Notes: generated by a model from the sequence alone, not told the origin. A stretch of DNA of 64,000 nt from Cetorhinus maximus (GCF_964194155.1 NC_135898.1:68014001-68078000); one strand, 5' to 3'. Shown: positions 1 to 64,000, counted from the stretch's first letter. Program-made: numbers and translations.

Positions 1-13618: not shown

Positions 13619-13854
13619 TAAATGTTCAAACAACAACATTTTAGCGTATAATGACTGGAGCTATGGTACATGTAAAGGTACAGGTAATTGCTCAGCCTGC
13701 ACAACAGAAGGCACTGTTTGCAGAACCAATATTTAAATGATCTGTGAACTGACTTCAGCCCAATAAATTACTTGCCAGAACACCTCTCCATATTCGTACA
13801 GTTGGAACTGGAAGCAGTTTGGAAGATCAAAGTAGAGTTGCCAAGTACCAGGTG

Positions 13855-14955
13855 TCATCTGTGACTCAGTTGGTGGCAGTATTACTTCTTAGTCAGTGGA
13901 TTGTGGGTTCAAGTCCATGGACAAAACCGAGGCTGACATTTGCAGTGCAGTATTCAGGGAGTACTGCACTGTTGGAGGTGCTACCTTTCAAATGAGGCAT
14001 TAAACCGAGACTACGCCTACCCCTTCAGGTGGATGTGGCACTATTTTGAAGAAGAGCACGGGAGTTATTTCAGTGGCTTTGCCAATATTTATCCCTCAAC
14101 CAAAACCAATAAAAACAGGGTGGAATTTAGTGTAAGTGATGTGGGTTCAGCCAACTGGTGGGAGAATCAGTGGGAAACCTGTGCCACCTCTCCAAGGGCA
14201 CCAACGCTATTCAAGTGCAATCAAGCACTTAAGTGGGCAGGGTCAGGCCTCCCACATAATTAAGTACCTGATGGGGTGGAAATCCCGCCCCAAAAGATGC
14301 CGGCCAGAGGTGGGTGGCTGTACATTATAGGCAGTGTCACCGGGAGCAGTGGCTCCTGCCAGTAACATTGATTCCTGGTGAAAGTACATCACTGGATCCC
14401 TGGACACAAGCGAGTGTGGGCACATTAAGGATCACAGGGGGTGGGGCGGTCACTGGTGAAAGGGGCAAGGCATACAGATGCAAGGACAGGGGATAGCTTG
14501 CAGCAGGCTTCCTGATGCTGGATCCCTCGATCAAGCACTAAGTGCCGTTGAAAGAGGGTCCCCCTGGGACACCACTAGCAAACCTGACAGGGTTTGCTGG
14601 GCAGCCTTCAGGAGGCATGAGAGACCTGCATGTGTTTGAGAGAATTCGTGAGCCACTACTAAATCCCACTGGGCTCAGGGATCATTGAAGTGGCTCAATA
14701 ATAAGCCCAATTAGCCTGAAGAAGTGCTCTCCACGTTTGCCCATTCCCAACGCTGATGAAATGGGGGTCAGCTTTCTCAACAGCAGAAATGGGTCATGTG
14801 ACTTTCTCCGCGATGATGTGGACCCACCCACTCCATTAAATGCTAGTCATATTATCTGTGGGAGCTTGCTGTGCACAAATTGACTACATTTCAGAAGTAC
14901 TTCATTGGCCCCAGACCACTTTAAGACATCGTGAAAGATGCCTTATAAATTCCAG
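13855..14955 (+). mobile_element. DeuSINE (SacSINE1-like), split by a Harbinger-type MITE at ~14118-14840
   Basis: tRNA-derived head with A box gtgactcagttgg and B box gggttcaagtcc. The Deu core runs to ~14117 and resumes at ~14845 (tgtgggagcttgctgtgc...gtgaaagatgccttataaat). Confidence 0.8.
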
Positions 14956-15204
14956 AATTTTTTTCTTTCTTAAGCACAGCTCATAGTGCCACTATAACAT
15001 GAGAACAGTTGATTTTTTTTTGCAAATGTAATGTTAAATTTATACATGATCCATTATTTATCTCCAATGAAAAAGAGCAGTAATTTATATTGTGTGTTTA
15101 TCTCTTTTATTTTAAACCAAAATACCATAGTCATTTTCTGATTGTGGTTTTATTCTTCAACAGAAAATGGGTGTTATAACAAATCTTCAATACTTTCGTG
15201 CCCC

Positions 15205-15550
15205 TGGCCTAACCATCTTCAGTTGCTTCATTCATAAGGTCAGAAGTCCATCATAAGGTTAGAAGTGGGGATGTTCGCTGATGATTGCACAATGTTCAAC
15301 ACCATTTGCAAACTCCTCAGATGCTGAAGCAGTCCATGTCCAAATGCAGCAGGACCTGGTCAGCCCAAGGCTAAATGTTGTCAAGGGCAAGTAACATTCG
15401 TGCCACACAAATGCCAGGCAATGACCATCTCCAACAAGAGAGAATCTAACCATCGCCCCTTGACATGCAATGGCATTACCATCACTGAATCCCCCCACTA
15501 ACAACATACTGGAAGGTTACCATTAACCAGAAACTAGACTGAACTAGTAT
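15205..15550 (+). mobile_element. HER1-like CR1-clade LINE RT fragment
   Basis: Encodes EVGMFADDCTMFNTI...VHVQMQQDL; collinear with 51030-51280. Confidence 0.85.
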
Positions 15551-15589
15551 TCAGGTCCACTAATGAGTTCAATTGGTTTTGTAATGGCT

Positions 15590-16600
15590 TTAATAGGCCG
15601 TTGACAGGTCGGTGGGCGCGCATCGGACTCGGATGCATGCCCACCGAACTGACAATCTAAATGAGGCGGGGTGACATCGGGGCGCATGTCCGACATCACC
15701 CCGTGTCATTTTACGCGTTGGTGAGCAGGCCCCGCCCCCACTCGCTAACAGGAAGATGGTGGCCCAAGTGTTTTGATTACAGTCAACAAGCTGAACTGTT
15801 TCACACCAGTGACATTAAAGCTACTTCTTGTGGAGATCAAACACCATCCATACTATTATTTCCCAAATTCACATCTGTGATAAAATTAAGTTAACAGATA
15901 GGATAAAATGTTTGGTAACAATAAGACTGTTTCCTGCCCCACCACCTGAAGAGATGGCAGGGAATGCATTCCTGCTGATCACCACAGCACTGCAGCCATT
16001 TGCCACTCCAACAAGCATTAATTGGCTGGAGATGGGATTTCTGCCCTTCACTCAGGCAGACGTTTGGCCTCAGAGAGCTGCGGGACAATCTGATTGGCCA
16101 GCAGCTATGTAGTCCCAGCAGCTCCCAGGTTCCAAGTCCTCATGACCAGGACCAGCTAAGTGTGGGGTCTCACAGCAGGGAGGGGAGGTGAGGCCCAAAG
16201 GGTGGTAGGGAGAAGGAGTCTGGTCTTGATGGAGAAACCACGAGGGGAACGAGCACCTGCAGGGGCAGTCCTAGTAGGGTGCACCTGATGTGAAAAGGGG
16301 GCCCTTAAGGGAGGCATCTCTTACCTCCCACCCAAGGCCAAAGCAAGGTGACCTGCTGGACTTTCCCCCCCACCCCTGTACCCTCCCACCAGCCTTAAAA
16401 TTGAGCATGGGTGGGCAGAGGCCTTTAATGGGGGCAAGGGAGCACGGGCCAACCTAGGCCTCCTCCTCCCACCCCTGTGTAAAATTGCGGATAGGTTGGG
16501 GGCGGGAGGGAGGGTGGCAGGAAGGCCACCTGGGGAACTTCATGGGTCTCCCCCCACCCCATCTGCAAACCCACTGGCGGGAGAGTGTAAAATTCTGCCC
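15590..16600. mobile_element. Harbinger-derived MITE fragments ending in a TIR
   Basis: GC-rich subterminal repeats; right TIR gtaaaattctgccc at 16587-16600 followed by AAT-GTCTTC. Confidence 0.6.
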
Positions 16601-16830
16601 AATGTCTTCTAATTCCCACAGCCTAAGCACCAGCTGATGATTATTATATTCCAGTTACCAGAAAGAAGTGACAGAAGTAAGTGTGAAAGTAAACTTGTGG
16701 TAAGAGATCAATAATGCAGACCATGCAAACAGACTACATTGATTTTGAATCTCAAATTTTATCCATTCAAAAATGCTGACAAGAAGTTACAATGACAAGT
16801 TACCATAACCACCAAGTGAGTGTAGAACAG

Positions 16831-18191
16831 GGGCTGGATTTTACTCTTGGGAGCGTGTTTTGCGAGTTAGGCCATTTTGCAGCTGGCAAACTGAAATCCC
16901 AAATGATGTGTGACTTTTCCAGAGATTTTTGTCATTTCCCCACAGGGTTCGGGGTTTGCAGTGCAGTTTGAAAGCCATGAACCAGTGTGGGAAGAGTGCA
17001 AGTGCAGGGATTGGCTTGTGAGGATGTCTGCCTCAGTTCTCGGTGACAACAGCACTGCTCCTAATATTGTTTAAAGGTCCTCTAAACCTCAACCCCTCAT
17101 TCCCCCCAACCCCTCTGCTACTCCATGAGCCCTCCATGCACCCCATATGTATCCTCCATAGCCTCTCATCAATATCCACTATATACAGTCCTCAGATTCC
17201 ATGTAATATGAATGGAAAATATTTTATATTCCTTGGGGAAAAAAAACTCCCACTATCTAATAAAAGCCTCCATCAAACACACTAACATTGATACTGAGAA
17301 AAACACCTTGTAATACTTGTAATCCTATTAGCTTGTGTCAACAAACTAAAAACCACATCAAACACATTGCAATCTTGTAAAACTGTCATCCATTCTCAGA
17401 TGAATGGGAATACCTATTGTGCTGATACCCATTAGCACTCGAAACCTAACCATGCATTCATAATGGCCACAGTTGTCCAAACAATAATCTCTGGGAAGGA
17501 AACAACAGAAGATACTCATTTCAAAGCAGTGTACCTGTCAATCAATAGACAGAAGCAGATGGTTAGATTTTTTTCAAGTGCCAAAAGCAGGGCTTTTTAA
17601 AATCAGCCAGAGCATCATATTATGAAATATGATGGTACGGGCTGATAGGACATTTTGCAGCACATTTTTACTGCATTACGGTATTTTTAGAATTGGAAAA
17701 GTACAGTAATGCATGTAAACAATTACACAATGCTGGCCAACGTAATGATCAACTTACCTTTTGAGGATAGGTCCCTCTGATGAATCACTCCATTAAAATT
17801 GTATCTTCATTGCGACACCTTATCTAATAATGACATCTGAAGCTGTAAAAATATTTTATGCTTACCTTTCAGAGTGTTCCAGACTCCTCAATAGGCTTTC
17901 GGTTTTCTTCATGAACTCTCAAACCTGCCGTGCTTCTAATGAGCTTCAAAAACCCCACATCATGGAAATGGTGTGTGGGAGGAAATCCAATTTTCATCCC
18001 CCATTTAAAATGGGGAACCTGACCTCAGCAGGGGCGGGTGTGCGTTTTTCACACTAGGAATTCCTGACCTGTAGAAAGGCCAGAAGAAAATGGCGTGGGG
18101 TTGGGAATGCAGTGGAAAATCCCAAAAAAATTCAAAGTGTGGCCATTCGCGCATCGAAATGTGCCTCTGCACCCTAATGAAAATTTGACCC
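16831..18191. mobile_element. Non-autonomous Harbinger element
   Basis: TIRs gggctggatttt / aaaatttgaccc with a perfect TSD CAG/CAG. Confidence 0.7.
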
Positions 18192-20552
18192 CAGGATAGG
18201 GTGCGATATTAAAATATTAAAGAAAGACAGTTTCCAAAAATGTCACATTGCCTTGGACATAGGTATTTAGGTTTTTATGATGTGAACAGTCCCCAGCCAA
18301 GTTGATCAATTCATAAATAGAAAATAGCAAATAAAAAAGGAAGAAGAAACAAAGGACACAAATTAGCTTTGGTAATGGCTAGTAAACATAACCCTTATTT
18401 TCCAAAGAAATACTATTTAAAAAAGATATTTGCTATATTTAGCAATGCTCTCAGTTCATCAATATATTACACAGGAACAACAGCACTACTGAGCCAGGAA
18501 AATTAATCCTCACTCTACCTCTCTTACCTTACTGCGCTAACATATACAGCTGCCCAATCATTTTTTTTTATTATTTCCTTTATTCTATGCTCTCTTTACA
18601 CTAACAAGGGTGCCCATACTGGTGAAATTCTCATCTGGTCCATCTGCTCTCCTTATGGCTCAGTTCCAACCTGCCAGACTTCCCTAAGTACCAATGCACA
18701 TAAAGTCGGCATACCTTCTTTGAGTCATTTTGCGAACTGAACACTTGATTCTCTATGCACACATTGTTGACCATCCACTGTGTTTCTGATTTCTTAGCAT
18801 AGTCCGCCATTACCTTCCAACATTTTAAAGAGTCTGGAATAATGCATATTCGACAATGCTGACTATTTCAATGACTCTTATGCAGCTGTTCTATCAGTTT
18901 ACTTTGTATTCAGATGATATTACTACCAAAATTAAACCTATATAGAAATTGAAGTCGAAAAAACTGTAAATATTCTAAGAACAAAGAAAAATCCTGCACT
19001 TATGCACTATCAATAATTTATGTTATACCAGTAGGGGTCACTCATACAATAAATTTCTCTGATGCCCTCTCGCCCTTTTCAGAATATCCTCAATGCCCAT
19101 CACGAGTACACATTATGCAACTTTTTATTAAGCCAGCATTAATGAAACTTCACATAATTCACTTATTGGTAAAGCTGTAACAAACAAAAATGTAACGGAG
19201 TAAAAGAATAAATATTATTTATATATGCCTCACTGCTTGTATTTTGTGCTGCAGTAGAGTTTTTTAAAAAAGAAAATGACAATGTCTTTCATGAATTGAT
19301 GTTTGCCTATTGGCATTGTGTAATTATATTGGGTTAAATAAACAATTAAAAATTCAAAAGTACACTTAAGTGGGTTAAGTGCTGTGATTTCATATATCTT
19401 TCTGATTGCCTCACTTTGTGACACATTACAGTGAAATTATTATTTTTTGCACCAAAATATCACAAGTCAATTACTGAGCACTGCTGATGAAATAAAGTTG
19501 CCCAAAATAAACCTTTAGAATGTTTCTGTCTAATGACATCCTAATATTAATGTTACCCTTAAATCAAAAATGTATATTAAATCTCATGTACATTCCACCC
19601 TGCCATTTTAAAAATTACAGAGCCAACATGTCCCTTCTCATCTTTCAGCTTATTGAGTTTCTGAAGTTGCAAGTGAAATAAAAACAATGTTACTTTGATT
19701 CAGAACACAAGATTGAATAAGATGTCTGAATAAAGATGTGTATTATGACTTTCTTTAATATTTAAGTCAGACATTCATTGATTTGTTTCTTGTTTTCAGC
19801 AGACCTTGACACATGATAAAATAAATCATAAAAATAAAATGTGGTGGTAACATCGTTTATGGACTTCATATAGTCATCAATCTCTGGCTGTGAGTGAATT
19901 ACCACTGCAGCCAAAGATCTATGCTTCCTAGATTCCAATAGCATACTAGCAAGTTTTTTTTTCCCCACAGCTACTTCGAATGCTAGTGACTGATAAGTAT
20001 CATTATAGTTTTTTTGAGAGTCTGTTTTATAGGGTGCTGGGATGTGTTGGCATGCGTTTCCAAAGGGCAGGTTTCATCAAGCTCCTTTCAGGTTAAAGTC
20101 AACATGCAGGGAACATGAAAGTCACCACCTGCATGGTACTACAGTCACAGGCATGCCAATATTGTGGGAGGCCTTGTGCCATAATGCTAAAATTGACCTC
20201 AAAGGATTGAAAACATTATGTGTCCATTCAGCAATCTATCTCGAAGCAAAATTGATTGCCTGAAAAGAATTAATCTGACAAAGAGAACAACACCCCGAAG
20301 CAAAAACACCTCAAATATTCATAGAACCTAATCATACATTTTCTATCAGGTTTGTGGTACATTTCATGAAGTCCTAATTTCCTTCTGCATTTTAAAGCTC
20401 ACAAGCATCTACCAAGAATAAACACAAGAGGGAGAAAAGAATAAAAGGATGCTCTTATAGATGAAAAGCAATGGATGAAAGTTCATGTAGAGCATAAACA
20501 CCAACATGGATCAGTTGGGTCAAAGAGTCTGTTTCTGTGCTGCAAATTCCAG

Positions 20553-21296
20553 GACTTGGTTTCATTATCAGCGACAAAGCGAGGGCATTGCCTGACCTTG
20601 TCGAAAGCTGTTCATGAAGATCTAGCAAATTTTAAGACGTAGATTTCCGCTTTCCCAACATCACTTTTAATCTGGCACCAAATCAAATGGATCGCTAGGC
20701 ATCCAACAACAATGATGTCATCAAGCAGTGTAAGCAGCCAATCACAATGAAGTATTTTCACAACCAGCAAACCAGGCAGTCAAATACATTGATATCTATC
20801 CTTCACTTTTAATTAAGTTGCAGAGAATGAAATAAATGATTGGGATACACACAGGAGGTTAAGGTAGAAGCTGAATTAGCTCATTGACAAACTTTTTTAA
20901 AAATGAAAAAGGTGAGCCTTATTATAATGGATGAATTTGACATTCCACAAATATAAAATTAGTTTTCCAGGACCAGAGAGGTTTCTCAGCAGTAATTAAG
21001 AACTTAGTGCACTATTAAGAACCTAGTTATGCCTCATTCAACAGGTGTAAATTTTACACTGAGATTAATAGCATAAGAGGGCAAGTTTTCATTAGTTCAG
21101 TGATTTTTACTTGATTGCAGTTTGCGGGGACTTCAGTAGTGTGTCCTGTAGGGAAACATAGAATCACTGACAGTAACTTCAGGATTTTCACATTTAACTG
21201 TGTATGTGAGGATTCCAGAAGTTGCTGACAGTTTCAGAGCAGCAATGAGGTGAATGCTGACATTTTCACAGTCCTAAGTACAACAAAATCTGGGTC
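20553..21296. mobile_element. Probable Harbinger-type non-autonomous element inserted in a CR1 3' tail
   Basis: Ends gacttggtttc / aaaatctgggtc. Flanks form a split CR1 tail (gggtcaaagagtctgtttctgtgctg ... ctatgtgattctgtg). Confidence 0.45.
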
Positions 21297-21639
21297 TATG
21301 TGATTCTGTGCACTCCGAAAAATCTTGATTTAATATTTAAAAGACTATAAACATTGCAAATAATGTTTCTTATGCCAGAACTAATGAATCTGATACTTAT
21401 ATGAGCTTTATGTTAAATCTTGAACATAAGGAGTTGTCTGAATTTTGCTTTTCCAAGTTTCTGGGATCCAACATCAGTTTTGCTTAAAACACAGAGGTGA
21501 ACAGCAATTAAAAAAATGTCCTAACAAGTAGAAACAAAAAAATATTATCTGGATAAAATAGAATGTCAGGGATTACAATGTCAAGTTATGCAAGGCCAGA
21601 ATTGGGTTAGCTGTTAATTATAGTCAGGGAATCTCTTGC

Positions 21640-22635
21640 AATGGCTTCTCTTCCCAGTTCCACAGCGTTACGACTGGATCTCCTAAGGATTTATCCTTGA
21701 TCTCCTTCTATTTCTTATCTATATGCTGGTCCTCAGTGACATTGCCTGAAAACATGCCAGAGTCTATATCTCTCACCATCACCTCTCTCGACCCTTCCAG
21801 TGTCTGATTTGTCACACTATTTTTCTGAAACACTGTACTGAATGAGCAGAAATTTTCTATAACTAAGTATTGTGAAGGCCAAAACCATTGTCTTTGGTCC
21901 CGGTCATAAAATCCATTCCCCAGCCACCCCCTCCATTCCTCTTCCTGGCAATTGTCTGAGGCTGAACCAGATTATTTGCAACCTTGGTGTCAAATTTGAC
22001 TACATGACGATCTTTCTGCCACATATGCACTCTATTACCTCTGTAACATTGCCTAACTTCCTGCCTCAACTAACCTACTGCTGAAACCATCATCTATGCC
22101 TTTGTTACCTCTAGACTTGACAATTCCAATGTTCTCCCTGCCGCACTCCCGTCTTCTACTTTATATAAAGTTGAGCTTACCCAAATTACACTGCCTTTAT
22201 CCTAACTCACACAAGTCCCATTCACCCATCACCTGTGCTCACTAACCTACATTGATGCACAGTTCTCCACTGCCTCAATGTTAAAAGTCTCATTCATGTT
22301 TTCAAATCCCCCAATGGTCTTGCCCCTCACTACCTCTGTAATCTCCTCTAGCCTACAACCCTCCAAGATAGGTACACTCCTCTAATTTGGACTCCTTGAA
22401 CATCCCTGGTTTTAATCCCGCCACCATTGGCGACCATGCCTTCAGATGCATGGGAGGTAAGTTCTATATTTCCCTTCCTATATCTCTCCTCCTCTTTATC
22501 TATCTCACCTGTTTAAAACACACCTTTAAGCTTACAATTTTGACATAACTTTAGGTCGCCATTGGCTCAATACCAAATTGTGTTTGAAAACACTTCTATG
22601 AGCTAAAGGCACTATATAAATACAAAATGTTGTTG
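21640..22635 (+). mobile_element. L2-clade LINE 3' portion
   Basis: Decayed RT C-terminal motifs (KTKTIVFG-like, NLGVKFD, IYAFVTSRLDNSN) and the tail aaaggcactatataaatacaaaatgttgttg. Confidence 0.8.
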
Positions 22636-25600
22636 TGGAGTTGATCCTTTTCTCCAGTGTTATCAATTTATGCTTTATTTTTAAAAAAATTGTTTATTTA
22701 TTGGCTGAAAATCGCTGACTACGTTTTTAAAGGGCTAGAACAGCAAGCTGTTAAGACGGACAGCATCGAGTGATTTTCATAATTTCTGCACAGGCTTAGA
22801 ATTAACTCAAGTTTCCGGAAAGTTCTTAATTAAATGGCCCTAGTTGGGGTGCCCTCCTTTTATGGACGTACTGAGATGAAACTATCTGTGGAATTCACAT
22901 ATGCTCTTGTCTATGGATTTAGAAATATTCAAAATCCATGGACTCCTAGGTTCACTATCTCCAAACCCAAAACTTAATAAAGAGAGCTGCAGAGAAACCA
23001 GTTCACCATAAGTAGGTGTGAATAACCATCATGCATTCTACATTGTATAGCAATGGCTTATAACTTAAAATTATTTATGTGGACAATGGAAGTATTGATT
23101 AGGTGTTCACCTGGTCAAAATTGACTTCAGATAACAAATCTTTTACTTCAAGAACCAGAAAGAAACAAGCCAGTTTGTAAACAAAAGCACAGAAGATCCC
23201 TGTGTGGGTCTCTCTCATTCTCCACCTACTTTTACAAGCTTGAAGCCTGTCTGCTGTTTTTGATTATCTATGCAGGCAGAGATATTTTAAAAGAAATCAA
23301 CCCAGCAGCTGCTATCTCCAGAAAAAAAACAGTTAAATTGTAGTTAAAGTGCCTCGATGTTGAAAGTGCAATGAAAGCTACCTTTTCTTTTTTAAAAACT
23401 CAAGAAAGCTTGTTTGTTTGCATAATTTACAGTCACCACATATAAACAGTTAAACACTCACTGAACTGGCAAGCATATCATTTTTTAAAAAGTTGTTGCA
23501 GCCCAACGAGGAACTGGAAAAGAGGGGAGTCATTCCACCCCTCCTCAACTGATTGTGACACCAGAGTAGGCTTGTGCTGAATTGTTTTCCAAGAAAGGTG
23601 GATCAGTAACTAACTGGCGCAGAGGTCACCTCTGACAAAAGGTAGATGCTGTACACGCATTATTGAAGGCCAGGTTGTCTCCTCAACTGGTTTTGATTAC
23701 TAAAGGGGTGGGGGTGTCAGAGATTAATTTTCCAGATTTTTTACCTAATTTCTTTTTGCCTATCCCGCGAGGTTATATGGATTTAAGGTGGGATGGAATG
23801 TGTACATATAATGGTGCACAGGTCATTGCCGTTGTATGGGACAGGTTGGATAAACCAATGGGTCATTTTCCATCCGTCATTATTCATAAGTAAACACTTT
23901 GAAGTTACAGGAAAAATTTGTGGAAAAATACTTACATTTATTTGCCTGTAGAGTAAATATAGTAAATCCAGAGAGATTCCATTTAATTTGTGTGCACACC
24001 CACACTGTGATCTTCTGATTTAAACAAATGGAGTAATCACAATCCACTCTAGAATATGCATTGCACAATCCTGAAAGTCTGAACAATAAAACAGGAGGAA
24101 CACACTGTTAGTTCTAACTTTTAATTAAGTGATTAATCATGGCCTTATGATGCTTAAATTTTATTTTGTTATGGAGTATAAAAATGCCAAAATAATCCCC
24201 AAAGGTTCGTACCTCGTAATGTGGTTAATGTGAAGAGCCAATAGGCAGGATAAATGACTTAATGAACATTTTGTCTTAGGCTTGAGCAAGTTAGTAGCAA
24301 GACTTTTGGCTAAGAATTTGATTATGATCTATTGACTGAAAGGACTGCTGAAATTTTATTGATCAACTGGAGTTTTGTACACTGCACTAAGAGAAATATG
24401 TCAGCCGGATTCCAGTACAAACCAAATGACTTGAGTTGTACTGTCTACTAAACCAATGATCAAATATAGTGGGGGAAAAAGCTAAACAGGAAATTTGATA
24501 AGTGAAGGAAAAAATCATTCAACAAGCAATGCAATATTACAGCAACGAGTAAGTAATCTATCTTGTTATGTATCAATGTCCGAATACTATGACTAAAACT
24601 GACAATATTGTACTTTTCCAAGATCATAGAGAATATGGGGGTTAAATTGATCCATAGCACACCTAACTTCTGGGCAAAACTTTGGATTTGGGGAGACCAA
24701 TTTCTGAACACAATTTCCCAAATTGATAGTTGGTGACTTCCAATGGAACCGACATAAAGTGGACGTTAGTTGCCTTGAATATGCTATTAAGTGGCCTTTG
24801 CCTGTTTTGGAACCCCAATGCCAAACAGCCAATTGTAAATTATTAAGTAGGTGAACCTTCCAATAGCGTTTTTTTTTAACAAATGAATTAAGATGAATGA
24901 ATTGAATTATTCAAAGTGCTTTTCGAGAAACTTTTCGGTTCACAATTTTGCTCAGTAACTGAAATTTCTAATATTCAAAATAAGCATGTAAATAAAATAA
25001 CATTAAATATTTCACATTATCATGGTTAAATTAACCACTGAATAGTATCTTCTGTCATGAAAGTTATTTTGCTTGCAAGATGAGGCTCTCACAAAAATTT
25101 GCATTTGATATTTCTGTCCAGAACAATGACTCAGTGACTGTGTACTGTATACAATTTCTCAGGGTGCATCACTGGCATTTAGTTAGTCTAAATGATACAA
25201 AGCTTGTCTTTTTCAACAATATTTGTTTGATCACTTATTTCAAAATTATTTGGAAAAATTGCCATGTGATACATTACAAAAGCTTTAGTCAGGCGAAGTT
25301 TATTTTTGCAAAACTAAAACGAAAGCATAGATAGACCATATGAAAGAGGTGGAAGAAAAGAAAAGATTATTTCAAGTGTGACAGATTATACAATTGTTGT
25401 AGCCTTTGTTTATGTTCAAATTATGGAGAAAGAGCAAAACAACACAGACAGATGGGCAGGCAAGCACAGAAAGAGATACAATCAGGAACTAATCACAAAA
25501 TATGGAATTTAATGTTTGCAAAGGTATTTAGAAAACTAGGGTCATAACTCAGATCTTTCCAACTCCAGTGCCGTCAGGCTCATCCCTTTCCCTCCCTGCT

Positions 25601-26057
25601 ACCTGACACTAAATATAGCCCTGCCAACCAGCATGCCGGTTCCCTGGCTCTATTCCAGCTCTGGGCCAATTTTGCAGAGGTGGGATCAGAGGGCGTCGGG
25701 GCTACTCACCCGCATGCAGTGGGTAGCTGGTTAAGAGCCACTTAAAGGAGGCAGACTGGGATTTTCCAAGTCACCCACCAGGTTCCCACGGCCAGACATC
25801 AGCTTAGGTTTAGTTTACTGGTGGAATCTTTGGGCTGCATTTTCTGTCTGGGGAAGGGGGGAGGGGGAGCAGAGGTCGGAGCTGTTTCTGGTTGCTGAAT
25901 CGGACCCTAAAGGGAAATAGTCACTCGTTGTGATCTTCATGGGAGGACCCACTCAATTAGTTGGAGACAGGTGTGCAAGGTGGGTGGAGGGGCTCTTGAA
26001 CTTGGAGGACCAGTCAGAGGTCTTCTAGCTTGAAAGGAGGGAAATGGAGGGTAAATT

Positions 26058-26073
26058 AGAGAGAGAGAGAGAG
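26058..26073. repeat. (AG)n microsatellite
   Basis: agagagagagagagag. Confidence 0.85.
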
Positions 26074-26116
26074 CTTTAAAATGGAGGCATTATGAGAAAT
26101 GAATGTTTTTTAATAT

Positions 26117-27275
26117 TGTTATGACACAGCCGATGGTAAATGCTGAGTTTTCAAAACCCCAGAGGGAAAATTGAGACAACTGCCACAACTATTTTTTCAA
26201 TTTGTATAGTTCGAGATGCAGGCTTTGAATTCAGTAGAAATAAGACCACTGAGCCTTATAGTTATTTTACAAAACTAGATTAAACATTTAATAATAAGAG
26301 AAATGGTTTTAAGCACATACATATGTCTTCAAATTACTACTATAATAGCTTCTAAATCCCCTAATTAACGTGATTCCCAGTTACACTTTTCGTTTAGGCA
26401 ACAGTAAAACACATAGGGCAGGATTTTTCATCCTGCGGGCGGGCACACGCCCGATCTGAACAGGAGTGAAATAATGCCTCCCCATGTCATCGCGTAGTCT
26501 CATGATCTTTTGGTCATCGGGCACATGTGAATGGTGGCAGCGCAACTACTGACAATTAAGAGGCCTATTAAGGCCCTTAAGTAATTAATTAAGCTGCATT
26601 TTTCTCTGCCCTGTCAACTGTTCGGTTGGCGAGCAGGCAAATAGGCCAGGCGGCCTTTGCATTTTTAATGAAACCTCATCCACGGGCAGGATGAGGTCTC
26701 CAACGTTTACTAAAAAAGAAAATTTAACATCCTTTTTTACATGTCCCTCTTCATGTGGCTGAGTCACATGTGGGGGCATTTTTATCTTGTATGTAAAAGT
26801 TTGCCTGTGCCTTCAGGGAGATGTCAGTGCATGCTTCCCCACGCATGGGCACACTTCAGCACTCATGCTCCTCCCACCCCCACAGCACTGAGGCTCTTAG
26901 CGGGTGGTGGTGGGTCTCACAGCCATTCCTGGGCCCGTCCGCCGTGCCCACCCGATGAGGGGAAAATCCTGCCCATAGATTTTAAAAGACCCAGGCAAAG
27001 AAATATTTAACCCTGAAAAATCCAATTAGAGGACTGTTTGCTTAACTTCAGTTCTTTGTAAACAGCAGCTTGAGGCTTAGATGCTGGAGGCCTTTCACAC
27101 TGTTAGATCTCAGAATGCCTGCCTTTACACACAACCTTCTCTCTTTTATACATATTTTACTCTTTGAATGCAAATTCCCATTGTTTCACTATGTCTTTGG
27201 ACTTTACCTCCCCAATCATAAACATTTATCACAGTACCAATTTTACCAGTAATCTTTCGGAAAAGTAAACACACT
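26117..27275 (-). mobile_element. LTR-like fragment, interrupted by a MITE and truncated by a Harbinger element
   Basis: Minus strand ends ...ttccctctggg...ggctgtgtcataaCA, similar to the LTR-like ends at 31872 and 33609. Confidence 0.5.
26416..26974. mobile_element. Harbinger-derived MITE
   Basis: Perfect TIRs gggcaggatttt / aaaatcctgccc, TSD ATA/ATA, target aaaacac-ATA-gatttt. Confidence 0.9.
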
Positions 27276-27776
27276 GGGCAGAATTTTCCATTTGACATGC
27301 AAGGGTTGGGCCCCGCATGTTCACACGTAAAATGACGCGTGGTGACATCGGGCGAGCATCCCGACGTCAATACGTGCCATTGCGATAGTTTGCTGGGCAG
27401 GCGCGCCATGAAGTCTGACGCACGCCCGCCATTAATTAACAGGCCACTTAAGTCGCTTTAGTCTTCAATCGACGCCAATTTTTCGGCACCCATGCGATCT
27501 TCAAGTCGGCGCACGGGCGCAACAGGCAGGCGGGTAGAGGATATTTGTAATAACCTCATCCACGGGTGGGATAAAAGGGCTCAGTGGGGTCGTGAATTTG
27601 CTCTGTGAAGTATTTATTGGTGAAAGTTTTTCTGTGAAACGTGCCTGTGTGACCTGCAGTGCTTCAGAACGCATCCCAGCAGCTTTTTCTGGACTCTTAA
27701 CCTTCAGGGCAGCAACCTGCAGTGAGGAATCTTTTCTGGGCCTGCAGGTTTCAGGAAGCCTTCCCTTAGCCTGGAT

Positions 27777-28925
27777 ATGGGAGCTGAACTCTCCAGTGGA
27801 GGAAGCTCATCTGAGAAGGAAGCGAGGGCAAGAAGGGGGAGGAGGCCAGGGGTGCACAATCAGCCTCCAGGGGAGCCACCTTTGGGAGGACAGGTGCAGG
27901 CACAAGGGGCGCAGGGCCAAGAGGTAGTCCAAGGTGGAAGGGGCTGCAGAAGATGCCACTATCCTGCTGCCAGGGTATACAGGCGGCGAAGCAGCTACCT
28001 CAATATGTCTGAGGTGCAGTGCTGAAGGAGGCTCCCTCTCTCAAGGGAGGCAGTGAACTTTATCTGTCAGATGATTGGGCCTGAGATCTCCCCTATCTCT
28101 GTGAATGGACACCCAATGCCAGCGGCTTTGAAGGTCACAGCTGCCCTCAACTTCTATGCATCTGGCTGCATCAGGGCTTGGTGGGTGATCTTTGCGGTGT
28201 CTCCCAGTCAGCTGTCCACACTTGTGTCAAGCAGGTTACGGACGCTCTGTTCAGGTGTGCATTGACCTTCATCCACTTCCATTGGGACCAGGCAAGCCAG
28301 GCACAGCGAGCCAGAGGTTTCGTAGCCATTGCTGGCTTCCCCCGCGTCCAGGGTGCTATAGACTGCACACATGTGGCCATCAAGGCACCAGCAGGTGAGC
28401 CCGGTGCCTTCGTCAACAGGAAGGGCTTCCACTCCATGAACGTGCAGATAGTGTGTGCTCACAGGATGCTGATTCTACAAGTCTGTGCAAGGTACCCAGG
28501 CAGCTCCCATGACGCCTACATCCTCAGACACTCCCAGGTGCCGACGCTCTTCAGTGCTCCAGCCCGGCTGGATGGATGGCTACTGGGTGACGAGGGCTAT
28601 CCCCTCAGAAGGTGGCTCATGACACCTCTCCGCCATCCAAGAACAGAAGCTCAGCAGCGGTACAATAGGAACCACGCCTCCACAAGGGCTGTGGTGGGGA
28701 GAGCCATCGGCCTTCTCAAGATGCGCTTCCGGTGCCTGGACCATTGAGGAGGCGCACTCTAGTACCCCCCAGATCGTGTCTTGGTGATAGTGGTTGCATG
28801 CTGCGCTCCACAACATGGAGGATGAGCATGCACAGGGAAATGCTGAGGGGGTAGACACTGACCCGGGCATACTCTAGGGAGGCAGGGACACCCAGGATGC
28901 TCTAATCCAACGAACCTTCAGCTAG
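27777..28925 (+). pseudogene. Harbinger (HARBI1-like, DDE_Tnp_4) transposase pseudogene
   Basis: Motifs LKVTAALNFYASG, GDLCGVSQSAVH, GFPRVQGAIDCTHV, NRKGFHSMNVQ, YPGSSHDAYIL, WLLGDEGYPL, YNRNHASTR, GLLKMRFRCLD. Stops at ~28023, ~28745 and ~28760; frameshift at ~28170; the third catalytic E appears as G (VVGRAIG). Confidence 0.93.
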
Positions 28926-29267
28926 TACAACACAGAGGGACCTCCAGGACAAGCCTGGGCTGCCGCCTCGCTACTCGATACCTAAGTGCAAAATCTGCCA
29001 GGTCAGCAGCACTAACTAAAAGCCTGGTAAATAAAGCTGAATGTCCAACAAATCACTCATCACACTTCTGTCAACCATACACATACAGAAGAAACAAGGC
29101 ACCCTCATCCATGGTCACACATCTGGCATTTAATGTGTGAATCAGAAGTTATCACAAATAGAAAACAATAGCGTTAACAATCAAAAATAAATCATAACGA
29201 CCTAATCTCCGGCCAACACAAAAGCACCAGTGAAAAACCCGTGGTGTGCTTCAGATGCTTTATGCTT

Positions 29268-31236
29268 TCATTTACGGGTGCTACGTCTTGGTACTGCCCC
29301 ATCGCTCGGAGTGGGACCTGAGCCAGCCTGATGACTCTGCTGTCCTGTTGGCCTTGATGACCTTGGCTGTCGTCCTCTGGCCCGTGGAACCTGTGTTGGC
29401 CCCGCCTGGGAGGGAGCTGCCAGTTCCACAGCTGGCATCTCCCCAGTCGTCGCAGCCTCACTGGATGATACAGTTCCTGGGAGAGGGGCGGAGGAGCTGC
29501 CGGCCTCATCCGGAGCGCCCTGAGAGGATCCCGCAGAGACGACAGGCAACTGCTGCACCAACATGAGGTTGCTTCAGACCTCCCTGCTCTCCGTGGATGG
29601 ATGGGCAATGAGCTGGGAAACTAGATGCCCACACCATCTCCCACACTGGCAATGAGCAGTTGAGGTCATTGCCGATGTGAGGGCTTGCTGGTTTGGGCGC
29701 ATCCCCAGGAAGCCCTGATGGGTCTCCTGGAGTAGGGTCTCCACAAGAGTCGCCACTCTCTCCATGGAGGACGCTAAGTGTTCAGACATGTGGCTCATTG
29801 CTTCAGCGGGCATCCACGTGGACTCCTCCACCACAGACACCATGCCAAGCATAAACTCATGTATCTCCCCCAGATGCTCCCGCACACCTGGCCGCATTTC
29901 CTGCACCCGCTGCGTCGCAGACAACTCCAGAGGCTCATCATCAGGCACCAACTGAGCATGTGCCTGGTCCCTTGCAGTCCTCCGACTGCTGGCACCATAG
30001 GCACTCTCCGTCTCTGCCAGCTCCTCCAGCGAGTGTGAAGTGCCGCCACTACTGTGCCCCGGGACACTAGCCATTGTTCTAATTCCCACCGAGATGCTAA
30101 TATCTGTGCTGGTGCCTGCCTCGCAGAAATGGCGTGACGCTGGTGAGACTTCAGGGCCCTCAGGTGAGAGAGGGGCAACTGCTGCTCCTCCTCCCAGCCG
30201 TGCTCTGATGATGCTGAAAGGAAGAACAAGGACAGTGGATCAGTTAGCACCTCCTGCTCGAAGTGGCTTATTATGGGGAGCTGTGCATGGCCACCTCCAG
30301 TCCTCACACGCTTGGCCGCATTGCTAGCATTCTCCTCCTGAGAAAGAGAGAAGAGCCTTGATTAGGGCAAATTGCACATGGACTCTGTTCACGCACGGAC
30401 CATCCCAACCAGTGGGACATATCAGGCCTCCAGTGCCTCCTCACCCCGCTGCTGCCGATCACTCAGATAAAGATGCCAGGCCTGCTCCCCACACCCCCCG
30501 CCACCCCCTTGGGCACATGCTGCTTACATCACATTAGGAACCAGACGGTATTTCCTCCCATAGCAAGGAGGCACAAGCACGTGCAGCACAGAGGGCAGCA
30601 GATGGTTTGTTGCCACACCACCTTGAAGCTCCCCTTCCACCATCTCATCACCCTGACTAGGACATGTCCTGGAGTTCTGAGTCTGCGCCTGGGTGCAGCT
30701 CCTCCAGGTTGCCCCCAAACCAGTCATGTGGGACTCAGATCAACACATACTGCAGGGAAAAACTCATCTCCTCATGACCCACTCAGGCCGACCTCAGCAT
30801 GGGCACTATCTGCTTGCCCACCCAGCAAAGGAAAAATGCCGTCAATGATTCAATGCAGTGACACTGAGACTTGGGGGGTGGGGGCCGCAGAGGGTAAGGC
30901 TACCTGCTGGGTTAAATGCCCAATGCCAACATGGTACCCACCCTTCCTGAGCGCAACAAATTGTTGAAGTGCTTGCAGCACTGGATCCAGGTGCGCCGCA
31001 CCACGTTGCGGGAGCTCACCACCTCCACCACCTCTTCCCAGGCATGTTTGGTCATGTGGGGGGGGCCTCCTCCTCCTATCCTGGGGGACTAACACCTCCT
31101 GCCGTGCTGCCACCTCCTCGAGGAGGGCAGCAAGACAATGATCAGGAAAATGAGGGGCACATTGGCACCCTGCTGGCCTACCCTCCAGCCTGGCCTGCTC
31201 ACCTGAACCCCTCTGCTGCGGCCTAGCACTGGCCAT
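29268..31236 (-). pseudogene. Spliced Myb/SANT-like (NAIF1/Myb_DNA-bind_5-like) Harbinger partner gene, disrupted
   Basis: Exon 1 (31236-30942): APHFPDHCLAALLEEVAARQEVL..(frameshift)..AWEEVVEVVSSRNVVRRTWIQCCKHFNNL, then a GT donor. Exon 2 from 30337 after a tctcAG acceptor: EENASNAAKRVRTGGG. Downstream coiled-coil-like region with SSMERVATLVE. Confidence 0.85.
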
Positions 31237-31422
31237 TGTGAGCAGCCTACAAAAGGCTGCCAGGCCTTCTTTTAAACAGATTGCCGGTTTGAATCAGCCA
31301 CCCAATCAAGCTAGAAAAGTATCTGTGCTGGTGCCTGCCTCGCAGAAATGGTGTGACGCTGGTGAGACTTCAGGCCCCTCAGGTGAGAGAGGGGGCATCT
31401 GCTGCTCCTCTACTCGGCCGTA

Positions 31423-31872
31423 GCAAGCAGTTTTATTCTGAAGCTCAGATTCACAGCAGAATGGGAGAGATTCGAGAGGTCATGTGGTATGCCTCTACCA
31501 AAGCTACAGCAGTTTCCCTTGGGTAATATTACTGGATTTTTTATAGTTAAACATCTATAAGGGAATGTTGCCTAGAAGGTGTTTACTTGTGGATCTGACC
31601 AAATAGAGAGTCTTTTTGGGGGAATGTTTTGTAAGACTAATTTTAACTGTGCAACTGTAATCTCATGAGCTTAAGTTTTCTTTTATTTTTGTTAATAAAA
31701 CTTTTACTTTTAATTTTTAAAATCCCAAAAATATTATTGGAGCTCTTACTGCTGAGATTGGTAAGTTGTCTTCTCATTTTCAGAATACAAAAAACAAGGG
31801 TATAGCCCCTATGCCAAGATTCCCTCTGGGATATAGTTTGCACAGCAATTAAGATCTGCTGTGGCCATAACA
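31423..31872 (+). mobile_element. LTR-like 3' fragment
   Basis: AATAAA at ~31694; ends ttccctctggg...gctgtggccataaCA. Confidence 0.5.
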
Positions 31873-32332
31873 GGCAACCAATCCCCTGCTTTTTCCAAAT
31901 CCAAATTAAAAAACGTCCATTGCACCCAGAGTACCAGGTGTAGTGGTAAGGGAAGATGGAACCTCTCTACAGAGTGAACTGTGGCTGCTTCTGCCTCCAA
32001 GCACGGCCTCTAGGACTGTTGGGAGCAGTGTTCTACTGGCCTGTCGCTAGGAGGCTGCTTCCAGGCACCTAAACTGGTCCCCTGCCATCTGGTGGAACTG
32101 GAGGCCAACTGGAAAATCCCAGTCATTCTCCTTTAATTGCCTTTTAAATGAGCCTGATCAGCTACCTATTGCATGGTGACAGGTAGACCTACCCCCATTC
32201 CCAAAAATAGTCTGCAGGCGGGATGAAGCCAGGGGACTGGCACACCAGCCGGTGAAGTTACTTTTAGCTCCCACCCGCCTCTGATCCCAGTCCCCAGTCT
32301 CCAGTTCAACCGACATTTCTATCAAACACCGT

Positions 32333-33290
32333 GGCCTGAATTTTAAGTTCCAAGGTCAGGCGGCACCTGAGCTGAACGCACATAAAATTGCGCGAAATGA
32401 TGTCGGGCGTGCGTCCCGACATCATCGCACACGCTTGCAATATTGAGGTTGTCGGGCACGAGTGGGAGTTGGAGCCCCACCTGCTGATAATTAAAGCCAT
32501 TAAAGCCAATTAAGGCCATTAAAAAGCCTATTGCCTGAGATTTTACGTTGCCTGCGCAATTTCACGCTCATCGCTCAGGCAAAACAGGCAGTTGGGCAGC
32601 ACGGTTTTATCAAATTGTCATCCAAGGTGCGGGGGAATAAAATGGGTCTGGAGCATTGCCATTGTGAGTAATGAGAAGTTTAGGAGATAGTTTGCAGCTG
32701 GTTGTTTAGTGAAACTTGACAGCTTTATCTCTGTTTTTAGCTTCAGTCTTTGCATTGCTAGCCTTCATTTCAGGACTCATTGGTACCTCCAAGGCCCCTG
32801 GAGGATTTATACCACGTGGACCCTTCCAGTCACCGGACAGCCTTCTGTTTCTTTGGTAATGGAGATTGTCTACTCCACTGGTGGGACCTCCTCTGAGGAG
32901 GAAGAGAGGGGCAGATGGGAGAGGAGGCCAGGTGTCCACAGGCAGTGTCCAAGGTAGCGACCTGTGGGAGAAGAGGCACAGGCACAGGGGGCAGAGGGGG
33001 CCACAGAAGATGCCACTAACCTGCTGCCAGAGGCAGTAATGCAGCTACCTCAGCATGTCAGAGGTTTAGTGCTGAAGGAGGCTCCACCTCACCAGGGAGA
33101 CTGCAACCTCCGTATGTTAAATGATTGGGCCTGAGATCACCTCCAACTGTGTAGGTAGCCAACCCATGTTAGTGGCTCTAAAGGTCACAGTGGCCCTCAA
33201 CTTCTATGCTTCTGGCTCTCTCCAGGGGTCAGAGGGGGATCTTTGTGGAGCATCCCAATTTCCACAGTTGCGTCAAGTTGGTCACTGACA
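32333..33290 (+). mobile_element. Truncated Harbinger element with 5' transposase remnant
   Basis: TIR ggcctgaatttt after AAACAC-CGT. Remnant SYLSMSEV..RRL..MIGPEI..ALKVTVALNFYASGSLQGSEGDLCG, related to 27777-28250. Confidence 0.85.
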
Positions 33291-33293
33291 CTA

Positions 33294-33609
33294 TAGGTTT
33301 ACATGGACTGTGTATTTACTGTGAACGTTAAAGTATAAGGTAGTTTTTGTAACTTGTATTAGCCTTACAAATCTGTATATATCTGTAAATGTATCTGTGG
33401 GTGAAGGAGTGTTGTAATATAACTAATCTTTTCTTGTTGAATAAATGCTTTATTCTTCTGCTAAAGGTTCATCAGCAGACTCCTGTGACTCTGTTCAGTG
33501 GCCACTCTCCATGTATCTAAACAAACAAATAATAGATAGGATCTATCAAGCTGGTTTCCACTCTGGGGTCAGGCTTGTCCAGGGGTAACCTCAGCCACGG
33601 ATCATAACA
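33294..33609 (+). mobile_element. LTR-like 3' fragment
   Basis: AATAAA at ~33440; ends ttccactctgggg...cggatcataaCA. Confidence 0.5.
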
Positions 33610-34508
33610 CCACAACTCTTAATATAGCGCCCCCTCCCCCCACTGAAAACTAGAGGTTCGGGGCCACGTTTGTGGAAGTCAGGTTCACGGAGCCAGGAGT
33701 TCTCCTGACTCTGCACACCCGACGTGCAGATGAAGACCCAGACCATGGAGTCTAGGAGTCCACTGACTGTTTCGGGTAAGCTTCAAACAAAGGCAGACTT
33801 GAATTGTACATAGGGGTGCTGTCTGGATATGTCCATTCCAGGGAAAGGCCCCGCAACCAGGGTTATTCAATTCAGAACTTTCCAGAAGCTTGATAGTCTG
33901 TGTTGAATAAGCAAACATCACCTGACCACCTTGGCAGCCATCTTCATCGCTGTCCATTTTAAACAAATAAAAAACAGTTCCAAAAGCTTCTGTACGAGCT
34001 CAGTCCACTGGTAAAATTATGAATATGATATGCCTTTACTGGGTATAACAAAAGCATGTATCAAAATGGGTCCTCGAAAATCATCAGAATGGTTACATTG
34101 TATGCATTTGTGCACTTACATGGGCCAGATCAAACCCTGAGTCCAGCAAAGATTGCAGAGCAACAGCTAGTTGGTGTAGCCGCTTTATGGAATGGGAAAT
34201 GTCTCATGTTGTGGCAGAGGACCAAAATCACTTGGAGACTATCTAATGACCTTGATTCCAAAATTAACAGTTTCCAGTGATTCATCATCAGGCAGCAACA
34301 AAAACATGAGTACCCATGAAGTCACATCAGCAACATGGATGAAATGCCCATGAATTGCAGTATGCCCAGCAACCAAACTGTGGAGTGGAAAGATTCAAAA
34401 ACAGTTCTAGTGAAAACCACAGGACATGAAAAGACAAAATTTACCATGGTACTAGCCTGCATGGTTGATGAACGAAATTAAAGTCAATGGTAATTATCAA
34501 ACATAAAA

Positions 34509-34660
34509 CCATAGAACCATAGAACCATAGAACATTACAGCACAGAAAACAGGCCATTCGGCCCTTCTAGTCTGTGCCGAAATATTATTCCGCTAATCCC
34601 ATTGACCTGCACCTAGTCCATAACCCTCCAGACCTCTCCCATCCCATCCATGTATCTATC
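34509..34660 (-). mobile_element. CR1 LINE 3' tail with (TTCTATGG)n repeat, inserted in the pogo ORF
   Basis: ccatagaa x3 followed by cattacagcacagaaaacaggccattcggccc. Confidence 0.8.
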
Positions 34661-35149
34661 TATGCTGAACATCAAGTTCCCTTCGGGTGTTTTTGTGCAT
34701 GAGGATGGAGGATGGAGTGAAGTTATGGATCGATAATGTGTGCAACAAGTGTCCCAGTGGCCTATGGAAAGAACTGGGCTTATTACTGTAGAACATGTTT
34801 AGATCCCATATAACCGATCAGATCAAGAGACGCCTGCAAAGAAATAACATCCACATTGCAGTTATACCAGGAGGTGTGATGTCCACAGTTCAACCTTGTG
34901 GATGTGTGCCTCAACAAGCAATTCAAGGATTGTGATCATGCCGAATAGAATAGGTAAATGGCTGGCAAAGAACAAACTTCACAGAGTGGAAATGTGCATG
35001 CTGGTCTGCTTGATGTTTCGTGTGGCTCCATCATCAAATCATGCGCAAATTGCCATCAGATCGTTCACAAATGTGGAGTATCCAAACAATGGATGCGGAG
35101 GAAGATGATTTGTTGTGGATGAATGATTCTAAAACTGAAACCATCAAAT

Positions 35150-35588
35150 CTGATCCAGGACAATGCTGCCCACTTTATTAGCACCCCATCCACCACCTTA
35201 AACATACATTCCCTCCACCACTGATGCACAGTGGCAGCATGTGTACCATCTACAAGATGCACTGCAGGAACTCACCACGGCTCCTTTGACAGCACCTTCC
35301 AAACACACAACCTCTATCAGCTAGAAGGACAAAGGCAGCAAATGCATGGAAACACCTTCCAAACTACAAACCTGCCTGACTTAGAAATATATCATTGTTC
35401 CTTCACTGTCGCTGGATCAAAATGCTGGAACTCCCTCCCAAACAGTACTATGGGTGTACCTACACCATAGGGACTGCAGTGATTCAAGAAGGCGGCTCAC
35501 CACCACCTTCTCAAGGGTAATTAGAGATGGGCAATAATTGATGGCCTAGCGAGCGATGCCCACATTCTATGAACGAATAAATTTTAAG
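35150..35588 (+). mobile_element. HER1-like LINE 3' fragment
   Basis: Encodes SFTVAGSKCWNSLPNS...FKKAAHHHLLKG; tail gatgggcaataattgatggcctagcgagcgatgcccacattctatgaacgaataa. Confidence 0.88.
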
Positions 35589-35672
35589 AAGTGGAATCCT
35601 TACAGTGATGCCATAGCCAGGGTGACTCAGAATGAATTTGATTAACTTTTTGCACTGGATGCCAAACACAAT

Positions 35673-36626
35673 GGTCAAAATCCTGTGGAGGTAATGCCTT
35701 CAACTAAATAAAGCCTTATAACAATAAAACATGTATTTCAAGTGCACAATCCCTTATAACAACAAACGTTGAAATTCATAATCCCACATCAAAGAATCTA
35801 TAACCACTTTTAATTGTCAATCAAATGGAAATGGCAGGCACCCTACTGAGTTATTGGGTGGTTCTGAAATCAGTCATGCAGCACTAACCCAGTAATAGAA
35901 ACTCTCAGACTTATGTCAACAGACAGAGTAAAATAGCAAGCAATCTTTTTTAATAAACACTCCAGACATTTTTTCCCCCAAAGATTTAAAGAGCTCGCAA
36001 GAGATCCAAATCACTTCTTTTTGGAAAGGTCCGCTGAAGCTTGTGCCACTCAGGAGCTTAACAAGCCAGCAGCGGGCCTTCCCCCGGGCTCAAGATCTCC
36101 AGGGGCAGAAGTCACCCCTGCCAAGAACTGCCGGCCAGAGGCTGGCAGGCCTTCCTGTGCTCAGCAGCGCCACAGGGGAGAGGGTGGCTGCTGCATGTAC
36201 TACACCCACCTGAAGCCTCAAATCAAGGAGGATCGCAGGCCCAGGTAAGTGATGGCAGGAAGGATTGACGGGGTATTAGAGTTTGGCAGCAATGGCAGGG
36301 GATGGCTTTCAGTGGCAACCCCTTCCTGATGCTGGGTCCCTTGATCAGGAACTGAGTGCCTTTGAATGAGGGACCTCTACCAGGAGTCTGCAAGCAAATA
36401 GGTCAGGGTTTGGTTGTCATACTTCCTGCATGGCGGATCCCTGCCTTCAGTGCAGTGGACTAAGGTCCCTGAATGGGCCTCAGTTGCAGTCCATGGGCCT
36501 TCGTGCCATGAACTTAATCGGGATGGAGGTGGGGAATTGGCGGGGTCCCCACCCACTATCCCCCAACCCAACTAAATGCCTTCCTGTCACCAAACTCATC
36601 ACAAGGGTAGCCATAAGATTCTGCCC
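35673..36626. mobile_element. Harbinger-derived MITE carrying a captured 295-bp segment
   Basis: TIRs ggtcaaaatcctgtgg / ccataagattctgccc, TSD AAT/AAT, target AAACAC-AAT-GAACTT. Confidence 0.8.
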
Positions 36627-38129
36627 AATGAACTTGACATTTATTAAAATGTTTTGATTGTGGTTAAAGGTATCCTTTTAGAATTAATACATTCAATAAA
36701 ATGTGCCACATTGATTTAACTTGAATCACTGGTTTTCTTTTCACATTTCCAAATGGCGACCACCTACACCAACACTAGTGGTTTACATTTTATACTCAAA
36801 GTTTTTATCAAGCCCTGTTTTTGGAAAGGTTTTGAGGTTTCAAAGGTCAGCTTATATTCCGTGATCTACGGTAGGTGTCGTTCACCTAATAATGGTTGAA
36901 ATTCTGATACAACTCAAAGGTAAATACGGCTGGAAACGGGTTTAGGAGCTACAGTCTAATAGATTTCGCACATAGAATAAAGTATAATTCTCTTTTACAA
37001 GTATTTTGAGAAGTAGGCTTTATAATCTTCTAAAGATATGAATTATTTCCAGTCATAGCTCTTGGCAACCAGTCTGTCCCCTTCAATAACCAAACCATGG
37101 AATATAAACTGATCTGGAAATTGTGTAACCCTCCTTTCACCTTTTGAAGATTACAATTCTCCATCAGTATTAATGTCAAGAGATGAATCTATGGCAAACA
37201 AGAGATCTGGGACACATGGTTTTAACAGATAATATGCAATAACCATCCATGATCTTTATTCCCTGCCTTTGTGATAGTATTTTTTTAAATGGGGGGAATA
37301 GAATGAAACATGGGGGAACGAACTTCCATTTTAAATATGAAAAAGTCATGTAACATAAAACACTTTGTTGTGTCTTTAATGCACAAATAGTTTGAAAGTA
37401 ATCCTATTTCTTGAATTTCATGATAATTACTTTGTAGGGTGGATTCATAGAGCTGCATTGTGAAGGTGACTACTGAAGCAGTGTTCTGAGGCCAGTGTTT
37501 GTATAGGGACAGCGTATGCCCAAGCATGAGTTGATCACAACCCATAATGCAAGGCCAACTCAATTATATCGTTTGACAGCATTCCTAATGTGTAGCATAT
37601 TAAGCATGGGAAGAGCACCAAGATTGTTGGGCAACGAGAGAGGAAGATTTTTGGTGGCAGCAACTTTTAAAGCTGGAATTGTCATTGAATACCCAAGGTA
37701 GTTCCATTCAGCCATCAGTTACTGGAAGTCCTGCTCCAGAGGGTTCTTGCATTGAAGAGTGGCCCAAGAGAGCACCCAGTAATAAGGAGGTCAGTCAGGG
37801 GTAAAATGCATCAATGCTGCCTCATTTGAAACTTCAACCTTGCAACAGATGAGGAAGGATTTTTTTCTGGCTTACACATCACAAGATCTTAATTGGTTGT
37901 TTTGCTATGCTTGTTTATGAGACTTCAGTGTCGACTAGGTACAGCATCACAGAGGGGAAGGTTTGCTTTTCCAACATCTGATCTCTGTAAACATATAGAC
38001 ATGCTAATTATCTTCTGCATCATCAGGCCATATTTTCAAAAATACTTTGGGTGCATCTACACCAGTAAATGGGTCACACAACAAATGGCTAATACTACAG
38101 AAGAAGAACATTTCTTATGGTTACATCTT

Positions 38130-39180
38130 ATGGAGTCATCGAATGATATAGCATTTAAAAAGGCCATTCACCCATCTTACCGGGTGCTGGCCCTTTGAAC
38201 GAGTTATCCAGTTGGTCCCACTTCCCCCATAAGGCTGCAATATTTTCCCCTTTCCAAGTATTTATCCAATTCCCTTTTGACAGAATCTGCTCCCAACATT
38301 CTTTCCGCAATGTATTCCAGATCATAACAACTCACTGACTAATTTGTTTCCTTATCTCACATCTAGTTCTTTTTCCAATTATTCTCATTAATCTGTAGCC
38401 TCTAGTTACCAATCTTTCTGCTACTGGAATCAGTTTCTCGGTAATACGCTATCAAAACACTTCAAGATTTTGAACATTTAAATCAAATCTCCCTTTCTCT
38501 AGTCTCTTCACAAAATTGAAGCCTTTGATCCTTTGTACGATTCTAGTAAGTCTCTTCTGCACCCTCTAAGGCTTTGACATTCTTCCTAAGGTGTAATGCC
38601 CAGAATTGGCCACAAGAATCCATCTGGAGTCTAACCAGTAAAAAAGCTTATCATTACTTCCTTGCTTTTGCTCTATACCTCTATTTACAAAGCCAAGTAT
38701 CCAGTGTGCCTTTTTTAAAGTTATACAACCTGTAACCCCAAGTCTGTTTCTGCACCCCCTTTAAAATTGCACCACATAATTTATATTGCCTCTACTCATT
38801 CTTTCAATCAAAATGAATCACTTCACACTTATGTAGATTAAATTTAATCTACCACATTTCTGCCCATTTCAAAGATCTGTCTACATGCTGAAGTCTGTTA
38901 CAACCTTCCCCACTGTTAATGATATTTCTGAGTTTTCTATCATCGGTGAATGTTGAAATGATGTCCTGTATACCTAAATCCAGCTCATTAATATTTAAGA
39001 GGAAAAGCAAATGGTTCCAATGCTGAGTTCTGGGGTACACCACTGCATACTTCCATCCAGTCTGAAAAACAGCCAAACATTCAATGTTACTCTTTGTTTA
39101 AACCATTTTTGAAAGTCCATGTACACAACATCAGCCACACTACTATCGTCTACCCTCTCCATTACTGCATCAATGTTCAC
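38130..39180 (-). mobile_element. CR1 LINE RT/3' fragment (decayed)
   Basis: VADVVYMDFQK, GVPQ-like motif, LLFLLNINELDLGIQDIISTFTDDRKL; CR1-type 3' tail near 38135-38200. Confidence 0.8.
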
Positions 39181-40324
39181 ATATAATAAGGTGGTTTATG
39201 TACCTGGATACTTTTTAATTGAGTTCTGTTCATATCTATTTGCATGAAAAGGCTGCACAAATCAAGAAACCTTACTCACCGACAAGACAATGGGGATGGT
39301 AGGTTGTGGGGAGTCATATTCTTATGATGTGTCAGTTACAGGAGAGGCTTTTCTTTGTGATATAAATATTGAGCCAACACTCAAAACATAGGAAAATAAA
39401 AGCACAATTGAGCCCAGGGGAAAAAGGTATATGTTACATACTAAGGTAATTTATTCCTTCTTACTCACGATATAATGCTTTGTGACTGATATTAATAACA
39501 GAAGAGGGCCTGAAGATGCTCACATGGAAATGGTATGTACTACAGGAGGCAAAGGAAGAGGAAGACATGTGATGCTGGGTAAAAATCATTTAGAAGCATT
39601 TTCCCCATATGTTTTCCAAACTCGCCCAGGGGGTGAAAAGAAGAATGATATAGAATTTAATTTATTTACAAGGTTCTAGTGTCATGTCACATGATCATCC
39701 CAACATAATTCTTTCCCAACATAATTCTTCGATAGGTACATAGTACAAATTAAAATAGATTATGCCAATAAAAAGTACTTTTACAACATCTCTTAATCAT
39801 GCTGATGACCTTAACTCAGCAACTAGGCAAGCAGTGAGCATGTTCACTGCATAAAATCAATTAATCTTTAAAAAAAGGAGTGTGTCTTTGCCGAGAGGAT
39901 AGAATATATATACATATATATATATTGCTGGGCATGAGTAGCAAACCAGCTGCCATTAGTTCAGGGAAAAGACAAACTAACCGGGGAAACTCAAGTTGCA
40001 GGTTAAACGATTGTTCCTCAGTCAATACTGATTAACTGGGAAGCCTTGAAATATATCCATAGTCTTATATACGATTGAATACAGGCAAGAACTACATACA
40101 GGGAATTAATCAATTGTTAATTTTTAATTACCAGCTACAAGTAGGGATGGCTAATTCTGAAAATAGCCAGCAAATTTAGAAACATTGATGGCTGAAGAGA
40201 TGCAAAAAAGCTTTTAAGAAAAGTTAACCGGGAAACTCTTAAATACCAATAAGCTATTAATTGACTACAAGCTGCTGTCGCTTACTATTAAGTTGGAATT
40301 GCTCCTGGGTGTGATCTAAAAGTC

Positions 40325-40806
40325 ACATTTATTTCCATCCCTTCTTGCACTGAGAAGGTGTTGTTGAGCCCTCTCTTTGAACCATCACAGTGCTTGTGGT
40401 GATGGTGACCCCACAATGTTGTTAAGTGGGGAATTCCAGGCTATTGACTCAATGATGATGAAGGAACGTTATTACTTTTGCAAGCTTAGATGGCGTGTCT
40501 TGGAGATTATGGTGTTCCCACAGCATTGCTGCTCTTGTCCTTCCCTGTTGTAGAAGTCACAAGGGAGAGATGTGCTGTAGAAGTTTCTACACTGAGTGAG
40601 CAACTCTTTATTCTCAGGATGTGGGTAATGTTAGTAAGGCAACATTTATTGCATATTTCCTTCCCTGAAGAATTTTAGTTGTTTTCTCATGGCAATTTGA
40701 CAGCTTTAATGCTCATTTTTTTTATGCTAGTTGCACAAATTGCCATGGTGGGATTTGAACTCATGACTTCTGAATTACTAGTCCAGTATCATAACCATTG
40801 GACTAG
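40325..40806 (-). mobile_element. Decayed HER1 3' fragment plus HE1-like SINE fragment
   Basis: gagaaggtgttgttgagc...cttgaaccatc; gtgggatttgaactc (B box) ...ttactagtccagt. Confidence 0.6.
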
Positions 40807-41431
40807 CAGTTCCAATATATTATATTAATTTGTACATTTGGCAGGTACTTTCTGTGCACATTAGCTTTTCTTCCTGTGCTAATGCTTATAATGGCAAAAA
40901 TGCTTACCAGTATTTAACATTACATTTCATAGATGAATGAATTGATTCAGTCAAAAGGTTTTTTGAAAACAATTCAGCCATTTTTCTTCAATACCTGAAA
41001 TTTCTAATTTTTAGAATAATGTTTCAAACGATAATACCTCCAAAATATAAATTGTGCCCATAAGTTTTTCCACTGGACAGTATCTAACCAAACACCTCTA
41101 ATTTTCTGGCACAAATGGAAGAAGCATGTGCCAGGCAAACTGTCTATTTGTATAAGAGTATGAGCAGCTAAATGAGCAATTTTAAATTGAACCCTGCTGG
41201 AGGCCACTCCAGAAAAGGCTCAAAAATTTGTTCGGTGTAATTTTGTGGGAACTGGAGAAGCTACATAAGGACTTATGGAAACAATCAGTCCTGAATGAAC
41301 AGTGAGAAGGATGTACCAATGGAAAAAAACAGTAACCATTAAACTACTCAAAACTGTGTTCAAGAAAAATGTCATCCACCCTTTTCTTAGAAAGCACCAA
41401 ACCCTGTTTCAAATGCTTGAGTTTTCACTTG

Positions 41432-42945
41432 GACCCATATTTTCTCTACAATGGAAAGGCACTCCATCATGGGGTGGAAAGTGGAAAAGCCTGAAAGCTG
41501 GAAGTCCCACCACCTCCCCCCCCCACCCCACCCTCAAATACGGCAGTTCCCATTTTCATGGGGGAGGGGTGCATTTTTCACATGTGCAGTTTGCAGTGGC
41601 ACATGGCCACTTAAATCATCCCACCCAAGCTGCCCCCACTCAAGTGCAACCCTACATGTGCACATTAGACCTGTTAAGAGCAGGTCTGAACTTTGTGAGA
41701 TTCATTTGGATAACCAGGGTACCCCTTTGGAGGGGTATGGTACCCCTTTGTATCTGGTCCTGGGAGACCTTTGGAGGAGCTAAGGTGCCCTTTGGTGGAG
41801 GTCAGGTGCCCTTTGGAAGTGTTAAAATTAGGCATTAACATGCATAAAAAGTGCATAAACTCGTTAGTTCAAGCTCATTGGAACTTTCAACAGACCTGTT
41901 AAAATCAACTGTCAAAACTGTCAGAAGTACCTGTCCCAGGTACCTGTCAAAACGAGATGTTAAGCTGTCAAGGAATTTAAAAGCCCTGCCCTTTAAATCT
42001 TTGGGGAAAAAAATGTCTGGAGTGTTTATTAAAAAAGATTGCTTGCTATTTAACTCTGTCTGTTGACATAAGTCTGAGAGTTTCTATTACTGGGTTAGTG
42101 CTGCATGACTGATTTCACAACCACCCATTAACTCAGTAGGGTGCCTGCCATTTCCATCTGATTGACAGTTAAAAGTGGTTATAGATTCTTTGATGTGGGA
42201 TTACGAATTTCAATGTATGTTGTTATAAGGGATTGTGCACTTGAAAAACATGTTTTGTTGTTATAAGGCTTTATTTAGTTGAAGGAATATAAATGTAGTA
42301 AATGGGTTTTTATGAATTGGAGTGTTTTTTTCAATATAGTGAAGTCTGCAATAGCACTTAGAACTTTATTTTAGTTCATCTCTGCTTCGGTCCTGAGGTC
42401 TGCCCATGTGAATATTGGGTGAGTTGTCGTGGTAGCTGTGGTAGCTGTAAGGGCAAAGGGTGGTGGGTGGGGGAGGTGGGGGGGAGGCGGGGGGGTGGGG
42501 GGGGGGGTCATGAGTTGGCATTAGTTGCCATAGGGGCTATACATAGCCATATGGGTGGAATCATAGGTTGGCATGTAGGGTATGAGGGGTTTTGGGGGTG
42601 GGTGGGGGCATGAGGCATGGGTTGGCATGGATGGGGCATGGAGATTTTGTGGGGAGGGAAGGGAGTGTGATGGGTAAGGGCTGGAGGGATGTTTCATGTT
42701 TTAATCCTTATTTTTAAACTTTGGTCACAGTGCCGGAACCTCCGGGCACTGTGACCTTCCGCCCAGCCCACCTCCGCACCTGGCACCCTCTTCCGTTCTT
42801 TCTGGGTTGGGCCGCCCCGACTTCTAGTCAATCTCACCTCCCTACCGAGGTCTGACATCCAGGCAGCCATTTTTAAAGTAAATGTTCATAGAGCCGGGAA
42901 TTCTGTTGTCCCTGTGCACCCGACCCAGGAGTGATAATCTGGGCC
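41432..42945. mobile_element. Non-autonomous Harbinger-type element
   Basis: Ends gacccatatttt / ataatctgggcc, TSD TTG/CTG, target tttcac-YTG-gctttt; internal ~21-bp ggtgccctttgg repeats. Confidence 0.6.
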
Positions 42946-43259
42946 CTGGCTTTTTTCGCCAAAACTGTTGGCAAGTTTTCCACCATGCCTGTGCAATCTG
43001 AACATGCGCAATTTGCAGAATTTTCCAGCATGAATCAGTTTAGGCCTCTGAATCGCAGCAAAGGCCATGACCCAATGTTCACACATCTTGAAAGCTCATA
43101 GGAGTTTCTTTACTTCTTCCAAAAGACTTTTGAGAGTGACTGAAGATTGAATTCTTAAAATTTTATTTCAGCCAAGTGTCGTGGATAGTACCTTCAAATT
43201 AGTCACAGCCATGAGGAGGGAGATAGGCAGACAGACAGACAGCAAGAGAAACAGACCAA

Positions 43260-44538
43260 GGGGAATTTTAACCCACAAGAATGGGTGGATAGTTGAAATA
43301 ATGGATTTTTGGATCACAACCATGACCTGGCTCCAACACACCTACTTTCAGATTTCACGGAGATGCGCTTGGATGCATGTGAATAACCTACTCACCGCAG
43401 CCGTGATCGTAATTAATGCAGACGGGCAGGTAGTTATCACAGCAATTAATATCCTTATGAGATGTTAATTAAGTCTTTTTAAATTGAATTTCACTGACCT
43501 TTAAATTTAATGACTCCGGCATGGGTTTCCCAATCCTCTGGAAAATGACCAATACAAAGGGGGTGAATTGGGGGTGCATTTCATGGGGGTCAGTCAACTT
43601 CAGTTAGCCCGGACTGAAAATGCTCAATTCTTGCAGCTGCTTTGTCAGGTCTCTCTAGCAAATGTTGTTTAGTGGATAGTTGTATCACCACACAGGTATT
43701 GGGGACTTTCAGACACCATTAGGATGGGAGGTGCCTTGGATATTTTAGACAGGACATCAGATGAGGAAGACCACCACTATCCACAATAGCAATGAGTCAG
43801 ATCACCAGGTGCACAGGAGGAAGGTAGAGGTCGCAGAGGACTCATGTAACCTGCTGTACAGACATAGGCTCAGCTTCCATGACCTTTCAGAAAAGCAGTG
43901 CTTCCACAGTCTGAACTTATCATGGGTCACAAACGCCGACAGCCTCCTAGAAGACTTGCTACCCACTGGATATGGCATTCACGTATTGCCAGTGGCTGTG
44001 ATTGGCATCGCTACCCTTAATTATTTTGCCTCTGGTTCCTTCTAAAGCGCTACCGGAGACATAGAGTATGTTACACAGAAATAAGGAAGGTGACAGATGG
44101 ATTGTTCACTAGGGCTGGGAGTTAAGTAAATTTCCCCTGTGATGTTAATAACCAGAATGAATGGGCACTCTTATTGGCCTGTCTGGCTAGGCCCCCAGAC
44201 ACACAGAATTCTGCAGACATGTGGCACTCCGCGTATTAGCGCAGCAACCAGGAGTTTTCTTCAACTGCAAGAGATCTTCATCCATCAGTGTAATTCTACA
44301 GTGCAGCAACAAGGGGAGATTCATGCACACCTGTTTCAGATTGCCTTAATTGGCCTTTAACTTACTTAATTGGCTGCTTGCCATTTACAGATGGGTAGCC
44401 CTTCTGCCCCAATCCCGCCTCCAGGAAAATAGCCCGGGGGTAGAATGATGCCAAAAAACTAGCATGCTGGCCTGTGGCATGAAATTTTGTGCCCACCCTC
44501 TCCTAATCTTGTCCTATATTGGGGCAATAATTCAGCCC
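43260..44538 (+). mobile_element. Deleted Harbinger element with a highly decayed transposase remnant (~43733-44340)
   Basis: TSD CAA/CAA; TIRs ggggaatttt / aattcagccc; LYRHRLSFHDLSEKQC..LPVAV..TLNYFASGSF. Confidence 0.75.
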
Positions 44539-44829
44539 CAAGCCTATTCTGGAGGTAAACCGCTGCTCCACAGCTCTATAATTCGTTCCCCATTGTCACT
44601 GTTCCCCTGACTGCAATGGGACAGCTCCACTCTGGGTACTTCCTCCTCTTTCTCTTCCTGTCTTTTTCCAGTATCACCACTCCCAGCTACCCAAGCACCT
44701 GTGGCTTTCTCCCCTGGGCCGAATCACCACAAGAAAATCTACATCAACGTTCAACCCAGTATTCCCACATACAAAAAAAAATCCTCAACTCTTCCACATC
44801 CCTCTATCCCTATTCTAAAAAAACTGAAA

Positions 44830-44940
44830 TAGCTCACATTAATATGGTGCTTTGCATGACTCACAAAATGTCCCAAAGTGCTTCACAGCCGATGAGTTTT
44901 CTAAAATGTATTTACTGTTGTAATGTAGGAAAAACAAGTG
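44830..44940 (-). mobile_element. DeuSINE/L2 3' fragment
   Basis: tgtcccaaagtgcttcacagcc...actgttgtaatgtagg matches the DeuSINE 3' part at ~6020-6095. Confidence 0.6.
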
Positions 44941-45639
44941 CCAAAATAGCCCAATATCACCTTTCTTCTGGAGCTTGTGCTCAATCCCAGTCTTCTAACA
45001 CAATTAAACACATTTTAAATTATAATCAAGACTTCTGATTTACACTTTTCACAAATATCACATAATGATGAAGTGTGTTTTTTTTTTCATTGAACAAGGC
45101 AGGGTGTGGCAGGCATAGATTAATATCTCTTTGTGCTGTATGTTCCTGACATTAGCTTTTTGCTATACAGTAATTTAATTTTTCCTACCTTTCATGCTGC
45201 TCTCCAGTGATCTAATGGCCCATTGCAAATTGCCACAAAACATTTTTAAAACATTGATTTTTTTCATTACACGTGACCTATTGCTTCTAGGAGTGGACAG
45301 TGAGTTACAACGTCCTTGTGTGTAGTACAAGCAATAAGCAAAAATGAGAAAAAAAATCCGATTTGAGTTTGGTGCATCAAGCATACAATTGACTGGAAAT
45401 TACAAATGGTGAATTTTTTGAGAGTTAATTGAGTGTAATTTCAGTTTTAGAGTTGTACAAAGAAAGCTGCTGACCACCTGATTTTGCCGAGTTTAGTAGG
45501 TGCACTAAAATGTGCTTCAACACCAACACACTGAGCTATCAAATGTGAAAACATAATTATTGAAGCACAGTTGCAGATGTTAAGTGCTATAATGAGGCAT
45601 TTACATTCCTGAAATAGTGTGGGAAAGACAGCTCAATGT

Positions 45640-46900
45640 TATTATTGCAATTTTGACAAAAATTTAGCCACAAGGAGGCCAAGGTTAGAGAAGGACTGAC
45701 AGTACACAGGGTACCCCCTTCACCTCCAGGAGGGCATGGTACAGCAGCCTTGGGAGAAAATTATTGAATGAATCAATGCTGCCTCCCAAACCTGCAGGAT
45801 CAGGAAGAACGTATCAGACTAGAAGAAATCTGCTAGGGTAAGCCAACTGTCCTGGTCGGTATGACAAGCACCTGTCACAAGCAGGCATGCAAGAAACTCA
45901 TCTTTGCTAACAATTTCATTTTTTTTCATGTTGTAGAATACTAAGCTGCAACAAGAAATTACCCAGGTTTACTCCAGCTTAATAGGTACAAGGTGGGAAC
46001 TGACGGGAAGTGAGAAACTGCACAGGAAAATGCAACAAAAGGTGTGTTTTGGGGTGGTTTAATTTGTCGATGTGGTCCAAAGGATTTGAGAGTAGGGATG
46101 CTCATAGGAGTTCATCTTGTATTGTTATCTGATGCACTGGTATTTCAGCAGTTACTACTTCATTATCACTGTTATCTCCCACTCTTTGGGATTCCACTCA
46201 CCTGTTGGTCTTACTAAACAATGCAGCACTCACCTCCTTCATGCATCTGTGGATAGCAAACTAGATGAGACCACACATCACCAGTGCTAGGCTGGAAGTT
46301 GAAAACCATGGTAACCTTAATAGCTACTGGTTCTACCATACAGATTTTGGATCTTGTGGGAAGGTCTTCATTTATAAATAACATGGCTTTATCACTTCCT
46401 CCTTGCCAAACTTCAGTCTTCTGAAGAACTAATCTTTGGTCAATCTAGATATCTGTTTCAGGGACAATGTACCCAATGGATAGTGAGGGCTAGATGGTAC
46501 ATCTTGTGCATTATTGGACATGTCTCTCCAACTATTCCATTGCCAAGTCCAGGAGTTATAGAGCATAAATGCAGCAGCAAATATTAGACAAAAATTTCCA
46601 GAAGTGAAATTGGTCTCATGCAGGAACACAAAATGGGCAAAAGCAAATCAAATGTCTGTTTTGCATTCTGCCCGATTTTAATTTTCCAATGTAAAATGGG
46701 TTGCCGATTCATAAACACCTCTTGTGTACTATCGTCCAAGAACAATTTCACCCCATCATCTTGAAGCTCTACAAAGCAGCAGTTCACTAGTCATAGTAGA
46801 CAAGTTGCTTATATCTTTGCTACGATGCCCAATATATGGGCATTAGAAAAGGAATGCAGGTGTGCTGCCTGAGTGTTATGATACTGTGTGCTTTCCCCTT
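45640..46900. mobile_element. Very old Harbinger remnant (Myb-like on +, transposase-like on -)
   Basis: Plus strand WEKII..INA.. followed by a GTAAG donor at ~45838; minus strand FMNRQ.., NNAQ.., LKQISRL resemble transposase motifs. Confidence 0.4.
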
Positions 46901-46965
46901 TAGTAACAATACTGTTGGATCCTAGCCACCAGTCTGTTGGGACTTACGGATCCTGGTTGTACATT

Positions 46966-47243
46966 TGTTGTGGGATGGCCGTGTTGGTACTATAGACAGA
47001 GTTGATCAGCAGACACTTCTTAGGTGGAACACATTCTGTTTATTTCCAAAGATACTCAGCAGCTACACTTGTGTGCTTTCAACTCAAACCCTGTCTCCAT
47101 ACTTCTGACTACTAACTACAGACTACTGACTACAGAGTTAGCCCGCACTATTCCTCTATTGGTTACATAAGATCATGTGATCTTCCTTCAGAACATCCTT
47201 CTTAAAGGTATACTACACATTACATAAAACCATAATTACCACA
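46966..47243 (-). mobile_element. Probable solo LTR
   Basis: TGT...ACA ends (tgttgtggg / taccaca); AATAAA on the minus strand at ~47040; no clear TSD. Confidence 0.45.
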
Positions 47244-50130
47244 AATACTAAACCCAACTGGTTTAACATTCCACCGCTGTAGTGCACTGAAGCCATGTTT
47301 CTTTAACAGTAAAGCTAAACAGTAGGGATAGGTGTACTACCTGACACTTCAAAATTATCTTTCATTAACTTTCAAATGACACAAGCATTTTAACCAATGC
47401 TAGCAATAATTTGTAGCCTTATATGAAATAGTTGCATAATGATGCAGATATGGAAACTGTTCTTCGCAGAAATAATTGTGCAAATTGGCCTGATAAAGGG
47501 TACAAGGATATAATTCAACTTACAATGTCTGTGGCTTAAATGTAGAGTAAAGGGACAATTTTTTGACTTTGCATTTCAGCAGGGAGTCTTGCTTGTTGAG
47601 AGCATGTATCGGAAATTTAGGCGTATGCTGCACAAGGTTTTCTGACCATTAATTTGAAATGGTGCAAAAATTATGTGCAGGGCGTGCATGAATTTCTACA
47701 AGGTTCTCCCAGAGGACAAGTTGGGAACACAAAGTCAGAAGCTTACACCTTAAATCCTCACTGACAGCTCTCCAAAGTTAAGGATGGTGGACACTGAAGA
47801 GGCAGTAACAGCGTGGACTGCTAAAAAGAAAATTCAGACCCAAAGGAGTCAATGACTGATGGTTGAAATGTGGTTTTAGAACTCCCTCCTTTCCCCCAGA
47901 GCAATGGATTAATTTTAAACAAAAACCATCAGTTACTTAAGTAATCAATATTATGGATATTAAAAATCTTTTGAGCTTAGTAACCTCTATCATATTCTAT
48001 CATGTTGTTGATGCACTAAATGTGAACTCTGAGATTTGGTGAAATAACTCTCCACTACTCATTCCCTTAGAAATATAAGCCACCAGATGACAGGCCATGT
48101 TAGGAATTACACTGTAAACAAAACATAATACATTTAATAACGATTTGTTTATAAAAATAGAAAACAACAGCTTGTGTAATTGATTAATTGAATAACTGCA
48201 GCACCACAAGAAATCAGCCAATCGTGCTGGTAAAGTGTTTTTATTTATGCAGATTTAGTGCAACTCAGTAACCACATCTTGATAAAGAAGCATTCATTCT
48301 CAGCTGGATACCAGACCACTCAGTCAGGAACCATAGCATCTTGGTGGGAAATTAATTCACTTCAGAGGACAATCAGCAGGGCTCACTGGGAAAATGGTCA
48401 GCCACGTCTTTTATGGATGTCCATGACTACTGAATTGGAACAAAGCACATGTACATAGCAAAGTCACAGGCAATCATGTTCTCTAATAGTTCTGAGTTAA
48501 AGCATTTGCACTGGTTTTAATATTGAACACAAATCTTTTAAGCCGTGGAGCATTTTAAGTTTCATTATGTCCTGGTGTATTTTTGCAGGCCAATTTAGCT
48601 AAGATTTTGGTGGCTTGTTTTTAGTAAGCAGGGTGTAAGTGAGACAGGCTGTTATCACTTTCATATGGGATAATGGATGGAAAATTCAAAGACTTAAATG
48701 CAATCAGGGGGTTTCTCAACCATGACAGTAAAGAGTGTGTGTGGTTTCTAAATGTCAACTAAATCCTAAACTGTATTACCATCTTTAACTTCTGTGTTGT
48801 CAGCTATTACAGCAATACAAAGTTCACAGCAGCTACAAGAATTGACAAGGTTGCAGTGGCAAGATGCAAGTAAACAGAGTGCGATAAATATTATAATTTA
48901 TCATACGTGCATTGATTATATGTGATAAGGCGACCATTTTGGACTATGTCAAGTATAGTAATTAATTATTCCATGCTGATTAAAGCTACATCAACATTTC
49001 CTGTGTCGGAACATTCGGTTATTTCACTTAAGTAATTTCAATGTTATCCAGATATAAAATAAATGTATATTAATTCCAAGAATCATTAAACAGTACAACA
49101 ATATGCAAAATAATCTACCAGGAAAAGTATGCCAGGCAGTGAGTATTCATTACGCATATGTATGCATGACCTGGCTGGATTTGGATGGTTAATATTATTT
49201 TATCTGAATGTTCAAAATTAAGAAAGGGATAAACGTAGAGGAGCAATAGTCACATTCCTCCCATTCCTCATAGTAATAGGTAGGTTTTGTTTATAGAATA
49301 AGAGAACTTACATCCAAAGATATTGCTTTAATGCTCTACAAGGTCAATAAAAGCACAACAGTGTAACACATTCCTGACCACCATGTTACACAGACCTAAT
49401 TCTATGGAAAGGTTATATACAGAATATTCATTTGAACACAAATTTATTTATGGTGAAAGCTGGTATGTCTTGTGCTGTTCATCATACGTTTCCCACCAAT
49501 CTATGTTAGATATTAGTAGCCAATGAGTAAACTCAGTTATTTTATTAGTCAGCAGACAGTCTTCATTTGCGTCCACATGACATGAAATGGGATTTTACAA
49601 GAGTTGTGATAAAAGTAGTTCAGCTATCAATGTTGCGTGACAGGAAGAGAGGATTTTCCTGGGAAATTATGCATTAACTTTTACTGGAATATTTTACATA
49701 AAACATAGAAATTTAATAATTTATTGAATTTACAGAAAATGTCCATGAACTAAATAATAATTCAAACGAAAAGAGTGAAATATTTAATATAAACAATAAT
49801 GTTAATTGTCTTTTTTTCCCTATGAAGAATTATAAGCCAAAGCATGAAGTTTGTTTTTTTTTAAGAAACATTCAATGATCTAATTTTGTTAAAGTGCATC
49901 AAATTCCAGCAGTTTGTTCATCAGTCCCATGCCATGTATTCTTAACAAACCATTTTGATTTTAAGGATAAATGCAATTTTTCCACTAAGGTGATGCTGCT
50001 GGCTGTCCAAAAGATGCCCTGCCAACCCCACAATTAAGAATGAATTTCAGTGCCATTGCGATACTATGTACGTAGGTCCTACATCCCAGCGATTAGCTGA
50101 TCGAATCAAACAGCATGTTCCCTTGATTGC

Positions 50131-53100
50131 TTTTTTTCGTTCATTCACGGGAAGTGGGCTTCGCCGGCTGGGCAAGCATTTATTGCCCATCCCTAGTTGC
50201 CCTTGAAAAGATGGTGGGGAGCTGCCTTCCTGAACCGCTGCAGTCCATGTGGTATAGGTACACCCACAGTGCTGCTAGAAAGGGTTTCTGGGATTTTGAC
50301 CCAGTGATAGCAAAGGAATGCTGATATATTTCCAAGTCAAGATGGTGAGTGACTTGGAGGGTCACCTCCAGATGGTGGTGTTCCCATCTATCTGCTGCCC
50401 TTGTCCTTGATGGTAGTGGTTGTGGGTTTGGAAGTTGCTGTCTAAGGAGCTTCGGTGAGTTTCTGCAGTGCAATTTGTAGATGGTACACACTGCTGCTAC
50501 TGTGCTTCAGTGGTGGAGGCAGTGAATGTTTGTGGATGTGGTGCCAACCAAGTGGACTGCTTTGCGCTGGATGGTGTCCAGCTTCTTCAGTGTTGTGGGA
50601 GCTGCACTCATCCAGGCAAGTGGAGAGTATTCCATCACACTCCTGACTTGTGCCTTGTAGATGGTGGACAGGTTTTGGGAAGTCAGGAGATGAGTTACTT
50701 GTCACACGATTCCTAACCTCTGACCTCCTCTTGTAGCCACAGCATTTATATGGCTAGTCCAGTTCAGTTTCTGGTCAATGGAAACCCCCAGGATTTTGAT
50801 AGTGGGGGATTCAGTGATGGCAATGCTGACTCTCACTGGGGTACAGTTCCACACACACTGACTCTCAATGGGGTACAGTTCCACACAAACTGACTCTCAC
50901 TAGGGCACAGTTCCACACACGCTGACTCTCGCTGTCCATTGTTCTCGATCTTTGCACAAATTGGAGCCATATGTCCTTATCTACTCTGTTTCGACCACTC
51001 ATGATTTGAAGGAGGAGATGGGGAGATGGTTAGATTCTCTTGTTGGGGATGGTCATTGCCTGACACTTGCGTGACACGAATGTTATTTGCCGCTTGTCAG
51101 CCCAAGCCTGGATATTGTCCAGGTCTTGCTGCATTTGGACATTGACTGCTTCAGTATCTGAGGAGTCGCGAATGGTGCTGAACATTGTGCAATTATCAGT
51201 AAACATCCCCACTTCTGACCTTATGATGGAAGGAGGGTCATTGATGAAGCAGCTTAAGATGGTTGGGCCTAGGACACTACCCTGAGGAACTCCTGCAGTG
51301 ATTTCCTGGAGCTGAGATGACTGAACTCCAACATCCACAACCATCTTCCTTTGTGCTAGGTATGACTCCAAACAATGGACAGTTTTCCTCTTGATTCCCA
51401 TTGACGCCAGTTTTGCTAGGGCTCCTTGATGCCACACTCTGTCAAAATACTGCCTTGATGTCAAGGGCAGTTACTCTCACCTCACCTCGGGAGTTCAGCT
51501 CTTTTGTCCAAGGCTGTAATGAGGTCAGGAGCTGAGTGGCCCTGGCAGAACCCAAACTGGGCGTCAGTGAGCAGGTTATTGCTAAGCAAGTGCCGCTTGA
51601 TAACACTGTTGATGACCCCTTCCATTACTTTACTGATGATCAAGAGTAGACTGACGGGGCAGTAATTGGCCGGATTGGATTTGTCTTGCTATTTGTGTAT
51701 AGGACATACCTGGGCAATTTTTCACAGCCGGGTGGATGCCAGTATTGTAGCTGTACTGAAACAGCTTGGCTAGGGGCGTGGTAATTTCTGGAGCACAAGT
51801 CTTCAGTACTATTGCTGGAATATTGTCAGGGCCATAGCCTTTGCAGTATTCAGTGCCTTCAGCCATTTTTTGATATCACATGGAGTGAATTGAATTGGCT
51901 GAAGCCTGGCATCTGTGATGCTGGGGATCTCTGGAGGAGGCCAAGATGGATCATCCACTCGGCACTTCTGTCTGAGGATTGTAGCAAATGCTTCATCCTT
52001 ATCTTTTGCACTGATATGCTGGGCTTCCCCCATTATTGAGGATGGGGATATTTGTGGGGCCTTAGATCTGATCCATTGGTTGTGGGATCACTTAGTTCTG
52101 TCTATCACTTGCTGCTTATGCTGTTTGGCACGCAGGTAGTCCTGTGTTATAGCTTCACCAGATTGACACTTCATTTTTAGGTATGCCTGGTGTTGCTCCT
52201 GACATGCCCTCCTGCACTCTTTATTGAACCAAGGTTGATTCCCTGGCTTGATGCTAACGTAGAGTGGGGGATATGCTGCACCATGAGATTACAGATTGTG
52301 TTCGAGTACAATTCTGCTGCTGCTGATGGCCCACAGCGCCTCGATACCAAGTCTTGAGTTGCTAGATCTGTTCAAAATCTACCCCATTTAGCAAGGTTGT
52401 AGTGCCACACAACACGATAGAGGGTATCCTCAATGTGAAGGCAGGACTTCATCTCCACAACAACTGTGCGGTGGTCACTCCTACCAATACTGTCATGGAC
52501 AGATGCATCTGCTGCAGGCAGGTTGGTGAGGATGAGGTCAAGTATGTTTTTCGCTTTGCTGGTTCCCTCACCGCCTGCCGCAGACCCAGTCTAGCAGCGA
52601 TGTCATTTAGGACTCGGCCAGTTCGGTTAGTCGTGGTGCTACCGAGCCACTCTTGGTGATGGACAGTGAAGTTCCCCCAACCCAGATTAAATTATGCGCC
52701 ATTGCCACCCTCAGTGCTTCCTCCATGTATTCAACATGGAGAGCACTGATTCATCAGCTGAGGGACCAGTACATGGTAATCAGCAGATTTCCTTGACTAT
52801 GTTTGACCTGATGCCATGAGACTTGATGGAGTCAATGCTGAGAACTCCCAGGGCAACCCCCTCCCGACTGTATACCACTGTGCCGTCACCTCTGCTGGGT
52901 CTGTCCTGCCAGTGAGACAGGACATACCCAGGGATGGTGATGGTGGAGTCTGGGCCATTATCTGTAAAAAATGATTCCGTAAGGATGACTATGTCAGGCT
53001 GCTGCTTGACTAGTCTGTGAGACAGCTCTCCCAGATGTTAGTAAGGAGAACTTTGCAGGGTCGACAGGACTGAGTTTGCCGTTGTCGTTTCCGGTGCCTA

Positions 53101-53480
53101 GGTCAATGCCGGGTGGTCCGTACAGTTGCATTCCTTTTTTTGAGACTTTGTAGTGGTTTTATACAGCTGATTGGCTTGCTAGGCCATTTCAGAGGGCATT
53201 TAAAAGTCAACCACTCTGCTCTCCTTACCAGGTCTGGAGTCACTTGTAGGCCAGACCAGATAAGGACACCAGATTTCATTCCCTAAAGGACATTAATGAG
53301 CCAGATGGGTTTTTACAATGATTAACTATGGTTTCATGGTCATCATTAGACTCATAATTCCAGATTTTTATTGGATTCAAATTCCACCAACTGTTGTGGT
53401 GGGATTCAAACCCAGGTCCCCAGAGCATTACCCTGGGTCTTTCTAGATTACTAGTCCAGCGACAATACCACTACACCCCC
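50131..53480 (-). mobile_element. Near full-length HER1-like CR1-clade LINE with a tRNA/V-SINE-derived 5' end
   Basis: APE endonuclease (LTNIW..LVKQQPDIVILTES..PGY..DRPSRG), RT (FDRVWHQG, GVPQGSVLGP, GMFTDN), HE1-type 3' tail with poly(A). 5' head has an A box (53467-53477) and a B box (53401-53413). Many stops and frameshifts. Confidence 0.9.
50826..50934. repeat. 32-bp minisatellite (ctgactctcactggggtacagttccacacaca) x3.4
   Basis: Units start at 50826, 50858, 50890 and 50922. Confidence 0.92.
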
Positions 53481-53669
53481 AGAATGTACTCAACTAGCCC
53501 ACCCTTGTAAAACTCAAAACGAAACATCTACTGTTTGATGTCATTCTGCAACTGGGCAGCACTTGAACAATCCTGAATGTGTTAATAGCTACACTAACAA
53601 CAAATTTAAGATAATCAGTGAAGCTTGTAACATTGCTCATTTATGCTCGCTAGAAGCAATATAAATTCA

Positions 53670-53935
53670 TAAGTAGTGACCCATTGTCTGCACAAAAGGA
53701 ATATGTTCAAGCCTTGCACATTTTTTGAATGACCTAGGAGCTTGGGGAGCCCACAATTCCCTGTTACTTTCTCCATGACAATGTCTCAGCCAATCAGAGT
53801 CGATTGCCAACCAATCATTACCCTTTTCTCCTGTAGTATAAATTGTTGGAACTATTTTAAATTTGGCATTATTGCATTTGTCCTGATGAGTACAAGATGA
53901 AAAGTTTTGGCAACATGTCTCTCTTGTCAGCAATA
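53670..53935 (+). mobile_element. Penelope-like pLTR copy (same family as 7381-7692) with degenerate hammerhead at 53878-53913
   Basis: ccaatc x2, tataaa, ttgtc-CTGATGAG-tacaagat-GAAA-agttttggcaa, ...tcagcaat. Confidence 0.7.
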
Positions 53936-54454
53936 ATGAAATGCAATTTTGTTGTATTTTTGACCACCAAGCTAAATCCATTCCTTCCCTTCTAGAGTGC
54001 ACTGTGGATAGATGACTATCATGTTGCACAGAAAGTAATCCTTAGGGCTTCTCTGACTAGAGGTCTCTAATTGTTATTATAATTGATCTAGTTATCAGTG
54101 CAACAACGCTAAAAGTATACCCAAGATACTGAAAAGGAAATAGCAATACCTTAACCAAATAGTATAAACTCTTAAGTAATACCAGGTGAAACTCTTATAA
54201 TATTCTGGTACATTTTAAGGGAACCTAAAAGCACACTGTGGGATACACTGTTTGAATGCTTACCATATTTGTCTGACATCTGTCTTTCTGCTGTTGAGAA
54301 TAATTTCAGTTGATATGTTAAGGGTCTGTGTGTTAGTATCTTCTGGCTTAATTTTAGCACTAGCAGTATTGTCATGTACTGAATAGTTACCAGAATAAAA
54401 GCAATATTATCATCTACTAAAGGATTACCAGCATTAAAACCACTGAGTGCACAT

Positions 54455-54555
54455 TATGGAATCATAGAATAGTGCAACAAAGAAGGAGGCCATTTAGCCC
54501 ATGACATCTGCACGGTTCTTTCAAAGAGCAATCCACTTGATCCCACTCCTCCCTG
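54455..54555 (-). mobile_element. CR1 3' tail fragment
   Basis: atcatagaatagtgcaacaaagaaggaggccatttagccc. Confidence 0.6.
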
Positions 54556-54858
54556 AATATAAAATGCCATGTAGGAAGAAGGAAATGAGCCACTATGCTC
54601 CAGGAAAGGTTTGATTTATCTGCATTGCTTTAACCAGCATTGTACATAATGTTGAACATATAACACTCAGGAAAATTAAGATTTACTGATGTTTCTCAGT
54701 CAAATCTCAGTGCAGCGTGCCAGAGTTATCAACATTCATACTTCTACAATTCTACAAATGAAGTAAATCCCAAGCACCCAAATGGTCCAGATAGAAAGAA
54801 AAGGGGAGCCTCTCGAGCTCCAGACATTACTATTGGATGGTTTGAAACAAAAACTTAC

Positions 54859-54924
54859 CTCAAGCATTCTTGGGTGGATATGAAGGTAGAAACTTCCTTC
54901 CCTTCCTTCTGCCTCTTTCAAGGT
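54859..54924 (-). other. Candidate 66-nt exon
   Basis: Strong acceptor tttttttcatgccAG and consensus donor GAG|GTAAGT; open phase-0 frame TLKEAEGREGSFYLHIHPRMLE. No protein recognised. Confidence 0.3.
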
Positions 54925-55455
54925 CTGGCATGAAAAAAACCGAAGAGAATTAGGTTACCTGAGAGATCTAGGTCCTCAGGTTCTTCAACTAAGTGATCAT
55001 GTACCTGGATCCTCAAGCCTCTATTCTCACTCCTCCTGCCCACTCCAGCTTCTTGTGTCATGCTTTACAAACACTTCAAGATTAATCTCCAATGCCTACC
55101 TGGCTGGATGCCTCAGAATTAGTGCCGGTCAAGGAGAATGTGATTGATGGTTACATATAATGAAGGAGCAATAGCGCTGTGAATAATAGGAGTTAGTTAC
55201 TCCTGCTCCCCTGGTTTTCTTTCACTGTGTCTAAAGGACAACAAGAAAAGGGGTTATATTGCATTGTTGAGGAGCAGTGTTCATGTTTAGTCAGCAGAAA
55301 CGGTGTCTGGAAGGTTTTGTGATCTAGTTTGCTGACAGGTAATGCAGGTAATCTTATACAATAAGATGAAAATGAAGAGAAGCAGGAGATGATGATAAAC
55401 CAGTATTAATTCATTATATGTAACCTTCTCCTGACCAGGCACTAATCCTGAGACA

Positions 55456-55582
55456 AAAACAGAAAATGCTGGAAAACCTCAGCAGGTCTATCAGCATCTG
55501 TGGATAGAGAAACAGAGTTAACATTTTGAGTCCATATGACCCTTCTCTTCAGGTTTACCGCATCCGCAGTATTTTGCTTTTA
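55456..55582. mobile_element. Short Penelope-derived element (family of 56836-57084)
   Basis: aaaacagaaaatgctggaaaacctcagcaggtc...catccgcagtattttgctttta; 15-bp TSD actaatcctgagaca (55441-55455) / actaattctgagaca (55583-55597). Confidence 0.75.
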
Positions 55583-55694
55583 ACTAATTCTGAGACATCC
55601 AGCCAGGGAGCTATTAGAGAGTAACCCTGAAGAGTTTGTAAAGCAGTATTAGACACCTACCCTCCTACTTCTCCCCCTCCAGTCTCTTTATTGT

Positions 55695-55770
55695 CTTGGA
55701 GAGAGCCAACATGTACACGATGGGCCAAATGACTGCCTTCTGTGCCGTAACCATTCTATAATTCTAATTA
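55695..55770 (+). mobile_element. CR1 3' tail fragment
   Basis: acgatgggccaaatgactgccttctgtgccgtaaccattctataattcta. Confidence 0.65.
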
Positions 55771-56835
55771 CCTACCACATAAGACAGTGAGAAATGAAAG
55801 GCTTTTGTGTGAAAACTGGGGGCGTAAAGGATTACCTCACACCCATTCACTGTAAGCTTTTCAAGCACATTAACATAGTGAGAGGAAGGTTTTTGATAAT
55901 GGCAGACATGCTTTGTACAGCACATTCTTGTGTGCGGCTGGCTGTTCTTACCTTGTCTGATTATAAAATTTGAATGGCACTGAGTTGCTGGTCATCGATT
56001 GTGGAGCTGGAACATTCTGTGAAGGTCTTGGGACCAAAACAACTTGAGACATCCAGAATTAAAATTGCATGAGCAAAATAGTTTCCTTTATTAAAACTGC
56101 TTCTGCGGACTCTAGCATACTCCCACTGCTGGTACAAATGTGTATGGTAGCTTCAAGTGAACAAAATGAACATTGCACTTTTCAAAATACTATACACTAC
56201 ATCCCTCCCCTTCTTAGTAAATGAGAGATGTAACATGTTTCAATGATACATCTGCAAAGTGTAAACAAACTTAAGCATAACCTAAACATTCAACTTATTA
56301 CATATTCTAACTTTTGTATTAAATTTAACAATACATTCAGTTATATACAATGAAATGAAAGATTTGTCACCAACTGAAAATACTTCACTTCATAATATAA
56401 TCACTTAAGTATGTTGGACATTTTCTCTCACAAGTAGGATATCGTCTAACGTCAGATGTGGTCTTATTTAACTCGTTCTTCATCTGAGATGTTGATGTTG
56501 AATTGGATTCAATGTTTATTAATGGTGCTTTGAAGAATGGCATGTTTTGTGTAATGATTTGTGCTTAGCAGTGATCATTGATCCTTTTGTGTTGGTCACA
56601 ACAATTGGTTGGATGTCATAAGGGGTTGTTTGTTTTCCAACATGACCATCACGTCTTAGAAGCCTCAAGTTCAGTAGCTCTGGACTCTGAAAGCGATAGT
56701 GAGCTTGCTAACTCCAACAGCTCTGAGAGCTTTCTTCCCTCCGCAAGTGCTTTTCAGTGTAGCTGACTAAAAGACAACCTTTGATTATTTGTGTTTGGAT
56801 TTCCTGTTCGACATGTTCAACATCGTAAAATTCAC

Positions 56836-57084
56836 TAAGATAAAAGCAAAATACTGCGGATGCTGGAAATCTGAAACAAAAACAAAAATAGCTGGAAAAA
56901 CTCAGCAGGTCTGACAGCATCCAAGGAGGCGAAGACAGAGCCAACGCTTCAAGTCTGCACCACTCTTCATCAGAACCTTCATCAGTTCTGATGAAGAGTC
57001 GTGCGGACTCGAAACGTTAACTCTGTCTTTCTCTCCACGGATGCTGTCAGACCTGCTGAGTTTTTCCAGCTATTTTTGTTTTTG
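56836..57084 (+). mobile_element. Penelope-derived fold-back element with a hammerhead ribozyme
   Basis: ~100-bp inverted arms (56877-56976 / 56985-57084); TSD catcgtaaaattcac / tatcacaaaattcac. Confidence 0.8.
56984..57022 (+). ncRNA. Minimal type I hammerhead ribozyme
   Basis: AGTT-CTGATGA-A-GAGTC-gtgcg-GACTC-GAAA-CG-TT-AACT: stem I AGTT/AACT, 5-bp stem II, palindromic AACGTT stem III. Confidence 0.7.
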
Positions 57085-58887
57085 TATCACAAAATTCACA
57101 TTTGGTTGCTAGTTGCCTCAAACGTGTGCAATATTAACCAATTGTCATGTTTGCTTCTTGTTTCATGCGTTGGAAGATGATTGTTTTGCATATTGTGATT
57201 TTCTTGGATGTGAAATAGGAGATTAGTACATTTGTAACTGAGTCATAGTCATTTTGCTCAGGCGTAAGTGTCTCAAAATTATCCTCCAATTCTTCATTGT
57301 CACAATGCAGAAGTAGGCCTTTTCTCCTCTTATCCTCTGTGATTACAAAACCTGCCATCTCACCTTCAAACATTGCAGCCACTTTTGCCAACATGGGAAT
57401 GCAGATGCTGATACCATGTTCATCATCAACTGTGATGAAACTTCTCTGTGAAAGCTTTTCTGCTGGTTTGATCTGAGTTTGAGTGCACTTAACACAGCCT
57501 CAGTGCGTCTGGAAGTCTGCAGCTTAAATTGCTGCTATTTTGGCAGAATGTAGACAAAACGCTCCAAAAAGATTCATACGTGGAAGGAATGCTTGTTTAT
57601 TTTTCATTATCCTCATTGCTAGTGTGAAGTTCTTGTGACCAAAACAGCCTGAGACACCCAGAATTAAAATTGCACAAACAACAATGGTTTCCTTTATTAA
57701 ACTTGTTTCTGTATAATCTATCAGACTCCTTCTGCTGGTACAAATGTGTATGGTAGCCTCAAGTGAACAAAATTGAAAATTGTACTTTTCAAAATACTAT
57801 ACACTACACATACCATCATGGCTATTTCTTTTTACTGGATCGCAGTAGATACATCTGGATTCCTCTGCCTCATTTGGTTGAGCAGAACTGCCTCAAGAAG
57901 ATTGAGATCTCTTCCATTCCACAGAACGAATAGGCATTTCTCAGCTTGTAGTTCTAAACCAGTTTTCAATGTGTTTTAACCTTTAAATCCTGCAGAAGCA
58001 TGCTACGTACTTTCCCTAATAAGTGAGTTCCTAATGAGAGCTCTTTACAGTCCACAGGAGTCACTTCCAAAATTATAATTAAGATCACCTTAGAAACCTG
58101 CATTAAAACAGGGAGTCTGAATTACTGGCTCCAGAATTTCAAGGTTGGTATCCTAGGTATTGTTCCAGAAACGTTTCTACCAGTGTCCTCCGATACAATT
58201 CCTGCTGGGGTATGTAAGATCAGTAAAAGAAAATCTTATTTGCATGCAGCCAGTGGTCACAAGTGCTTATTTGCCCACACCACCAAAAATTCAGCTGCTG
58301 TCTGCCTGTGGGATGGGGCTGTCCACATCCCTAACCTCAACAATGCTCTGACTGATCTCTGAGCAAAGGACATAATCCAAGATCATGTTTAAAACTAAAA
58401 TAATGATCTTTGGAGGTTGAGGACATTTGCCAATTTTGAACTGCACTGGAACAGTCCAGTTGTGGAGGGCAGTACACATCATCTCTCTCAGTGTGTCAGC
58501 CAGCAGTACTACGTGAGTGCCAGGCATGGAAGGTTAGAGTTGGAGGTTGGAATTTAATCCGTGGTGCACCACTCCTGATGGTGGAACCAGAAGCGGGCGC
58601 CACTTCTGCTCTCATGTCAGGAGCCAGTGCCTAGGTGATTGATATGAAAATTTAAAGGGCCGGTGGCGGGCGTGTGAAACACTTGTAATTAGATAGCAAG
58701 GGTGGATTTTCATTGGAGGATCCTGCTGTCAGGTGACAGTTCAGTAGGTCCAGGCAGAATATAAAAGAATCACCTGATAAGCAGGGAGGCTGTGCGTCAA
58801 GGCCCCAACTTTCTTGTCCACCTCCTTTTTGTCAGAAGTCTGGGACCCTCCCCATCAAGTCCAAACCCCTTTCACATCACTTTGAAG

Positions 58888-59420
58888 ATGTCAGAGCAAA
58901 AACATAGACCAGGCCCACAGCTCAGCGATGCCTCCCCTCAGATTCTCCTCCAAGCTGTCAGAGAATGGCAGGAGGAGCTCTTCCTGAGCAATGGCAATAG
59001 GGGGCCTTCCTGCATGATCAAGGTAATCTGAACAGAGATCACAGGGGTGAACAACCGTGAGATCCACTGGATCCATTGCAGGAAAAGTGTCAATGACCTC
59101 ATTTGATCCACTCTGGTAAGTGGCACAGTGGCATGGGATTGTCTCTCATGTGTGCATCACTATCTGTTTGTGAAGGTGAATGCATGATGAGCCTCAGGAC
59201 CACCATGTTACTTGAGGCCAAAGTGTGCGACAGTTTGGCTTGAGTGAGTGACTGGATCAACCTAACAAATTTCGGGCCAGTACGTGTGATGGGATGCATT
59301 CGGTCAAGGGAATCAGTTGGTGTTTATCAAGCCTCTAAATCTCTACTTTCTTGTGCAGGAAAAGTAGACCCGTAAACTGAAGGAAAGGGCTAAAATCACA
59401 TATGAAGGGGTGCCCGAAGG
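58888..59420 (+). pseudogene. Myb/SANT-like (NAIF1-like) Harbinger partner pseudogene, exons 1-2
   Basis: MSEQKHRPGPQLSDASPQILLQAVREWQEELF..WIHCRKSVNDL; donor GTAAGT at 59116; acceptor ttcttgtgcAG at 59358; in-frame stops. Confidence 0.75.
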
Positions 59421-59484
59421 TCCTCACCCAGATTGCAGGTAGAGCCATCGTTAAAGGCTGATTGGTCATTTTAGGCTGCTTGAC

Positions 59485-59849
59485 TTTTCTTTCTTTCATG
59501 GAACGTGGTATCACTGGCAAGGCCATCATTTGTTACCCATCCCTAATTGCCCCTTGAACTGAGTGGCTTGCTAGGCTATTTCAGAGGGCATCAAGAGTCA
59601 ACTACATTGCTATGAGTCTGGAGTCACATGTAGGTCAGGCTAGGCAAAGATGGCAGATTTCCTTCCCTAAAGGACATTAGTGAACCAGGTGGGTATTTAT
59701 GACAATCGATGGTAGTTTCATGGTCAACATCACTGATGACTAGTTTTATGTTCCAGTTATTAACTGAATGCCACAGTGGGATTTGAACCCACAGCATTAG
59801 CCTAGGTCTCTAGATTACTAGTCCAGTGACATTACCATTGTCTCCCCCC
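59485..59849 (-). mobile_element. HE1-like SINE (tRNA head, V domain, HER1 3' tail)
   Basis: B box gggttcaaatccc; V-like core ctggttcactaatgtcctttagggaaggaaatctgcc; tail caagggcaattagggatggg...ccatgaaagaaagaaaa. Confidence 0.88.
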
Positions 59850-60289
59850 TGCCCACTGGTGCATCAGTTCTCCTGGGTAACAGCCTTCAGTAGCGAGTGT
59901 GTGTGCCACACATCCACTCCCTCCACTATTCTAGGTGGTAGCAGGCACAGTTTCAGAGGTAGCTCCTGTTTGGGGGAGGCTGGCAGGATTGGTAGACATC
60001 TTGAGCAGGCAAACCTGTCCCAGTGATGGGACAATGTTCATATAGGTCCCTGAGTCTTGGACAAATTTTGTGTGTATGAGGTTGTTCCTGGTTCCCTTGG
60101 CATGTCTCTCTATGGCCCTGGCATCTAACAAACACTCTTGCAAATTCACGCCCCCCTCTTCAGGCTCATCCCATTCATTCTCATCTGAGGAAGCGTGTTG
60201 CTCCTCCTTGTTGTGCTGATGCACGGATTTACTGCACTGGATGGCTACATTGTGCAGTGCACAATATATCAGGACTATCCCTGGGCAGG

Positions 60290-61060
60290 AGGAGAGGATT
60301 CAACAAAGGACGGCTCTCGCCGGTCAACAACTGAGTAGCAAGGCCAGCAACAGACAGCAGCAGAGGGGAGGATGGTCAGGAGGCAGCATCCAGGGAAGGC
60401 ATTAGAGAAGAAGGTCACTGACATAGCAGTGTGTCTTCAGGACATGAATGAACTACCTCCAGGGGTCCGAGAGGCAATGCCAGAGATGCCTGAGGCTGTC
60501 CCGGGAAGTGGTCACCAAAATTTGCCAGATCCTACAACAAGGAACCCCATGCCTGTGGTCCTCAAAGCACTCAACTTTTTCACTACCAGTTGCTTCCAGG
60601 GCTCCATGGGTGACATGTGTGGCATTTCACAGGCTGCAACACACAGATGCTTCAAAGAATTGACCAATGCCCTCTTCATCATGTCAATGAGTTCATCAGG
60701 CTCACCATTGATGCTGACAGCGGTCAGGGTAATGGGTTTCGTGGCCATCACTCGTTTCCCTAGAGTGCAAGGGGTAATTGTGCCGCACTCATGTTGCCAT
60801 TGGAGCTCCCCTGGGAACAGCCAGCGGAATATGTAAACCACAAAGGATTCCAGTCTTTAACTGTCCAACTGGGCTGTGACCACAGATGAAAATCATGCAG
60901 GTCTGTGCCCATTTCCCAGGGAGCTCTCATGACTCATATAACTCGCAGCTTCCTGAGATTTTCGAAGTCCCTGCCCAGGTTGACGGGTAGATCCTGAGTA
61001 ACAAAAGGGCAATCCCCTCCAGACCTGGTGGATGATACATGTGAGGCATCCCCACAGTCA
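60290..61060 (+). pseudogene. Harbinger transposase pseudogene fragment
   Basis: MPVVLKALNFFTTSCFQGSMGDMCGISQAATHRCFKELTNALF, FPRVQGVI, NHKGFQSLTVQ, HFPGSSHDSY; multiple frameshifts. Confidence 0.85.
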
Positions 61061-61518
61061 CAGTCTTTGTGTGTGTGTGAGACAGAGGTCTAATCCCCTT
61101 GCTATTCTAGGTGGTAGAGGACACAGGTTCAGAGTTAGTTCCTGGGGGTGGGGGGGGCCGCCGCTGGCAAGAATTGGCTGATATCCTGAGAAGGCACACA
61201 TGTTCCAGCAACAGGACAATGGCCATGTAGGTCCTTCAATCTTGGGTGAAGTTTGTGTATATGATTCACAAGCTGCAGTTGGTATAAGCATGCACTTCTT
61301 GCTTTTCATGTCTCCCTTCACCGCAACCTTATCTTGGGCCTTTCTCCCTTCGTATACCCAAGAACTGCAACCCGGTCAGGCAGTGGCAGAAGTACAAGAG
61401 GTGGAAGAGCAGGAGGACATTGATAAAGAAGGAAATCCACCACGCACTCGCAGTCACCAGCTCAGGCACTTGCACTGCGCGTGCTTTAGAGGATAGCACA
61501 GTGGCAGGATCTGCACAT

Positions 61519-62365
61519 TTTTATTGATCCATTCATGGGATGTGGGCACCGCTGACTCGGCCAGCATTTATTGCCCATCCTTAATTGCCCTTGAGCAGGT
61601 GGTGGTGAGCTGCCTTCTTGAACCGCTGCAGACTATTTGGTGTAGGTACACCCACAGAGCTGTTAGGAAGGGAGTTCCAAGAATTTGACCCAGCGACAGT
61701 GAAGGAACGACAATATAGTTCCAAATCAGGATGGTGTGTGACTTTAAGGGGAATTTGAAAGTGGTGGTGTTTCCATCTATCTGCTGCCCTTGTCCTCCAA
61801 TGGGTAGAGGTCACAGATTTGGAAGGTGCTGTCGAAGGAACATTGGTGAGTTTCTGCAGTGCATAGATGATACACACCACTGCCACTGTGCAACGGTGGT
61901 GGAGTGATAGAATGTTGCAGTAGTGAATGGGGTGCCAATCAAGCGGGCTGCTTTGTCCTGGATGGTGTTGAACTTCGAGTGTTGTTGGAGCTGCACTTAT
62001 CCAGGCAAGTGGGGAGTATCCCATCACACTCCTGACTTGCGCCTTGTAGGTGATAGACAGGCTTTGAGGAGTCAGGAGGTGAGTTACTTGCCACAGGAGT
62101 CCTAGTCTCTGATCTGCTCTTGTAGCCACAGTATTTATATGGCTAGTCCAGTTCAGTTTCTGGTCAATAGTAACCCTCAAGATGTTGATAGTGGGGGATT
62201 TGGTGAAGGTAATGCCATTGAATGTCAAGGCATGGTAGTTAGATTCTCTCTTGTTGGAGATGGTCATTGCCTGGCACTTGTGTGAGTGAATGTTGCTTGC
62301 CACTTATCAACCCAAGCCTGAATGTTGTCCGTGTCTTGCTGCATATGGACACAGGCTGCTTCAGG
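61519..62365 (-). mobile_element. HER1-like LINE 3' fragment
   Basis: ORF 61581-62303 (HKCQAMTISNKRES..IDQKLNWTSHIN..FKKAAHHHLLKGN) plus HE1/HER1 tail. Confidence 0.9.
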
Positions 62366-63240
62366 TGGTGAGATACTAATGGGAGTGCTGTGCAGCTGGG
62401 GCAAAAGCCAATGGCAGTACAGGAGCCAGCGCGCGGGAGGGTGAGGTCACATATGAGTTCTGAAGTAGAGGAGTCAGTGGAGGATTTCAATGGTGCAGCC
62501 TACAGAGGAAGGCTGGTGGGTATGCACACTGAAATTCTTGGAAAGCCTGCCAAAAAGCCAAAATCAATGTCAAGGGGCATTGAGGATCTCGGCACCAACT
62601 TGGGGCAGAGTTTTGCACTGAACTGAAAGCTTGTCCTCTCCAGCATGAAAGTGGTGGCCAGCTCCAGTTATCCTGGATGAAACTTGCAAGATGAAACATT
62701 CGATGGCTGATGTCTCAGCTTCCATTACAGCGCAAACAAAGCCACTAAAAGTCTAGGTGCTGCAGTGGAAGCTGGGACTGAAGTCACACAAGCTCAGACT
62801 GCAGATGCCAGTGTTCAAAGGAGTTTGTAGGGTCTAAAATCAGCCCAGCAATTTGTCCTCCAGCACATTACTAGCATTGTTGGGTCAGCACCCTAAGCCA
62901 GTGGAAAGGCTTCATGAAGCACAAACCTGCTGTCTTCTCTCAGGATGACAGTATTCGTGCTCCCACCACCTTGCTGCTGCCTGTCAGCCAGCCAGCCCAG
63001 ACTGCTGCCGCCCATGCTGATGTGGTGCAGTCCAAAGTCAGGTCTTCTGGGACCAGGGCTGCTTGAGACTGTCCTGCCAGGTCACCAGCAGTCTCCTCCA
63101 CTGAAAGTCAGCAGCCTTCCACCAGTCATGCTGCAGCCACTGGGGCTGCACTGTGTAGGAACACTAAGACAGGCAAAGGCACAAGGAATACAGGCACAAA
63201 GGGAATACAAAAAAATGGTTAGTTGTCTTTTGTATGGAAT
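62366..63240 (+). pseudogene. 3' part of a Harbinger Myb-partner gene (decayed)
   Basis: RGRLVGMHTEILG..MSRGIEDLGTNLGQSF..SMKVVASS; converges on the transposase remnant at 63430-64000. Confidence 0.5.
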
Positions 63241-63429
63241 ATTGGATGGTTTGATTTATAGCTTTGGTTTGGAATGTTTCTTCTATTTTAACATTGCGGT
63301 AAAGAGGATCCTCTGAAGGTCTGCAACAGGGGAATGATAAGGTGTGGGATTGTTGGTGAATGGAGATTTGGGATTGGATTGATAATCAGATGCACCAACC
63401 ATAGATAGCCAATCCAGAAAGGGGATGAG

Positions 63430-64000
63430 TCGGGGACCTCTGTGACAAACCTTGACACATGCACTGTTAAGTATGGCAGCGCTCCTTCAGAGTGGTCCAG
63501 GCAGAGGAAGCATTGTTGATGCATCCACCTCAATGGTCTGGCCAATCTGAATTTGTGTGGCAACAAGGCTTTCATTACATGCATGCTGCCAACATGTGGG
63601 TTGTGGACTGAAGTCATGAGCCAGGGAGTCAATAGATAGTTTTTGTCCCCACCAGCCACCCTCTTTGTTGTGGTGGCTCAAACGTTGATGGTACAGCAGA
63701 CTGGCACAGAATTAAGACAGCATAACTGCTGCCAAGACACTGGGCATTGACTGGCATGATATACTGAGCATGCTCACACACCAGCTGAGGGAATGGAAAC
63801 TTTACAGTTATGGCACATCACAGAATTGACATGTGGTGTGCACAATGTGATGTGTGTGCAATCAACGGCACCCTGTAGCATGGGGAAGACCGCAGTCCTT
63901 GCAAAGCCACGTTTTGCTGTATCTGCTTCTCTCTGCCATGAGAAAATGAAATGTATGCAGTTCTCTTGAAATACAGAATCTCAGTAACCAGCCTTGTCAA
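63430..64000 (-). pseudogene. Harbinger transposase pseudogene (continues beyond the window)
   Basis: GFARTAVFPMLQGAVDCTHI, GDKNYLLTPWLMTSVHNP, FLCLDHSEGALPY. Confidence 0.85.

Follow-up and report, generated by a model that had tools for sequence, protein, structure and literature searches.

Does a shark LINE carry the tRNA-derived head of a SINE as its own 5′ end, and could such an element be read by RNA polymerase III (Pol III)? This question arises at positions 50131 to 53477 of the window (the whole 64,000-nt stretch of Cetorhinus maximus DNA analysed here), where the original prediction had placed a tRNA-like Pol III head and a V-domain-like core directly in front of LINE sequence. Judged by its sequence, this region is one decayed, near-full-length copy of the elasmobranch Zenon LINE family on the minus strand. 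Its features, together with those of a related SINE in the same window, are as follows:

50131..53477, minus strand: Zenon LINE copy (family length ~3.28 kb), in the order tRNA-Thr-derived head, ~220-nt body, single endonuclease-reverse transcriptase (EN-RT) ORF, A-tail
53392..53478, minus strand: head derived from tRNA-Thr(AGT) and containing the A and B boxes of an internal Pol III promoter (ARAGORN call on sibling copy L121)
53467-53478, minus strand: A box, worn in the window copy
53403-53413, minus strand: B box, worn in the window copy, ~52 nt from the A box
53165..53391, minus strand: conserved non-coding body, common to LINE and SINE; not a V domain
53055..53164, minus strand: LINE-only leader with A-rich spacer, conserved out-of-frame ATG and an Arg-rich stretch that is open in the ORF2 frame but lacks an in-frame ATG
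53129-53131, minus strand: the conserved ATG of the leader, out of frame with the EN-RT ORF
50193..53054, minus strand: APE-endonuclease and reverse-transcriptase ORF, in the family ~934 codons long when counted from the start of EN; stop at 50193-50195
52061/52062, minus strand: 65-nt deletion in the ORF relative to the family sequence
50827..51019, minus strand: copy-specific insertion of ~193 nt relative to the family sequence
50826-50934: 32-bp minisatellite, 3.4 copies, inside the ~193-nt insertion
50131..50206, minus strand: 3′ tail common to the SINE (last ORF codons, 3′ UTR, A-rich end) with a predicted stem-loop
59485..59849, minus strand: partner SINE, in which the Zenon tail directly follows the tRNA head and body (to 59557)

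Layout of the copy and its place within Zenon

The majority sequence of 30 copies, in which a single homopolymer slip was put right by reference to the alignment, served as the family sequence and measures 3,284 nt. The window copy matches it in three blocks at 89-93% identity, lacks ~11 nt at the 5′ start of the family, and has an ORF broken by many stops and by 17 non-triplet indels; on its sense strand, the decayed copy has gained five runs of four or more T (T4+). The window around it is dense in SINEs and LINE fragments. Both promoter boxes lie on the minus strand where they had been claimed, and their family forms match the textbook Pol III box consensus. ARAGORN called the head of one of six sibling copies (L121) as tRNA-Thr(AGT) and made no tRNA call on the window. 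Rfam returned eight matches on the head, all far below the gathering score, and no family near the gathering score on the body. From the end of the head part at 53165 to the EN motif KVLLTNIW, which runs from 53054, the gap is ~110 nt, close to the 115-130 bp that had been claimed and with no room for an ORF1.

By sequence likeness, the LINE is the elasmobranch Zenon of Stuart (2026; PMC13343379; this and the other papers given by PMC number are cited from excerpts). Over the first 400 nt, the portion of the supplementary consensuses at hand, head and junction agree with CarCar_Zenon-1, HypSab_Zenon-1, RhiTyp_Zenon-1, ScyCan_Zenon-1 and SquAca_Zenon-1 to -3, the agreement being judged by eye; motifs from the window also matched the Zenon rows of that supplement. 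CarCar_Zenon-1 measures 3,288 nt compared to 3,284 nt here, and both lack an ORF1 and carry an A-tail (PMC13343379). Zenon is throughout described there as lacking an ORF1 and ending in poly-A, with elasmobranchs, coelacanth and hagfish as vertebrate hosts. As the absence of ORF1 is ordinary for Zenon (PMC13343379), the ORF1-less structure is unsurprising. The main text of that paper contains "tRNA" and "polymerase III" not once and "SINE" once, in a reference title; its account of Zenon, in the excerpt at hand, describes neither the head nor a partner SINE, the T-run deficit or the missing start codon. A whale-shark preprint, likewise in excerpt, only names a "CR1-Zenon like LINE". In the open full-text literature we found no shark LINE described as having a tRNA head or as being transcribed by Pol III; subscription journals, Repbase, Dfam and SINEBase lay outside this scope and may hold an entry for the SINE or a remark on the head. 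The tRNA-headed Zenon is apparently an undescribed variant of a known LINE family.

Dispersal of the unit and its 5′ ends

A search of the animal's own 4-Gb genome with the junction returned 10,605 first-look candidates, which is not a copy count, and the best 40 of these were scored. All 39 non-self matches among them span the junction of head and EN, with 81-86% identity. The idea of a one-off junction is rejected by this recurrence. Nearly all of the 39 fetched loci align colinearly with the window copy, and the loci extending to the 3′ end mostly share its stop point. To avoid circularity, a second genome search was run with the EN sequence only, which gave 29 non-self loci among the best-scored matches. 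Of these, 23 continue colinearly into the head, one has the head rearranged, and five are cut at nt 321-474 and have mutually unrelated flanks. None of the 29 shows another 5′ UTR, another 5′ end or an ORF1, the findings that the original prediction had named as contrary to its reading. Among the 69 loci in which the EN start is present, the 5′ end falls within nt 1-24 in 42, inside the head in 21 and beyond the head in six; such a spread is the pattern of 5′ truncation on one RNA. Copies picked by their 3′ end (29) mostly stop short within the 1.9 kb visible, as is usual for LINEs.

The head is not confined to this genome. It opens all seven elasmobranch Zenon consensuses in the first 400 nt given in the supplement of Stuart (2026), from five species that include sharks and a ray. 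In the same 400 nt it is absent from two hagfish consensuses and one coelacanth consensus, and T4+ runs occur in two of these three. Head, junction and EN were also found at great depth in contigs from three organisms, and contigs of five RNA or presumed-RNA runs cover head and body, although contigs cannot show start, strand or level. Two metatranscriptomes also contained the element, in small shares that do not point to a host other than a shark. [quoted passage not shown]

The median non-CpG divergence of 89 copies is 5.7% (range 3.9-13.3%); of the near-identical pair of loci L033 and L035, the latter was left out of the divergence, variant and head-tree analyses as a duplicate. No intact copy was found among 189 loci, the longest open stretch being 389 aa. 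Target-site duplications, counted as matches of at least 9 nt with one mismatch, were seen in seven of 20 full-length copies versus 14% of shuffled pairs, a difference that A-tails partly inflate. A search for a sister family with the fragment L077 returned the same Zenon family.

Outside this family, no homolog of the element and no head motif was found in viral contigs or prokaryote genomes. Likewise, a B box was found upstream of the ORF in none of 56 metagenome LINE loci with long ORFs, all of which are distant and many of which lack the 5′ end, and ARAGORN made one call on 33 metagenome LINE loci, within an ORF and on the opposite strand. Motifs of the body gave no match in the supplement of the MetaSINE paper, and the bivalve Meta rows are unlike the body by eye. 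MetaSINEs are defined by a 66-bp Meta domain directly behind a tRNA-Thr-like head; the head here is tRNA-Thr-like.

Reading frame, T-runs and the route of transcription

The family sequence holds one open frame of 975 codons with EN from nt 425, and Pfam recognised Exo_endo_phos, Exo_endo_phos_2 and RVT_1 (PF03372, PF14529, PF00078) on open stretches of sibling copies. The nearest database proteins are unnamed and share 40-42% identity with the ORF. In the 424 nt before the EN start, the family sequence has stops in all three frames and no ORF1. The consensus bore out an open ORF2 without T4+ runs, but not a regular start codon: no ATG occurs in frame until codon 291, which lies beyond the EN domain. 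The well conserved ATG at nt 348 is in a different frame, with ~35 codons open behind it. A start of translation downstream of ~nt 340 is suggested by a stop variant at nt 319 in 27 of 62 copies and by a short deletion at nt 338-340 in seven copies. In gene-caller predictions, related unnamed proteins have their initial Met at the EN start or slightly upstream of it. No significant fold was found in the leader when an IRES, a ribozyme or a frameshift structure was sought (z ~ -1.5 for the family, +0.4 for the window copy), and no canonical slippery heptamer was seen there.

Among transversions, synonymous and non-synonymous changes stand at 294:1250 for singletons versus 23:30 for variants found in at least four copies (P = 7e-5); the same comparison for transitions gives P = 0.01. 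As shared variants are enriched in synonymous changes, the source elements were kept by selection on the EN-RT protein, and purifying selection on the ORF in the source lineages is shown at the level of sequence variation. Linkage between head and ORF is weak, with two variant pairs at P<0.002, uncorrected.

The composition of the sense strand bears on the polymerase. Over 3,284 nt, the family sequence has no T4+ run and six T3 runs, versus 14 A4+, 11 C4+ and 9 G4+ runs. The expected number of T4+ runs depends on the null model: 4.35 after base shuffling (P = 0.014), 4.8 under a codon model (P = 0.005), 2.1 when codon usage is held constant (P = 0.083) and 1.7 when dinucleotides are (P = 0.18-0.19). 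Runs of three or more T (T3+) number four in the ORF, where 12.8 are expected at constant protein and codon usage (P = 0.0005); a count of six compares with 11.9 expected at constant dinucleotides (P = 0.04). Non-canonical T3-V-T2 signals number zero versus 1.9 expected. The TT dinucleotide is itself depleted (O/E 0.72), which explains much of the T4 deficit. As the absence of T4 is non-significant under the codon-usage and TT nulls, UU could be avoided in general for another reason. The deficit is specific to T and to the sense strand. Two shark CR1 families built in the same way show no deficit (six T4+ in 1,918 nt and 15 in 2,668 nt). In 80 metagenome LINE loci, the lowest T3 O/E is 0.58 and the median 1.07, compared to 0.23 for the Zenon family, and one of the 80 has no T4 in the matched part (1.9 expected). 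All of these controls stand far from the element (22-39% protein identity) and are not demonstrated members of Zenon. The T-run signal is real and specific, but the deficit of TT and T-runs fits read-through by Pol III rather than proving it.

A tRNA-derived promoter combined with a family sequence free of T4 makes it likely that the element is read by Pol III. Pol III transcription of the Zenon LINE is plausible, and so is the possibly Pol III-headed, ORF2-only LINE of the original prediction, to which the depletion of T-runs adds an independent argument. We lean towards the view that the copy derives from an ORF1-less, tRNA-Thr-headed Zenon whose source elements were probably transcribed by Pol III and probably translated without a normal AUG start. 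TFIIIC would bind the internal A and B boxes, and Pol III would read 3.3 kb without an internal terminator and stop at a flanking T-run. Within the ~110-nt leader, translation of the uncapped RNA would then begin independently of a cap or at a non-AUG codon, and ORF2p would bind the 3′ stem-loop and insert the RNA by target-primed reverse transcription, which would yield mostly 5′-truncated copies. The SINE would share this promoter and make use of the common tail in trans. The fullest version of this history, to which we give an even chance, holds that since before the split of sharks and rays an autonomous coding LINE has been transcribed end to end by Pol III, has had terminators purged from its 3.3 kb, has been translated from uncapped RNA without an AUG, and has given rise to the SINE by a deletion of its middle. 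No precedent for a 3.3-kb coding Pol III RNA was found in the literature consulted.

The strongest alternative, which we regard as possible though clearly the less probable, is that the head serves as a Pol II promoter or enhancer or is a passenger 5′ UTR. The RNA would then be capped, ORF2 would be reached by leaky scanning or reinitiation past the out-of-frame AUG, and the T deficit would stem from other pressure, such as U-rich processing, decay or nuclease signals. LINEs are indeed generally held to be Pol II products (PMC5786205, PMC10886601), the overall depletion of TT covers much of the T4 deficit, and an AUG ~77 nt before the EN start is kept in six of the seven published elasmobranch consensuses over the 400 nt given. 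On the other hand, the deficit is specific to T and to the sense strand and is absent from the two shark CR1 families and the 80 other LINE loci, 5′ ends pile up at the tRNA start, and this head also drives a classical SINE whose TT deficit is of the same kind (O/E 0.63). Within the first 400 nt, three shark Zenon consensuses retain an intact B box, while those of the ray and the dogfish show changes in it.

It is improbable that the long head-bearing elements are non-autonomous chimeras of SINE head and LINE body, mobilised in trans by a Zenon whose own 5′ UTR and start codon were ordinary. Such chimeras would account for the missing in-frame AUG and for the lack of an intact copy in the 189 loci, and a rarer 5′ variant could escape the best 40 scored matches. 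Yet the 29 EN-selected copies include no alternative 5′ end, the shared variants are enriched in synonymous changes, and the head is found on every published elasmobranch consensus in the excerpt at hand. A chance SINE insertion beside a 5′-truncated LINE at this one locus, or an HE1/HER1 pair, is hardly conceivable: SINEs and LINE fragments are dense in the window, but the junction recurs in all 39 other scored matches and in five species, which refutes chance adjacency, and the V domain of an HE1/HER1 pair is absent.

The partner SINE and the direction of its origin

The SINE consists of nt 1-315 of the LINE joined to nt 3216-3284, that is, the last ~69 nt including the last ORF codons, with the same junction in 30 of 30 loci. 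In the window, its head matches to 59557 and is followed by the last ~69-77 nt of the LINE; the claim of a bipartite SINE made of the two ends of the LINE unit therefore held exactly. It has the marks of a tRNA-derived SINE, namely a head with A and B boxes, no coding capacity, a length below 700 nt, a LINE-derived tail and dispersed high copy number, and it seems to be undescribed.

The SINE HE1 and the CR1 LINE HER1 of elasmobranchs reportedly go back to work by Ogiwara in 1999 and 2002. Like the present pair, they comprise a shark tRNA-SINE and a LINE with a common 3′ tail, but HE1 contains a V domain and the SINE described here does not. HE1 is a V-SINE (PMC4824008, PMC3747384). A 22-nt stretch of the V consensus (from the excerpted supplement of PMC6887750) gave no match in the window at three mismatches, and a 16-mer V-domain motif none in 189 loci. 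Two genuine V-domain SINEs of the same genome share with the element only a 15-nt B-box match, in one of the two. The identification as HE1, V-SINE or HER1 is thus rejected as the V domain is absent from the element; of the autonomous LINE supposed to carry both the promoter and the V domain of the SINE, the tRNA head stands and the V domain falls away. Two canonical CR1 families rebuilt from flanks share 26-31% protein identity with the ORF and have a different tail. The tail of the SINE is that of Zenon and not that of these two rebuilt CR1 families.

The heads of SINE and LINE are ~90% alike by alignment count. In a head tree of 72 rows, 42 LINE rows split from 30 SINE rows with support of 100/99; the tree is unrooted, its bootstrap had not converged, and its SINE rows were chosen by likeness to one copy. 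One segment of the body is slightly longer in the SINE and is present also in the spiny dogfish Zenon-1 row (by eye, in the published 400 nt), which implies an old split between SINE and LINE. The fusion point at the boundary of SINE head and tail is automatic under deletion and an extra step under capture, which gives a slight lean to deletion. By a small preference, we regard the SINE as an internal deletion of an older head-bearing Zenon rather than the LINE as having taken its head from a SINE.

Bipartite derivatives of this kind are known from other LINEs. Persaeus, the SIDE of lepidopteran Zenon, likewise combines the LINE 5′ end with the ORF end, 3′ UTR and A-tail, but it lacks tRNA homology and a Pol III promoter in the account of PMC6740152, whereas here both the short and the long element are tRNA-headed. 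Zenon also mobilises SINEs in butterflies and bivalves (PMC6685494, PMC11481361). Bov-tA, AfroSINE and WALLSI2 (Kojima, 2018; PMC5786205) are RTE- or Vingi-derived SINEs, likewise with 5′ and 3′ parts of the LINE; in these only the SINE received the tRNA head, the LINE is taken to be a Pol II product, and RTE and Vingi are the only donors found. The same paper mentions in passing RTE-1_DAn, a LINE with tRNA-like sequence, and in the excerpt at hand proposes no Pol III reading for it. Non-LTR elements are described as Pol II-transcribed and Pol III elements as short (PMC10886601); the TRIMp3 elements Cassandra, Helenus and Ajax of that paper likewise have a Pol III small-RNA promoter but are short non-coding LTR elements. 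Chimeras of tRNA and L1 in mammals arise as rare single events and mostly contain antisense tRNA halves (PMC13174262). Among sharks, the tail of SacSINE1, a DeuSINE, is that of L2-2_CM, and other shark SINEs are covered in the same paper (PMC5499810).

The pair described here forms a visible intermediate in how SINEs may acquire or swap LINE tails and in where SINE bodies may come from. If Pol II is responsible for its transcription, Zenon would still be an unreported, long-lived LINE family with a SINE as its 5′ end. The division between LINEs, which are coding and transcribed by Pol II, and SINEs, which are non-coding and transcribed by Pol III, is a basic rule of retrotransposon biology. 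Pol III, for its part, is not known to produce messenger RNA in animals. If true, the existence of a natural 3.3-kb Pol III unit with coding capacity would break both rules and make the export and translation of uncapped RNA testable; head-bearing Zenon would then amount to a SINE with a reverse transcriptase of its own. R2 is a coding LINE with uncapped RNA and no normal start codon; its RNA is cut by a ribozyme from a Pol I co-transcript.

The 3′ tail that LINE and SINE have in common is predicted to form a stem-loop (z = -3.0 versus base shuffles). Most of 20 full-length copies have A-rich ends, and a few carry T-rich variants.

Zenon remnants and a CR1-type end in the window

In addition to the copy of Zenon, the ORF1-less LINE family of sharks and rays, the window includes further pieces of this family, which are mostly 3′ parts of 5′-truncated elements and share 73–87% identity with the family sequence. 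The 32-bp minisatellite listed below lies inside an insertion that is private to the Zenon copy of the window. The element end at 54458-54500, which closes with a match to a CR1-like repeat, exhibits no relation to the Zenon tail.

Features of the window (Zenon fragments by alignment to the family sequence)
9746-9853, minus strand, Zenon fragment
15198-15547, plus strand, Zenon fragment
30592-30665, plus strand, Zenon fragment
35153-35578, plus strand, Zenon fragment
50826-50934, 32-bp minisatellite, 3.4 copies
54458-54500, minus strand, 3′ terminus of either a canonical CR1-type element or its SINE (terminal CR1-like repeat match)
61527-62364, minus strand, Zenon fragment

A V-domain SINE of the same genome

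A genuine V-domain tRNA SINE could be detected in the Cetorhinus maximus genome at two loci (L325:1390-1720 and L326:1390-1720), with only 2 exact 30-mer matches genome-wide. Its tail matches neither of the two CR1 families rebuilt in this analysis.

Zenon in protein and RNA records

In the database protein P0038, a FERM-domain protein of the horn shark, the annotated N-terminus (first ~120 aa) is a piece of Zenon RT at 72% identity, which probably reflects either exonisation or a gene-model artefact. Head and EN pieces of the family were also found in two metatranscriptomes (X19 and X20, one labelled coral) upon comparison with a sibling copy (L121:1850-2420), and would most simply be explained by shark material within the sample.

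Paired and nested copies

Two copies on G000:C12 (L033 and L035) lie ~100 kb apart on opposite strands. As their near-identity extends into the 5′ flanks and both contain an inverted head piece, they probably stem from a local inverted duplication and not from two separate insertions. At several loci (L046, L067, L075 and L088), SINE and Zenon copies directly adjoin or nest in each other.
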